Shown here: piece after piece, positions 1 to 64,000 of the stretch
Layout of the letters: each line of letters opens with the position of its first letter
Numbering within the stretch: position 1 is the first letter of the stretch
Source of the DNA: an uncultured Planctomycetota bacterium
GTDB taxonomy: Bacteria > Planctomycetota > Planctomycetia > Isosphaerales > Isosphaeraceae
Assembly (NCBI GenBank): GCA_963845755.1
Contig: CAWJTV010000005.1
Location: 192,001-256,000, forward strand
DNA: 64,000 nucleotides
Direction: 5' to 3'
Program-made: the position numbers and the translations under genes
The notes under the pieces: model-generated
What the model saw: the letters and a program-made list of their open reading frames with translations, nothing else
Told to the model about the DNA's origin: nothing
The model's database searches: none

Positions 1-1033
1 GGATCAGGCGAGCCGGGATATAGTGGCCGAGGGCCGCAAACTCGCCCGCCACGGCCAGCCTGAGGAGATTGTCTTCCGAGGTATACCCGGCCTGGATAAA
101 GGGCCGCTCGACCGCGATTTCACTGGCTACGGAGTTGCTCCCCGTGGTGCTGGCGAAATCGAATGAGAACACCAGCGACGGCTTCGGATCCGCCTTGAGG
201 CGCTCGGTCAGGAGTTTCCCCGCGACCTGGCTCTCCTGGGCGAAGCGGATCTCCTGGATCGAGGTCACTCCTGCCTCCTTGAGGGCATCGCGGACTGCCG
301 CGATTCGGTCGGGAAGCAAGGCATCCCCCGCTGTATTGATCAGGAAAACTTCGCCTCCCTCGGGTTTGAGCTTGGCATTCTTGGCATTGCGGATCGAGGC
401 GGTGACCAGGTGCCGGGCGGAAACGATGAACGGCGGAGGCGTCACGAGGATCGGGACTGGTCCGGTCGCAGCCCCCGGCGAGTCAGCGCCGCCGGACAAC
501 GGGCGGCCCACCAGTACGACGGGCACTTTCGCGGTACGTGCTTCCTGAATGGCCAGGGCGAGGTCCTTGTCCGCAGGGTTGGCTGGCTCGACGATCACGA
601 CCTGGGGACGCGGCTGCCGCGCGAGGGCCTCGCGAATCAGCGCGGCCTGACTCTTGGGCGTGGAGCCTGGCTTTCCCGAGCTTTCTGAGGCGACTTCCTC
701 TGCCGGGATCGGGAGGTGGATTCGAGCCTTGTCGTAGCCGGCCTGGACCCTCGCCGAGTTGGCCTCCACATCGAGCTCGCTGCGATCCAGGTCGGGGTTC
801 AGTATCACTTCGATACTTTTCACGCCCGACCCCGCGGACCCCAGCAAGTTGGGATTTGTCGGCGTGGATCCCGAAACCAAGCCCGGAGAATTGCCACGCT
901 CGGCCGCCCTCAGCTCCGGCGGTGGCGGAGGCGCGAAGTCGACCGAGTCGCACCCGATCGAAGGAAGCCCCATCAGGGCGGCCGCGAGTCCAAACCACAC
1001 TCTGGAATTCGAAATCCGAAACCACAACGGCAT
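1..1033 (-). CDS. Periplasmic sugar-binding (RbsB/LacI-type) domain lipoprotein, 3' end outside window
   Basis: Translated by hand (absent from the ORF track because it runs off the edge): MPLWFRISNSRVWFGLAAALMGLPSIGCDS... with a lipobox-like SIGC, then ...QVVIVEPANPADKDLALAIQEARTAKVPVVLVGR...DRIAAVRDALKEAGV..., typical of type I periplasmic binding proteins. GGGAG RBS upstream. Confidence 0.65.
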   Translation of the reverse strand, partial: MPLWFRISNSRVWFGLAAALMGLPSIGCDSVDFAPPPPPELRAAERGNSPGLVSGSTPTNPNLLGSAGSGVKSIEVILNPDLDRSELDVEANSARVQAGYDKARIHLPIPAEEVASESSGKPGSTPKSQAALIREALARQPRPQVVIVEPANPADKDLALAIQEARTAKVPVVLVGRPLSGGADSPGAATGPVPILVTPPPFIVSARHLVTASIRNAKNAKLKPEGGEVFLINTAGDALLPDRIAAVRDALKEAGVTSIQEIRFAQESQVAGKLLTERLKADPKPSLVFSFDFASTTGSNSVASEIAVERPFIQAGYTSEDNLLRLAVAGEFAALGHYIPARLI

Positions 1034-1272
1034 GAAGATCTCCCTGGTGGCTACTGGCTAGTGGCGAGTGACTAGCAGGTCGTTTATAAGGATGATATGA
1101 CGTTCATTTCCGCTTGAGCCCGCCTCGCTTCAGAGCCGACGCTCCGAGGTCCCAAGCTTCCTCATCATACTCGCCCATCGCCCTTCGACACCAGTGAGCC
1201 GTCAACCCCTTGATGGACACGGTGGGGTGCGATCCTCATGAGGAAAAGGCCGGCTGAAGGTAACGCCAACCA

Positions 1273-3324
1273 CTAACGACGTCGCCCGGACCTGGTCTTG
1301 GCACGGGATCGGGCTCCCTCCGCCTGCGGGGTTGCGGCGGGACGTCGAGGACCGTCACCCTGGGACGAACGAAGCTCGAGGATCTTGTCCCGGAGGGCCG
1401 CGGCGCGTTCGAATTCTAGCTTTTCGGCCGCCTCGAGCATCTCGGCCTCGAGGGCGGTGAGGTACTCTTCGGTAGCGTCAGTGGCCTCGTCGCGGCCGGC
1501 GGCCTTGCGCACGATGGTCCTGGCCTGGATCTGCTCCTCGATGCCCCGACGGATCGCTTTCTTGATCGACTCGGGCGTGATGCCGTGCTCCTGGTTGTAG
1601 GCGAGTTGCAGGGTGCGCCGGCGGTTGGTCTCGTCGATGGTGCGCTGCATCGAGGCCGTGATCTTGTCGGCGTAAAGTACGACCTCGGCGTTGACGTGGC
1701 GGGCCGAGCGACCGATGGTCTGGATGAGCGAGGTCTCGCTGCGGAGGAAGCCCTCCTTGTCGGCGTCGAGGATACAAACCATCGACACCTCGGGCAGGTC
1801 GAGCCCCTCGCGCAGCAGGTTGACGCCCACGAGGGCATCGAAGGCCCCTTCGCGCAGCTCGCGGAGGATACTGACCCGCTCGAAGGCATCGAGCTCCGAG
1901 TGCAGCCACTTGCAGCGCAGGCCCTGCTCCTTGAGGTAGCGCGACAAATCCTCGGCCAGGCGTTTGGTGAGGGTCGTAATCAGGACCCGCTCGCTCCTGG
2001 CCGCTCGGGCCCTGATCTCGTTGAGGAGCGCCGGGACCTGCCCGCGCGCGGCTCCACGCGCACGATCGGGTTGACCAACCCCGTCGGCCGGATCACCTGC
2101 TCGACGACCTCGCCGCCGGACATCGCGACCTCGTAGTCGCCCGGCGTGGCCGAGACGTACAGCCGCCGCTCGAATTTCTTCTCCCACTCGTCGAACCGCA
2201 AGGGTCGGTTGTCCAGTGCACTGGGGAGCCGGAACCCGTGGTTCGACCAGCGTGCTCTTGCGGCTGAAGTCGCCGGCGAACATCCCCCGGATCTGTGGGA
2301 CGGTCACATGCGATTCGTCCAGGAAGATCAGGCTATCGGCGGGGAAGAAGTCGAGTAGCGTACTGGGGGTCTCACCCGGCTTGCGTCCCGAGAGGGGCCG
2401 GGAGTAATTCTCGATGCCCGAGCAATATCCGACCTCGAGGAGCATCTCCATGTCGTATCGGGTCCGAGCACCCAGTCGCTGGGCCTCCAGGAGTTTTCCT
2501 TGCTCCTTCAGTTCCTTGAGCCGCTGCTCCAGCTCCTCGTTGATGGCCTCCACGGCCCCCTTGATCCGCTCTTCGGGTAGGACGAAGTGCTTGGCCGGGT
2601 AGACGTACATCTCCTGGTGCGTCTCCAGGACGGAGCCGGAGACGGGCTCGATCGTCGCCAGCCGCTCGACCTCGTCGCCAAACAGCTCGATCCGGTAGCC
2701 GAACTCCTCATAAGCCGGCCAGAGCTCGACGACATCGCCGCGCACGCGGAATTTACCCCGTTCGAACGACACGTCATTCCGGTCGTACTGGATATCCACG
2801 AACTTCCGAAGCATCTCGTCGCGGTCGATCATATCTCCCAACTTAAGCCGAACCATCATCTTGCGGTAGTCGTCCGGCGAACCTAACCCGTAAATGCACG
2901 ACACGCTGGCCACGACAATCACATCGTCGCGACTGACCAGCGCGCTGGTGCAGGCCAGACGGAGGCGCTCGATCTCGTCGTTGATCGCGGCATCCTTCTC
3001 GATATAGATGTCGCGCTGAGGGATATACGCCTCGGGCTGGTAATAGTCGTAGTAGCTGACGAAGTATCGCACGGCGTTGTGCGGGAAGAAGTCCTTGAAT
3101 TCGGCATAGAGCTGGGCGGCCAGGGTCTTGTTGTGCGACATGACCAGCGCGGGACGCCCATACTGGGCGATCACGTTGGCCATGGTGAACGTCTTTCCAG
3201 AGCCGGTGACCCCCAATAGCGTTTGATTGGATCGCCCCTTGCTCAGTCCATCCACCAGGCTCTCGATCGCCTGAGGTTGATCGCCGGCCGGCGGGAACGG
3301 GCTCACAAGCTGGAATTTGGACAT
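1273..3324 (-). CDS. uvrB: Excinuclease ABC subunit B (two compensating frameshifts near 2240 and 2050)
   Basis: [57 protein letters not shown] and a C-terminal UVR domain. The missing conserved segment ([30 protein letters not shown]) lies in the alternative frame 1980..2201. Confidence 0.97.
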
Positions 3325-4569
3325 GGATGAGAGATCCCGAATCGCGATGGGAGGCGTTGCAATCCCGTCATTATTCGTTTCCGACCCCCGGCTGCCAACT
3401 ACAATCGTGGGTGTCGTCTCTTGACCGGCTCGATCGACTCAATCAAGGTCACTGCACGCACGCATTCATGCCGAGTGTGGGTTTATTTCATGAGTCGGGG
3501 CCAGTTTGCTGGGTTCGTTCCTTGAGTTTCGGGGTCGCGCTGGCTTCGTTTCGCGAGATAGGGCTGGGCGGTTGGGTTCGTTCTTGGGGTTCGAGTGATC
3601 CTTTGGGTCCGTTCTTCGAGTTTTGTAATTGTTGCGAACCTGGATCATCCATCGTCACAAGCTTTCTGCCAAAGGCTGGATCCTGATGGTTCTATTCTAA
3701 TGTATAGCGAGTCGGATTCCATCCGAGGATTCCGTTTTGGGACATGGACCCAAGTTGGTGAGGACCTATGGTTTTGGGTGAGTGCAATCGATCACAGGCG
3801 CAGGCTCGATGGAGGGTTGCAATCATCCAGTAAGTCCGCCAGCCAACGATCGAAGTCCTCGGCGATCCCCACGGGGACAGCGCGGTAGTGGGATTGCCGG
3901 TCCCCAGGACCCCCTCAACGCCGCGAAGTACGGGGACTACCCGGCGCCCGGCTCGTTCGACTCCCAGGGACCGGCCTGAGGCGCGGATCGTGGCACAACG
4001 TGGCACGCTCAGTCATAAAAGGAGAACGCGCCCCTCCCTGATCTTGTTGGCCGGAACCGAGTTCGGTACGAACGCCTGCCGGGTCAATCCGGTCGAGTTT
4101 GGCGACCGGTCGCCGACGGGTTATGGTATCCCCGGACATGAGTTTTTGGCGCCTCGGAGACGGCGGGAAAGTGATTGTGCGCACCTCTACTTTTCAGTAT
4201 GCCTCAACTTTGGAAAACCGTTAATGCACCTAGTCACGGATGCACGATTTTTGCGCCCGAACGATAAACAGCGGTAAGAGATAGAGATTTTCGCAAAAAA
4301 AAATTGATAGGAGACTGCGCGGCTGCGTCGGCCTCTTGACGGCAGAGGAAGGAATGGAGGACTGGTGTGAACCGAGCGGAGGGCCTCCTCGCGGCCAGCT
4401 CGGCGCCAGCGCTGACGGGCACGGGGACGGATGGTTTTCGGCGAGGACTCTCTACATTCGTCGCGTTTTTCCAGGACCATGATGACTGCGCGGCTGCATT
4501 CTGCTCGAGGCTCGCGGTCGTGGTTCGTCCGACGGTTGAAACGTCTGACCCTCGTCGTGGAAGATACGA

Positions 4570-6660
4570 TCACACGATCGCCCAGAAGGGGCGCCCATCG
4601 GGGGTTCGCTTCGGGTGAAGTCGAATGCGCGATCGGGGATCGGTGTTCTGCCCCAGCAGGTGATACATGTCGTAGAGGACGCCGTGAGCCTCGGCGAAGT
4701 AACCGTGCCCGAGGATGGAGAGGTCCAACCCGGTGACCTCGACCGTATCGATGCCATCGACGACCGTGACCGGCGGGGCATACCCCACGCGATCGAACTG
4801 GTGAATCCAGTGCGAGGCTTCCAGGGCGCGGTCGCGAGCGGAGACATAGAGCGTTGTCCGCTCCGAAATCTTGGGATAGAGGGTTGCCAGGTCGCGGAAA
4901 AGGCCGACGTCGAGATCGGGAGCTGCGAGGAACATCTGGCCGAAGCGAATTCCCGCCGTTGAGGCTGCCTGGGCTGTGATCCGCTGGATCGCCCGCAATA
5001 GGCCGCGGTTGCCCATGCTGTGGGCGATCACGTGAAGGCGGGCCGCGCCGCTGTCGGTCGCGAGGTGGACGAGGAAATCAGTGATCGCGGCCTCGCTGGC
5101 CTCGATGCTGGCTTCATCGGAAGCATAGCCTTTGAGTGCGCCCCGCGACGGCCAACTGAAGAACGACATCGCGCCCGGGACTTTCAGGTCGAAGCCGATC
5201 TGGGCCGCGCGGATGGCTGCCTCGTCGAACGAGACGTTGTATCCGTGCAGATAGACAAGGACCTGCGGCTCATCAGCATCGTCCGGGGTCAGCTCGCGCC
5301 GGATGGCCTTCCAGAATGCGTCCCTGGCGATCTCATCCCGCTGGACGATGCGGAGCCGATCATCTTTCCAGATGAGCCAGCGCTTCCACCAGGCGGAGCC
5401 GACCGAACCGAACTGGTGCGACTTGGGGATCGCGACCAGACATTTCCCGTAATGAACGACGTTCTGACTCTCGCGATCGCCGGAATACCCCGCGGACGTA
5501 TCGGACGAATCGCGATAACTCCGATTGGTACCGTACCAGACCGGGTAGACGCGAGGGAGACTCGCATCGGCGCTGTATTTCGCGACGCTGGTTCCTCCGG
5601 CCTCAAGCCCTTTCGACGACCCGCCGCCACCCTTCTTGGGACGATGGCCACCCATCCCAACGAACTCCAAGCCCTCCGAGTCAATCTCACGGGTGATCTC
5701 ATTCCGATCGCCCAGGATGATGATGTTGCCGGAGACATCTCCGCCGGCGGCGAATGACCGTTCCCCGATGGCCTGGACGATCCGCCCGATGGTCACATGG
5801 GCTTGCTTTTCGTAGGCCGACCACCCACCCGCCGGGAGTCCCTTACCACCGCGGAGGAGCGCCACGGGGAAGTCCGTCGTGGCGTTGTAATCGAAGTGCG
5901 GCTCTTGCTCGGCGTTGCAAAGTTTCCGAGCACTCTCGGGCACGGCCTTGCCCAGGTAATTCATCAGGTCGGAGAGTTTGACGGTCGTTTCGCCCGGCCG
6001 ATTGTTGGCACCTTGCAGGGCCTCGATGAGGTGGTAGGTGTAGACGCTCATCGTCCCATCGGGCCGCACCCACGACTTTTGTTGGCCACCCGATGAGGTG
6101 AAGACGGCTCGCCCCGCGCCCTGTTTGAGCACATCAACCACCGCCTTGGGTGGGGGCGCCGGGACAAGATCCTTGGGGAACTTGATGGCGGCTTGACCCC
6201 CTTTGGCCGTGGCCATACCCTCGGCGTGGCAGCAATCCAGGATTGCCAGCAGCCGCTCTGCCTTGATCCGGCGCAGTAGCTTGATGAACTCCGGTGCCGG
6301 AATGGCCGAGCGGGGAACGTCGAGCGGATCGGCGTCATGAGGGATCAGGAAGTAGCGGCTGGTCCCCTTATTGAGCCAGCCATGGCCGGAAAAGTAGACG
6401 ACCGCGGTCGCGTGCGGGTCGGCGGCGACTTGCTGGGCCAGCCAGTCCAGTCCCTCAAGGATCGCGTCGCGAGTGGCCTGTCGATCGTGAAGCAGCCGCA
6501 CATGGTCTTCGGGATAGGCGCAGAGGCTCTGGTCGATGAGCACGGCCTGGATCGCCTGGGCGTCCTTCACGGTCACTGGGAGTGACCACTTATCGTACTG
6601 GGCCTGCCCGACGCCGATGAGCAGGGCGTATCCTTGATCGAAGGTCTCGGCCATGAACAC
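4570..6660 (-). CDS. Caspase-family (peptidase C14) domain + short shared motif + DUF900-type alpha/beta hydrolase fusion
   Basis: N-terminal YALLIGV, His in YFSGHG and Cys in ILDCCHA. C-terminal VWYGTNR, YLHGYN, FSWPS, nucleophile HVIAHSMG, LAAPD, GHGY. Intact 696-aa ORF; the start may be ATG 6654. Confidence 0.9.
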   Translation of the reverse strand: MFMAETFDQGYALLIGVGQAQYDKWSLPVTVKDAQAIQAVLIDQSLCAYPEDHVRLLHDRQATRDAILEGLDWLAQQVAADPHATAVVYFSGHGWLNKGTSRYFLIPHDADPLDVPRSAIPAPEFIKLLRRIKAERLLAILDCCHAEGMATAKGGQAAIKFPKDLVPAPPPKAVVDVLKQGAGRAVFTSSGGQQKSWVRPDGTMSVYTYHLIEALQGANNRPGETTVKLSDLMNYLGKAVPESARKLCNAEQEPHFDYNATTDFPVALLRGGKGLPAGGWSAYEKQAHVTIGRIVQAIGERSFAAGGDVSGNIIILGDRNEITREIDSEGLEFVGMGGHRPKKGGGGSSKGLEAGGTSVAKYSADASLPRVYPVWYGTNRSYRDSSDTSAGYSGDRESQNVVHYGKCLVAIPKSHQFGSVGSAWWKRWLIWKDDRLRIVQRDEIARDAFWKAIRRELTPDDADEPQVLVYLHGYNVSFDEAAIRAAQIGFDLKVPGAMSFFSWPSRGALKGYASDEASIEASEAAITDFLVHLATDSGAARLHVIAHSMGNRGLLRAIQRITAQAASTAGIRFGQMFLAAPDLDVGLFRDLATLYPKISERTTLYVSARDRALEASHWIHQFDRVGYAPPVTVVDGIDTVEVTGLDLSILGHGYFAEAHGVLYDMYHLLGQNTDPRSRIRLHPKRTPDGRPFWAIV

Positions 6661-6693
6661 CTCGCGATTGGGGTGGTTCGCTCCGTCCGTGGC

Positions 6694-9600
6694 TCACGGC
6701 CACCAGCGGCCGACTTCTTCGATTGCAGTACAGGTCTCGGCGATCGCTTCTGAACCGCCCAGGCGCGGGATCAGCGGCGCGAGCGACGCGAGGTCGGAAA
6801 GGAGGTCGCTGCGCGATCGCGTCGCGAGAAGTCGGAGCGTTTCTGACCAAAGTAGGGACAGCCGTGTGTGTGGCAGCGCCGCCAGCCGGGGTGCCACTGC
6901 CGTCAGGGCAGCAGCCCGGGACTCGTTGTGCTGAATATCCCGCGCCACCGCCGACGCCTCATCCACTCGACCCAGCGCCGCTAGTGTACGAGCCAGCACC
7001 CAGTCGTCGCCGATCCGCCTCGCGTTTGCCAGTGCGTCATCGGTCTGGCCCAACTCCGCCAGGCGGGGTAACAGCGCTGCCAGGGCGTGTACGCGGCCTA
7101 ACTCGTCGCCGGTGCTCCGTGCTATCGCCATCGCCGCCTCCACTTGACTCAGCTCCGTCAGGCGCGGCGCCACCGACGCCAAGGCGGCGACCCGGGCCCA
7201 CGGGTCGCCTGACTCTCGTGCGATCCCTAGCGCCTCATCCACTTCACCGATCGTAGCCAGGCCCTGGCCCGAGCCCACTCCCGCTCGATCCCCCGCGCCA
7301 GCAACAGTGCCTCCTCAAGCCGACCCACATCCGCCAATCGAGGCGCCAACTCCGCGAGAGCGAAGGCCCGGGCAGACTCATCGGCGACCCCATGCGCCAG
7401 ACTCAACGCTTGCTCGAACCGGCCCGCATCCGCCAGCCGGGCGCCAACTCTGCGAGGGCGAAAGCCCGGGCCGACTCGTCGCTGATCCCCCGGGCCAATG
7501 CCAACGCGTCATCGACCTGACCGAGCTCCCCAAGGGCGCGGGCCCGGGCCGACTCGTCGCCGATCCTCCGTGCCATCACGAGCGCATCATTGGTCCGACC
7601 CAACCTCGCCAGGTGGGGTGCAAACTTCGCCAGGACATTGTCGCGGGTTCGTTCGTCACCGATCCCCCGGACCACCGTGAGCGCCTCCTTCACCCGATCC
7701 GCATCCGCCAGGCGGGGCCAATGCTCCCAGGTCCCGGGCACGCTGCCACTCGTTTTTGATCTCCCGCACTGCTCGTATCGCTTCATCGACTCGGCCTGCG
7801 TCCGCCAGCCGGGCGCCAGGTTCGCTCGTGCAGCAGCCCGAGCCTGCACGGGTTCGATCTCCATCACTACTCCAATGCCCTATCCAACTGTCCGAGTTCC
7901 GCCAGGCGAGGCATCAGCGCCACAAGCGGCAAGGATTTGAGCGCCCATCGTCCTCGATCGTCGAGTGCCACCGCGAGCGACCGCCTGACCCGATCCGCAT
8001 CCGGCAGAAGGCGCCATCTTCACCAGGGCGAGGGCCCGGGACCCCTCGTTCGGATCTCCCGGGCCACCGCCAGCGCCTCATCCGCCTGACCAATCGCCGC
8101 CAGGCGCAGGCCCGAGCCCACTCAGGCCCGATTCCGGCGTAAGCGCCATCGCGACATCGACCCCGACCAGTGCCGCGAGTCGTGGCGCCAGCGCCGCCAG
8201 GGCACCGGCCCGGCACCCTTCGTCATCGATTCGCCGCGCCGCCGCCAGCGCCCGGTTCGACATGGGCGGGCTCCGCCAAGTGAGGAGCCATCTCCTCAAT
8301 AGCGATGGCCCGGGTGCTTTCGGCGGCGATTCCGCCTGCCACCGCCAGCCGCCTCATCCACGTGACCGAGCTTTGCCAAGGCGACGGCCCGCATCCTGCT
8401 CACCCCCGATTCTCCGCGCCGCCGCCAACGCCTTTTGCAGCACCGTCCGCCTCTCGTGGTGATCGTAGATGGGGGGTGATCCCGATGATGGCATCGACTC
8501 CTTCTTCCGGTGGCAAAGACCGGCGTAGGCAAGGCCCTGCGAAGCGGACCAGATCCCTTTCTCAACAAAGGCGGCGAGCAGGGCCGGAGGGATCTTCCGA
8601 GCCAGGCTATTGAGGGACGTGGACATCAAGGCATAACGAATCTCCAGTCCGATGCATGCCTTGTGCTGGCTCGGCTCGGCGCCCGGCCGATCGACGACTT
8701 GCACCAGTCGTGCGGCCCGATCAAGTCGTTCATGTACCCCGACGCGGGCTGGTCCAGACGTGCTCGCGGGACTGTGTACCAGACATTCTCAGTACGGACC
8801 GAACCACAGTCCTCGGCCCCGTCGACCCGCCTCTCTAGTCGGAGCAAGCGGTGGAGGTCGTCGAAGCGGCCGGCCCGTTCGAGGTGCTCGGCCATATGCC
8901 GCAGGCCGTAGCCATCGAGATCCACTCTTCTGCGGGGTCGAACAAGGCGGGAAGGCCCGCGTCCAGGCCACCCCAGGCGAGACAGGTAGAGGGTCGCGAC
9001 CCGATCGTGCGTCGCGCCGAGGTGGACCATGTCTTCCTCGTCCAAGAAATCGACAAACGACTGGTGAACGACGCGCCATCGCTTGCGGTCGGCCTCTGGC
9101 ATCATGGCTCAGGAATCGTCGCCATCGTCTCAGCGCCGCGTTCCTCGATCTCTGCGGGCGAGCGGTTGACCCACGAAGGCCAGCCAGGATGCCGACACCG
9201 CCTCGCGGGCCGCGGCCAGGAATGCGATCACGGGTTTATAGAGACTCTCCCACTCGGCCCAGCCCTCCTGGCCCCGCACCTGCTCCATCTGCTTCCAGAA
9301 CTGCTGATAGTAGCCCCGCAGGCCGAGCGGGAGTGACTCGAGGTCGAGCGGGTCGAAACCCGGCTCGCGCGCGGCGATGTCGGCCAGGACGTAGTCGAGA
9401 TACTTGAAATTGCCCTCGCTCTTGTCCTTCAGGAACGCAACGAATTGCTCGATCGAGATCGGCGGTTTCGCTGCCTCCCGCGCCTGGAGGATCTCAGGCT
9501 GGTCTGCCTCCTGGTTGAGATAGGCGACGAGATCCTCCTGCTGGGCGGCGTCGTCGGAGGTGATGAGGTAGTCCTCGTCGGCCGTGCCCGCATCGGTCGT

Positions 9601-10754
9601 GAGAGAGATCTCGCCGGGGCGATGGGTCAGGAGCATGTAGACGCCGCGCAGGGAGCCGAGTCGGGAGCAGCAGCGTGTTGCGGCCCGGCTCGAGGGGATC
9701 GGCCTCATCGAGGGCGTCAACGACGATCCAGACCGGCCCCTCTGCCTTGGCGGCGGCCTCGGAGAGCACCTTGCCCAGGAACGACGAGTCCTCGCCCGCG
9801 CGGGCCGGCAGGTGGTCGTGGGCCAGGCCGAAGCGGGCAATCAATTCAACGGCGAGGTGGTTGAGGCACTGGTCGGGACGGGTCAGGCCGCCGACTGGCA
9901 ATGGTGAAGAAGGCGGGCGCTTTCAGCCGCTTGGATGCTTCCGCGGCGATCGCCGTCTTGCCCAGGCCGGCGTCGGCCACGACCCGGAAATAACCGCAGG
10001 GATGCCGCTTGGCGAAGGCGTCCAGGCGTCGGAAAAGTTCAGCCCGGCCGACGAATCGCTCTGACACCTTCTTGATCAGGTCATCGAAGTCGATGGCATA
10101 GTCTTTGAGCGAAGGGTAGAGTTTGACGATGGTCTGGTAGACGTCGCCGATCTGAAAGACGTTATCCCGAGCATCGCCGCCGATCGCGAAAGCTCGTTCC
10201 CCGATGGCTTTCGCCACGTGGGCTGGAGAAGGAAGTTCTTCGATCTCGGTCCGAGCCATTTCCTCGGTCGCCCCCCCAGTGTCGTGCTCGGAAAGCCACT
10301 GGCCCAGATCGGTTGCGACCTTGGCTTGCAGATCATCGGGATCGCAAAAACGCGTGGCGTTGCCGCTCTGGATCAGCTCGGACGCAAGGCCGGATCGCGC
10401 TGCCGATGACTTGGACTTTCCCCTCCCGCGCTTGGCGGCCGTCTTTGGCTCATCCTTGACATAGATCAGACAGCGTAACTCGTGCTGATTCGCGCGGCGG
10501 TACTCCGGTTCGAAATGGATTGCGGACGCCTGACCGCCAAGGAAGCCGATGTAGAGCTGGCCCCGGGACGGTTCGAACGGCCTTGTGCCCGTCCCCTCAT
10601 CGTCGTCGAAGGCGACCCACTCCAATCCGGGGAAAGTCGTCTCGCGGAGCCGCATCAGGGTTCGCTCGACCGCCGCGCGCTCCGGCGCCAGTTTGGACGG
10701 CACGGAGCCGAGCACGATTCGGATGAGTCTCGGTCGGTCCGTTCCGGCTTCCAT
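6694..10754 (-). CDS. STAND/NLR-like NTPase: degenerate DUF4062 - motif - NACHT/AAA NTPase - helical domain - C-terminal TPR-like repeats (about 1350 aa, multiply frameshifted)
   Basis: Joined frames 9846..10754, 9494..9901, 9130..9840, 8626..9105, 8789..9079, 8354..8704, 7403..7867, 6694..7278. FVGRAEL, Walker A ADAGLGKT, Walker B WIVVDALDE, SEGNFKYL, LPLGLRGYY, HQSFVDFL, YGLRHMAEHL, repeats DEALxxARxIGDxxxRxxALAxLAPRL, ends GRWWP. RBS GAAGGAG before ATG 10754. Confidence 0.82.
6760..8450 (-). repeat. Degenerate tandem TPR-like coding repeats in the NLR C-terminus
   Basis: Recurrent DNA blocks such as gcccgggccgactcgtcgc-gatc (about 7464 and 7541) and repeated peptide units AxxIGDESARA-AL-ELG-VD-AL. 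Confidence 0.7.
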
Positions 10755-10813
10755 CGGTCTCCTTCGGACTCGCGGTGCGTCGCGGCCCTCTCGACCATCA
10801 CATGCGCAATCCG

Positions 10814-10842
10814 ATTATCCAGTCTCAATCGACCTGCGGCAA
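10814..10842 (-). promoter_or_regulatory. Putative sigma70-type promoter of the NLR-caspase operon
   Basis: Minus strand TTGCCG-17 nt-GATAAT, about 60 nt upstream of ATG 10754. Confidence 0.4.
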
Positions 10843-10946
10843 CGACCAAGTCGAGAGCAGCTCCGAGGTGTCTTCGGTTGACGAGGGCCACATCGTCAAT
10901 GGGAGCGCTGCGCGGAAACCTTGCCGGGAAGTGGCCGAGACAGATG

Positions 10947-11118
10947 AGCCCGGGGCAACGCCCCGGAACCGCGTCGCCGACCCCAAGCCCAGCCCTGAAA
11001 GGGCGAGACAAGCCGGGCCGGCGGCCTTCATCTGTGCCGCCCTTTCAGGGCCTCCTCGGAGGACGACCCTGGTTCCCGGGGCGTTGCCCCGGGCTAGTAT
11101 GTTGCGGCCCCTTCGGGG
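10947..11118. repeat. REP-like nested inverted repeat element
   Basis: Outer arms agcccggggcaacgccccggaacc (10947-10970) / ggttcccggggcgttgccccgggct (11071-11095). Perfect 14-bp inner arms gccctgaaagggcg (10992-11005) / cgccctttcagggc (11038-11051). Terminal gccccttcggggc hairpin. Confidence 0.8.
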
Positions 11119-11148
11119 CGGGGAGAACGATTCTCCGATCTGTGTGTC

Positions 11149-11310
11149 TCAGTTATCACTTTCCCCCTTGCGTGGACCTATTTGGGCCGGAAGAAGTTCA
11201 GGAGCATCTCGTTCCAAGTTGGGATCGAGGTAGCGGAGGGCGTCGCCGGAATGGACCTCCGGCACGAACCACTTGATCACGATGCTGGAATCGACGACAA
11301 GCCGGCTCAC
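11149..11310 (-). pseudogene. vapC: Truncated VapC/PIN-domain toxin (53 aa N-terminal remnant)
   Basis: Hand translation from GTG 11310: VSRLVVDSSIVIKWFVPEVHSGDALRYLDPNLERDAPELL..., matching the PIN N-terminal VVDxSxxxKW..E..APxLL pattern. The start overlaps the upstream stop (GTGA), and the frame stops just before the REP element. Confidence 0.7.
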
Positions 11311-11706
11311 CGGAGGCGATCCTCGGCCACCAGGAGAGCGCTGTCGCTTTGTGGCCGGCCCGCGAGGCTATGAAGGCTGGCCTCGGCGCGCTCGCGGGTT
11401 GCGATTGCCTCGCCGCGCCGCCTCGTCACGTCGTGCCGGTGCCGGAACCCATTCGAGGTTCGTCCGTTCGCAATTCAGACGGTTGCCGTCTTTGAATCGG
11501 ACGACATGGCCCGGTGGCCGTGGGCCGACCAACGCCTCCAGGACCAGCTCGGCCAGTAGCCGCGTCTGTGGTCGTCCTTGATCATGATAGAGGGAGATGA
11601 TCTTGTTGCCCTCGACGTCTACGATGGCCGGAACCTGAACCCACTCGTCCCGGCGATCAGAATCGTGTCCCGGTGGATCGGTCCTGTGCTGAGGCTGGGT
11701 GGACAT
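11307..11706 (-). CDS. HNH-like domain protein with antitoxin-like C-terminal tail (one frameshift near 11415)
   Basis: MSTQPQ...LVLEALVGPRPPGHVVRFKDGNRLNCERTNLEWV (phage-type HNH pattern). The shifted frame continues AIATRERAEASLHSLAGRPQSDSALLVAEDRLR* and overlaps the vapC start. Confidence 0.6.
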
Positions 11707-11890
11707 GCGAATGAACTCCGTACGTGGGGCAATCGTGCCACGCACCATGATGACGCCGGATCGGTCGGCTTGAAAGGCTGCCTCCAGGGGAAACGTCATG
11801 TCGCTTTCCCATCGCCTCCGGGTCAACAACCTATTAGAATCGTGGGGAAATGGTGCGAGAGCTAGGGCGATCCTCGGGGGGGCGACGCCG

Positions 11891-12462
11891 ATGAGCGAAG
11901 TGAGTGGACTCCTGGAGGCGATCGGCCGGGGTGAGCCGCAACGGGCGCGCGAGCTGTTGCCCATCGTTTATGAGGAGCTGCGAAAGCTCGCCGAGGCCAG
12001 GCTCGCCCGTGAGCCGACGGACAGACCCTCCAGGCGACCGCGCTGGTCCACGAGGCCTTCCTCCGGCTGGTCGGCGACGGGGACGGCCCGGCCTGGGAGA
12101 ATCGCGGCCACTTCTTCGCCGCCGCAGCCGAGGCGATGCGGCGCATCCTCGTCGAGAAGGCCCGGCATAAGCGTCGAAGACGCCATGGCGGCGGGCTCCA
12201 ACGTGTCAACCTCGACCAGGTCGCTCTCGGCGACGACGACGCGGCCGGCGATCTGCTGGCACTCCACGAGGCCCTCGATCAGCTCGCCGCCGAGGAGCCG
12301 GTCGCCGCCGAGGTCGTCAAGCTCCGCTATTTCGCCGGCCTGACCACCGAGCAGGCTGCCTCGGCCCTCGACATATCCCTGCGCACTGCCAACCGCCACT
12401 GGGCCTACGCCCGCGCCTGGCTCCACCAGCGTCTCAACTCTGCGGGCGACACGCCGGCTTGA
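11891..12462 (+). CDS. ECF sigma factor, planctomycete kinase-associated type (TIGR02999-like), frameshift near 12020
   Basis: MSEVSGLLEAIGRGE..LLPIVYEELRKLA joined to TLQATALVHEAFLRLV..NRGHFFAAAAEAMRRILVE..VVKLRYFAGLT..WAYARAWL. Confidence 0.9.
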
Positions 12463-12811
12463 AATCCGGGAAAAAACCCACACTTCTCGCAGAAGACCAC
12501 CATGCCGCCTGCATAACTCGTTCCGACCGTCCTCTGTGGAAACGAGTTTTTCTCATTGCGGCGTCAATAGTTACGTCGAGAGCCGGTGGTCTTCGGCGAG
12601 AAGTCTCAAAAGAATCTCGGTCGTCGTGGCACGTTCCCGGCGCGCACGTCGCATTGTGTCCCGGATCGATCGCCGGATGGTAGACGCCCTCGCCGAGGGC
12701 GAAGAGGCTCTGTAGACGGGCAAACATCGGAGTGCGATCGGTCCCAGGGTCTCGGGTGATGGTCGCCCGACGCCGCCGCTCGAAAAACTTCGGAAACAGG
12801 AGACGACAGTG

Positions 12812-13379
12812 ATGTTCATCTTCCCGATCTCCCGTCGCCAGACTGACCGTCCCCACGTCCGACTACCTCGGGCCCGCCGCCCACTCGTCGAGAACCTCGA
12901 AGGCCGGCGACTCCTCTCGGGCATCCAGGGCAACCACATCGGTGTGATGAGTGTCGCGCCGGCGATCGTGGGCCAACACATCGGCACCGCGGCCATCCAG
13001 GGCAACCACATCGGCACCCCGGCGATCGTGGGCCAACACATCGGCAGAGCGCACCGAGGTCGTCCAGGGCAAGCACATCGGCACGGACGTCGCCCCGGCC
13101 ATCCTGGGCAACCACATCGGCACCCCGGCGATCGTGGGCCAACACATCGGCACCGCGGCCATCCAGGGCAACCACATCGGCACCCCGGCGATCGTGGGCC
13201 AACACATCGGCATGGGCGTCACCCAGGTCGTCCAGCGCAAGCACGTCGGCGAGGATGTCGTCCCGGCCGTCCAGGCGCCCCCCGCTCCTGGTAACTTCTC
13301 AATGACCGTAGGAAACCACCTCGGCAGGGGCGTCACCCCGGCCATCGTGGGCGACGACATCGGCCATAATCTCATGTGA
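12812..13379 (+). CDS. Small LExRxLL-motif protein with His-containing decapeptide repeats (frameshift near 13047)
   Basis: RRPLVENLEGRRLLSG followed by about 11-12 copies of [AV][IV]xG[NQK]HIG. CAGGAG RBS. Frames 12809..13294 and 12951..13379 join. Confidence 0.75.
12921..13212 (+). repeat. 30-nt coding tandem repeat array with a higher-order duplication
   Basis: Alternating ggccatccagggcaaccacatcggcacccc / ggcgatcgtgggccaacacatcggcaccgc units. Confidence 0.9.
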
Positions 13380-13604
13380 GGGACGCCCCGTGTCGCGACT
13401 CGTCGGGCCACCGGATGAGGATTCCGGGTCGGGAAGGCGAGTCGCGATGCCGAGGGCGGCTCGCCACCTGACGCGTCGTCAGCGAGGTGTGTAACGACCG
13501 CCGTCACGCCCGCTTGCAAGCGGCTGTCTCGGGAGGGACAATATGCCACGACTCTCTGGGACTCATGCGGGATACCAGTCGGACGATGGAGTAAGGCCCG
13601 GATC

Positions 13605-15737
13605 GTGGCTCGCGATCAGCACAACGTGAAACTGATCTTCGACGAGGCCGCCGAGATCGCCTCGCCCGAGGGCCGCGCCGCCTACCTCGAGGGTGCCTGC
13701 GGCGGCGACGCCGACCTCCGCAAGAAGGTCGAGGCCCTGCTCCTGGCCCTCGATGAAGCCGGCAGTTTCCTGGAGGCATTCCCGGACCTCGACACGACGG
13801 GGGCGGCGGATACCCCCACTCCTCGCGCGGGGCCTGGAGCCTCTCCAGAGCCGATTTCCACGGGCTCGGGATCGGCGGTCGCCGATTCGTCCGGGGCGAC
13901 CGTATCTCTGACCTTGCCGCCGCTGTCCGAGGGTCCGGGGACGACGATCGGTCCGTACAAGCTTGTCCAATTGATCGGCGAGGGCGGCATGGGCGCCGTC
14001 TTCATGGCCGAGCAGGAGAAGCCGGTCCGGCGCCAGGTGGCGCTGAAGGTCATCAAGCCCGGCATGGACACGCGTCAGGTCGTCGCCCGGTTCAAGGCCA
14101 AGCGCCAGGCCCTGGCCATGATGGACCACCCCAACATCGCCCGCGTCCTCGACGGGGGGACGACGAAGTCGGGGCGTCTCTTCTTCGTCATGGAGCTGGT
14201 CAAGGGGACCCCAATCACCACTTTCTGCGACGAGCGCCGGCTCAGCCTGCGTCAACGATTGGAGCTGTTCGTCCCCGTCTGCCAGGCGATCCAGCACGCG
14301 CACCAGAAGGGGATCATCCACTGCGACATCAAGCCGTCGAACGTCCTGATCGCCCTCTACGACGATCGCGCCGTGCCCAAGGTCATCGACTTCGGCATCG
14401 CCAAGGCCACCGGGTCACAGCTCACCGAGCAGACGCTGATGACCGGCCTCGGCGCCGTGGTCGGGACGCCCGAATACATGAGCCCCGAGCAGGCGAGCCT
14501 CAACAACCTGGACATCGACACGCGAAGCGACATCTATGCGCTGGGCGTGCTCCTCTACGAGCTGCTGACCGGCACCACGCCGGTGGACCAAGCCGATCCC
14601 TTGAACTTGACGTCCATGAGCACGAGCCACTACGACCTGCTGACCGGCACCACGCTCGCGGATAGCCGGAGCCTGGACCGCGCCGCGGTGCTGGAGGTCC
14701 TGCGGATCGTCCGTGAGGTCGAGCCGCCGCGCCCGAGCACGCGGCTGAGCTCGCTCGAGACGCTGCCGAGCATCGCCGCCCACCGCGGCACGGAGCCGGC
14801 GCGACTGGCCGGCCTGCTACGGGGCGAGCTGGACTGGATCGTCATGAAGGCCCTGGAGAAGGACCGGTCGCAGCGATACGAGACGGCCAACGCGCTGGTG
14901 CGCGACGTCCAGCGCTACCTGGCCGACGAGGTGGTCGAAGCGCGGCCGCCGTCGGCCGGCTACCGGCTGCGGAAGTTCGTGCGGCGGCACAAGGGCCGGG
15001 TGGTTGCGTCGGCCCTGGTGCTGCTGGCCCTGGTGGCGGGAATCATCGGCACGAGCTGGGGCCTCGTCCGGGCGAAGGCGGCCAACGCGCGAGCGCAACG
15101 GCGGCTGGAGCAGATCGGGAAGGGCAACGAGATCCTCGCGGGCATCTTCGCCGACCTGGATATGGACGAGGTGAAGCAGGGAGACAAGCCGTTGGAGGCG
15201 ATCCTCGCCGATCGGCTGGTGAAGGCCGCTGGCCAGTTGGAGGGAGGATCGGTGGGCGACCCGCTGGCCGTGGCGGCCCTTCAGGGCCGGCTAGGGGCAT
15301 CGCTGCGGAGCCTGGGCTTCGCGGCCGAGGCGATCCCGCCGCTGGAGAAGGCCCGGACCACCCGGCAGGCGGAGTTGGGCCCCGACCATCCCGATACCCT
15401 CGACACCCTGCTCCATCTGGCGGGGGCCTACTTCTACGCCGGCCGGCTGAACGACGCCCTGCCCCTGGCTGAGGAACACCTTCGGCTGGCGAGGGCCAGG
15501 CTCGGGCCCGAAAGCATAGAAACGATCGATAGCATGAATCATCTCGGATTCTATTACCGGTCCGTCGGGAATCTGGACCGGGCCATCTCGCTACTCGAGG
15601 AGGCGGTGAGGCTGGCGAGGTCCGCGCTCGGGCCGACCCATCGCCTGACGATCGCCGCAGTGAACAACCTGGCGCTGTGCTACAAGACCGCCGGCCGGAG
15701 GGACGACGCTCTGCCCCTGATCGAAGAGGCCCATTGA
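13605..15737 (+). CDS. Hanks-type Ser/Thr protein kinase with TM helix and TPR repeats (atypical catalytic motifs, possibly truncated)
   Basis: IGEGGMGAV, VALKVIKPG, HCDIKPSN, DFGIAK, GTPEYMSPEQ, DIYALG, TM VVASALVLLALVAGIIG, TPRs LGPDHPDT. Ends mid-TPR. Confidence 0.9.
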   Translation: MARDQHNVKLIFDEAAEIASPEGRAAYLEGACGGDADLRKKVEALLLALDEAGSFLEAFPDLDTTGAADTPTPRAGPGASPEPISTGSGSAVADSSGATVSLTLPPLSEGPGTTIGPYKLVQLIGEGGMGAVFMAEQEKPVRRQVALKVIKPGMDTRQVVARFKAKRQALAMMDHPNIARVLDGGTTKSGRLFFVMELVKGTPITTFCDERRLSLRQRLELFVPVCQAIQHAHQKGIIHCDIKPSNVLIALYDDRAVPKVIDFGIAKATGSQLTEQTLMTGLGAVVGTPEYMSPEQASLNNLDIDTRSDIYALGVLLYELLTGTTPVDQADPLNLTSMSTSHYDLLTGTTLADSRSLDRAAVLEVLRIVREVEPPRPSTRLSSLETLPSIAAHRGTEPARLAGLLRGELDWIVMKALEKDRSQRYETANALVRDVQRYLADEVVEARPPSAGYRLRKFVRRHKGRVVASALVLLALVAGIIGTSWGLVRAKAANARAQRRLEQIGKGNEILAGIFADLDMDEVKQGDKPLEAILADRLVKAAGQLEGGSVGDPLAVAALQGRLGASLRSLGFAAEAIPPLEKARTTRQAELGPDHPDTLDTLLHLAGAYFYAGRLNDALPLAEEHLRLARARLGPESIETIDSMNHLGFYYRSVGNLDRAISLLEEAVRLARSALGPTHRLTIAAVNNLALCYKTAGRRDDALPLIEEAH

Positions 15738-15811
15738 CTCGCGGTCGCACAACCGGTCCCTGCTAGGCGGGGCGCCGCTGGGTCCCATACACGGGCACCC
15801 ATGATGGACCC

Positions 15812-17160
15812 TCATCGGTGCGGTTGCATCGCGACGCCCGGAGGATCGATTGATGTGACGATGGAGGACCTATGTCTGCTACCTCCATCGGCAACGAGAT
15901 CAGCTAGGGTCCGGCGTCGCTCCGCGACCCTTGCTGGAACCGGGTTCAGTCGTGCGAGTTCGCGCTTCAGAGTCGTCGCGCTCGGGGGCTTCCGAGACGG
16001 CGAGTGTAAGGAAGACCCGGGCCTCGAAAATGCGGCCGAGTTGCTCGGCCAGGTGGGCCATTTCCACCGCGTCGCGGATGGGCTGTTTGCGATCGTGCCG
16101 TTTCTCGTAACGCGCTCGAAGCCGATCGATCTCGACCTTTTTGTGGCCGATCTCGGCGGCTTGGGCTTCCTGGCCGGCCTGCTCCGCCAACTGGGCGAGC
16201 CGGTCCAGCGCCGAGCGATCGCTCGGATCGACCGCCAGCAGGCGTTCCAATGCCTGGCGTTCGGCGGCGACATGCACCCCGACTGGCCGCAAGCCAAGCT
16301 TCGAGCCGATGAACCTGGGCCGGGGTCGATTCCGCGTCCGGTAGGTGGGTCAGGGCCTGTCGCACGATGTCGTCGCGGTTGGTCGCGATGCCCCACTTCA
16401 GCCGGGTGTGCCAGATCGGAAGATCATCCGGCCGACGACGCTCGCAGGCATCGAGCCAACGCCCGGCCTCGTCGTAGTCGCCGGTCCGGATCGCCAGGTT
16501 CGCTCGACCCAGCCAGACCCGGTCGTCCTCGGGTGCCGATCGAGCCGCCTGGTCCAGGAAGGCGCGGAGGGTGTCCGTCGGGGTTGGCTTCAGGGTCAGC
16601 TCGATGTGCAGCCGTAGAAGCTTGATCGCGTCCTCGAGTGCCCCTTCTCCCGATGCGTTCAAGTGTTCCCAGCGGGCCTCGATGAGCCGCTCGGCTTCAT
16701 CGATGCGGCCAACCTCCGTGAACAACGGCACGAGCAACACGAGCAGGGCCGTCCGATCGTTGCGGCGATCTTCCGCGGCGTCGAGGATGAGCCGCTCCGC
16801 CTCGGCGAGTCGCCCGGATTGATGGAGGAGACGCATGCGCCCCCGGATCGCTCTCTCCGAGAACGCCGAACCGGGCACGACCCGCTCCCATGCTTCGCTG
16901 GCCGCCGGGACTCGCCCCCGGGCCAGCTCGCAGGATCCCAGGAGGTAAATGATCCCCCCGGTCGAATCCGTCTTCCAGGACAAGAGCTGTTGCAGATTTC
17001 GGCAGGCGATGGCGTATCGGCCGGCCATGATCTCCGATTCGATCTCCGCCATCGCGCTCTGATAAGCGCGATCTCTCCACCAGGCCCGGCCACTCAAAAC
17101 AAGTCCCACGACGCCGAGCAAGGCGATCAGCAGTCTCCGTCTTCGCCGTCGCTCGGCCAT
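15812..17160 (-). CDS. Membrane-anchored TPR protein (frameshifts near 16270 and 15970), paralogue of 62758-64000
   Basis: N-terminal TM after MAERRRRRR; APEDDRVWLGRANLAIRTG..WLDAC..RPDD matches APDDDRVWLAKASLAMQTG..WLDRC..FPED in the last gene of the window. Confidence 0.75.
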
Positions 17161-17368
17161 GAGTTCGTCCCCTCCCACGTTGCCGACGGTCGTCTCCTGC
17201 CCAGGACTACCGCTCGGGTCCCATTCCCCTCAACCCTCCGTACGGGCAGGTGCGGGCGATGATGCGGATCGCGTAGTACTGCCGGACGTGAAGGCCCAGT
17301 ATACTGCACATGGCGACTCATGGGAGAGGTCGGTCAAGATCGAGATTCACCTACACCCCTGGAAGCTG

Positions 17369-19356
17369 ATGATCGTTTCTACCGCTGACTTCAAAGAATC
17401 CGGAACGGTCGGCTCGTCGTTGCCGGGGCCCGCGACGAAACCGCTGGGGTTCGTCGGCGCTCCTTTTCCTGTCGGCCTGGTGCGGGCTGGTGGCGGGCTT
17501 GCTGGAAGTGGGCACGATCGTGCTCCGCAAGCAGGCGTTCGACCCGGATCAACTTTACAAGATGAGCCGACACTTTGTCTGGCTGATCCCGCTTTCGAAC
17601 CTCGGAGTTTTCCTGGCTCTGGGGGTGATAGGGTGTGGCGTCATCCGGTTCTGGCCACGTCGCGGCGGCTGGCTCTTCACGCGCGTGCCTGTGTGCGATT
17701 GGGCTCTTACCCGCCCCCCTGGTCGCCTTTCCACGGATCTACACGATGGCCTGGTTGGTCGTGGCGCTGGGCGTGGCCGCGCACCTCGTGCCGCGCTTGG
17801 AGCGAGATCGGGCGATTTTCCGACGATTGGTCCGGGGCAGTTTTCCGGCCTGCATCGCGATCGTGGTGATCCTCGCGGCATGGCTCTGGGTCGGCGATCG
17901 GATCGATCGACTGCGCGAGCGTGCCCGGCCGTTGCCGCAGCCGGGGTCGCCGAACGTCCTCCTGATCGTGATGGACACCGTCGCGGCGGGCCACCTGAAT
18001 CTGCATGGCTACGACCGTGCCACCAGTACGACTCTCGTCGAGCTCGCCGAGCGCGGGATCCAATTCGATTCCGCTCGCGCAGCCTCGTCATGGACCCTGC
18101 CGTCTCATGCGACCATGTTTACAGGACGATGGTTACATGAGCTATCGGTCGGCTGGCTCACCCCGCTGAACCGGGCCCGTCCCACGTTGGCGGAGTTCCT
18201 CCGGGACCGCGGTTACGCGACGGCGGGCTTCGTCGGCAATACGTTTTATTGTGCGACCGATTCGGGACTGGCCCGCGGCTTCACTCATTACCAGGATTTC
18301 ATCTTTCCCGAGCTCACCGCACTCAAGACGAGCGTCCTGGTCGGTCGAGCCCTGGACGGGTTCCAGATGATCGTCTATTTCACGGAGGATTGGCTGGAGT
18401 CCGCCGGGCTGCTGCCCATCGTTCAGCGCCTCTGGAGGTCGCTGGACACCGATCGCAAGGGGGCGGCGGTGGTCAATCGCGAGCTCCTCGACTGGCTCTC
18501 GCGACGCACGCAGTCGGAGCGGCCGTTCTTCGCATTTCTGAACTACTTCGATGCCCATTATCCCTATCAATTGCCGCCGGGGAGGCTCCATCGTTTCGGG
18601 GTCGAACCGAGCAACAATTATCAGCGCACCCTGATCCAACGTTGGTGGGAACTCGACAAGAGGACCCTCTCACGCGAGGGTGTGGCGTTTGCCGCCGACG
18701 CCTATGATGATTGCGTCGCGGATCTCGACGAACAGCTCGGGAAGCTGATCGATGAGCTGGACCGGCGCGGGGTGCTGGCCCAAACGTGGCTGATCATCAC
18801 CTCGGACCACGGCGAAAGTTTCGGTGAGCACGACGGCATTTTCTGCCACGGGAAGAGTCTGTACGAGACCGAAGTGCATGTTCCGCTCCTCGTCATTCCA
18901 CCAGGGGGTCGCGCGACAAAGCAGACTGTACAGGAGCCGGTCAGTCTGCGGGACCTGGCAGCGACGATCGTCGACCTGACCGGTCTGGAGGCCGAGGCGC
19001 CGTTTCCCGGGACATCTCTGGCGCGGTTCTGGGAGCATCCCGCGAAGGTGGCAGCGCTCCAGCCGCGATCCGCTTCACCCGCACTCGCCGAGGTCGTTCC
19101 GAATAACCCGTTCAAGCGAGATGCCTGGGGCGTTCCCGAACAACTCCCTCCCCTGGGAGCCGTCAAGGCGCCAGACTGGTCGTACATACGCCGAGAGGGC
19201 GACGTTCGCGAGGAGTTGTTCGACTTGCGCGAAGATCCCAAGGAGCAGCGCAATCTGGCCGCCGATCCCACCGCCCAGACGACACTTCGACAGATGCGAG
19301 CTGCGCTGAACCGTCTCACGGGAGGGCCGCTCTTGCCCAACCGTTTCCCTTATTGA
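17369..19356 (+). CDS. Membrane-anchored sulfatase-like hydrolase/transferase (alkaline phosphatase superfamily), frameshifts in the TM region
   Basis: N-terminal TM helices, then PNVLLIVMDT, SWTLPSHATMFTG, GYATAGF, FLNYFDAHYPY, IITSDHGE, HVPL, ELFDL..DP.E..NL. Confidence 0.85.
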
Positions 19357-19420
19357 TGACGAGGTCCGTCGCGTTGGCTCGTCGCTGAGGCAGCATGCCT
19401 CTCGACGGAGAGACGCGGGG

Positions 19421-21383
19421 TTATCGCGCCTTGAGCATGGCGGACAGGCTGGTTCGGAATCGCTGGAGGGACGCCGAGGCGAATGAATAATCGGCCAGGT
19501 TCGACCGTTCGGCCGGGTCGGATTTCAGGTCGTACAGCTCTTCTCGCCCATCGGCCGTGCGAATGTAGTGCATCCCTTCGGCAATCAGCGATTTCATGGG
19601 CCCTCTCGCGACCGGCTCGCGTCCCTGATTCGTGAGCCCAAGCGGTTTACTCGTCTCCATGAGTAAAGGTTCGCCCGAGGTGCCGACCACGGACTCGTTC
19701 CTCCCCCAGAACCGAGCAAGCGACCGCCCCGGGAACGGGGCGGTGGCGCGAACCCAAGGTGGTCTACCACGGTTGCGGGAATGTCGCGAAGCTCACCGGC
19801 TCGACCACGACTCGTCGCGCGGGCACCCGCTTCGGATCGACGATCACCAGTGGTACACCGACCAGTTGCCGGTACAGACTGCACCCGTGCGAAAACAGGA
19901 GGTGATCGCCGAGATGCTCGCCGTGATCCGAGGCGACAATGATCAGTGTGTCGTCGAGCACTCCGCCGCGCCTCCAGTTTATCGAGGAGCTCGCCCAACT
20001 GGCGATCGAGATAGGAAATGCAATCGTCATAGACATCGTTTGCCATCTGGACGTGACCTATCGAAATGCGTGACTTATCGAGGGTGTCCCAGCTCCTCAG
20101 GGTCAGTCGGTCCACGTAGGAGGTAGGCCGCAGGCCAAAGGCCGGTAACGACCGATCGGGGACGTCGTAGGGTGAGTGGGCGTCATTGTAGTTCAAGAAC
20201 GCGAAGAACGGCCGGTCGCGCGTCCGCTGCCAGGAGAGCCAGGCGAAAAACGACCGGTTGACCGACGCGGCATCCTTGGCGTGCTCCTTCGAGCGCGGGA
20301 TCACGTCATACCTATCGCCAAAATAGGTCTTCAGCAGCCGGTTAATGACGGAGGCGGGTGTGAGTAAGTCGAGCCGGCTACCAAGGGCGGTGGATCGGGT
20401 CAAGACATCGAAGAGTCCGATCGGGTAATCCTCGTAATGCGCGAATCCCCGACTCAGTCCGGTTTCCCGGCTGCAGTAGTCCAGGTTGGCGACGAATCCG
20501 GCCGTATCATAGCCATGCGCGCCGAGAAACCCGGCGAGTGTGGGGTAGGTTGCATCGAGCGGCACCGACCAGTCGGCGGTCAGCTCATGGGGCCACCGCC
20601 CAGTCAAGAGGCTGCTATGCGAAGGGAGAGTCCATGGTGCGGTCGCGAAAGCCTGGTCGAACCGCACTCCCCGGCCGGCCAATCGCTCGAGGTTGGGCGA
20701 AGTCCGGCGGCCGTAGCCGTGAAGACTCAGGTTCCCGGCCCGCACGGTGTCCCAGACGATCAGGAGCACGTTCCGGCCATTGGCAGGACGGGGCGGCAAG
20801 CTGGCCACGGCCCGGTACTCCGACCAGGCCGATCCGCCGAACGTCAGCAGCATGATGACCAGCAACAATCCGATGAGCATCGGAAATGTGCGGCAGACGA
20901 GTCGGAGGAACGGCCCGCTGCGCGGGCCGACCAGCCAGGCGGATTGAACGCCAAGCCCCCCCGACAGCAGCAGCGACGCCCACGAGTTCCAGGGGTAGCC
21001 TGCGCGCACAGGTCGAGGAATCCCACGAATGAGAGCAGTCCCACGACCGAGCCCATGCGGACCCTCCCGCGCCGCACCCAGGCCATCAGGGCGAGTGCCA
21101 TCCCCGGCAGCAGTTCGAGGACAACGACTCCAACCGGGATGAGCCAGAGATAATGGTGGCCAAGGCGAATAAACGCGTCGCCGGTCAAGTGCTTCTTGAG
21201 GATCATGAGGCCGAGGTCGAGAAAGCCCGCGGTCAAGCCAATCCAGCTCGCGACCAGAAGAATCGTCGCCGGAGCCGTACGTACGGTCTGCGTCACCCGG
21301 CCGGCTGAACAGGCGACCGGCCAGGGCGCAGCCACCCTCTCGATGTTTGGTGGAGGACCCCTGAAAAAAATCGGAATCCGCAT
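19421..21383 (-). CDS. Membrane-anchored sulfatase-like hydrolase/transferase, convergent paralogue (several frameshifts)
   Basis: TM N-terminus; NVLLIVWDT, PWTLPSHSSLLTG, FLNYNDAHSPY, IVASDHGE, EELYDLKSDPAERSNL across frames 20844..21446, 19594..21009, 19764..20036 and 19421..19690. Confidence 0.85.
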
Positions 21384-21515
21384 ACCTTTCACTTCCCTTC
21401 GCGCGTCCGTTTGGGTAATGTTAGCGGAAGTCTCATTATCACGCAAAGGAGTCGTTCGACTCGAATCCGCATAGTGCGTTCTGTTTCGCTCTACCTCGTT
21501 CTCAGAGACGTCGCC

Positions 21516-21731
21516 ATGAGAAGAGCGTGTTTTCGGTCCGCTCGCATCGTTCTGCTCATTCTATTCATTGGCTCACATCTCTCCTTGGTCGGTTGCAATG
21601 ACGAGTCAAGGACATCGGGTACGATGGTTCAGGTCAGCGAAGAAGCTACAGCCCACAGGAAGTCCAAGATCGAGTCGTACAAGGGGGGACGTCCCAAGAG
21701 CAAGACCAAGGCCGCTACTGAGAAGAACTAG
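21516..21731 (+). CDS. Small lipoprotein associated with DUF1559 gene
   Basis: MRRACFRSARIVLLILFIGSHLSLVGCNDE... lipobox LVGC, Lys-rich tail. Confidence 0.65.
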   Translation: MRRACFRSARIVLLILFIGSHLSLVGCNDESRTSGTMVQVSEEATAHRKSKIESYKGGRPKSKTKAATEKN

Positions 21732-21887
21732 CTGGTCGCGGACACGTCCTCGGGAAAAGTCGCGGGAAATCGGCCGTGAGCGATCTTTTCGACGGCCACA
21801 TTCATTCGTCCGACACCGGTCCCGGATGTCGGGCGGAGATCATTTCATGATCGCGTTGCCTTCGTCCCTCCGATGGAGATCCGTCCC

Positions 21888-23012
21888 ATGAGAGTACGTC
21901 GAGGCTTCACCCTCATTGAGCTTCTCGTCGTCATCGCCATCATCGCCGTCCTGATCGCGCTCTTGCTGCCGGCAGTCCAGGCAGCACGAGAAGCGGCGCG
22001 GCGCATCCAATGCACCAATAATATGAAGCAACTTGCCCTGGCGTTGCACAACTACATTTCGGCGACTGGGGCCGTGCCGCCGGGGATCGACAACACGGTG
22101 ACCTACATCGGGAACACGCCGCCGAGCCAGCTCGCGACCTGGACGGCCTGGAGCGCTCAGTCCTTGCTCCTGCCCTATGTCGAGCAGGGGCCGCTTTACA
22201 ACGCGGCGAACTTCAACTGGAACTGTTGCTATGTCAGCTCCCAGGGCAACGCGACCAACTTCACGATCTACAACACGAGGATCGCGAGCTTCCTCTGCCC
22301 TTCCGATGCGCTCGCGGGTCAACAGAACATCAACAGCTATCACGGAAGTATCGGGACGTCCACCATCCAATACCCGGCGGACGGTAACACGACCGGGGTC
22401 TTCCGCGTGTATAACAATGTAAACTCATGTGCATCAGTCACTCTGGCCGCCATCACCGACGGAACTTCGAACACGATCGCCTTCGGCGAGGGTCTCGTGG
22501 GGGATTTCGGCAAGAATGATAGCTACCGGGGAAACGGCATGTCGGGGGCGTCCGATCCGACGGGGGGGATTGTCCCCGGGACGATCCCCGGGAATAACGC
22601 GGAGGCCAATCCGGCCGCCGTCCTCCAGGCTCTCAATGCTTGCAACGCCTTCTGGAAGAGCAGCGCACTCGCCACGTGCTCGGGGTATTCGGCTTGTGAC
22701 GGCGTCGGCCTGAAGCAGTACAACGGTCAGCTCTGGGCACTGGGTGAACGCGGTTATACGTTGTTCAACACGGTCGTCCCTCCGAACTCGAAGCAATACC
22801 CCTGGCGCAGTTGCCGCCTCGGAGCGTCCTGTCCGAGCTGTGCGCCGGAGGGGTCGAGTTTCATCAATTCCAGCAGCTTTCATCCTGGAGGATGTAATTT
22901 CGCGTTCGCCGACGGGAGCGTCAGGTTCATCAAGGATTCGATCAATATGCTGACGTATCAGTCTCTGGGCACCCGCAACGGTGGCGAGGTGATCAGTTCC
23001 GACAGCTATTGA
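21888..23012 (+). CDS. DUF1559 family prepilin-type N-terminal cleavage/methylation protein
   Basis: [68 protein letters not shown]. Confidence 0.95.
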
Positions 23013-23103
23013 GTGCGGGTTTGCGGCCTCCTCGATGAGGCACTCAGCCGCGTCGGAGATCTCCCCGGCGCGGCCTGTCTTGGCTCGGTAGCCCGCGTGG
23101 ACC

Positions 23104-23908
23104 TCAAGAGGGCAAGGGCGAGGCGGGCTCGCGCTTCGGGGATTGGCGCAAGGCCAGGACCACACCGACCGCTGCCAGGATGGCGACCAGCAATTGGGCC
23201 ATCGCTCGTGTCGTGATCGAGGATGACACGGGTAGGTCTGTCTTGCTGGTCGCGAAGGCGAGGGCACCGACAAGTTCGTAGATAATCGTCGCCGCGCCCC
23301 CCCCGACGAGCCCCCCCGCAACCGTGTAGGATCCAGCGGTGCTTGCCCCCGAGCCCCAGCCCGAAGGCGAGGCCGCCGATCGCACCCAACGTCGACCAGA
23401 TCGCACCATGAGTGAGCAAGGGGAGCACCAGATCGTTCGATTGAGGGTCGTGTATCTTGTAGAAATTCGACACGAGGACCAGCGCCAGGGAAGCCCCGGT
23501 AGCCGTGCCGAGTACGAGTCCCGCCATGGCGGCCGAGGCACTCGCGAGGACCGAACGCCGAGCCAATCCGCCCGCCAGGCCCATCGTCAGTCCCAAGAAG
23601 CTCCCCATCGTCATGAAGGTCAGCGTGGCGCTGTAAAGTCGGGCATCCCTCCAGTGTTGTAGGTCTTCGGCGGTCGGATGGGCTTTGACCGTGGGAACCA
23701 GGTCGCTCTGGTAGCGACCCAGGATCACCTCCCCGACGAGCGAGGAGGCCACGCCGGCCATGAGTCCCGCGGCAATTCCGAGGATCAGGATCCGACCCTG
23801 TTGGTCTGGAGATCGCTTCGGAACAATCGGGACGGGGTGCGGCGCGATTCCCGTGGACGTGGGGTCGGGTCGGTCGGGATGGGTCGGTTCGGGTTCGGAG
23901 GAATCCAT
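23104..23908 (-). CDS. Multi-pass membrane protein (frameshift near 23330)
   Basis: Several Gly/Ala-rich hydrophobic helices in frames 23006..24178 and 23104..23541. Confidence 0.65.
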
Positions 23909-24180
23909 CGAGTCGGCTCCGGATCTGCCGTTGGAGTGAGCGACCTCGGGCTGTAGCGATCGCCCCGACGTCATGGACCACCACGACGGTCTGTCCCACT
24001 CGTTGCGAACCATGATGACAACCGATCCAACATCCGACAACTCGGCAATGGTTGAGGCGCCTCGGAGATTCCTGGGCCGCCGACGAGTTCTACGGACTCC
24101 CGGCGGATGGTCCGGCTCGATTGAGGAAGGTCTTGACCGGGTCCTCAGTATGGGACACGCTAAACAGGGGAGGTCCAAGC

Positions 24181-24618
24181 ATGACTCCGAGTGAACTGGA
24201 GAGGCTCTGGGAGGAGCATCTTGCCGGCGAGTTCTCCACCAAGGACGTTGAGGCCACTCTGGCGACGATGGTCGATGACGCCTCCGTCGACCACGTCCCG
24301 GTTCACAGCGGCGGACGGGGCAAGGAGGCGCTTCGTGCCTTCTACCGGGACGTCTTCATCCCCTCATGGCCCGACGACCTCGTGCAAACGCCTCTCAATC
24401 GCGTCGTCGGCGACGGCCAGCTCGTAGACGAGATCCGCACGAGGTTCACCCACGATCGGCCGATGGAGTGGTTCCTCCCCGGCGTGCCGCCGACGCATAA
24501 AACGGTCGACATCGACATCATCGTGGTCGTGCAATTCCGCGGCGACAAAATCGCCTGCGAACGGATCTACTGGGACCAGGCCACGGTGCTACGGCAAGTA
24601 GGGCTGTTGGCAGATTAA
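24181..24618 (+). CDS. SnoaL/NTF2-like ester cyclase family protein
   Basis: LWEEHLAGEF..KDVEATLATM..HVP..FTHDRPMEWFLPGVPPT..ERIYWDQATVLRQVGLL; GGGGAGG RBS. Confidence 0.85.
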   Translation: MTPSELERLWEEHLAGEFSTKDVEATLATMVDDASVDHVPVHSGGRGKEALRAFYRDVFIPSWPDDLVQTPLNRVVGDGQLVDEIRTRFTHDRPMEWFLPGVPPTHKTVDIDIIVVVQFRGDKIACERIYWDQATVLRQVGLLAD

Positions 24619-24796
24619 CCCACCGCATGTGAGCCCCTGCCGAACCACTTCAGACAACCTCAGCCATGCGTGATATCGCGAACGGTCGGCAGGACTTGCC
24701 GAGCCGCTCGTCGAGAATTCCGGGAATCCTGGATGAATCCAGCCCTCGAGCGGCTTTATTGGGTATAGACGGCATGCATCACCAGGGGGCTGTTCC

Positions 24797-25429
24797 ATGG
24801 CACGCCACGCGACCGGGGTTTCGCTGCTCCCTGTTCTCTCGCTTATCGATGTCGGAGGCGACTGTCGGCCTGACGGACGCGCAGTTGCTGGAGCGGGTTG
24901 CGACCCAACAGGGAGAGGACGCCGAGGTGGCGTTCGCGGCGCTGGTCGAGCGGCATGGCCTGTTGGTGTTCCGCGCCTGCCGGGGGATCCTCCGGCACGA
25001 TCACGACGCGATGGACGCGTTTCAGATGACTCTGGACCCGAGGAGTTCCTGATCTAACGGGTCAGCAGAGACGGCTCGGACCGGGTGCGTCTCGGGGACC
25101 CGAAGACCGCCAACGGTTCGAGTCGCTTCTCACCCGACGGGAAGAAGATCGTGTTCTGGACCGGAGCTCTCCGCCGAGGAGAAGGACCAGGGCCATGGGT
25201 CCGCGTCATGGATCGCGATGGCGGCCAGGTCCGGACCGTCCTGGAGGGAGAGGCGGGCGCGATGAATGGCTACGTCACGCCGTGCTGGTCGCCCGATGGC
25301 AAACGGATCGCGGTGGTCGCCCAGGAGATCATGGGTTGCGTGATCATCGTCGTCGATGCGGAAGGTAAGTCGCCGCCTCGACGGCTCCCCAACGCCCATC
25401 GGAACCTCTCGACGATCGATTGGCCGTGA
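24797..25429 (+). pseudogene. Remnant of an extended ECF sigma factor: N-terminal sigma2 fragment joined to C-terminal PD40/TolB-like repeats
   Basis: GLTDAQLLER..AEVAFAALVERHGLLV.R.CR.ILR..HDA.DAFQ (like 36641 ECF) stops at 25052, immediately followed by FSPDGKKIVF..WSPDGKRIA..IDWP. Confidence 0.7.
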
Positions 25430-25447
25430 CGTCTGTCTGGCCGGTCG

Positions 25448-26407
25448 CTACCTTGCAGGCACGGCATGCTTGCGGATGTAATCTTCGACGGGCATCGGCG
25501 TCGCCGGCCCGATGTAGTGGAACACCTCGGCGTATTCGACGCCGTACTTCCGCCCGAGCTCCCGGTTGCGCGCCAGGACGAACTCCTTGACGTAATTGCG
25601 GTCGGCCGTCGCGTCGTCGTCGCCCAGGAGCGGCAGACGCTGGTTCTTCCTGGCCAGCTCGGCGCGGAGCTGCGACCCGTGATGACCGGCCGGTCCCTTG
25701 GCCTGGTTGGCCCGATTGGCCTCCACCTTGGTATCGATGACACCGCTGATGTCCACCACACGGCGTGATCTCTGGCCGCCGCGCGTAATAGTACTTTTCC
25801 TTGACCGCTTGGGGCTGGAGACCGGCCGCGAATTGCTCGGGATAATCGTGAGCCCGGCCGGCCATCCAGCACGCCGCTTCCACCCCTTTGGCGATCATGG
25901 CGTGGTCGGGGTTCTCCTCGTCGTGCGCCCACGGGTCCCAGCAAACCACCGTGTCGACCTTCAATAACCGGATCAGGAAGATCAAGCGGCATTGCAACTC
26001 GTTCTGCGAGACGTCGCCCATGCGGTGGTTGCCGTAGTTGAGGTTGAAGACCCGTTTGAGCCCGAGGATCCGCGCGACTTCGTCGTTGTCGCGCTCGTTG
26101 CCAAGTACGTGCTGGCCGATGGTTCCGGGCGTCCCCAGTCCGGCACGTCGCCCATGTCGTCGTTGGTCGCCCGGACCAGATAGCCCGTGTAACCTTCCTT
26201 GACGAGCTTGGCCACCGTCCCGGCGGAGGTGAGCGGGATGTCGTCGGAATGGGCCTGGATCGCCAGGAGCACCTTGCCCTGGTGAGGCGTGCCCGTGGCC
26301 GCTCGTTCCAGGAAAACCTCACGGTTCACTTCCTGGGCCTTCACCGATCGGGAGCGCAGTAAGGCCGTGCCGACCAGCATCGTGGTGAGGAAATCGCGTC
26401 TTTGCAT
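25448..26407 (-). CDS. PIG-L/LmbE family deacetylase with Tat signal (frameshifts)
   Basis: MQRRDFL Tat motif, QAHSDDI, EENPDH, VDISGVIDTKVEA, YAEVFH. Confidence 0.82.
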
Positions 26408-26465
26408 CGTGGTGTCCTTGTTCGGGTCGTGGTGGGGTCGAACGAGTTCTTGGGGCGAAACGCCA

Positions 26466-28118
26466 TCAGGCGCATCGCCCGCTACCATTCGCACGTGTAC
26501 CAGGCCCCGGGGTCATCGTCAAATGCCCTTGGTCCGATACCGCCATCGGCGAAAGCCCGGTGGCTTGTCGGTGATCCAACCGTAGGCGGTTCGCGAGGTG
26601 GAACCAGTCACGGACCGATCGGCGCATGAGGTAGGCGACGGTCGAGACCGCGAGCGCAGTTTGTACGGCCTGGAAGCCGAGCTCGAATTGAACGCGGCCC
26701 TGGAGAAGGTCCGGGATTATCGCGCCAAAGAGCATCCAGGCGGCCAGCAATGAGGATACGCCGATCGAGACCCAACGGGCCCAGCGGTTGGCGGCGAGGA
26801 GGCCGAACCCGACCCAGAGGAAATAGGCGGATGCGAGGAAGAGCCAGGGGACTCCCTTGGCGAGGTAGTAGCGAACTTCCGGCGAGGTGATCACATGCGC
26901 TCCACGACCGCCCCCGGAGTCGATCGGCAGCTCATAATAGACTCTAGTAATCAGTATAAACATTGACAAGAGAACGAACGCGGAGCCCATGAAGGCCAGG
27001 AAGTGGGCGAAGGCGAGGACCAGGATGCCGGCCGGCCGCTCCGCCTTGATCTCGCGCAGGTCGAGGCGGTAGCGGTAGGGTGGCGCGGTGACCGACTTGC
27101 CATCGAGCCAGTTCTTCAGGTCGGCGGCGAATTCGGCGGCTGTCTGGTAGCGGTCGTCGGGGTCTTTGGCCGTGGCCTTGTGGAGGACAGCCTCGAGGTC
27201 GCGCGGGAGTGCCGGGTTCCGCCACGATGCGGGGGGCATGGCCTTGGTCACGATCTGCCGCAGGACAGCCTCCCGCGTCGGTGCGGAGATCGGGCGGCCC
27301 AGCGTCAGGGTTTCGTAGAGGACCATGCCGAGCGAGTAGATGTCGGTCCGGAGGTCGAGGTCGAACCGCCCCGTGACTTGCTCGGGCGACATGTACATCG
27401 GCGTTCCAACCAGGGCCCCTGTGTTCGTCAAGCTGACGTCTTCGAAGAAACGGGCGACGCCGAAGTCGATCAAGTGGACATGTCCTTGCCGGTCGAGCAG
27501 GATGTTCTCCGGCTTGACGTCGCGATGGACGACGCCGCGCTCGTGGGCGTGCCCGAGTGCGAGCGCAGCCTCGATCCCCAACTCGCAGCAACGCTTCCAG
27601 TAGGACCGTGACGCGAAGACCTGCCGCGCCTCCGGAGTCAGGGCCCGCTCATCGTCTGGCACATCATCGGCAGGGTGGTCTGCGGTGCGGACAAAGTCCG
27701 CTGTCGGTTCGTCGAAGCGCACCTCCCGTGGTACGGCCTCCCGCGGCTGCACTTCCCCGAGCGCACGGTCGATCGTCAGGCCGACGTCGTGCCCGGCCGC
27801 GAGACGGTCGATGACGTCGCGGAGCGGAAGGCCGTCGATGAACTCCATGGCCATGTAGCAGACGTGTCGATCCTGACCGATGAAGTGCACGCCTGCGATA
27901 CTGGGGTGGTGGAGCTTCGCCACCGCCTGCGCCTCGCGATGGAACCGCATCCGGTCCGCATCCCGGTTCAACGCCGTTCCCAGGACCTTGAGCGCAACGA
28001 TGCGGTCGAGCGAGATTTGGCGAGCTCGGTAGACGATCCCCATGCCACCCGCCCCGAGGCGGCTCTCGATCCGGAAATCGCCGATTTCGACGCCTGACTC
28101 GAGATCGTGTTGGTCCAT
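26466..28118 (-). CDS. Ser/Thr protein kinase with C-terminal TM helices
   Basis: LGAGGMGIV, VALKVL, HRDVKPENIL, DFGVA, GTPMYMSPEQ, DIYSLG; about 4 TM helices at the C-terminus. Confidence 0.92.
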   Translation of the reverse strand: MDQHDLESGVEIGDFRIESRLGAGGMGIVYRARQISLDRIVALKVLGTALNRDADRMRFHREAQAVAKLHHPSIAGVHFIGQDRHVCYMAMEFIDGLPLRDVIDRLAAGHDVGLTIDRALGEVQPREAVPREVRFDEPTADFVRTADHPADDVPDDERALTPEARQVFASRSYWKRCCELGIEAALALGHAHERGVVHRDVKPENILLDRQGHVHLIDFGVARFFEDVSLTNTGALVGTPMYMSPEQVTGRFDLDLRTDIYSLGMVLYETLTLGRPISAPTREAVLRQIVTKAMPPASWRNPALPRDLEAVLHKATAKDPDDRYQTAAEFAADLKNWLDGKSVTAPPYRYRLDLREIKAERPAGILVLAFAHFLAFMGSAFVLLSMFILITRVYYELPIDSGGGRGAHVITSPEVRYYLAKGVPWLFLASAYFLWVGFGLLAANRWARWVSIGVSSLLAAWMLFGAIIPDLLQGRVQFELGFQAVQTALAVSTVAYLMRRSVRDWFHLANRLRLDHRQATGLSPMAVSDQGHLTMTPGPGTRANGSGRCA

Positions 28119-28288
28119 AGGTCTTGGGTGGCATCATGTTGATGCGATCGCCCCTCTGCGATTACGCAGCCCGAAGCGGGCGCCGAGCCTCCGAGCAATC
28201 TCTCTGGCAACAGACAGATTACCACAGACAAGGCGCAGGAAAGGGCCACCATTCGTCACGCATGAACCGAGCGTCGTTCCAGCAGTGG

Positions 28289-28306
28289 ACACGATCGTGT
28301 TATAAT
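28289..28306 (+). promoter_or_regulatory. Extended -10 promoter abutting a 12-bp palindrome
   Basis: ACACGATCGTGT (perfect palindrome) followed directly by TATAAT, giving TGnTATAAT. Confidence 0.45.
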
Positions 28307-28488
28307 CCAGCCGATTCGCCGGCCGGCTTGTCATTCGGATCGGCATGCGGCGACCGAGTCATGCCATTCGGGCGGTTTCGCGACGCGATGGAACGTTTGC
28401 GGGACTGAGGCGTCCAGGACGCCGAACACGACGGGATGCCGTGATTCCCTCGGACCCGCCGGATCAAAATCGGGGGCAGACCAGACTG

Positions 28489-29128
28489 ATGAGCCAACAC
28501 CTCGTGCTCCTGGGCGACTCCATCTTCGACAACGCCCGTTACGTGACTGGCGGACGTCCTGCAGTCATCGATCAGGTGCGGAACCGGTTGCCCCAGGGCT
28601 GGTTGGCGACGCTGCTGGCGATCGATGGAAATGTCATCAGTTACGTTCATCAGCAGCTCAACGTGTTGCCCGCCGACGCGAGCCACCTGGTCCTCAGTAT
28701 CGGCGGGAACGACGTGCTGAATCAAATCACGATTCTGCGGGAACGGGTGTCGACGGTCGGCGAGGCGCTTCGCGTGCTCCTCGAAAGCCGCCGCACATTT
28801 CCAGGAGGACTATCTCCGACTCATGGCAGCGATCCGGGATCGCGGTCTGCCGACGATCATTTGCACGATCTACAATCCGTGTTCGGACGACGATGAATTT
28901 CAGCGCGCGGCGGTCGCGGCACTCTGCCTGTTCAACGATGCCATCATCGACAGTGCTCGCCGATTTGGGTTCCCCGTCATCGATCTACGCGTCGTCTGCT
29001 CGCAGATCGCCGACTATGCCAATGAAATTGAGCCCTCGGCGGCCGGCGGCGCGAAGATCGCGGAGGCGATCTGCCAGGTCGTGACGGGGCATGATTTCGC
29101 GACGAGGCGGAGTGTCATCGTTCCGTGA
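28489..29128 (+). CDS. SGNH/GDSL hydrolase (frameshift near 28790)
   Basis: HLVLLGDSIFDN, LSIGGND, CTIY, YANEIEPS..GG.KIA. Confidence 0.85.
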
Positions 29129-29167
29129 TTTGACAATTCGGACTTGAATGCGGGACTTACGAGCACG

Positions 29168-30537
29168 ATGAGGGGATCGCCTCCGAAATCACCGACGACA
29201 CCCTCGCGCAGCCAGGACGGGCGGTACCTCCTGGCGTGGTGGACTCTCACGTTGGCCTTGATCTGGGGAGGAATCCTGCGTTCGGTCTGGATCGAGGACA
29301 TGGAGTGGAAAGAAGACGAGCAATGGTCCTACCGGATGAGCCAGGAGGTGGGCCGGACGCGGCCCTGGTCATGGGTGGGGATGCCGACGAGTCTGGGATT
29401 CCCGAATCCCGGGATGAGCGAGTGGGTGTTCATCGCCATCGGTCGAGTGGCGACGACGCCGACGTCGATGGCTCGCGTGGTCGTCTTGCTGAACATGATC
29501 GGCCTGATCGGCTTCGCCGGCGCGGTCCGCGCCTTCCTCCCTGACAGGGAGCGAGAGGCCTGGCTCTGGGGGCTGGCGCTCCAAGCGGTCAGTCCCTTCG
29601 CCATCCGCATGTCGCGGAAGTTGTGGCCGCCGTCGCTGTTGACACCCTTGCTGCTGGTGCTTTGGATCAGTCATCGACACCGTCAGGACCGCTGGGGAGC
29701 TTTTGCGTGGGGACTGGTTGGTGCCTTGATCGGTCAGGTACACCTGAGCGGTTGGTTCGTGGCGGCGGGGCTGGTCGTCGGCACCGCGGTCGCCGAATTC
29801 CGAGGCAGCCTGCCCAGATCGCGCCACTGGCACTTCTGGCTCCTCGGCAGTGCACTGGGCCTGATCAGCGCCATCCCCTGGGCACGAGTTCTTCTCACGC
29901 CACCCTTCGCTCCGCCCACGGGGTTCTTCGAGAACGATCTCTTCCATCGGTTTATGGGATATCTTTATGGAATCGTGGCGACCACGTCGAGCTTGCTTCC
30001 TTTCGTGGTCCTGGGCTTGGGTCGTGATTCCGTTGCGTATGACGTCGGCCCGATCATTTATGGCTTCCCGATGCACGTCCCCGACCTGCTTCGGCTGTTC
30101 ATCACGCTGGCAGTGGTCTTGAGGATCGCGGTAAGGCTGATCGACGCATTCATCGCTCCCTGCCTCCGATGGACATTGAGAATGATCTCGCGGTACCGGC
30201 AGGCCCGGGAATGGGGATGCTTCCGCATCGAGTGAGCCAGCCCATGCCGGCGGCGCATGTGCGTCCACAGCGTTCTACCTCTGGTCCACCGTCGCCCTTC
30301 CGAGTGCCATCTTTGTTCTGACCACAAACGTCTACTTCTACCACTACTACTTCGTGCTGTGTCCTTTGGTATTCGTCCTGGTCGCGGTGTCCCTGCTTCC
30401 GTGGCGGCGCTTTCTCCTGAGTCTGGTGATCGCACAGGCCCTCTTGAGCTATCTCTTCCTCAGCTACGTCCACCAGCAGGCGCGGGCCTATTCGCGGGGA
30501 GTATGGCTTGAGCTACTCTCGCCAAGGGAACGAGTGA
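29168..30537 (+). CDS. Polytopic membrane protein, possible GT-C (ArnT/PMT-like) glycosyltransferase (frameshifts)
   Basis: TM helix then EWKEDE acidic motif, GMPTSLGFPNP, SPFAIRMSRKLW, QVHLSG; many TM helices; last frame ends EYGLSYSRQGNE*. Confidence 0.55.
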
Positions 30538-30569
30538 AGCCGGCCGCGGAGATCCTCCCGGATCGTCTC

Positions 30570-32249
30570 TCAACGACCGCCTCTGTCCGATTTCGGCGCA
30601 AACTGCGATTTCATGAGGACCCAGCAGTTCGGGTCGAGCGCGACCGAAGTGGGAGCTTTGTCGGCCTTGATCGAGAATCGTTGCTGTCGCTCGGTCATCT
30701 CGAACTTCTCGATACGAGGCTGGGCAGATCCCTCGATCGTTATGCCGATCTCGATCGGGAGCCGAAAGGGATCTCCGGGCTGGTCCTGGGTCAGGGCGAT
30801 CTCGATGAGATGATCTGCCGCGCGGTGTTGCCACGAGCCGTTCACCTCGGGAGAGCCGGGGCGCTTGAGCCACTGCTGAAAGAACCAGCCGAGGTCCTGG
30901 CCGGACTTCTCCTCCATGACGCGTCGGAAGTCGTCGGTGCCGACATTCCCGTCTCGATAACGGTGGTAGTAATCACGAATGCCAGCCCAGAAGACCTCGG
31001 TGCCGAGCCGGCCACGGAGCATGTGGAGCGTCCAGCCGCCTTTCTGGTAAACCAGTCCGTTCAAGACCTGGCGCATGTCAGCCAGGTTGTCATGAATGAC
31101 GGCGAGGCGAGGGTTGCGCTTCTCGATCCCGAATACGATGTCTCGACTCCGCTTCAATCCGCCGACGAACGCATCTCGTCCGGAGTCGTGTTCGAGGAAT
31201 AGGAGAGCGAAGTAGGTTGCGAACCCCTCGCTGAGCCAGACATCGTCCCAGTCGCGTTCGGTGACGGCGTCGCCGAACCACTGGTGCGCGACCTCATGCG
31301 CGACGATGCTGTCCAGGCCGCGGCCTGAGACCGAGCGCTCTCCGTAGAAGATCGCGCTGGCGACCTCCATCCCGCCGCTGATCCCCGCGGCCTGGACCCC
31401 GCCGAGCTTCTCGTAGGGGAAAGGGCCGATGTGCTCGGAGAAGAACTCGAGAACCCGGCGCCCGGGTTCTCCAGGGCCGGCATGACCGCATCACGATCCT
31501 GACGATAGACCCAGCTCTCGAGCGGGACACCTTTGACCAGGCCGGCGTGGTGCGAGGTGAACTGGGCCACGCCCAGGGCATTGAGCCAGGAGGCGATCGG
31601 GACCGATTGCTTCCAGTGCGTGAGGCGCCGGCCGTCGCCCAGGTCGGTCTCTTCCTGTAAGAGACCATTGGACACCACCTGGTAGCGTGCGGGGGCCGTG
31701 ACGTGGAATTCGCTGGTCGCCTTGTCGTACGGGTGATCGATCATCGGCAGCCACCGCCGCGCCTTGTCGGGCCAGTTGTCGCTGAAGAAGGTGCGTTCGC
31801 CGTGCCGGTTCTTGCCGATGCGGAGCCCGGCGGATGGGATGCCGTGATAAGCCACGGTGAACGTACGGCGCTCGCCCGCAGTGGTCGTCGAATCCAGGAT
31901 AATGCGGAGCCGGTCGTCCTTGTGCTCGAAGGATCGCGGGAGCTCCTCGAGACGTCACGGCGGAGACCGTCATTCCCTTGCTCGAAGCCGGCGACGTCAG
32001 GTCAAGCCGGAAATCTTTCAGGCCGTCCTGGAGGAACCGCAGGTCGACGGTTGCTTCGCCTTCGATGTCGTCTGACTCGTCGCGGAGCGTGATTCGGAAC
32101 GCATAGTGCAGGGCATCGATCCCGGCCTGGCGCGGATAGGTGTCGGCAGGGCAAGGTGGCGCGAGGAGAGCGATGCCGAGGAGTATGGGCAGTCCTGGGA
32201 CCAACGTGGCCCGCACCAGGAAAACCGATCGTGAGGAGTCTGGACTCAT
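30570..32249 (-). CDS. M1 family zinc aminopeptidase with signal peptide (frameshifts near 31935 and 31460)
   Basis: GGME motif, HEVAHQWFG..18..E (WLSEGFATY), YQKGGW.LHMLR. Confidence 0.9.
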
Positions 32250-33713
32250 GGACGCTGTGCCTCGATTCCATCGGGCTCAGACTTCGGCGGGAATGCCTGG
32301 AGCATCCCTCCCTTGCCGACGAGCTTCTCGATCTCATCGAGCTCGCTGGGCAGGAAGTCGGTGAAGTTCTCATAGCCCTTGTCGGTTATCACAATCACGT
32401 CTTCATATCGGAGGTAGATCTGCTCCTCAGGGACGCGGAGTTGGGGGTCGATCGAGAAGACATGGCCCGGTTTCAGGACACCGCGCGAGTAGCTACCATC
32501 GTCGTGAACGGCCATGCCGACGGGGTGGGAAAAGACGCCGCCTCCCGTGTCGACCAGCCGGTGCGCCGCGCGCTCGTAGATCGGCTTCGAGAACCGCGTA
32601 CGGCCGAAGACGTCGACCATGGCGGCTTTGGCCTCGTCGCGGATCGTTCGCGGCGTGACACCAGGGCGAATCCGCGTCATGACGGCGTTGCGGTAGTCCA
32701 GCACGAACTGGAGAAGCTCTCGTTGCGGCGCACTGTACTTGCCGTTGACCGGCCAGACGCGCGCGATGTCGCTGGTATAATAGCGGTACTCGGGTGCGAA
32801 ATCCATCAGGACGAGGTCGCCGTCTTTCAACTGCGCCGTGTTCCGGTAATAGTGCATGTTCCAGATGTTGTCCGTGCCCGAGGCGGTGATCGAGCGATAA
32901 CCTTCGAGACGTGCCCCGCCCGCGAGGAAGACATAGCGCGCCGCAGGCGTCGAGCTGGTATTCGAAGACGCCCGGCCGGGTGCTCTTCATGGCCTCGATG
33001 AGGCCCCGACCGGCAAGCTGCGAGGCGCGACGGATCAGTGCGATTTCTCGGGGACTCTTCACCGCGCGGATTTCATCCAGGATCGGAGTGAGGTCGCGGA
33101 CCGCGTCCTTCGCGAATCGCGAGCGAAGCAATTGCACAAACTGAGTCTCGCGCGATGGCCGGCCGTCCCAGGGGTCCGCAGCGATCGCGGAATTGGCCGA
33201 ACGAAGCTCGCCCCGGCATTCGGCGTTGCGCTCGCCGGGCGCGAACGGAGTATAAAGTACGACGTTGGATGTCCCGAGCCACTTCTGCAATCCTTCCCCC
33301 GCCAGCTCCCGAGTGCTAGCGACCGACGCGACTCCGGTCAACTGTTTCACAAGGTCGGCGTCATTGGCAGAAAGGACCTTCCCCTCCGCACTCTCGAGGC
33401 GAGCGTTGCGCGGGGGCAAGAAGAGGCTGGCCTTACGTGTCCGGCTGTCGAGGATGAGATAAGCGTGCGGGGTCTCGATCCCGCAGAGGTGGTAGAACTC
33501 GTTCGTTTGCCGGGGGACCAGGAAGCCCGTCGTGCTCGATGCCCCCACAACGATCGCGACGCCCTGATCGCCGATCCGGTCGAAGACCGTGTTCCAGCGC
33601 GCCCGAAATTCCTCGGGCGGAAAATCCGTCTGATACGGCGTCGGCGCCTGAGCGAACAGGGTCGCCGGGAAGGCGACGATCAGGATGGCCGGCCAGAATG
33701 AACGCAGATTCAT
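32246..33713 (-). CDS. pepP: Xaa-Pro aminopeptidase (M24B) with signal peptide (frameshift near 32940)
   Basis: FYHLCGIETP, RAVKSPREIAL, GDLVLMDFA..YTSDIARVWPVNGK, HPVGMAVHD, RYEDVIVIT; stop overlaps the M1 peptidase start. Confidence 0.85.
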
Positions 33714-33787
33714 CTCGGGCTCCTCAATGGGTCAATTCGCGAGATCGACACACCTGATCGAACAGCGATTCCGCGGTCCAGGCGCCC

Positions 33788-34450
33788 TCAGGGGACCCAG
33801 TAGAGACAGATTACCACGATAAGGGCCGCGCCGAGGAGGCTCACGATCACGCCAGGCTTGCGTCGGAGCTTCAAGTAGAAGAGAAGCGTCAGGCCGGTCA
33901 GCGAGATGACCGTCAAGACGACGGCGGAGATGTCGATGACCGCCGACCAGACGGGACCGGTATCGCGGCCCTTGTGCAGGTCGTTGATCACGGCGATGAA
34001 GCCGTGTTCGGTCTGGGTCAGATTGTAGTGGCCCGACTCGCGGTCGATGAACGCGTCGGCGGCGTAGCCGGCACCCTTGAAGCTGACCATGCACTCGCGT
34101 TCGTCGACGCGAAAGTCCGCGAGCGCTCCGCGGACCCCGTGAGTTTTCCGCAGATGCTCGACGATATCGAGCTTCGCGACCTGCCCGGCGGGGTCGGGCG
34201 GGTTGGCGGGGTCCGACGAGGGGGTGGCCGCTTTCAGCCATTTCTGGTCGATCTGACCCTCGGCCTGGACCTGGCGCTCGGAATCACCGAAGAACCAATC
34301 CGGGTGATTCAGCGTGATCCCCGTCACGCTGAAGAACAGCACGGCCGCCAGCCCGAACATCGAGACGTAGATGTGCAGCCAGAGGATGAGCTTGGCGAAC
34401 CGAATATTGAGCCTGCGCCGCCAGGAACGGCCGCGCACCGAGGGATGCAT
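33788..34450 (-). CDS. PepSY-associated TM helix protein
   Basis: WLHIYVSM..LFFSVTGITLNHPDW, NDLHKGRDTG.VW..VIDISA..SLTG. Confidence 0.88.
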   Translation of the reverse strand: MHPSVRGRSWRRRLNIRFAKLILWLHIYVSMFGLAAVLFFSVTGITLNHPDWFFGDSERQVQAEGQIDQKWLKAATPSSDPANPPDPAGQVAKLDIVEHLRKTHGVRGALADFRVDERECMVSFKGAGYAADAFIDRESGHYNLTQTEHGFIAVINDLHKGRDTGPVWSAVIDISAVVLTVISLTGLTLLFYLKLRRKPGVIVSLLGAALIVVICLYWVP

Positions 34451-34460
34451 CGCCGGCGGG

Positions 34461-36065
34461 CTACTTCTTCTGAGCCTTTCGACGATACTCGATCGAGGCG
34501 GATCGGATCTCGACATTGCCCTTGAGTTCCTCGGTGAACGGCTTGTCGGAAAGAGTCACTTGCTTGCGGATGTTCTGATAAGTTCCGTGCTCGCGCGCGG
34601 CCTCGATGGAGATGCTGTATTCTCCCGATGGGAGCTGCTTGCCGCGGTCGTCCGTGCCGTCCCAGATGATCTTGTACTTGCCCGCCTGGCGGGTTGGTCG
34701 CGCGACGGTGAAGAGGAGCTCCTTCTTGTCGTGGCGTTTCCGGTCGATATCCGCGGCATACCAGCGCTTCAGGTCGGGCAGCCACTGAAACGGCCCGGCG
34801 CCGCCCATCGAGACCCACAATGAAAGTGTCCGCACCGAATTGCCGTCCTTGTCCTCGACCCAGACCGCGACATAAGGGCGCCGGTAGCGGCCCGCCTGGG
34901 CATCGGGGTGGTTGATTTCGAGATTGACGACGACCTCGAACTCCTTGTTCCAGGGTGTCGAGGCTTTGCCCTTCGCCTCGGCCTTCGACTTGTCACTGGT
35001 GCCACTCCTGGATTCCGGGTCGGCAGGTTTGGGATCGTCCGCGAAGGCTAGCCATTCAGGTCGAGGAAACTCGTAGCGGCGCCAGCCGTCGCTCCGCGTC
35101 GTCCGCCCATCCTTCGTGATGATCAGGCATTCGACGCCCGGCAACGATCGGGCCATCCGGACGCTCTCCTCGGGATCGAGTACGTTGCAGACCTTGGCAA
35201 ACGCGTCGGCGTCAACCGACCGCTCGGCGATGACCGTCGCGGCGACGATTCGATCGACCGGCGAGCTCGACCGGGGGTCGAAGATGTGCGAATACCACCG
35301 GCCACCGATCTGAAACCCGCGCTGAGAATTGCCGCTGGTGGCGACCGAGCGATCCTTGACCGCGATGAACGCGAGCGGTTCGGACGATTCCGAATCGGCC
35401 CATGGGGCGGCGATCCCAATCGTGCCCTCGATCTCTCCGCGAACGCGGAGGTCGCCGCCGACATTGAGCATGACCCCGGTCACCCCCAATCCCGAATCCA
35501 GCGCGACTTCACAAGCCCGTTCGACGATGAACCCCTTGGCGATACCATTGAGACTCAGCGGACACGCCGACATCCTCTCCGCCGTACGGAGCGTGGAATC
35601 CAACCGCCACGCGGTCCGGCCCATCAGAGCCTTCGCGCCGGCGGACTCCTCGACGGTTGGCAATCGAGTCCGACGGGCACAGTCCGACCAGAGCCGCGAA
35701 AGGACCTCGACTCGTGGATCGAAAGCACCTCCGCTCCGCGTATGCCACGCGTCGGACGCCTGGAGGACCTCGAACAGCTCAGGGGAAACCTTCGCGGGTG
35801 TCCCGGTATGGGCTTGCCATCGGCTGAACTCGCTAGCCGCGTCGTAGCCGCTGAAGATCGCGCTCAGGCGATCGATCTCGGCGAGCACGCGATCCTCGGC
35901 CCGTCTGGCGGCGTTCTCGTTCACCGCCCGGACCCGTAGCTCCAACGACGTGCCCATCACGTTCTCTTGGTAGAACGCGTAATCCTCGGCGAGACCCAGT
36001 CGCGGACATAGGCCCCAGAGGAGCGCACTCACGAGGTAAACCGCGATCCTTGAGGAAGAGGTCAT
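34461..36065 (-). CDS. apbE: FAD:protein FMN transferase (ApbE) fused to a DUF2271 domain
   Basis: ENVMGT, GAFDP, LNGIAKG, NVGGD, VATSG, SHIFDPR, ADA; C-terminal YRRPYVAVWVED..WLPDLKRW..WDGTD..IEAAREHG. Confidence 0.9.
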   Translation of the reverse strand: MTSSSRIAVYLVSALLWGLCPRLGLAEDYAFYQENVMGTSLELRVRAVNENAARRAEDRVLAEIDRLSAIFSGYDAASEFSRWQAHTGTPAKVSPELFEVLQASDAWHTRSGGAFDPRVEVLSRLWSDCARRTRLPTVEESAGAKALMGRTAWRLDSTLRTAERMSACPLSLNGIAKGFIVERACEVALDSGLGVTGVMLNVGGDLRVRGEIEGTIGIAAPWADSESSEPLAFIAVKDRSVATSGNSQRGFQIGGRWYSHIFDPRSSSPVDRIVAATVIAERSVDADAFAKVCNVLDPEESVRMARSLPGVECLIITKDGRTTRSDGWRRYEFPRPEWLAFADDPKPADPESRSGTSDKSKAEAKGKASTPWNKEFEVVVNLEINHPDAQAGRYRRPYVAVWVEDKDGNSVRTLSLWVSMGGAGPFQWLPDLKRWYAADIDRKRHDKKELLFTVARPTRQAGKYKIIWDGTDDRGKQLPSGEYSISIEAAREHGTYQNIRKQVTLSDKPFTEELKGNVEIRSASIEYRRKAQKK

Positions 36066-36640
36066 GATGGATCTTGGATCTCCCGGATAGAGTCTGATCG
36101 GCGGTCCCAGCGATCGGATCGGAGCAGCCCGGCGCGGAGGGTGGGGTGGGAGAAGTCCGTCCGGCGGTCGCCGATCGCTCAGAGCGTATTATGCCGTAAC
36201 GGAGTGCAGGGCGGGAAGACACGGGCGAGACTTGAGTGTTCACGAAGTCGATGATGGGAGAAACTTGTTTCGGGTCGATCTCGGGGCGTTGCGACGGAGC
36301 CGGATGTTGATCGGGGGCCGCACGTTGAAGTTCGTTGGATTCTTGCAGGAAGTGCCTGGGCCGACCTCTTTTGGGAGAATGGGTCATACCCTTGGGATGA
36401 TCCAAACGGAAAAAGGAGGATGATGCGTCCAGAGCATAGGCGATTCTTGAAGGCCGGCTGAGAGAGGAGACCAACGGTGCCAATGGCCGAGCAGATCCAT
36501 AGTCCAGCCCCTCGAGACCTCCGGTTTCTGGCGACTATCCGGAAAACCAGAACCGCCGACACTCCTCGTAACATTATGCTGAGGAGGCCGATAACTGATC
36601 GGCGAGGGATCAAGAGCCTCTCGGCTGAAGGGCGGATAGC

Positions 36641-39197
36641 ATGGTGGTCAAACGACCGGGTGATGCCGTCCTGCGGCAAATCGGGACCATCTTCAATCTG
36701 GGGACGATCGGGGACTTAACCGACGGTCAGCTCCTCGAGCGATTCGCTACCGAACCGGATGAGGTGGCCGAGCTGGCGTTCTCGGCGCTCGTCGAACGTC
36801 ACGGTACCCTCGTCTGGCGCGTCTGCCTGGCGATCCTCCGCGACGAGCACGATGCTCAGGATGCCTTCCAGGCGACGTTTCTCGTGCTGGTCCGCAAGGC
36901 ACGGTCGCTCTGGGTGCGCGATTCGCTGGGACCCTGGCTCCATCAGGTCGCCTGCCGGACGGCGTCCTGTTGCCGAGCCAGTCTCATCCGTCGTCGCAGG
37001 CTCGAGCAGCGTTACGGGGAGTTGTCTTCAACACGCTCGGTCGACACCGGCACTCCACGAGATCCCGATCGCGATTCCGTGATTCATGAGGAACTGAACG
37101 GTCTCCCCGCCAAGTACCGCCTGCCGGTCGTGCTGTGCGACCTGGAGGGACATACGCACCAGGAGGCGGCGAGGTTCCTCGGCTGGCCGATCGGGACGGT
37201 CAAGAGCCGGCAGTCGCAGGGACGGACACGGCTCCGCGAGCGTTTGTCGCGCCGTGGGTTGGGACTCACGGTCATCGGGGGCGCCGTCGAATCTCTGAAC
37301 CAGACCGCCATCGCGGGGATGCCGATTGAGCTCGCGCGGATGACCGTCGATGCTGCGATGAAGCAGGCGGGCCGGCTGCTGACGGGATCAGTGGTTTCGA
37401 CGTCCGTCCTGACACTGACTCGAGGAGTCCTCAAGGCCATGTTCTGGGTCCGGTTCCGATTCCTCGCGGTGGTTTTTCTCGGAGTTGGGATCGCCTCCGG
37501 CGGGGCGATGATGTCCGTGCCCGGCTCTCAAGATCCGTCGAAGAACGACCGGCCGATCGCGAATCGGCCCTCGACCGTCATAGCCCAGGCCCCGACCGGG
37601 CCCTCCTCGAAAACGGTAGCATCCGACGACGTTCCGCTCCGGCTCACTCTGGAGGAGGCCGTGAAGGCCGCCGAGGCGATCGAGGATCCCTCGGCCAGAC
37701 GATCCGTCCTGGTCCGGATTGCCAACGCCCAGGCATACCTGAACGACGTCGCTGCGGCCCGGGCCACCGCCAGGCTGGCGCAGCAGAGCGCCGGACAGAT
37801 CGCGTCGGAGATGCAACGCCACTTCGGCCTCCGGCGCGTGGCCAAGCTCCAGGCGAAGTTGGGAGATCTCGAGCCGGCCCGGAAGACCTTCGATCAGCTC
37901 ATTCGTGACGCCGCGGCGAAGGGGCCCTGGGATCGGATCTCCCTACTCGGAGACGTCGCAATCGATCAGGACGGAGGCGGCCTGCGCGGACGCACTCGAG
38001 ACGTTGAAGCGGGCCACCGACGAGGCCAAGGAGATCGTCGCCAAGACCGCCAAGGGCGACATCTATTATCGCATCGTGTTCGCGGAGTGTCAGATCGGCG
38101 AATTCGACGGCGTGCTCCGGATCGTCGAGAGCCTTCAAGGGAAGCTGGCGAACGACCGGCAAAGATACCTCCAGTATCTCGCCCGGGATTGCGATAAGTC
38201 AGGCCCCGCCGAGGCTCGGAGAATCCTGGCGACGGCGCTGGAGCTCTCGAAGGCGATCCCACACGTCTATCCGCGCGGTCTCACGCAGAAGATGATCGCC
38301 CAGGCCATGGCGCGGAACGGCGACGTCCCCGGCGCTCTGGCGGCCTCGAAATTGATCGGCCAAATCGATGAGGCCCCGGAACCGAAAGGCATCTTCTCCA
38401 TCTTCGAAAGCCGCCAGGCAAGGGCAAATCGGATGGGTGAGCAGATGAACGCACAGATGACGCGTCACGAGGCTGCAGACGTACTCATTGCGGTCGCCTC
38501 AGCGCAGGCCAAGGCGGGCGACCGCGCCGCGGCCAAGAAGTCATTTCGCGAGGCAATGGAGAGGGTCCAGGAGGAGGAGGATGGGGTCATCAAGACCCAG
38601 CGATTACGAGGGTTCGTCGAGGCACTCACAGCCGTTGGTGAGCTCGACGCGTCCAAGGTGGCGATCGAGGCGATCGAGCGCGACGAGCACAACAAGGCCC
38701 TCGCCCTGGTGGCACTGGCCAACGCCCAGGCCAAGGCCGGAGATAAGACCGGAGCCAGGGCGAGCTTGCTTGCGGCCTTCGATGCATCCAAGGGGATCAA
38801 GCCGCTTCCGAACATGATCAACGACAACGTTGACCATCGGAAGAACGAAGCCTTCCGCGCGATCGCCAGGGTCCAGGTCGCGGTAGGCGACATCCCAGCG
38901 GCGCTGGCGACCGTTTCCGTTCATAACAACGCTGATCTCAAGGCAGAGATCCAGGCTGAGGTTGCGGGATTTCAGGCTCGTCACGGCGATATCGCTGAGG
39001 CGTTGAAGTTGGCGGAGAGCATCGCGAACTCCGGGTCGAAGTCCGAGGCCCTGTTGCGAATCGCCCATTTCCAGTCGAATCGCGGTCGGCGCGACGTCGC
39101 GCATGACTGGGCCGCCAAGCGCGGAGCGCCCCAGGAACGTGCGATGGCATTGCTCGGAGTGGTAGAGGGCGTGTTCGCCCATCGGAGGGGCGAGTAG
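36641..39197 (+). CDS. Extended ECF sigma factor with TM helix and C-terminal TPR-like repeats (frameshift near 37985)
   Basis: LTDGQLLERF, DAQDAFQATFLVL, LPAKYRLPVVLCDLEG, GWPIGTVKSR, TM FLAVVFLGVGIA, then helical repeats continuing in frame 37905..39197. Confidence 0.88.
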
Positions 39198-39374
39198 GAG
39201 TCGGGGACGACATCAGGCGATCGAAGTCTCGCCCAGGGCGACTCACCACTTGGGCGATCACCGATGACCGCACGACCGCGGGCATTGCCTACCGGCATGT
39301 GGGGAGATTATCCTGTCACGGACCTGGTTGCCGTGACCGCTTCCTCCTCACCCGCCCGGAAAGGATCGCATCTG

Positions 39375-40238
39375 ATGGAGGTCTTGGCGTGTCTCAATGG
39401 GGAGACGATGCCCGTCGAGCATGCCCGGGTCCCGGTCTGGGACCGCGGGTTCCTCTTCGGCGACTCGGTCTATGAGGTCTTCCGTATGTACCAGGGGCGA
39501 TGCTGGCTCGAGACCGAGCATTTCGCCCGGTTGCGCCGGAGCCTCAAGGAGCTCGATTTCCCGCCCTACGATCTTGACGCGCTGGCCAGCAGGATTTATC
39601 GCACGATCGCGGCGAGCGGCATCCTGGAGGGGACTGTCTATGTCCAGATCACGAGGGGCGTCGTGCCGAGGTCGCATGCCTTCCCGGATCCGCCGGTGAC
39701 TCCGACCGAGCTCATCGTTGTCCGTCCTTACGACGACGGTCCGACGGCCCGGCTTCGCGAGGCCGGCGTCAAGGTGATCAGCCATCCCGATCTGCGATGG
39801 AAGCGCTGCGATATCAAGTCGACCAACCTGCTGGCCAACTGCATGGCGACGGAGGCAGCCCGTTGCGCAGGAGGGTATGAAGCGATCCTGGTCGACTCCG
39901 CGGGATTTGTGACCGAGGCGACGCATACTTCGGTCCTCTGGGTCCGACAGGGCCGGCTCGAAGGGACTCCCGACGGGAACGAGATTCTACCCGGGATGAC
40001 GCGCCAGTTAATCCTTCGCCTGGTGAAGTTGTTGGCGATCCCCTTCGTCGGCACGCACGTCACCCTGCCGGAATTGAAGGCAGCCGACGAGGTCATCCTG
40101 GTCGGGACGACGACCGAGGTCGTCCCGATCGTCCAGATCGACGAGGAACGGATCGGCACCGGCTCTCCTGGCCCGGTGGCGCAGCGGCTGTGGGATGCCT
40201 ATCGTCAAGAGGTCGAGCGCCGGCTGGCTGCGCGGTAG
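39375..40238 (+). CDS. Class IV (D-amino-acid/branched-chain) aminotransferase
   Basis: DRGFLFGDSVYE, YVQITRG, RCDIKSTNLL, ILPGMTR, ADEV, GPV. Confidence 0.9.
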   Translation: MEVLACLNGETMPVEHARVPVWDRGFLFGDSVYEVFRMYQGRCWLETEHFARLRRSLKELDFPPYDLDALASRIYRTIAASGILEGTVYVQITRGVVPRSHAFPDPPVTPTELIVVRPYDDGPTARLREAGVKVISHPDLRWKRCDIKSTNLLANCMATEAARCAGGYEAILVDSAGFVTEATHTSVLWVRQGRLEGTPDGNEILPGMTRQLILRLVKLLAIPFVGTHVTLPELKAADEVILVGTTTEVVPIVQIDEERIGTGSPGPVAQRLWDAYRQEVERRLAAR

Positions 40239-40384
40239 GCAGTGGGCAGCAGATAGTGAAGTCAAGACCCAGATCGCGGCCGGGCGCAATCGGCAGTAAG
40301 TGGAGGGCTGTGGGAAGTACGCCGAGGAGAAGGGGTAGTGGCGTCCAGGGCGTACGCCTGACGCGTTGGTCATACGTCTGACCG

Positions 40385-40415
<31 letters not shown>

Positions 40416-40423
40416 GAGTGAGA

Positions 40424-41664
40424 ATGAGCACGACCGAGGAGATCGACGACCCCTACCTCCAGCATTTCCATCGCGACCCGCTCCCCGATGCGGGGATTCG
40501 CATCATCCTGCTCACCGAGTTGCCACTCGAGCGTGCCGAGGCGATTATCGCGCCGTTGGCCGGTCAGATCGAGGTGATGGGGCGGCCCGTGGAATCTCGA
40601 GTCGTTCCGATCGCCGGGTTGGACCTGGGCTGCGCACTCTCCCTTGGCCTGGAGGGGCGCACCTCCCGCTCGTGCTGGTGACTACCGCCGAGGAGCCGTG
40701 GAGCCAGGCCCATCTGGAGCCGCTTCTGAAGGCGATCGTTCACTGCGACCATGTCGTGGGGTGCCGTCCAGCCCTTCCCCGCGAGAGCTGGAAGCGATGG
40801 CTTGCGACGATACCTCGACGCCTCGTCTTCGCGGTACCCTTGCGAGATGTTTATTCACCGTGCCATCTCCATCGGTTGGAGAAGCTGGCGACGATCCCCG
40901 TGCAGTCGACCTCGTCGTTCCTGGACGTCGAGATCCTCGCCAAGGCGACGTTTTTCGGCCACCTTATCGACGAGGTGGAAATCCCGCCGCTGAAGGGCCT
41001 AGTCCGCTCGCGGGGTCGCTGGAGTGACTGTCGACAGATTCTTAGCGACCCGCGATTCGAGTCCACATCAGCTCCAGCGGAAGAACCTCAGCGCGAGGGA
41101 AAATGTGAGGATGGCCCAGGCGACGAGGATCACCAGCGCGGGGGCGACGTCGATCAGGCCGGCCCCCTCGAGCAGGACGCGCCTCAACGCACCGACCAGT
41201 TGGGTCAGCGGGAGGGCCTGGATGAACCACTGGGCGGAATCCCCGAAACGATCCGAGGAGAAGAACACTCCCGAGAACAGCCACTGCGGCAACATCACCA
41301 GGTTCATGAGCCCCTGGACGGCCTCGGTGGTGGTGGCTCGACAGGCGACCAGCAGGCCGATCCCGGCAAATGCCAGGGCACCGAGGACGTTGACCAGGAT
41401 GACCACGCCCAGGTTGCCCCGGATCGGCATATGGAACACCAGGGTCCCCATCAACAACAACACGGTCAGGTCGGGGATGAGGAACGTCAGGCGGGCGCCG
41501 AGGATCGCCAGGAGGAAGTCGCGCCGCGGCATCGGCGTGGCGATCAATCGCTTGAGCAGCTTGGCAATGCGGAAGTTCACGAGCAGGAAGCCGATGCCCC
41601 AGAGCCCACCGCCCATGGCATTGAGCCCGATCAGACCGGGGATGAAGAAGTCAATATAACGTGA
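40424..41664 (+). CDS. Degenerate GT2-like protein (frameshift near 40660); the frame runs on antisense into the ABC permease
   Basis: ALSLGLEGAHLPLVLVT, DHVVGCR, VFAVPLRDVYSPC, SSFLDVEILAKA, IDEVEI resemble GT-A glycosyltransferases. The homologous part ends near 41070. Confidence 0.55.
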
Positions 41665-42150
41665 TCCAGGCTCTGTGATGTAGGCATCCCTTGCGTCCCG
41701 CGGATCCGTGCGTCCGGCGGCCCGCTGCAAGATGTCGTCGATCGCCTGGTGCGCCGCGACCGCCTCGGGACGCGTCGGATCGTAGCGATAGACCCATGCC
41801 TCCGAATTCTGGGGCTCGATAACCAGCGGCGTCTTCCCGGTATTGAGCCGCTTCAGGGCTTCGTCTCGCTCGCCGAGGTGCACCATGACGGCCGGGATGT
41901 AAACCCGGGCCTGGCTGGCGGCCGTCTCGTGCTCGAGGGTCGTGTTGTGAGCCGCCAAAGCCGCCTGGATCGTGGGAGAGTCGGACCCACGGATCAGGTC
42001 CACGAGGATCGGCGCCGGTGGGCGGTTCTGGAAGGCCAGTCCCAGGACAATGGCGAGTAACGTCGGGAATCCGTAGACCCAGAAGATCCGGGCCGGCTTT
42101 CGGTAGAAGTCGCGTAGCCGCGTGAGGTAGAGCTGGAAGAGGGGATTCAT
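41068..42150 (-). CDS. ABC-2 transporter permease
   Basis: RIFWVYGFP, GSRYIDFFIPGLIG, LKRLIATPM, LFSGVFFS, LPLTQL, FRWS. Confidence 0.92.
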   Translation of the reverse strand: MNPLFQLYLTRLRDFYRKPARIFWVYGFPTLLAIVLGLAFQNRPPAPILVDLIRGSDSPTIQAALAAHNTTLEHETAASQARVYIPAVMVHLGERDEALKRLNTGKTPLVIEPQNSEAWVYRYDPTRPEAVAAHQAIDDILQRAAGRTDPRDARDAYITEPGSRYIDFFIPGLIGLNAMGGGLWGIGFLLVNFRIAKLLKRLIATPMPRRDFLLAILGARLTFLIPDLTVLLLMGTLVFHMPIRGNLGVVILVNVLGALAFAGIGLLVACRATTTEAVQGLMNLVMLPQWLFSGVFFSSDRFGDSAQWFIQALPLTQLVGALRRVLLEGAGLIDVAPALVILVAWAILTFSLALRFFRWS

Positions 42151-42205
42151 CGATCTTTCAGTGTTCGGTGTTCGGTGTTCGGTATCCCGCGGCCGGGGGG
42201 TCGCT

Positions 42206-43213
42206 TCATCGACGCCAACGATTCCTTCGTCCCCGATCCGGGGCGGCTGCATCGTGGTTCTCGTCGTCGCGTAGATAGCGTCCTGTGAGCGATACGAAGA
42301 CATCCTCCAGGCTGACATGCCGGGTCGTTAGCCGAGCCAGTGGCTGTCCGAGTCGCTCCAGCTCGTCGAGTAGAGCCGGGATGGCGCGGTGAGGTTCGGC
42401 GACGGTCAGCGAATACCCGTCGCCATCGGCCCGCGCAGCGAGGACCGAGGCGATCCCGGCGAACGAATCCGCCGCGATCGGCGGATCGTTCGCCTCCAGG
42501 GCAAACTCGACAACATGATCGCCGCCCAACCGGGCGATCAGCTCGCTCGGCGATCCCATAGCGATGATCTTGCCCTGATCGATGATGGCGACACGGTCGC
42601 AGAGCCGCTCGGCCTCGTCCATGTAATGGGTCGTGAGCACCACGGTGCGCCCGCGCTCGCCGAGGTCGCGGATCACGTCCCAGAGCTGGCGACGGGATTG
42701 CGGGTCCAGTCCGGTCGTGGGCTCGTCGAGGAACAAAAGCTCGGGGTCGCCGACCAGGGATAGCGCGACCGCCAATCGCTGCTGCTGGCCCCCGGAGAGC
42801 TGCTCGACATACGAGTTCGTCTTACTTTCCAGCGCAACTCGGGCGATCACGTCCTCGGGATTCACACCATGCTTGTAGAAGCTCCGGAAGACCGTGACGA
42901 TCTCGTGAACCGTCTCCTTGTCGGGCAGTCGTGTCTCCTGGAGGGTCACCCCGATCCGTTCGCGGATCGCCCGCTCGTCGGTCTTCCACTGCAGTCCTAG
43001 GACCTCCACTTCGCCCGACGTTGGTTGATTCAACCCTTCCAGGATCTCCACAGTCGTCGTTTTTCCCGCCCCATTGGGGCCGAGCAATCCAAAACACTCT
43101 CCGTGTTGGATTTCCAGGTCGATCCCATTGACCGCATGCACGGGACCACTGCGCCCCCGATACTCCTTCCGGAGGTCCCTCACGCGAATCGCCCATTCCT
43201 GATCATTAGTCAT
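42206..43213 (-). CDS. ABC transporter ATP-binding protein
   Basis: GPNGAGKTT, LSGGQ, LFLDEPTTGLDP, LTTHYMDEAE. Confidence 0.95.
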   Translation of the reverse strand: MTNDQEWAIRVRDLRKEYRGRSGPVHAVNGIDLEIQHGECFGLLGPNGAGKTTTVEILEGLNQPTSGEVEVLGLQWKTDERAIRERIGVTLQETRLPDKETVHEIVTVFRSFYKHGVNPEDVIARVALESKTNSYVEQLSGGQQQRLAVALSLVGDPELLFLDEPTTGLDPQSRRQLWDVIRDLGERGRTVVLTTHYMDEAERLCDRVAIIDQGKIIAMGSPSELIARLGGDHVVEFALEANDPPIAADSFAGIASVLAARADGDGYSLTVAEPHRAIPALLDELERLGQPLARLTTRHVSLEDVFVSLTGRYLRDDENHDAAAPDRGRRNRWRR

Positions 43214-43394
43214 TGTTCATTATTGCAGTAATATCCCCGTTGAGTTCGCGTCGAGCCGGCATGATCTGCCCGACGAACGGATCCCGGCGCTCGATTTTAG
43301 GCCGCCGTGCTCGAGAATACCAGGCCGGTAGCTCGCCCTGTAGCCGGTGCCGGCTCAACCCGCCCATGACGAACGCCCAACCGCTCATGACGAA

Positions 43395-44684
43395 TCAGAT
43401 CGCCGTGCCGTCCGGCAAGGTGATGTTCTTGTGGGTCACGACGATACCATCACGGATCACGTGGGTCGCCGATTCTTCCGTGCTGTCGGCGTCCCCTTTA
43501 CTGATGATCCTCACGTTCCGGCCGACGCGCACGTTCTTGTCGATGATGGCCCGTTCGATGACGGAGTTCGCCCCGATTCCCAATGCTGGTCGGTTGAGCC
43601 GGTGGTTCTCGGTATGATGCTTGGGAAACTCGGGGAAATCGATGCCCATGATGTACGTATCGCGGATCGTGACATTCTCGCCGATCCGGGATCGAACCCC
43701 GATCACCGAGTTCTCGATCACGGTTCCGTGGCCGATGACCGAGCCGTCGCAGATCAGGCTGTTCTTGACCGTTGCGCCCTGGATTCTCGAGCAGGGGAGG
43801 AACCGGGTCCTGGTGAAGATCGGCCCTTCCTCCGCGGCGAAGTCGAACGGAGGCTGTTCGCGCGTCAGCTCGATATTGGCGTTGTGGAAGGCACCGACGG
43901 TGCCGATGTCCTCCCAGTAACCATCGAACAGATGGGCCTGGACGCGGTGAGCGGGGATCGCGCTAGGGAGCACCTCGTGGCCGAAATCGGCCGCGCCGCT
44001 CGAGCGAAGCAGGTCGACGAGGGTCGTCCGGTTGAACAGGTAGATCCCCATGCTCGCCAGGTAGGGTTGACCGGACGCGTTCAGGCCGAGCTTCTCCAGC
44101 CAGGCCGGATCGGTCCGGACCCGTTCCAGCTTCTCGGTTGTCTTGGGCTTCTCCTCGAACTCGATGACGCGCCCGTCGGCCTGGATCTTCATGATCCCGC
44201 AGGACCTGGCCTCCTGTTCGGCCACCGGAAGCGCCGCGATCGTGACCGCCGCCTTGTTCTCCAGATGGGTGCGGATCATGTCCTGGAAATCCATCCGGTA
44301 GAGCTGGTCGCCGGACAGGATCAGCACCAGATCATACGTGCTCTCCGTGAAGTAGGGGATGTTGCGTCGGACGGCGTCGGCGGTCCCCTGATACCAGGAC
44401 TCGTGCTCCATGGTCTGCTGCGCGGCCAGGATCTCGACGAATCCGCCTCCGTAAGGATCGAATTTATATGTGTTATAAATGTGTCGGTGCAAGCTTACTG
44501 AATTGAACTGGGTCAGGACGAAGATCCGGTTCAATCGCGAGTTGATGCAGTTCGACACGGGAATGTCGATCAGCCGATACTTGCCGGCGATCGGGACCGC
44601 CGGCTTGCTCCGCGACTTGGTCAGCGGGAACAGCCGGGTGCCTCGACCTCCACCCAGAATCAGCGAGATCACCCGAGGCGTCAT
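43395..44684 (-). CDS. glgC: Glucose-1-phosphate adenylyltransferase
   Basis: LGGGRGTRLFPLT..RSKPAVP, WYQGTADAVR, LSGDQLYRMD, ASMGIYLF, YWEDIGT. Confidence 0.97.
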   Translation of the reverse strand: MTPRVISLILGGGRGTRLFPLTKSRSKPAVPIAGKYRLIDIPVSNCINSRLNRIFVLTQFNSVSLHRHIYNTYKFDPYGGGFVEILAAQQTMEHESWYQGTADAVRRNIPYFTESTYDLVLILSGDQLYRMDFQDMIRTHLENKAAVTIAALPVAEQEARSCGIMKIQADGRVIEFEEKPKTTEKLERVRTDPAWLEKLGLNASGQPYLASMGIYLFNRTTLVDLLRSSGAADFGHEVLPSAIPAHRVQAHLFDGYWEDIGTVGAFHNANIELTREQPPFDFAAEEGPIFTRTRFLPCSRIQGATVKNSLICDGSVIGHGTVIENSVIGVRSRIGENVTIRDTYIMGIDFPEFPKHHTENHRLNRPALGIGANSVIERAIIDKNVRVGRNVRIISKGDADSTEESATHVIRDGIVVTHKNITLPDGTAI

Positions 44685-44833
44685 AACGCTCCCTCCTGCT
44701 CGTGGTGCGGACTCTCTTCAGGCAGTCGTCATGAGACGGCGGACGGCCGGCACGATCGGAGTGAGACCTTCGAATCTGGGATCGTCTCACGAACCAGCCG
44801 TCCCTCGGTCTCGCCCTATCGGACCACCGACGA

Positions 44834-45157
44834 CTACCACCCGCGGACCATGTTCGATTCGATGACCTTCCGAGCGCCGTCGAGGTCTGTCCCCGTCGCT
44901 TGCATGTACAGGCGGACTGCATGCAGCTTGTCCCCCTGGGCCTTCGACAGGCAGTCGCGGGCGACCGCACAGGGGTCGGCCTCGGTCGCGATCCCGAGCA
45001 ACCGCTTTGAGATCACCCAGGCATCCCGCGGACGGTGGCTGACCCGGATGATCTCCTCACTCGGATAATGCGACACCGCGAACGCGCGCGCGGATTCATC
45101 GTCTTCCACGCACGCAATCATGATATGTGACGTTGTCTCGACCTCGAACAGGGGCAT
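44834..45157 (-). CDS. Conserved planctomycete hypothetical protein (107 aa)
   Basis: MPLFEVETTSHIMI..RPRDAWVISK..ARDCL.KA.GDKLHAVRLYM..ARKVIESNM; protein-like composition. Confidence 0.7.
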   Translation of the reverse strand: MPLFEVETTSHIMIACVEDDESARAFAVSHYPSEEIIRVSHRPRDAWVISKRLLGIATEADPCAVARDCLSKAQGDKLHAVRLYMQATGTDLDGARKVIESNMVRGW

Positions 45158-45538
45158 GGGCGATCCCTTTCCGGAAATGGAGGGTTTCCCGTGAGACAGG
45201 TGTGTCGGGAACAATTCTGGTCAAGGAGAGCTCCGATACAAGGGATGGTAACCGTCGGAATGCGTCGGGTCAAACCTCTGGCTGCGTTCGTCTCGGTCTC
45301 GATTCGGATCGTTATGAGGGTAACGACCGTCGGCGTGGACCTTGCCGGCGGGCGGCCGGCTTGCGACAATCCAAATGTAAGGACGAGAGGAGAGGTTCGC
45401 GGGGCGAGGGAAGTTGAGACGCGACTCGGTGCACTCCCGAGGCAGCGATCGGACCCAAGAGCGTCGAGCGCAACCTCGAAATGTACATCGCACCTCTCGC
45501 CAGTATCACGTAACCCCTCGCAAGAGGTCGATTGAAAG

Positions 45539-46942
45539 ATGCCAGAGACCTTGTTCGATAAGGTCTGGGATCGCCATGTGGTGGTCGCGACGGAGGAGGC
45601 GACGCTCCTTTACATCGACCGGCACCTGGTCCATGAGGTGACCAGTCCGCAGGCATTCGATGGACTCAGGCTGGCCAGGCGCGGGGTGCGCCGAGTGGAC
45701 CTGACGTACGCCACGGTCGATCACAACGTCCCGACCGATAACCAGTTCGACATCCGCGACCCCTTGTCGCGCCGGCAGGTCGAAACGCTAAGGACCAACT
45801 GCCGGGAGTTCGGCATCACGCTCTACGACATCCAGAGCGGTCACCAGGGGATCGTTCACGTGATCGGCCCGGAACTGGGCCTGACGCTCCCCGGAGCGAC
45901 GATCGTTTGCGGCGACAGCCATACAAGCACGCATGGTGCCTTCGGTGCCCTGGCTTTCGGGATCGGGACGAGCGAGGTCGAGCACGTCCTGGCCACCCAG
46001 ACGCTCTGGCAGGGCGTGCGGCCTCACTCGCTGGGGGTGGAAGTGACCGGCCAACTCGACACCGGGCTGGAGCCGAAGGATATCATCCTGGCCATTATCC
46101 GTAAAATCGGCACGGGAGGGGCGACCGGCCACGTGATCGAATATTACGGACCGGCGATCACGGCACTGTCGATGGAAGGCAGGATGACGATCTGCAACAT
46201 GTCGATCGAAGGCGGAGCTCGGGCCGGAATGATTGCGCCGGACGATGTGACGATGGAATACATCGCGCGCGGAGAGCGTCGTTTCGCGCCGAAGGGCGCC
46301 GCGCTCGACGCAGCGATCCGGGACTGGCGAGGGCTTCGGACCGACGACCCCTCGGCGTTCGATCGCCACGTTTCGATCGATGCCTCAGCGCTGGTTCCTC
46401 AGGTCACCTGGGGCACCAACCCGGCGATGACGGTCGATGTCACGGGTGTGGTCCCTCAACCCGAGGAGGTCCCCTTCACCGCCCCCGACGACGCCCGACG
46501 CGCCCTGTCTTACATGGGCCTGTCGCCCGGTACCCCGATCAGCCAGATCCCGATCGACGTCGTCTTCATCGGATCCTGCACCAATGGAAGGATCGAGGAT
46601 CTCCGCGCCGCGGCACGCGTCTTTCGCGGCCGAAAGACGGCCCCTGGCGTCCGAGCGTTGGTGGTCCCCGGCAGTGAAGAAGTCCGTTATCAGGCCGAAG
46701 CCGAGGGTCTCGACCGCATCTTCCGGGACGCAGGCGCCGAATGGCGACAATCAGGTTGCAGCATGTGCCTGGCCATGAACCCCGATAAGCTCACGCCGGG
46801 TCAGCGCTCCGCCAGCACCAGCAACCGGAATTTCGAAGGCCGCCAGGGACCCGGGGGACGAACCCATCTCGTCAGCCCAGCGATGGCGGCCGCCGCGGCC
46901 GTCACCGGGCGTTTCGCGGATGTACGGGAGCTTCTGGCGTGA
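45539..46942 (+). CDS. leuC: 3-isopropylmalate dehydratase large subunit
   Basis: [61 protein letters not shown]. Confidence 0.98.
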
Positions 46943-47033
46943 GGGTGGTGGGCGACAGGAGCGAAGGACACGGAGGGCGCAGAGCACTCGATGCCCTGGG
47001 CAGACCCTCGATCTCGAATCGGGAATCTCAAGC

Positions 47034-47726
47034 ATGCAGCCTTTCGTAACGCATCGAGGCCGACTGGCCCTACTCGACTGGACCGACGTCAACACGGATC
47101 TGATCATCCCCGCGCGATACTTGAAGCGGATCGAGCGGACGGGGTTCGGCCCGCTACTATTCGCCGACAAGCGATATGTCCCAGGCGGCGCCCCCGAGAT
47201 CGATGACCCCGATCGGCATGGTCTGGAGAATCCTGATTTTCCCCTCAACAACCCCGCACTGCGGGGAGCAACCGTTCTCGTGGTCGGGCGGAACTTCGGC
47301 TGCGGCTCCAGTCGGGAACATGCCGTCTGGGCCGTCATGCAAGGCGGTTACCGGGCGATCATCGCCCCGGTCAAGGGGGAAGGGTTTGCCGACATCTTCG
47401 AATCGAATGCCCTCCATAACGGATTGCTCGTCATCGAGTTAGGTCTGGACGCATGGCAGTCGATCGCCACGGCCGTGCGCGAACGTCCGGAGTCCACCGA
47501 AGTAACCATCGACCTCCGCGATCAGTCGGTCATTCTTCATCGCGTCGCGAACGATCCTGCCAGCGAAAGGCAACTGCGCTTCGCCTTCGAGATTCCCGAA
47601 TCCCACCGCAAGCGATTGCTCAAGGGACTGGACGCGATTGCCGAAACTCTGCTCCACGATGCTGAGATTCGACGACACGAGCAGCACGCCCCCGCCTGGC
47701 TCTCGAGTCCAGCACGTTCTTCGTAG
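47034..47726 (+). CDS. leuD: 3-isopropylmalate dehydratase small subunit
   Basis: DVNTDLIIPARYLK, NFGCGSSREHAVW, FADIF, GLDAI. Confidence 0.95.
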   Translation: MQPFVTHRGRLALLDWTDVNTDLIIPARYLKRIERTGFGPLLFADKRYVPGGAPEIDDPDRHGLENPDFPLNNPALRGATVLVVGRNFGCGSSREHAVWAVMQGGYRAIIAPVKGEGFADIFESNALHNGLLVIELGLDAWQSIATAVRERPESTEVTIDLRDQSVILHRVANDPASERQLRFAFEIPESHRKRLLKGLDAIAETLLHDAEIRRHEQHAPAWLSSPARSS

Positions 47727-47957
47727 CAATGCCTTTCTCGGAAAGAGCTTGTAACTTCCATGGGCTGAGGATGCGCCCATGCCTTATCGACATACCATGA
47801 GACTCAGTATTCGCGTAAGGTCTCGCTGTTGCCGAGAGCAAATTCATCTTTCGGCTCGTCGTACGAGACCGATCCAGGCGAAGCAGGACTCGTCGAAGCG
47901 ACGACACCTCGCGAGACTCGGATCCCTTAACTCGACCGCGCACCCATCGCCCGAATC

Positions 47958-47986
47958 TTGACCTTGATCAGCAAGATACGTAAGAT
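47958..47986 (+). promoter_or_regulatory. Putative sigma70 promoter of cysH
   Basis: TTGACC-17 nt-TAAGAT about 75 nt upstream of ATG 48061. Confidence 0.55.
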
Positions 47987-48060
47987 TGGCGATGTCCACG
48001 GCAGATCGCCGGAATTATGTCGGCGATCGATGGTTCCTGCGCGAGAGGAGAACCCACATC

Positions 48061-48782
48061 ATGTCAGCTATCGAAATGCTGGCTCAGGAGGAATGGACAG
48101 AGGTCAATGCAGCAACTGGCAGGGGCGACGCCGCATGATATCATCCAGTGGGCAGTCGATCGGTTCTACCCGCGTCTGACGATGGCGACGGCGTTCGGGG
48201 CGGAAGGGTGTATCCTGTTGCACCTCCTGGCGGAGATCGAGCCGAAGGTGCGGGTGTTCAACCTGGACACGGGTTACCAGTTCCCGGAGACGCTGGACCT
48301 GCGGGATCGGCTGGCGGAACGCTATGGGATCGAGGTGGAGCTGATCCGTGCGGAGACGACGGTCGCCGAGTACGAACGGCAGCACGGCGGCCCCTTGTAT
48401 GTATCCCATTCGGATCAATGTTGCTATGATCGAAAGATCGTTCCGTTGCGGCGGGCACTGGTTGGCTACGATGCATGGATCACGGCGATCCGAGCCGAGC
48501 AGTCCTCACACCGCGCGGCGGCCCAGATCGTGGGACCAGATCCGAAGTTCGGCCTGGTCAAGATCAACCCGCTCCTGAACTGGACGCGACGGGATGTCTG
48601 GGCCTTCGTCGTCACGCACAATGTGCCATATAACCCATTGTACGACCGGGGTTATTCTTCGATCGGCTGCTGGCCGTGCACGCGCGCCGTATCCGCGGGG
48701 CAGGATGAGAGGGCCGGCCGGTGGGCTGGCCAGGCCAAGACCGAGTGTGGCCTTGCACTCGCTAGATAGCAGCCAGCTCTGA
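48061..48782 (+). CDS. cysH: APS/PAPS reductase, Fe-S type (frameshifts near 48110 and 48750)
   Basis: FNLDTGYQFPET, QCCYDRK, KINPLLNW, YNPL..GY.SIGCWPCT, R.GRW, TECGL(H); GAGGAG RBS. Confidence 0.93.
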
Positions 48783-48819
48783 GACGGGGACGGTCAACCG
48801 GCCGGGAGGCCGCGACTCG

Positions 48820-49239
48820 ATGAAGATCTCGGCGAAGGCGGAATATGCGTGTCTGGCCGTCCTGGCCCTGGCTCGGCACGGTCCCGCCGGGCCGCCGATG
48901 CGGATTCGCGAAATCTCCGAGTCGTCGGCGATCCCGGAGCGCTACCTCGTGCAGATCCTGCTTCAACTGAAGGCGGCCGGTCTGGTCGTGAGCACGCGCG
49001 GGGCGTCGGGCGGTTACCACCTGGCACGCCCCGCCTCGGCCATCTCGCTCAGCGAGGTCCTCACGGCGATCGAGGGCCCCGATGTGTCGTCCCACGAGCA
49101 GGCAGGGTCGAGGCGAACGACGTCGAGGGTGCTCGACCTCGTCTGGGAGAGCGTTCGAGCCGCCGAGCGGGCCGTTCTCGACCGCACCACGATCGCCCAG
49201 CTTGCCGAACAATCCTCTCCCCGCGAATGGATCATCTAG
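48820..49239 (+). CDS. Rrf2 family transcriptional regulator (CymR-like, no Fe-S Cys triad)
   Basis: MKISAKAEYA, IPERYLVQILLQLK.AGLV.STRG.SGGY.LA. Confidence 0.92.
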   Translation: MKISAKAEYACLAVLALARHGPAGPPMRIREISESSAIPERYLVQILLQLKAAGLVVSTRGASGGYHLARPASAISLSEVLTAIEGPDVSSHEQAGSRRTTSRVLDLVWESVRAAERAVLDRTTIAQLAEQSSPREWII

Positions 49240-49244
49240 TCAAG

Positions 49245-49274
49245 TTAACCCACGTGGACCAAAGTTGGTACAAT
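49245..49274 (+). promoter_or_regulatory. Putative internal promoter for sat/cysC
   Basis: TTAACC-18 nt-TACAAT with TGn extension. Confidence 0.45.
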
Positions 49275-49425
49275 GAACTCTCGTGCCGGCGGCGGAGAAC
49301 CGATCGGGAATCCGAGCCGGCACATTGTGTTTTTGTCGTATGGTAAACAGGGATGATCGCCTCGTCCGTGGGCGTGCGATTCTTTCGGGATATCGACGGC
49401 ATCTTTGAGAGAAAGGAGCCTGGCC

Positions 49426-51199
49426 ATTTCAGCCTCGACATCGACAGCAAGCTCCGCCGCTACGAACGGCAAGCTGAATCCACCTTACGCCGGCTCGCTG
49501 ACCGACCTGATCGTCGGGAATGAGCGTGCGGCCGAAATGAAAGCGACTTCCAAGGACCATGCCAGTGTGACCCTCAACGAGCGCGGGCTCTGCGACCTGG
49601 AGCTGCTGGCCGTCGGCGGGTTCTCGCCACTGAAAAGCTTCCTGGGGAAGGCCGACTACGAGCGGGTCGTCGGCGAGATGCGGTTGGCCAACGGGACGCT
49701 CTGGCCGTTGCCGGTCGTCCTGCCGGTCACGCCGGGAGATGGCGTTGCCGAGGGGAAGCCGCTGGCCCTGCGGGACGTCTACGGCAACCTGCTGGCGTTC
49801 CTCCATGTCGAGGAAATCTACGCGTACGACAAGTCCAACGAGGCGCGCCACGCCTATGGTTCGCTCGACGAGAAACACCCAGCGGTCGCCCACCTGAACC
49901 GGCAGCCCGGGCATAACGCCTCGGGGCGGCTGGAGGTGATTCGCGTCCCGCCACATTATGACTTCGTCGAGCTCCGCCGCACTCCGACCGAGCTGCGCCG
50001 CGCACTTCCAATCGCTGGGATGGAGCAAGATCGTCGCCTTCCAGACACGCAACCCCTTGCATCGGGCCCACGAGGAGCTGACCAAGCGCGCCGCGCAGCA
50101 GATCGGTGGCGGCCTGCTGATCCATCCGGTCGTCGGCGTGACCAAGCCCGGCGACGTGGATCATTACACCCGGGTGCGCTGCTACCGTGCCCTGGTCGAT
50201 AACTACTACGAGCCGGGGACCGTCGTGCTCAGCCTCCTGCCCCTGGCGATGCGCATGGGCGGCCCGCGCGAGGTGCTTCTGCACGCGATCATCCGCCGCA
50301 ACTACGGCTGCACCCACTTCATCGTCGGCCGCGACCACGCCGGACCAGGCAACGACTCGACCGGCAAGCCATTCTATTCGCCCTATGCCGCGCAGGAATC
50401 GATGGGCAAACATGCTGCCGAGATCGGCATGCAAATGGTTGACTTCAAGCAAATGGTCTTCTTGCCGGACGAGAACCGTTACAGCCCCGTTGACGAGGTC
50501 CCGACCGGGGTCAAGACGGCGGATATCTCCGGCACCCAGGTCCGCGATAACTACCTGGCCAAGGGCCTTCAGCTCCCCGAGTGGTTCAGCCGGCCGGCTG
50601 TGGCCGAGATTCTCGGCGAGATGAATCCGCCCAGGTTCCGCCAGGGTGTGACGCTCTGGTTCACCGGTCTCTCGGGCTCGGGCAAGAGCACCATCGCCCA
50701 CGCGACCATCGAGCGGATGGCCGAGTACGGCCGGAACTGCTCGCTCCTCGACGGCGACGAGATTCGTACCCATCTCTCCAAGGGACTGGGTTTCAGCAAG
50801 GAAGACCGAGACACCAACATCCGCCGCGTCGGCTACGTCGCCGGCATGGTCACTCAGCACGGCGGGACGACGCTCTGCTCGGTGATCAGCCCCTATCGCG
50901 CCATCCGGGACGAGGCCCGGAAGATGTCCAAGGGCAACTTTGTCGAGGTCTACTGCGACACACCGATCGAGGTCTGCGAGCAGCGCGACGTCAAGGGCAT
51001 GTACTCCAAGGCCCGCGCAGCCGTCGCCGAGGGCAAGCCCATGGGCTTCACCGGCGTCGATGATCCCTATGAGCCCCCGATCAATCCCGAGGTCACCCTC
51101 GACACCAGCAAGCTCTCGGTCCAGGAGTGCGTTGACACCATCATCGACAAGCTCCTGGAGCTAGGGTACGTCCTGCCCCACGGGCATATCGTCGAGTAA
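49426..51199 (+). CDS. sat: Bifunctional sulfate adenylyltransferase / adenylylsulfate kinase (frameshift near 50000; start codon uncertain)
   Basis: CDLELL..GGFSPL, AFQTRNPLHRAH, GPRE..HAIIRRNYGCTHFIVGRDHAG, then APS kinase WFTGLSGSGKST, LDGD, RDVKGMY, FTGVDDPYE. Confidence 0.95.
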
Positions 51200-51236
51200 C
51201 GAATCTTTCGATTTTCTGCGAGTCGAATGCAACTTC

Positions 51237-51287
51237 AAGCAGTCCGGCCGCTAGGAACCTTTCCAAGCAGCCGGACTGCTTGTTTCT
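51237..51287 (+). terminator. Putative intrinsic terminator after sat/cysC
   Basis: aagcagtccggc ... gccggactgctt stem followed by gtttct. Confidence 0.6.
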
Positions 51288-51454
51288 AGGGATAGACGAT
51301 ACATCCTGCTAAACAGCCAACTCATCCCAGCACGAGGATTGACGAACTGCGAAGACGACCGTCCGACAACTTTCCATGTCGTCTTGTGCCTCGAATCCGA
51401 GGGCGAGCCGATCGCCTCCTATCTCGCCGCGGTTGATTCGCTACAATAGTCCGC

Positions 51455-52951
51455 ATGAACGTCATCGTCGTGGTTTGCAACAGCTTGCACCTGGGCTTTC
51501 TGGGTGCTTACGGAAATGCCTGGATCGAGACGCCCAGCCTGGACCGGCTCGCGTCCGAGGGGATCGTCTTCGACCATCATTTTCCCGAGAACCTGACCAC
51601 CCTGCCGACCCGTCGGAGCTGGTGGACCGGCCGTTATGGGTTCGCCGATCCGGATCAGGGCTGGACTCCGCTGCGCCCGGACGAGCGCATCCTGCCCGAC
51701 CTGCTCTGGAACCAGGGAGTCCGCACGGCTTTCATCTCCGACGTCCCCCTGCTCCGCGAGACCGGCATGGGCTACGGCCGCGGGTTCGACGAGGTGATCT
51801 GGGTGCGTGGGCAGGGTTACGACCCGCTCGTCCATCCCTCGGATCCCCGCGCCCGGCACGTGCGGCTCGAGGATGAACCGGGTCTGAGGCTCCCTCCGGA
51901 AGATGACCCGGATTTCGCTCTCTGGAAATCCCGATGGGAGCAGTACTTACGCAACCGGGCCGTCTTGCGGACCGACATCGATGAGAACACGGGCGTCGCG
52001 CGGATGGTAAAGACGGCCATCGACTGGCTCGAACGTCGCGGAGGCGAGAAGGCGCCCTTCCTTCTCTGGCTCGACATCTTCAGTCCGCACGGGCCGTGGG
52101 ACCCGCCCCAGCCGTATCGCGACCAGTACGTGATGGCCGAGCCCGACGAGTTCGAGGCTGGTGAGGAAGGAGACCTCGTCGAGGATGTCGGCGAGGCTGA
52201 GGATCTGGATTTCGATATCCAGGAGGTCGCGGCCCTGATCGACGTACCGGGAGGGGCGGTCGGCGACGTGCTCAGTGAGGCCGAACTCTTCCGATTGAGG
52301 CGGACTTACGCCGGCACCGTGACCCTGGTCAACCGCTGGCTAGGCGTCCTCTTCGAGTCTTTGGGCCGCATGGGCCGGCTGGATGATACCGTCGTGATCT
52401 TCACCAGCGATCAGGGCGAGCCGCTCGGCGAACATGGCTTCGTCCGCCGGTTCCGTCCCTGGCTGCACGAGGAGCTGATCCACACGCCCTTGATCGTGAG
52501 GATGCCACGCGGGAGGCACGGCGGGATTCGGCACCGGGGCCTCGTGCAGACCGTCAACCTGCTGCCGACGGTCGTCTCGGCCCTGGGCCTTCCTCCGCTG
52601 GACGACCAGGCCGCCCCGATCCACGGTCACGACCTGCTTCCCTTGATCCGCGGCGAGCAGACCAAGGTCCGAGACTACGCCTGTCTCGGGATGGATGTCG
52701 CGGAGTTCGCCATCCGGACGCATCTCTGGCACCTGATCGTCCCAATGGAGAACGACCCGGAGGAGCCGCGGTCCCCGGAACTCTTTCGCAAGCCCGAGGA
52801 CCGCTGGGACCAGAACAACGTAATCGAGCAGCATCCCGAAGTTGCCGATCACCTGGAGCTCACACTCCGCCGGTTTATCGACGTCATCGGCCGAGACAGC
52901 CTGGACGAGCTTCCGTCTCTGCGCGAGATTGCCCGATTCGGCAGCGGCTGA
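51455..52951 (+). CDS. Cytoplasmic sulfatase-like hydrolase
   Basis: GAYGN.WI.TP.LDRLA, TTLPTRRS..TGRY, PHGPWDPP, FTSDQGEPLGEHG, PLIVR. Confidence 0.85.
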   Translation: MNVIVVVCNSLHLGFLGAYGNAWIETPSLDRLASEGIVFDHHFPENLTTLPTRRSWWTGRYGFADPDQGWTPLRPDERILPDLLWNQGVRTAFISDVPLLRETGMGYGRGFDEVIWVRGQGYDPLVHPSDPRARHVRLEDEPGLRLPPEDDPDFALWKSRWEQYLRNRAVLRTDIDENTGVARMVKTAIDWLERRGGEKAPFLLWLDIFSPHGPWDPPQPYRDQYVMAEPDEFEAGEEGDLVEDVGEAEDLDFDIQEVAALIDVPGGAVGDVLSEAELFRLRRTYAGTVTLVNRWLGVLFESLGRMGRLDDTVVIFTSDQGEPLGEHGFVRRFRPWLHEELIHTPLIVRMPRGRHGGIRHRGLVQTVNLLPTVVSALGLPPLDDQAAPIHGHDLLPLIRGEQTKVRDYACLGMDVAEFAIRTHLWHLIVPMENDPEEPRSPELFRKPEDRWDQNNVIEQHPEVADHLELTLRRFIDVIGRDSLDELPSLREIARFGSG

Positions 52952-53007
52952 GCGTGAACAGGACAGGCCTGGTGGGTCTACCACCCGAACGAACGTTCCA
53001 AACAAAC

Positions 53008-53047
53008 AGGGGGACTGGCACCTCGAAGATTCGGAGCCAGTCCCCTT
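53008..53047. repeat. REP-like palindrome between convergent genes
   Basis: aggggggactggcacc-like arm ... ggagccagtccccttt-like arm (ggggactggc / gccagtcccc). Confidence 0.65.
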
Positions 53048-53064
53048 CGGATTCGAGGCTCGGA

Positions 53065-54259
53065 TCAGTGGGACACGGTCACGATGTCCTGGGGACTCGC
53101 GATCGCGCCATGCGTGTCGCAGCCGCCTGCCACGCATCCGCAGCCATTGCCCGGGCAGGTCTTCTTGTGGAGGAAAGTCTTCAGGAAGCAGGGCTTCTTC
53201 ACCTTGGCCGGGACCGTGCTTCCGCAGGACTCATAGGTGACCGCGCACTGTGCCGACGGCAGCGGAGAGTGCTTCTTGAATGGGCAGAGTTTGTTCAGAA
53301 GGTTGCACTTCTTGCCGCCGCTTTCCACCATCATCGGGGAGGCATAGCCTACCTGCTCGGACGTGGTGACGATCACCTGGGCGGAGCCGAGGGATGAGGG
53401 CGACGTCGTGCTCCAGCCGTTCTGAGTCGCGGGTTTCGGAAGGCTCGAGGTCGTCCCGCCTTCCTGGCCGACCACGGCAGCGGTCGGTCGTTCCGATTCT
53501 GACGTCATCGATGGCAGACTCGGCCGGGGTGGCGACGTGGCCGGAGCAGTCAGTCCAGAGCCAGCGGGACTACTCGTAGGTGGGCTCGGAGGGGTCAGGG
53601 CGTCCTGATCGGCCGCTGGGGCCGTCGCGGGACTTGCGTCCGGCGGAGGCTGACTCGCGGGATCCGGCGCCATCGTGGCCGGAGCCGGTTCCTCGGACTC
53701 GCCGGGAGGGTCGGCTGTCGTGTCCCGATTCCGAGCCGGGATGGTATCCGTGTCGACCTGCGGCGATCTGGGCTGCAGGTTCAGCGCGACCTCACTCGTG
53801 GGGGCCTGCGCCGGCTTGAACCACGTCGCTTTCGCACTAGATGCCGGTGCGGCGAATGCCGTAGCTCCGGCGCTGGAAATGGGCGTTGAGGGCTTCCATT
53901 CCGTGCGATCGTTGTCGATGCTCCCGGAGCGTGCCGGATTGTTCCACAGCCGGCCCAGCAACGGGAAGTGGCGTAACAACTTCGGCCTGTCGCTCGAAGC
54001 CTCCGACGGCGAGGCCGTCTCGCCGGCCAACAACTCGGACCGGCTCGAATTCGGGGGCAACGGCGCGGCGGCTGGGGATGCCTCGGCATCGACCTTGGGC
54101 CGGCGCCACCACGCAAGCCGGGAGAGCGGACGCTCCTCCGTTCCGAAGGCACTGACCGCCTCGGGCGAAGCCAAGCTCCCCTTCTGCTGAATGCTGGCGG
54201 CACCCGGATAGGCCCACCAGCAACATCACGACAATCCCTGTCTCCCGCGGCCGTCTCAT
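53065..54259 (-). CDS. Pro/Ser-rich lipoprotein with Cys-rich C-terminus (frameshift near 54180)
   Basis: MRRPRETGIVVMLLVGLSGC lipobox with GGAGG RBS, joined to frame 53065..54174. Confidence 0.6.
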
Positions 54260-54592
54260 GGCGGTTCCTCCCACCAGATCTTCGCCAGTCACGCGGATCC
54301 GAGAAGCTCGAGCTCCTCTCGATCCGCCTCGTCGGTCTTTCCATCGGCAGGCCAGGCATCGCCAACCGACCCATTCGACGGCTTCTCCCGCCGTGACCTC
54401 GACAGGACTCCCCAGTTCAAAAAACACTCCCTAATTGCCGCCCTCGACACAATGTGAACAATAAGGACAACGGCTATGGGATGTCCCTCTCCACCTATCG
54501 GGTCATTCGGACCGGAGCGCCTCGGGTCGATCGTTCGATCGAGACGTCGCACGGAAACGGGTGGCTTGCTCGACGGTTAGCGAGGTTGCCTG

Positions 54593-55126
54593 ATGATCGA
54601 TGTCGAAGTCACTGAACGCTTTATGTCCGCGCCCTGGCTGCAGGAAGTCGATCCGGACACCAAGATGACGATCCTGGGCGCCCTGGTCGAGGCGCGGGCG
54701 CCGGACGGAGCGACCTTGCTCGAACAGGATCAACCCAACGATCACCTCTCGTTCCTGATCGAAGGGAGTGCCCGGATCGAGCGATCCTTCGGCAACGGCC
54801 GTCGTGAGATCATCACGACAATCGCGGCTCCCTCGGTTTTCGGTACGACATCATTCTTCAGGCCGGAACCTCCGGCCGTTGCCGTCCGCGCCACGTCTGA
54901 TGTCTGGATGCTCTCGTTGTATCATCCCGCTCATGAGGCACTGCGTGTCGCGAATCCCCGGGCCGCCGAGGCGCTGGCACTGGCGGTCCTCCGCGCGTTG
55001 TCCGAGCGGTTCGATCTGATGGACAGGCTCTTTTCCGAGTACATGGCCCGTCATCCCCACGAATCCTCGAGGATGTCCGAATGGGCGGGGTTCCGCTCCC
55101 GGCTCTTCGATGAGAGCGGAGTGTAG
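54593..55126 (+). CDS. Cyclic-nucleotide-binding (Crp-like) domain protein without an obvious HTH
   Basis: GATLLEQDQPNDHLSFLIEG.A.I, PSVFG..SF, AVAVRATSD. Confidence 0.75.
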   Translation: MIDVEVTERFMSAPWLQEVDPDTKMTILGALVEARAPDGATLLEQDQPNDHLSFLIEGSARIERSFGNGRREIITTIAAPSVFGTTSFFRPEPPAVAVRATSDVWMLSLYHPAHEALRVANPRAAEALALAVLRALSERFDLMDRLFSEYMARHPHESSRMSEWAGFRSRLFDESGV

Positions 55127-55192
55127 AGCGGTTGGTTCTCGACGAACACCCCACCCCAAGCACCTGGCCAGGATTATCCTGCACTGGGTCCC

Positions 55193-55258
55193 AGGCGAGC
55201 GGGGGCGTCAGCCCCCTATCAGGTCGATCGGACAGGGGGCTGACGCCCCCGCTCGCCT
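55193..55258. repeat. REP-like perfect 25-bp inverted repeat
   Basis: aggcgagcgggggcgtcagccccct (55193-55217) / agggggctgacgcccccgctcgcct (55234-55258). Confidence 0.85.
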
Positions 55259-55798
55259 CTCGGAACCGCCTCCGAACCCCAAAGTGTGCAAGGAATCCAC
55301 GGCCGGCTGCTTAGACGAGGCGCGATGCCTTTTCCGGGGCGGGCGAGGTGCCGGGCCAACCGGCAGCGATGGCGCATGGCCTCGCTTCCGAGGAACGGAT
55401 CCACTTTGTCCCTCGTGATGGATAATCCGGACTGACCAACCTTTCGGAACGGCACCGATCGTCTCGGGAGTTGACTCTCGCGAAATTGCATCGGACAATG
55501 ACGCTGGGGATTGCGAGTTGACCTTCAGCAACTTTGCGCACCAACCGGATTCTTCGCGGACGACGCGGGGGCGGGATCGTTGCACCACTCGGAGCCATCG
55601 TTTTGGCGAACGAGCCCCGTCAAGTAGCAATTCTGTCTAGGAACGCGATGCGGAGCGATTCCCACCTGGTTGCCAGCGTGGGACGACGGGCCTTTCAGAG
55701 GAAGGGCAAGCTTCACGCGCTCCAGCCGGTCCCGATTCTCGTCAGGGCCAGCTCGGGCTGTCGCATCCTGCACCCCTACCGGCGAGATCGCTAACTCC

Positions 55799-56788
55799 AT
55801 GAATACAACACCGTTAACAACGGTCCTCCACCGCAGACCGCGTGCGTTCGATGAACTCCTGGCGACGGTGAGAGACTGCGGACCGCATGGACACCTCGTG
55901 GACGTCCGCGAGTCGCTCCGCTACCTCCTGAGCCCGACTCGTCCGCTCGTGATGCTCTGCCCCCACGCCGACGACGGCGCGATCACTGCGGCCTGCCTGC
56001 TCCATGAGTACGCTGTCCGGCGCGGTCTGCCCGTCATCGAGGTGCTGGTCTTTGCCGGAGAACGGAATGTGGCCGCACCCTGGCTCAATGATGAGAAGAA
56101 GGTCACCGTGCGCGAGGGGGAGTTCCGGCTGGAATGCAATGTCCTCGGTGCGGAAGGGATCTGCTGGAACCTGGAAGGCTACAATCGGCCCGGATACCAG
56201 CCGACCGACTCGGACATTGGCAAAGTCGTCAACTGGTTCATCAAGCGACGCCCCGGCGCGGTGATCGTCCCGCCGGCCAACGACGCCCATGTGGCCCATC
56301 GCGTGACCCGCGCCCTGGCCGCCATCGGCTTGGTGGGCGCCGAGCTGTCCGATACCCTGGTGCTCAGCGGCTGGACTCCCTGGGGCCCACTACCTCAGCC
56401 CAATGCCTATTTTACGTATGATGGTGAAGCCGAACGCACCAAGGAGTGGGCCATTCATTGCCATGCCTCGCAAGTCCTCTTGACCGATTACACGCAGTAC
56501 TGCTCCCACCTCGGACGCGCCTACGCCGCACTGACGCGCGAGTGGGCCGAGGGGCACAGCCTGGCCGGCCGGGCGCACCGGACGGACGATCGGTTCGTGG
56601 GTGTTGAGCTCTTCCAGATCGAATCGTACGATTCCTCGCGGTGCAATGCTTATCCTCCCGACCCGATCCAGCTCGCACTCGGCCTTTTGTGCGGTAAGAT
56701 CGCCGCGGATCCCGACGACCGCGCGGAGCACGACACCGGCCTTGAGCCGATCTCGTCCGTCAAGCCGCCCGCCGTTGCACCCTACTGA
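55799..56788 (+). CDS. PIG-L/LmbE family deacetylase-like protein
   Basis: MLCPHADDG, REGEF, DAHVAHR, KEWAIHCHASQ, VELF. Confidence 0.8.
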   Translation: MNTTPLTTVLHRRPRAFDELLATVRDCGPHGHLVDVRESLRYLLSPTRPLVMLCPHADDGAITAACLLHEYAVRRGLPVIEVLVFAGERNVAAPWLNDEKKVTVREGEFRLECNVLGAEGICWNLEGYNRPGYQPTDSDIGKVVNWFIKRRPGAVIVPPANDAHVAHRVTRALAAIGLVGAELSDTLVLSGWTPWGPLPQPNAYFTYDGEAERTKEWAIHCHASQVLLTDYTQYCSHLGRAYAALTREWAEGHSLAGRAHRTDDRFVGVELFQIESYDSSRCNAYPPDPIQLALGLLCGKIAADPDDRAEHDTGLEPISSVKPPAVAPY

Positions 56789-56823
56789 CCCGCCGCCCGA
56801 GCCGATCGAGGAGCCTCGTGCCG

Positions 56824-57639
56824 ATGCTAGTTCAGGCTCGTCCTCTGCAAGTCTCCGGCATGGCCGTCCTGATCTGGCCCGATGCGGAACGGGCTTGCCT
56901 GATGGCGGCCGAGTCCATCGCCAGGACCGTGCAAGAGGCCGTGACCGCGCGTGGACGTGCGGTCGTGGGGCTGGCTACGGGTTCGACACCCGAGCGGGTC
57001 TATGCTCATTTGGTGGATCAATACAGATCGGGCAACCTTTCCTTCCGCAGCGTGACAACGTACAACCTGGACGAGTATTACCCGATCAGCCCCCTCGACC
57101 CCAACAGCTATCGGGCCTACATGCATCAGCACCTTTTTGGCCGGGTGGATCTTGCTCCAAACCGCGGCCACATGCTCGACGGGACTGTGCCGGAGGCGTT
57201 CGCGGCCGCCCATGCCGCGGATTACGACCGATGGATCGAGGCGGACGGTGGATTGGATCTGCAACTCCTGGGCATCGGCCGGAACGGACACATCGGATTC
57301 AACGAGCCGAGTGATCTCAGCGTTGCCGAGGCACTCCGGCTCCCCACCCGAATGGTCGAGCTGCACCCGGTCACCCGCGTGGACGCGGCTCGGGACTTCG
57401 GCGGAGTGGAACGGGTCATTCCCCGCGCCCTGACCATGGGTATCGCCCCGATCCTGGCCTCACGCACGATCCTGATCGTGGCCACCGGTGCGCACAAGGC
57501 CGAGCCTGTCGCCGACGCCCTGACCGGCCCGATCACTGCGACCCTCCCCGCCTCGCTCCTTCAAACGGTCGCCGCCAAGGTCACCTGGCTGCTCGACGAG
57601 CCTGCGGCTCGCGGGCTCGGTGATCGGCAGGCGAAGTGA
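56824..57639 (+). CDS. nagB: Glucosamine-6-phosphate deaminase
   Basis: GLATGSTP, YNLDEY, GGLDLQLLGIGRNGHIGFNEP, ALTMG, PASLLQ. Confidence 0.95.
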   Translation: MLVQARPLQVSGMAVLIWPDAERACLMAAESIARTVQEAVTARGRAVVGLATGSTPERVYAHLVDQYRSGNLSFRSVTTYNLDEYYPISPLDPNSYRAYMHQHLFGRVDLAPNRGHMLDGTVPEAFAAAHAADYDRWIEADGGLDLQLLGIGRNGHIGFNEPSDLSVAEALRLPTRMVELHPVTRVDAARDFGGVERVIPRALTMGIAPILASRTILIVATGAHKAEPVADALTGPITATLPASLLQTVAAKVTWLLDEPAARGLGDRQAK

Positions 57640-58014
57640 GCAGTCGATCCCCATTTCTGTCCGACCTGACGCGGCCATTCAAGAGCGCGCACGGGGCAGG
57701 GATCTGCGCGAAGAAATCACTGACGCGGCCCTTGGCCGCGACTCAGGAGGCATTCCCGATTCGCGATTCAGGATTCCACAAGTACAGAATCGTCTCCCCG
57801 AATGGAATCGGAAATCGGGAATTCGGAATCCAGGGATCCCCCAGATGCGCGCATTGCGCAGGCATCGTACGGAGAAAGACTTCTGACGGCCCGTCGGCCA
57901 CTGAGCTTGATTCGGCGGCCCCTGTCTGATCGAATGATTTGGCCAGGGTCGCCGGAGAATCCAGGGTTCGACCGGGACCGGCATCTCCAACCATAATGTT
58001 CTGAGGTCAGGCGG

Positions 58015-59162
58015 ATGATTGTCGGGGTGCCGCGGGAGATCAAATCGGACGAGTATCGCGTGGCGATGCTGCCGGTCGGCGTGGAGGAATTGAGCCAGGC
58101 TGGTCATCGGGTCCTCGTCGAGGCCGGCGCCGGTCAGGGTAGCGGTATCGCCGACGGACAGTATGAAGCGGCTGGCGGTTCGATCGTGGCAGAGGCCGGC
58201 GAGATTTGGGCCGAGGCCGAGCTGGTGGTGAAAGTCAAGGAGCCTCAGGAGTCGGAGTGGCTCGCCTTGCGGCCCGGTCAGACGGTGTTCACTTACTTTC
58301 ATTTCGCCGCCGACGAACGGTTGACGAGGGCGATCCTCGACAGCGGGGTCACGGCGATCGCTTACGAGACGCTCCGCGACGCGCGTGGGGGCCTACCGCT
58401 ACTGACGCCGATGAGCGAGGTTGCCGGGCGGATGAGTATCCAGGAAGGAGCGAAATACCTGGAGCGCCCCCAAGAGGGCGCGGGATCTTGCTCTCCGGCG
58501 TGCCGGGAGTCGCACCGGCTGACATCGTCATCGTGGGCGGCGGCGTCGTCGGCTCGAATGCGGCCAAGGTCGCCGCCGGACTGGGTGCCAACGTCCGGAT
58601 CCTCGACATCAATCACGACCGTTTGCGATACCTCGATGATATCATGCCCCCGAACGTCACAACGCTCTATTCGGACCGGCACACGATACTCGAGTCGATC
58701 GAACGGGCCGACCTCGTCATCGGCGCTGTCTTGATCACCGGGGCACGTGCACCCCACCTCCTACGCCTCGAGGACCTGGGGCGGATGAAGAACGGGGCCG
58801 TGATCGTGGATGTTGCCATCGATCAAGGGGGATGTGTGGCGACCAGCCGTCCCACGACCCACCGCCAGCCCACCTATGTGGTCGAGGGCGTGGTTCATTA
58901 CTGCGTTACGAACATGCCCGGCGCAGTCGGGCGCACCAGCACTTATGCCCTGTGCAACGTCACATTGACTTATGTCCTTCAACTGGCCAAGCTGGGCTGG
59001 CAGGGTCTGGCCGCGGCCGATCCCGGCGTCGCTGAAGGCGTGAACATCTCCCGCGGGCGGGTGACGAATCGGGCCGTCGCCCAGACGTTTGGACTGCCCC
59101 TTCACCCGCTCGACGCCAAGCTGGCCAGCGTGTCCATCACCGCGCCGGCGGCACCGTCCTGA
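58015..59162 (+). CDS. ald: Alanine dehydrogenase (frameshift near 58478)
   Basis: IVGVPREIK..EYRV, KVKEP, FTYFHFAA, LPLLTPMSEVAGR, GGGVVG, DVAIDQGGC, HYCVTNMPGAV. Confidence 0.96.
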
Positions 59163-59304
59163 TCGAGAAACCAACCTCACCGCGCGCCGGATTCCTACCT
59201 CGTTTGCGGAACCCGGCCGCGCAGGTCCAGAACGGGCGTGGCCACCCCCGAACTCCGGGATCCGCCACGCGAAACACTCCTCGCTCATCCCAAGGACACC
59301 TCCC

Positions 59305-59637
59305 ATGGACCCAAACGACTTTGACGAAGACCAGGGCCACAACGATCATCATGATCACAACCACGGCCATGAGCACGAACACGAAGCGGAGGAAGTTCTC
59401 GAGCAAGCCCTCGAGCTCGATACGCAAAGCCAGATCTTCCTGGAGATGCGTTGACAGAATCTCGACCTGCTCCGACTGGCCACCGAGGTCGCGGGATTCG
59501 GCGAACACCATCCGGTTCTGAAAGCGGATGACCTCAAGAGCGCCCTGGGGACCATCTGGGAGGTCTTCTCCGAGTTCTATACCTGGATCGATCCCGAAGA
59601 GGCGGAGGACGACGATGACGAGGATCTTGAAGATTAG
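59305..59637 (+). CDS. Small acidic His-rich protein with an in-frame TGA at 59452-59454 (probably CGA)
   Basis: MDPNDFDEDQGHNDHHDHNHGHEHEHE..FLEMR*QNLDLLRLATEVAGF..IWEVFSEFYTWIDPEEAEDDDDEDLED; protein-like on both sides of the stop. Confidence 0.65.
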
Positions 59638-60111
59638 GGCGCTTCACCGTTGATTTGCGCCACTCCGCCGGCGCTGTCTGCCATATCCATGCGACGCGCC
59701 AGCGAGGGCGAGTGGTCGGAGGAACTTCGCTAATCCGTCGCGTTGGTTGGATTCGTGCGCAACCCGAGTCTGAAGTGCAGCAGCGATCGGCGATGCACTT
59801 GAGATTCGGAAAGGATCGAAAGGTCGTCCTGGTCGCGACTCTGGCCGCAGCGAGTGAATCGGGTGCTTCGTGAGCGATGGGACGGTGTTCCGACGACGTC
59901 GCCCGGTTGGTGGCCGTCACGATTCAACGAGCGTCTTGTTGAAGGTTTCCTCAAAAGCTGCCTGACCCATCCTCGCCTCTGACTCTCCATTTTGTCTTTC
60001 GATTTTCTATCGAATCCGGGTTGCGGACGTCCTGAAGGATTTACTAAGCTATTAATTCGAGGGTGGATTGGAGCACGCGGTCGTCCCGGCTACTTGGTTA
60101 CGATCGACATT

Positions 60112-60879
60112 ATGAGCCCGCAACGCGAGGTGACGGGTTATCCGGCGGAACCTGTCACGCGAGGAACACTGCGACAGCAGGTGACCTCGCGGCTGATGAC
60201 GGGGATCTTTCTCGGTCACTTCCGATCGGGCCAGCGTCTCGTCGTGCAGAATCTGTCGGAATATTATCAGGCGAGCCCCACTCCGGTGCGCGAGGCGCTG
60301 GTGGAGCTGGCGAGCTTCGGTTTGGTCGAGCTGATGCCGAACCGCGGCGCCGTCGTGCAACCGTTCGGTCCTCAGGAGATCCGCGAGATCAGCCAGGTCC
60401 GGCGATTGTTGGAGGCGGAGGCGACCCGATGCGCATGTGGGCGTCTGCCATCCGCCGACCTGTCGGCCGTGGAAGAGCAATTACGACGACTGGAGGTGCT
60501 GCCCCGAGACCAAGCATGGGACCAGAGTGCTCGGGCCGTCGACACCCAACTTCACGGCCTGATCGCCGATCATTGCGGGAGCCGACGACTGGCGGCCGAG
60601 ATCGGCCGCTACCTCCTCTTGTTCCGGGCCCTACGCGACGTTTCCCACCAGCGCGATGCCTGGACCAACTACTCCCGTTCTAATGACGTTCCGGAACATT
60701 TGGCGATCGTCTTGCCGCTCGGGCAGTGCGACCCCGATGCGGCCGTCCTGGCGATGGAGCGCCATGTCCGATCGGCCGCGATGACGCTGGAGGAAATCAT
60801 CTTCTCCGGCTCTGTCCAACCCGACGGCGATCCACAATCGAAGAAATCGCCAGAGTCACCCCGGAGTGCTACAGAATGA
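60112..60879 (+). CDS. GntR family transcriptional regulator (FCD type)
   Basis: G.FRSGQRL, SPTPVREAL..L...GLV...PNRGA.V, VRRLLE, D.QLH.LI, EH..I. Confidence 0.9.
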   Translation: MSPQREVTGYPAEPVTRGTLRQQVTSRLMTGIFLGHFRSGQRLVVQNLSEYYQASPTPVREALVELASFGLVELMPNRGAVVQPFGPQEIREISQVRRLLEAEATRCACGRLPSADLSAVEEQLRRLEVLPRDQAWDQSARAVDTQLHGLIADHCGSRRLAAEIGRYLLLFRALRDVSHQRDAWTNYSRSNDVPEHLAIVLPLGQCDPDAAVLAMERHVRSAAMTLEEIIFSGSVQPDGDPQSKKSPESPRSATE

Positions 60880-61124
60880 CCGGGTGCCCCCCGAATTCGT
60901 GAGGAGAGGTCGTGTCCGCCTTGTGTGCCAGCCCGGTCGATCCGAATCGATTCCTCTGTGAGCTTGACGATGGCGTCGGCCCGTACGATGGTCGTCGCCT
61001 GGCGTGAGGTCCATCGGAGTCCTCCAGCCGCTGGACCAGTGATTCTCCAACCTTTGTCCGCGCGTTCCCACGAAACTCCCATTACCATTCTTCATCCTCG
61101 GTACCCCGAGAGGGGGTCGTCTCC

Positions 61125-62252
61125 ATGCGTAATCGTCGTGCGTTCACTCTGATCGAGCTCCTCGTCGTGATCGCCATCATCGCGGTCCTCATCGCCTTGT
61201 TATTACCCGCGGTCCAGGCCGCTCGCGAGGCGGCCCGCCGGGCACAGTGCACCAACAATCTCAAGCAGTTGGGCTTGGCCGTCCATAACTATCATCAGGT
61301 CAACAACGCGTTTCCGCCGCTCTTCGGCAACTTCGGGAACCCCAGTCCTCCGAGTGGTCCCAGTTCTCCCCTCGGAGAATGGCCACTTGGCTGGGGCGTG
61401 GCCATCTTGCCGTTCATCGAACAGCAACCCATGTTCAACGCGTCGAACTACTCCGGTGGCGCCACGAGCGTGCTGAACCAGTCCACGGTGAGCTCCATGA
61501 AGATCTCGGCCTATGTCTGCCCATCGGAGAGCGTCAAGGTCGGGCCGTGGATCGGCCAGACGTGGATCAATTATCATGCGAACATCGGCGGTCCGGAATG
61601 CATCTCAGCCTGGACAGGTCCCATCGTCCCCTTCCTGGGCGATCCCAGCACATTCCCGGGCATTTCCAACGTCTATCCCTATGGCGTCGGGAATCTCGGC
61701 GCAATTGGCATGGAGTCGGTCACGGACGGCACGAGCAACTCGGCCCTGTTCAGCGAGGCCCTGATGGGCTACAACGGCAATATCACGATCTTGCCGGGCC
61801 AGATTCCCAACTCCTGGCGGGTCGCCTACCCGACGAGTTTCACGACGGACGTCACCGGGTCCCCTTCAACTCCACCGGGTACCGGCGGCTACGCCATGGC
61901 CCTGGCGTTCCTCAAGACCTGTCAGTCCATCCCCGGAACGACCGTACCCACGTTCCCGACCCAATGGTCGGGGGCCTGCTGGAACGGCAGTCATGCCGGA
62001 ACCTTGCACTTCAACGCGTACAACCACTGGAATACGCCCAACCAGCTCTCGTGCGTCGCCGGGAATTCGTGGGGCGGGGCCCCGGGCGGGTTCAACGACA
62101 TCATCACGGCGAATAGTGCCCATCCCGGCGGTGTGAATGTGTGCTTCCTTGACGGCTCGGTCCATTTCCTCAAGAACAGTATCACGCCCAATATCTGGTG
62201 GGCGATCGGCAGCCGGAACCAAGGGGAGACCATCAGCTCCGATTCGTATTGA
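61125..62252 (+). CDS. DUF1559 family prepilin-type protein
   Basis: [46 protein letters not shown]. Confidence 0.95.
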
Positions 62253-62260
62253 TTGCTCCC

Positions 62261-62298
62261 GCCCGCGCCCCCTACCGAGGGCGCGGGCCTCCTTTTCT
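62261..62298 (+). terminator. Putative hairpin/terminator after DUF1559 gene
   Basis: gcccgcgccc ... gggcgcgggc stem followed by ctccttttct. Confidence 0.55.
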
Positions 62299-62432
62299 CG
62301 CCCATTACGTTGACTGACTCGAAACCGACGGCTGCGAGAGGCAGGCGTTTGTCCTCGGGCTCGCCGGGTGGATGGACGATCCATCACCCCGCTATGCACC
62401 TTTCTTACTGGATCCGGATGGAGGCGATTTCC

Positions 62433-62636
62433 ATGAAGCGATTCCGATTTGTCGTGTTCACCGCATTCCTGGCAGGAATCCTCTCCGGTTGCGGCGAAGA
62501 CCAGCCGAATCAACCGGCCAAACCCTCGGATCTCGGGGCGGATTTTGGAAACAGCGCCCAGGATCAGATGAAGGCCGCCAATGCCGGGATGGACCTCAAG
62601 GCGCAAAAAGCCCGGCGAAATGAAGCGGCACGGTGA
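62433..62636 (+). CDS. Small lipoprotein associated with DUF1559 gene
   Basis: MKRFRFVVFTAFLAGILSGCGED lipobox; GGAGG RBS. Confidence 0.75.
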   Translation: MKRFRFVVFTAFLAGILSGCGEDQPNQPAKPSDLGADFGNSAQDQMKAANAGMDLKAQKARRNEAAR

Positions 62637-62757
62637 CGGGCCGACTCGGGTCATTCCGCTCGTCTTCGGCCGACGCGTGGGTGACGGAGAACGAGCGTTT
62701 GGGGATCGCGTCGTCGTGCATGCAACGACCGGGCATCAAGTACCTACCACTCGTCCC

Positions 62758-64000
62758 GTGACCTCGAGCACTCCATCGAGCCGGCGTTGGCCGATGTTGA
62801 TCTGCCTGGGCATTACGGTCGGCCTGCTGGGCTGGGGCGGATGGTTCGTCTTCCGGGAACAACGATTCGCCTCCCGGCTGACGCAGGTCCGGCGGCTGAT
62901 GGACGCCGACCGTTTCCAAGAGGCGCGGCCCTTGCTCATCAGCCTGTTGTCTCGAGGGGCTAACGGCGCCGAAGTTGCCTATCGTCTAGGAGTTTGTGCT
63001 CACGCTGGCGGGGACATCCCGGCGGCGTTGGCGGCCTGGTCGCGCGTCGCCCCTCGGACCGAGTGGAGCGTACGTGCCGGGCTGGCTCGTGCCCGGACGC
63101 TCGTCGGCGATCTGGGTCGCTTCCGCGAGGCCGAAGAGGTCCTCGAAGGCTTGCGTCTCCAGGGTGGCCGTTCGCGCGATGAAGTCCGCCACACGCTGGC
63201 CGAGCTGCTCTTCTGGGAAGGGCGTCGCGATGAGGTCTGCCGTCTCATCGAGCAGGACTGGCCGGACGTGACGGATCCGATCATCGAGCTGCGCGATCAT
63301 TGGCGTGCTACGAGTTCGCCGACCTTGATCGAACAGGTTCGATGGGAGGTCGACCAGGCCGGTCAGCGGGCGCCGGACGACGATCGCGTCTGGTTGGCGA
63401 AAGCCAGCCTCGCCATGCAAACCGGCCGGATGGATGAAGCGGCCTCCTGGCTGGACCGTTGTTTGCAACGGTTCCCGGAGGATTCCGCTGTCTGGCGCGC
63501 ACGACTCGCGCACGCGCGGAGCGTCGGCAACGTGGCCGAAGCGCGACGCGCGCTGGCTCATCTTGCGGCCGACGGATTCACCGAGGCGGAACAACTCTCG
63601 CTCCGCGCGTGGCTCGCATCGCGGCGGGGAGACTCCGCGTCGGAATACCGCACTCTGGAACACCTCATCGCGATTGTGCCCGGTGAGACAGAAGCTCTCG
63701 AACGGCTGGCGTCGCTGGACTGGGAATCCGGTCAGCAGGATCGCGCCCGGGAGTACCGCCGCCGCAAGGCTCAACACGATGCCGCCAAGGATCGTTATCG
63801 GCTCTTGCTGGATGGCACGATCACCCCGGAACTGTTCGTCAACCTTGGAAGTCTGGCCGAATCCTTGGGCCGCCGGTTCGAAGCCAAGGGGTGGTGGATG
63901 CTCCGGGCTCGTTTCGCGCCGTCGGATCGTTCCGCCGAGGAGGCCCGGACCCGGGTCAAGGAGCCAGCCATCCCGCGGACCTCGTCGCGCGATCTCACCC
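62758..64000 (+). CDS. Membrane-anchored TPR protein, runs off window (possibly a TPR-FG-GAP/ASPIC protein)
   Basis: Hand translation from GTG 62758: TM RRWPMLICLGITVGLLGWGGW, AEVAYRLGVC, APDDDRVWLAKASLA, LGRRFEA.GW. Similar to 15812-17160. Confidence 0.75.
   Translation, partial: MTSSTPSSRRWPMLICLGITVGLLGWGGWFVFREQRFASRLTQVRRLMDADRFQEARPLLISLLSRGANGAEVAYRLGVCAHAGGDIPAALAAWSRVAPRTEWSVRAGLARARTLVGDLGRFREAEEVLEGLRLQGGRSRDEVRHTLAELLFWEGRRDEVCRLIEQDWPDVTDPIIELRDHWRATSSPTLIEQVRWEVDQAGQRAPDDDRVWLAKASLAMQTGRMDEAASWLDRCLQRFPEDSAVWRARLAHARSVGNVAEARRALAHLAADGFTEAEQLSLRAWLASRRGDSASEYRTLEHLIAIVPGETEALERLASLDWESGQQDRAREYRRRKAQHDAAKDRYRLLLDGTITPELFVNLGSLAESLGRRFEAKGWWMLRARFAPSDRSAEEARTRVKEPAIPRTSSRDLT

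What the first reader, a model, noticed from the sequence alone, without database searches (positions are those of the whole stretch)
4570..10754. NLR-like sensor and caspase-hydrolase effector share a 22-aa amyloid-like motif: candidate prion-type immune or cell-death system
Seen: two co-oriented adjacent genes, 33 nt apart. The NTPase carries AIGERAFAIGGDARDNVFQIGD (10143-10208) directly before its P-loop domain. The effector carries AIGERSFAAGGDVSGNIIILGD (5707-5772) directly after its caspase domain. That is 13/22 identical residues, and the first 14 nt (GCCATCGGGGAACG) are identical. I saw no other similarity between the two proteins. The motif is Gly/beta-strand patterned and ends in FQIG-D / IILG-DRN, like the RHIM core (I/V)Q(I/V)G-x-x-N. 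Established: fungal NWD2/HET-S and bacterial BASS (Bell-domain/NLR) pairs use this layout, with the motif N-terminal to the NTPase and C-terminal to the effector, and signal by amyloid templating. Inference: ligand-induced NLR oligomerisation nucleates the motif, polymerises the caspase and activates it, as in an inflammasome. I do not know of a described planctomycete version with a caspase-motif-hydrolase effector and an internal motif.
Basis: partly seen in the sequence, partly recalled or inferred. Interest (0 to 1): 0.92.

Follow-up and report, generated by a model that had tools for sequence, protein, structure and literature searches.

The report
Sensor-caspase gene pair sharing amyloid motif
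Two neighbouring genes, a sensor ATPase and a caspase-plus-hydrolase enzyme, carry the same short glycine-rich peptide that belongs to an already described family of bacterial amyloid-type signalling motifs, so this is a new architectural example of a known immune or cell-death design, not a new principle.

Summary
The 22-residue motif sits at the stated coordinates in both genes (13 of 22 residues, first 14 nt identical). It occurs nowhere else in the 14.3 Mb genome.

It is not private to this locus. It follows the caspase domain in 60 of 76 caspase-bearing homologues. It precedes the P-loop in 10 of 19 NTPase homologues. Motif-bearing caspase and sensor genes lie side by side in Cyanobacteria, Chloroflexota and Planctomycetota.

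The motif matches the published BASS6 set. In cyanobacterial partners the same region is covered by Pfam EAD10. AlphaFold places it in disordered linkers of both proteins.

The best reading is sensor-to-effector coupling through homotypic, probably amyloid-like, stacking. That step is not shown for BASS6.

What appears new is the architecture: a motif internal to both proteins, a C14 caspase plus DUF900 hydrolase effector, a DUF4062-like sensor head, and a planctomycete host.

The RHIM likeness is not a family feature. The NTPase gene is split into nine frame segments. rpoB, rpoC, dnaE, carB and secA are also split, so assembly error cannot be told from decay.

Two earlier notes of this scan describe the same design on other genomes.

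The parts
6694..10754 (-). NLR-like sensor gene: DUF4062-like head, motif, STAND-type P-loop NTPase, alpha-solenoid repeats. It reads in nine frame segments with eight frame changes.
   Evidence: tblastn of intact homologues P0123 and P0128 maps frame changes near 9890, 9645, 8730, 8400, 8110, 7870, 7440 and 7260. Intact homologues of 1353-1510 aa end in the same ...VGRWWP.
10260..10754 (-). N-terminal alpha/beta domain of the sensor, DUF4062-like.
   Evidence: No Pfam hit of its own. It is 37% identical (E 5e-24) to the N-terminus of P0125, which carries DUF4062 at E 1.5e-15. AF2 gives a confident three-layer alpha/beta fold for residues 10-158. Foldseek gives only weak generic flavodoxin/TIR-like matches.
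10143..10208 (-). Sensor-side copy of the motif (AIGERAFAIGGDARDNVFQIGD).
   Evidence: It lies in a stretch (163-203) with pLDDT below 50.
9954..9977 (-). Walker A (ADAGLGKT).
   Evidence: These columns are invariant in the 17-sequence alignment A6.
9701..9727 (-). Walker B (IVVDALDEA), in the second frame segment.
6697..8400 (-). C-terminal alpha-solenoid repeats, units of about 35 aa of the ARALAxLAPRLA type.
   Evidence: Internal tblastn matches. The profile of the family hits designed PPR and TPR proteins (E 2e-28 to 1e-6). No DNA-level tandem repeat was found.
4570..6660 (-). Effector gene, intact, 696 aa. The likely start is the ATG at 6654.
   Evidence: Seven full-length orthologues at 70-79% identity.
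5872..6633 (-). Caspase domain (Peptidase_C14) with His93 in SGHGW and Cys in DCCHAEG.
   Evidence: Pfam E 3.9e-19, above its cut-off. The dyad columns are invariant in alignment A1. Coordinates.
5707..5772 (-). Effector-side copy of the motif (AIGERSFAAGGDVSGNIIILGD).
   Evidence: It lies in a segment (300-365) with pLDDT 26-34.
5602..5646 (-). Conserved basic patch (HRPKKGGGGSSKGLE) in the otherwise variable linker. It is a candidate autoprocessing site (inference).
   Evidence: The patch is kept in the seven close orthologues printed. Coordinates.
4573..5565 (-). DUF900 alpha/beta-hydrolase domain with AHSMGN, AAPDLD and LGHGYF motifs.
   Evidence: Pfam E 1.7e-44. These motifs are kept in the consensus of alignment A2. 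AF2 is confident for 366-696.

Best explanation
The two genes form a two-component sensor/effector module of the NLR-associated amyloid-signalling kind.

The sensor has a DUF4062-like head, the motif, a STAND-type NTPase and alpha-solenoid repeats. The effector has a caspase, the motif and a DUF900 hydrolase. Each carries one copy of a roughly 25-residue Gly/Asn/Val/Ile-rich motif of the BASS6 family, which overlaps Pfam EAD10, in an otherwise disordered linker.

Inferred mechanism: a trigger bound by the repeats makes the NTPase oligomerise. That brings several sensor-side motifs together into a beta-stacked nucleus. The nucleus templates the effector-side motifs. The caspase domains are thereby concentrated and switched on by proximity. 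The caspase may then cut the conserved basic linker and free the hydrolase. The outcome would be cell death or defence.

Shown here: the motif pair is real, family-wide, genomically paired, and lies outside the folded domains.

Not shown: amyloid formation, activation, the cleavage, the trigger, and whether the sensor gene is intact in the living organism.
For: (1) Within the genome the motif is unique to the two adjacent genes.

(2) It is a conserved module. It follows the caspase in 60 of 76 caspase-bearing proteins among the 120 best homologues. There it is joined to DUF900, TIR, TCAD2, KTSC or NTPase parts. It ends about 51-55 residues before GLGKT in 10 of 19 NTPase homologues. In six of those it sits at the very N-terminus.

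(3) Genomic pairing. 27 of 79 genome loci have a motif-bearing caspase, and 17 of those 27 have a further motif-bearing ORF within 10 kb. In 15 of the 17 that ORF is a large sensor-type ORF with the motif near its N-terminus. None of the 52 loci whose caspase lacks the motif has any motif hit. In an independent metagenome set, 7 of 55 loci have such a caspase and 5 of those 7 have a downstream partner.

(4) The two sides are one family: hhalign probability 98.7%, E 2.5e-16.

(5) Identity with a described amyloid-signalling family. The published Bell-side set C09 holds sequences nearly identical to motif copies in my loci. That archive's README maps C09 to BASS6.

(6) Composition matches the bias reported for BASS and fungal motifs, apart from Q, which that paper reports as enriched but is depleted here (0.54x). 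G is enriched 2.1x, N 2.9x, V 1.9x and I 2.2x. K is at 0.2x, P at 0.12x and L at 0.10x.

(7) The motif is disordered in monomer models of both proteins and lies between confident domains.

(8) Pair-specific signal. The Phe at motif column 12 occurs in 2 of 69 instances, and those two are the window's own pair. The window's effector motif is closest to its own sensor among 21 loci.

(9) A related motif, BASS11 in E. coli Bab/Agp, is reported to form amyloid and to run an abortive-infection defence (abstract and section 4 read).
Against: No amyloid or binding evidence exists for BASS6. The preprint tested only BASS1 and BASS3.

The motif is internal in both proteins here, not terminal as in the defining pairs. 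The sensor already has an N-terminal domain of its own.

Fused caspase-motif-NTPase proteins exist (P0040, P0043, P0045). So the motif also persists where no recruitment in trans is needed.

Pair-specific co-variation across loci is weak. Mean within-locus identity is 0.48 against 0.447 when partners are shuffled. 130 of 5000 shuffles reach the observed value. The own partner ranks first in only 5 of 21 loci.

Pfam EAD10 does not hit either window protein at E up to 0.1.

The sensor gene has eight frame changes in 4.06 kb. Five housekeeping genes have six in about 17 kb, and the effector has none in 2.09 kb. The sensor may therefore be decaying.

10 of 27 motif-caspase loci show no partner in the DNA held, and at least three of those are short contigs.
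Confidence: 0.6

Rival explanations
1. Non-amyloid adaptor. The motif, with the helix before it, is a small alpha+beta coupling domain (EAD10 in the sense of Kaur et al.). It forms a discrete, stoichiometric homotypic complex between sensor and effector, with no templating and no open-ended polymer.
For: Pfam EAD10 covers the N-terminal region including the motif in 6 of 13 partner proteins, 4 of them above the curated cut-off. Kaur et al. 2020 describe EAD10 as having mixed alpha+beta character and as a homotypic coupling adaptor (passages read). The constant spacing to the P-loop and the survival of the motif in fused caspase-motif-NTPase proteins fit a structural collar. Internal amyloid-like motifs have been proposed as scaffolds of NLR oligomers in fungi (passage read).
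Against: The conserved core is only about 25 residues, with the G/N/V/I-rich and K/P/L-poor make-up of amyloid signalling motifs. It is disordered in both monomer models. The same sequences were classed as BASS6 by the group that showed amyloid behaviour for BASS1, BASS3 and BASS11.
Confidence: 0.22
2. Decaying locus. The family-level mechanism holds, but in this organism the sensor is a true pseudogene. The module is then dead, or the effector is orphaned.
For: There are eight frame changes in 4.06 kb of the sensor. The adjacent effector has none in 2.09 kb, and five housekeeping genes have six in about 17 kb. Two of the changes inspected are single-base insertions outside homopolymer runs.
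Against: rpoB, rpoC, dnaE, carB and secA are all split across frames, so the assembly itself carries indel errors. The related Planctomycetota MAG loci L001 and L002 show the same kind of breaks, in L002 also in the effector. Between the breaks the sensor keeps 57-88% identity to intact homologues with no large deletions. Walker A, Walker B and the C-terminal ...VGRWWP are kept.
Confidence: 0.25
3. Shared protease site. The motif is a recognition or cleavage site for the Arg/Lys-specific caspase. The enzyme would process itself and the sensor at GER|S or GDR|N.
For: An Arg is frequent at motif column 10 (53 of 69 instances). Kaur et al. propose autoproteolytic effector release for caspase-bearing systems (passage read).
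Against: The best-kept columns are Gly (58 to 68 of 69), alternating hydrophobics, Asp and Asn, not the basic residues. Column 28 is H, G, N, R or Q. The motif also occurs in clusters on proteins without any protease domain, and on Bell-like, KTSC and membrane proteins.
Confidence: 0.04
4. Chance or low-complexity resemblance with no function.
For: The motif is short and rich in Gly.
Against: It occurs in only two places in 23.1 million residues of six-frame ORFs, and those two are adjacent genes. It is conserved across three phyla in the same two positions. The profile-profile E-value is 2.5e-16.
Confidence: 0.01

Closest known systems
BASS6, one of ten families of bacterial amyloid signalling sequences in Bell-domain/NLR gene pairs (Dyrka et al. 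2020 preprint 10.1101/2020.01.06.895854; sequence sets in the supplement of PMC8086366)
   Same: The motif sequence family is the same. Published C09 (= BASS6) entries are nearly identical to motif copies in my loci. The logic is the same: one copy before the NTPase of an NLR-like protein and one copy on an effector encoded next to it. [quoted passage not shown]
   Different: Here the motif is internal in both proteins. The effector is a Peptidase_C14 caspase plus a DUF900 hydrolase, with no Bell domain. The sensor carries a DUF4062-like head. The host is probably a planctomycete, and the word does not occur in that preprint. BASS6 itself was not among the motifs tested for fibrils. I could not see their Fig. 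S5 or Table S2, because bioRxiv supplements are closed.
EAD10 (Pfam PF19954), an effector-associated domain of the NTP-dependent conflict systems of Kaur, Burroughs, Iyer and Aravind 2020 (PMC7159879)
   Same: The proposed role is the same: one copy on a core component (STAND NTPase, VMAP, TGP), another on an effector encoded nearby, coupled by homotypic contact. The Pfam model covers the motif region in cyanobacterial partners of motif-bearing caspases.
   Different: The Pfam model does not reach either window protein. The authors describe a mixed alpha+beta adaptor domain and do not mention amyloid (0 occurrences).
Bab/Agp of E. coli with BASS11 (Ibarlosa et al. 2024 preprint 10.1101/2024.11.07.622273)
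   Same: It is an adjacent gene pair sharing a short motif. Amyloid fibrils, transmissible foci and abortive infection against phage T5 are reported (abstract and section 4 read). Nostocales clusters that hold my motif also hold an Agp-like TPR-GreAB-C-PIN protein and a small helical Bell-like protein, both with the motif.
   Different: Its sensor is a TGP protein, not an NTPase. Its effector is a pore-forming-type helical domain, not an enzyme. Whether BASS11 and BASS6 are related was not tested, because I had no Bab or Agp sequence (one search found none in the phage collection).
NWD2/HET-S and other fungal NLR/effector amyloid pairs, including SesB alpha/beta-hydrolase effectors
   Same: The two-gene layout is the same, with one rung-sized motif on the NLR. 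Effectors can be enzymes, and all-in-one fused forms coexist with split forms (as described in the introduction of the Dyrka preprint).
   Different: The motif sequence, the kingdom and the effector are all different. HET-S has two pseudorepeats, whereas the window effector has one copy.
Animal inflammasome (NLR-ASC-caspase-1) and RHIM necrosome
   Same: The analogy is an NLR-type sensor that nucleates a polymer which concentrates and activates a caspase or kinase.
   Different: Inflammasomes use Death-fold filaments, not beta motifs. The RHIM core (I/V)Q(I/V)G is not kept in this family.

Membership tests
BASS6 amyloid signalling motif (Dyrka et al.) | Sequence belongs to the family's motif set | tested here: met
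   The published C09 (= BASS6) Bell-side entries include near-identical copies of motif instances in loci L015 and L057, and close matches to the consensus of my 69 instances. The comparison was by eye against the printed set. I did not score the window motif with the authors' HMM.
BASS6 amyloid signalling motif (Dyrka et al.) | Matching copies in an NLR-like protein and in a protein encoded by the adjacent gene | tested here: met
   The genes are adjacent and co-oriented, 33-39 nt apart. The same pairing is seen in 15 genome loci and 5 metagenome loci.
BASS6 amyloid signalling motif (Dyrka et al.) | Motif at the N-terminus of the NLR and at the C-terminus of the effector | tested here: not met
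   In the window it lies at residues 183-204 of the sensor, after a 160-residue domain. In the 696-residue effector it lies at residues 297-318, before a 330-residue hydrolase. Terminal versions do exist in relatives, such as P0127-P0132 and L080-L085.
BASS6 amyloid signalling motif (Dyrka et al.) | Forms cross-beta fibrils, behaves as a prion-forming domain, and the NLR side seeds the effector side | not testable with these tools
   This needs peptides or fusion proteins. The preprint reports such tests only for BASS1 and BASS3.
EAD10 (Pfam PF19954) | Match to the Pfam model at its curated cut-off | tested here: not met
   No EAD10 hit for either window protein at E up to 0.1. Among 13 partner proteins from other loci there are 6 hits, 4 of them above 24.1 bits.
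NLR-like STAND NTPase | Walker A and Walker B motifs followed by C-terminal repeats | tested here: met
   ADAGLGKT and IVVDALDEA are present. The alpha-solenoid repeats match PPR/TPR proteins.
NLR-like STAND NTPase | Match to NACHT or NB-ARC at Pfam's curated cut-off | tested here: not met
   Only sub-threshold hits were found. The window pieces hit AAA_16 at 18.8 bits and NPHP3_N at 17.1 bits. Intact homologues hit NACHT at 17-23 bits against a cut-off of 26.7. No solved STAND protein was found by sequence.
Peptidase_C14 caspase | Pfam match above cut-off and a His/Cys dyad | tested here: met
   69.7 bits against a cut-off of 21.4. SGHGW and DCCHAEG are invariant in alignment A1.
DUF900 alpha/beta hydrolase (PF05990) | Pfam match above cut-off, nucleophile elbow and acid/His motifs | tested here: met
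   152.5 bits against a cut-off of 20.5. AHSMGN, AAPDLD and LGHGYF are kept in the consensus of A2. Assigning them as the catalytic triad is inference.
RHIM / BASS3 / PP motif | Core G-phi-Q-phi-G or (I/V)Q(I/V)G | tested here: not met
   At the corresponding motif columns 23-27 the 69 instances read I, V/I, T, G, D. Q appears at column 25 in 4 of 69. Only the window's sensor copy reads FQIG.
DUF4062 (PF13271) | Pfam match for the sensor's N-terminal domain | tested here: inconclusive
   The window domain has no hit. It aligns at 37% identity, E 5e-24, with the DUF4062 domain of P0125. The S-T-W-x-D stretch of P0125 reads G-S-V-P-S-K in the window.

The most novel reading that the evidence does not exclude
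A bacterial inflammasome-like device in which one amyloid-type rung sits between two enzymes. Sensor oligomerisation templates the BASS6 rung. That switches on the caspase by proximity. The caspase then cuts the conserved basic linker and frees a DUF900 lipase-like hydrolase, so one templating event fires two different killing activities. More widely, BASS6/EAD10 would be a common plug. In single clusters it would wire several kinds of sensor (STAND NTPases of NACHT, NB-ARC and other clades, Agp-like TGP proteins, VMAP proteins) to several kinds of effector (caspases, Bell-like helical proteins, KTSC proteins, membrane proteins).
Probability: 0.3. Interest if true: 0.75.

Novelty: new variant of a known kind. 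Interest (0 to 1): 0.5.

Why it matters
Amyloid-type signalling from NLR-like sensors is established in fungi. It has recently been reported for one E. coli antiphage system. In every experimental case read here the effector is a membrane-targeting helical domain.

This family would show whether the same templating can switch on an enzyme, namely a caspase. That is the logic of animal inflammasomes, reached by a different polymer.

The survey also links two literatures. They describe the same peptide under two names, BASS6 and EAD10. It shows the motif is the standard tail of a large caspase subfamily in Cyanobacteria, Chloroflexota and Planctomycetota.

The window's own locus is a poor experimental starting point because the assembly is error-laden. 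Intact pairs in cultured cyanobacteria (for example L016, L008, L014) offer the same test.

Tried and rejected
Complex prediction on the two motif segments with their alignments (A4 + A3) gave no answer, ipSAE 0.02 in both runs. This is evidence neither way.

The look-up of sequencing runs listed no run for 4570-10754. So the frame changes could not be checked against reads, and read laying was not used.

The metagenome scan with the effector did not return the contigs of the closest orthologues (P0004/P0123, P0008/P0124). Their adjacency is inferred only from equal contig lengths. The same holds for P0006/P0129.

The phylum scan of 401 genomes (400 sampled plus the window's own) found only DUF900-part matches and a few caspase-part matches. 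No second full caspase-motif-DUF900 protein was found among those searched.

tblastn of the Agp-like protein of L016 against the phage collection found nothing. BASS11 could therefore not be compared with this motif.

Tandem Repeats Finder found no DNA-level repeat in the sensor's repeat region.

Foldseek of the sensor's N-terminal model gave only weak, generic three-layer alpha/beta matches, with TIR domains among them (E 2e-4 to 1e-2, TM 0.2-0.3). No assignment was made.

PADLOC has no model for the pair beyond a generic caspase hit.

I considered the motif as a hexapeptide-repeat left-handed beta-helix fragment or as bactofilin-like. I dropped this because only one turn's worth of sequence is present and no Pfam repeat family hits it.

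I did not score the motif with the authors' BASS HMMs, ArchCandy or ASMscan, because none is available here.

Full report
THE OBSERVATION

On the minus strand an intact ORF, 4570..6660 (696 aa), encodes a Peptidase_C14 caspase domain (residues 10-263, E 3.9e-19) and a DUF900 alpha/beta-hydrolase domain (453-662, E 1.7e-44). Orthologues begin at the ATG at 6654. Upstream, 33-39 nt away, a gene starting at 10754 encodes a P-loop NTPase.

The effector copy is residues 297-318 (5707-5772). The NTPase copy is residues 183-204 (10143-10208). They share 13 of 22 residues and 43 of 66 nt, and their first 14 nt are identical. In BLASTP of the two proteins the motif is the only HSP below E 0.9 (E 1e-5; the next is E 0.91).

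A regex for the motif finds only these two places in the six frames of the 14.27 Mb genome. A 37-position HMM built solely from other genomes' copies finds only these two among 199,538 six-frame ORFs. Their E-values are 1.9e-10 and 4.3e-5, and the next best is E 1.3. The resemblance is therefore real.

STATE OF THE NTPASE GENE

The NTPase gene is not one ORF. Intact homologues of 1353-1510 aa (P0123, P0124, P0128, P0129) align to 6694..10754 through nine frame segments. That means eight frame changes in 4.06 kb. Two junctions I read are single-base insertions outside homopolymers.

This cannot simply be called a pseudogene. In the same assembly rpoB has 1 frame change, rpoC 2, dnaE 1, carB 1 and secA 1. 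All five are split across frames, giving six changes in about 17 kb. The related Planctomycetota MAG loci L001 and L002 show the same kind of breaks.

The density in the sensor is higher than this background, and the adjacent effector has none. Local decay, strain mixture at a variable locus, and poor consensus all remain open. No sequencing run was listed to settle it.

THE MOTIF IS A FAMILY FEATURE

830 proteins match the effector at E 1e-5 or better, and the best 120 are listed. Of these 120, 76 carry the caspase signature. Of those 76, 60 carry the motif about 200 residues after it, directly behind the caspase domain.

What follows the motif varies. It can be DUF900 (the window type, with seven orthologues at 70-79% identity), TIR/SEFIR, TCAD2, KTSC, a coiled coil, or a STAND NTPase fused in the same chain (P0040, P0043, P0045). 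No Pfam family covers the motif in those ten proteins at E 0.01.

On the other side, 10 of 19 NTPase homologues carry the motif, ending 51-55 residues before GLGKT. In six of them it is at the very N-terminus. In three it follows a DUF4062-type domain, as in the window. In one it follows a trypsin-like domain.

Alignments of the effector-side copies (24 sequences) and sensor-side copies (17 sequences) match each other at hhalign probability 98.7%, E 2.5e-16.

PAIRING IN OTHER GENOMES

A scan of one genome per species with a caspase-plus-motif alignment gave 79 loci from Planctomycetota, Chloroflexota and Cyanobacteria.

- 27 loci have a motif-bearing caspase.
- 17 of those 27 have at least one more motif-bearing ORF within the 10-kb flanks.
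- In 15 of the 17 that ORF is a large sensor-type protein with the motif near its N-terminus.
- In one (L005) the caspase itself is fused to the NTPase, and a KTSC protein carries the second copy.
- In one (L015) the extra copies sit on a second caspase and a small protein.
- None of the 52 loci whose caspase lacks the motif has a motif hit anywhere.
- Ten motif-caspase loci show no partner. At least three of them are contigs under 7 kb.

In a separate metagenome scan, 7 of 55 loci have such a caspase, and 5 of the 7 have a downstream ORF of 349-1538 codons (stop to stop; two of them run to the end of short contigs) that carries the motif, at or near its start in four of them. There the caspase ends right after its motif, which is the textbook layout.

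The partners are of several kinds: NB-ARC (L012), NACHT (L055), AAA_16/nSTAND5-like (L008, L014, L016), a TPR-GreAB-C-PIN protein (L016:11014-14670) and a VMAP-C protein (L024). The two Planctomycetota MAG loci keep the window's order, with the sensor first and the caspase second.

WHAT THE MOTIF IS CALLED

The supplement of Dyrka et al. 2021 (PMC8086366; file 1 searched) prints the Bell-side motif sets used to define the BASS families. Its cluster C09 holds entries nearly identical to copies in my loci. One is the C-terminus of the small helical protein of the Nostocales clusters. Another is the tail of the L015 caspase type. The archive's README maps C09 to BASS6.

The Dyrka et al. 2020 preprint was read in passages and section 9. 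It defines BASS motifs as roughly 25-residue motifs at NLR N-termini and at the C-termini of Bell-domain proteins encoded next door. [quoted passage not shown] It reports fibrils and prion behaviour for BASS1 and BASS3 only. 'Planctomycet' and 'Peptidase' do not occur in that text.

Independently, Pfam EAD10 (PF19954) covers the N-terminal region, including the motif, in 6 of 13 partner proteins, 4 of them above its cut-off. Kaur et al. 2020 (PMC7159879, passages read) describe EAD10 as a mixed alpha+beta adaptor that couples effectors to core components by homotypic contact. 'Amyloid' does not occur in that paper.

The same peptide thus has two published names and two proposed modes of action. 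Neither window protein reaches the EAD10 model.

STRUCTURE AND COMPOSITION

The AlphaFold2 model of the effector (46-row alignment) has confident caspase (1-296) and hydrolase (366-696) domains. Residues 300-365, covering the motif and linker, have pLDDT 26-34. The model of the sensor's first 302 residues has a confident alpha/beta head (10-158) and pLDDT below 50 for 163-203. So the motif is not part of a folded domain in either monomer.

The 69 aligned instances give this consensus: V-(Q/L)-A-(S/T)-G-(E/D)-R-(S/A)-V-A-(I/V/A)-G-G-(D/S/N)-(V/I/A)-x-x-(S/G)-x-I-(V/I)-T-G-D-x-N-x-V.

The core is enriched in G (2.1x), N (2.9x), V (1.9x) and I (2.2x). It is depleted in K (0.2x), P (0.12x) and L (0.10x) relative to the full proteins. 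Apart from Q, which that paper lists as enriched but is at 0.54x here, this is the bias Dyrka et al. report for BASS, for fungal motifs and for beta-helical proteins.

The RHIM-like reading of FQIG-D is peculiar to the window's sensor copy. The family reads I-(V/I)-T-G-D there, and the authors' RHIM-like family is BASS3.

PAIR SPECIFICITY

Across 21 loci, the mean identity of an effector motif to its own locus's sensor motif is 0.48, against 0.447 when partners are shuffled. 130 of 5000 shuffles reach the observed value. The own partner ranks first in 5 of 21 loci, and related loci are not independent. Co-variation is therefore weak overall.

The window is one of the five. Its two copies are the only 2 of 69 with Phe at motif column 12, where the others have V, I, A or N. 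They also share the identical 14-nt start. This suggests co-evolution or gene conversion within this pair.

MECHANISM

Shown: there is a sensor-type protein and an enzyme effector encoded side by side. Each has one copy of a conserved, disordered, beta-prone motif of a family classed with amyloid signalling sequences. The catalytic signatures of the caspase (His93; Cys in DCCHAEG) and the hydrolase (AHSMGN, AAPDLD, LGHGYF) are intact.

Inferred from the fungal NWD2/HET-S paradigm and from the Bab/Agp BASS11 system (abstract and section 4 read):

- Ligand-driven oligomerisation of the NTPase juxtaposes sensor-side motifs.
- These fold into a stacked beta nucleus.
- The nucleus recruits and templates effector-side motifs.
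- That concentrates the caspase domains and activates them.

A further inference concerns the linker. The patch HRPKKGGGGSSKGLE (5602-5646) is the only conserved part of the linker in seven orthologues. It could be the site where an Arg/Lys-specific caspase frees the hydrolase.

The main rival is a discrete, non-amyloid adaptor complex. It is favoured by the EAD10 description, by the fixed spacing to the P-loop, and by the persistence of the motif in fused caspase-motif-NTPase proteins. A complex prediction gave no answer, and nothing here discriminates the two.

NOVELTY

The principle, the motif family, and its association with caspase-fold, TIR and hydrolase effectors are all in print. I found three things not described in the texts I could read:

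- the Peptidase_C14 subfamily as a major carrier of BASS6;
- the sandwich architecture of caspase-motif-second enzyme, together with head domain-motif-NTPase;
- a planctomycete host.

The searches were made, plus in-paper word searches. The closed bioRxiv supplements (Fig. S5 and Table S2 of Dyrka et al.; extended data of Ibarlosa et al.) may already list such pairs.

Two earlier notes of this scan describe motif-coupled caspase modules on other genomes. I did not test them.

CONTEXT

uvrB lies downstream (1273-3324, minus strand). An ORF with an HNH_3 domain (11368-11964, minus) and a Ser/Thr kinase with TPR repeats (13605-15737, plus) lie upstream. Sulfatase genes follow. No recognised defence island surrounds the pair.

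Noticed in passing
G000 contigs C34:79366-83015, C34:567489-571586, C33:84022-87148, C11:563330-566394, C25:256019-259175: rpoB, rpoC, dnaE, carB and secA are each split across reading frames. The assembly (87.9% complete, 49 contigs) carries roughly one indel error per 3 kb in essential genes. Any 'broken gene' call in this genome needs caution.
   Followed up: partly
L016:5770-14670, L050:5949-14670, L052:2315-11398, L057:1225-8283: Nostocales clusters hold four co-oriented genes that all carry the motif. They are a small helical Bell-like protein (motif at its C-terminus), a STAND NTPase (N-terminal motif), the caspase, and a TPR-GreAB-C-PIN protein like E. coli Agp (N-terminal motif). That is two sensors and two effectors on one plug.
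   Followed up: partly
L014:5075-5878: An ORF with the motif near its N-terminus is followed by a long, very hydrophobic, probably multi-pass membrane region. It is a possible membrane effector of the same network. It has no Pfam hit.
   Followed up: no
L024:1258-2826 (minus strand): A VMAP-C protein (vWA-MoxR associated) carries the motif and is divergently oriented to the motif-bearing caspase. This links the motif to the ternary systems of Kaur et al.
   Followed up: no
Proteins P0041, P0048, P0018, P0017; loci L015:10817-10993, L005:8292-8468: A second conserved Gly/Asn-rich stretch (Q-x-G-K-Y-N-I-x-I-x-x-A-x-G-V-x-I-G-D) often follows the first motif. In some cyanobacterial caspase-DUF900 proteins it stands alone in its place. 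It may be a second rung or a different motif family.
   Followed up: no
window 5602-5646 (minus strand): The basic patch HRPKKGGGGSSKGLE is the only conserved part of the disordered linker between the motif and the hydrolase in seven orthologues. It is a candidate caspase autoprocessing site.
   Followed up: partly
window 10143-10208 and 5707-5772: Both copies have Phe at motif column 12, seen in no other of the 69 instances. They also share an identical 14-nt start, which hints at gene conversion or co-evolution within this pair.
   Followed up: yes
window 11368-11964 (minus strand) and 13605-15737 (plus strand): An ORF with an HNH_3 endonuclease domain and a Ser/Thr protein kinase fused to TPR repeats lie just upstream of the sensor gene. 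Any relation to the module is unknown.
   Followed up: no
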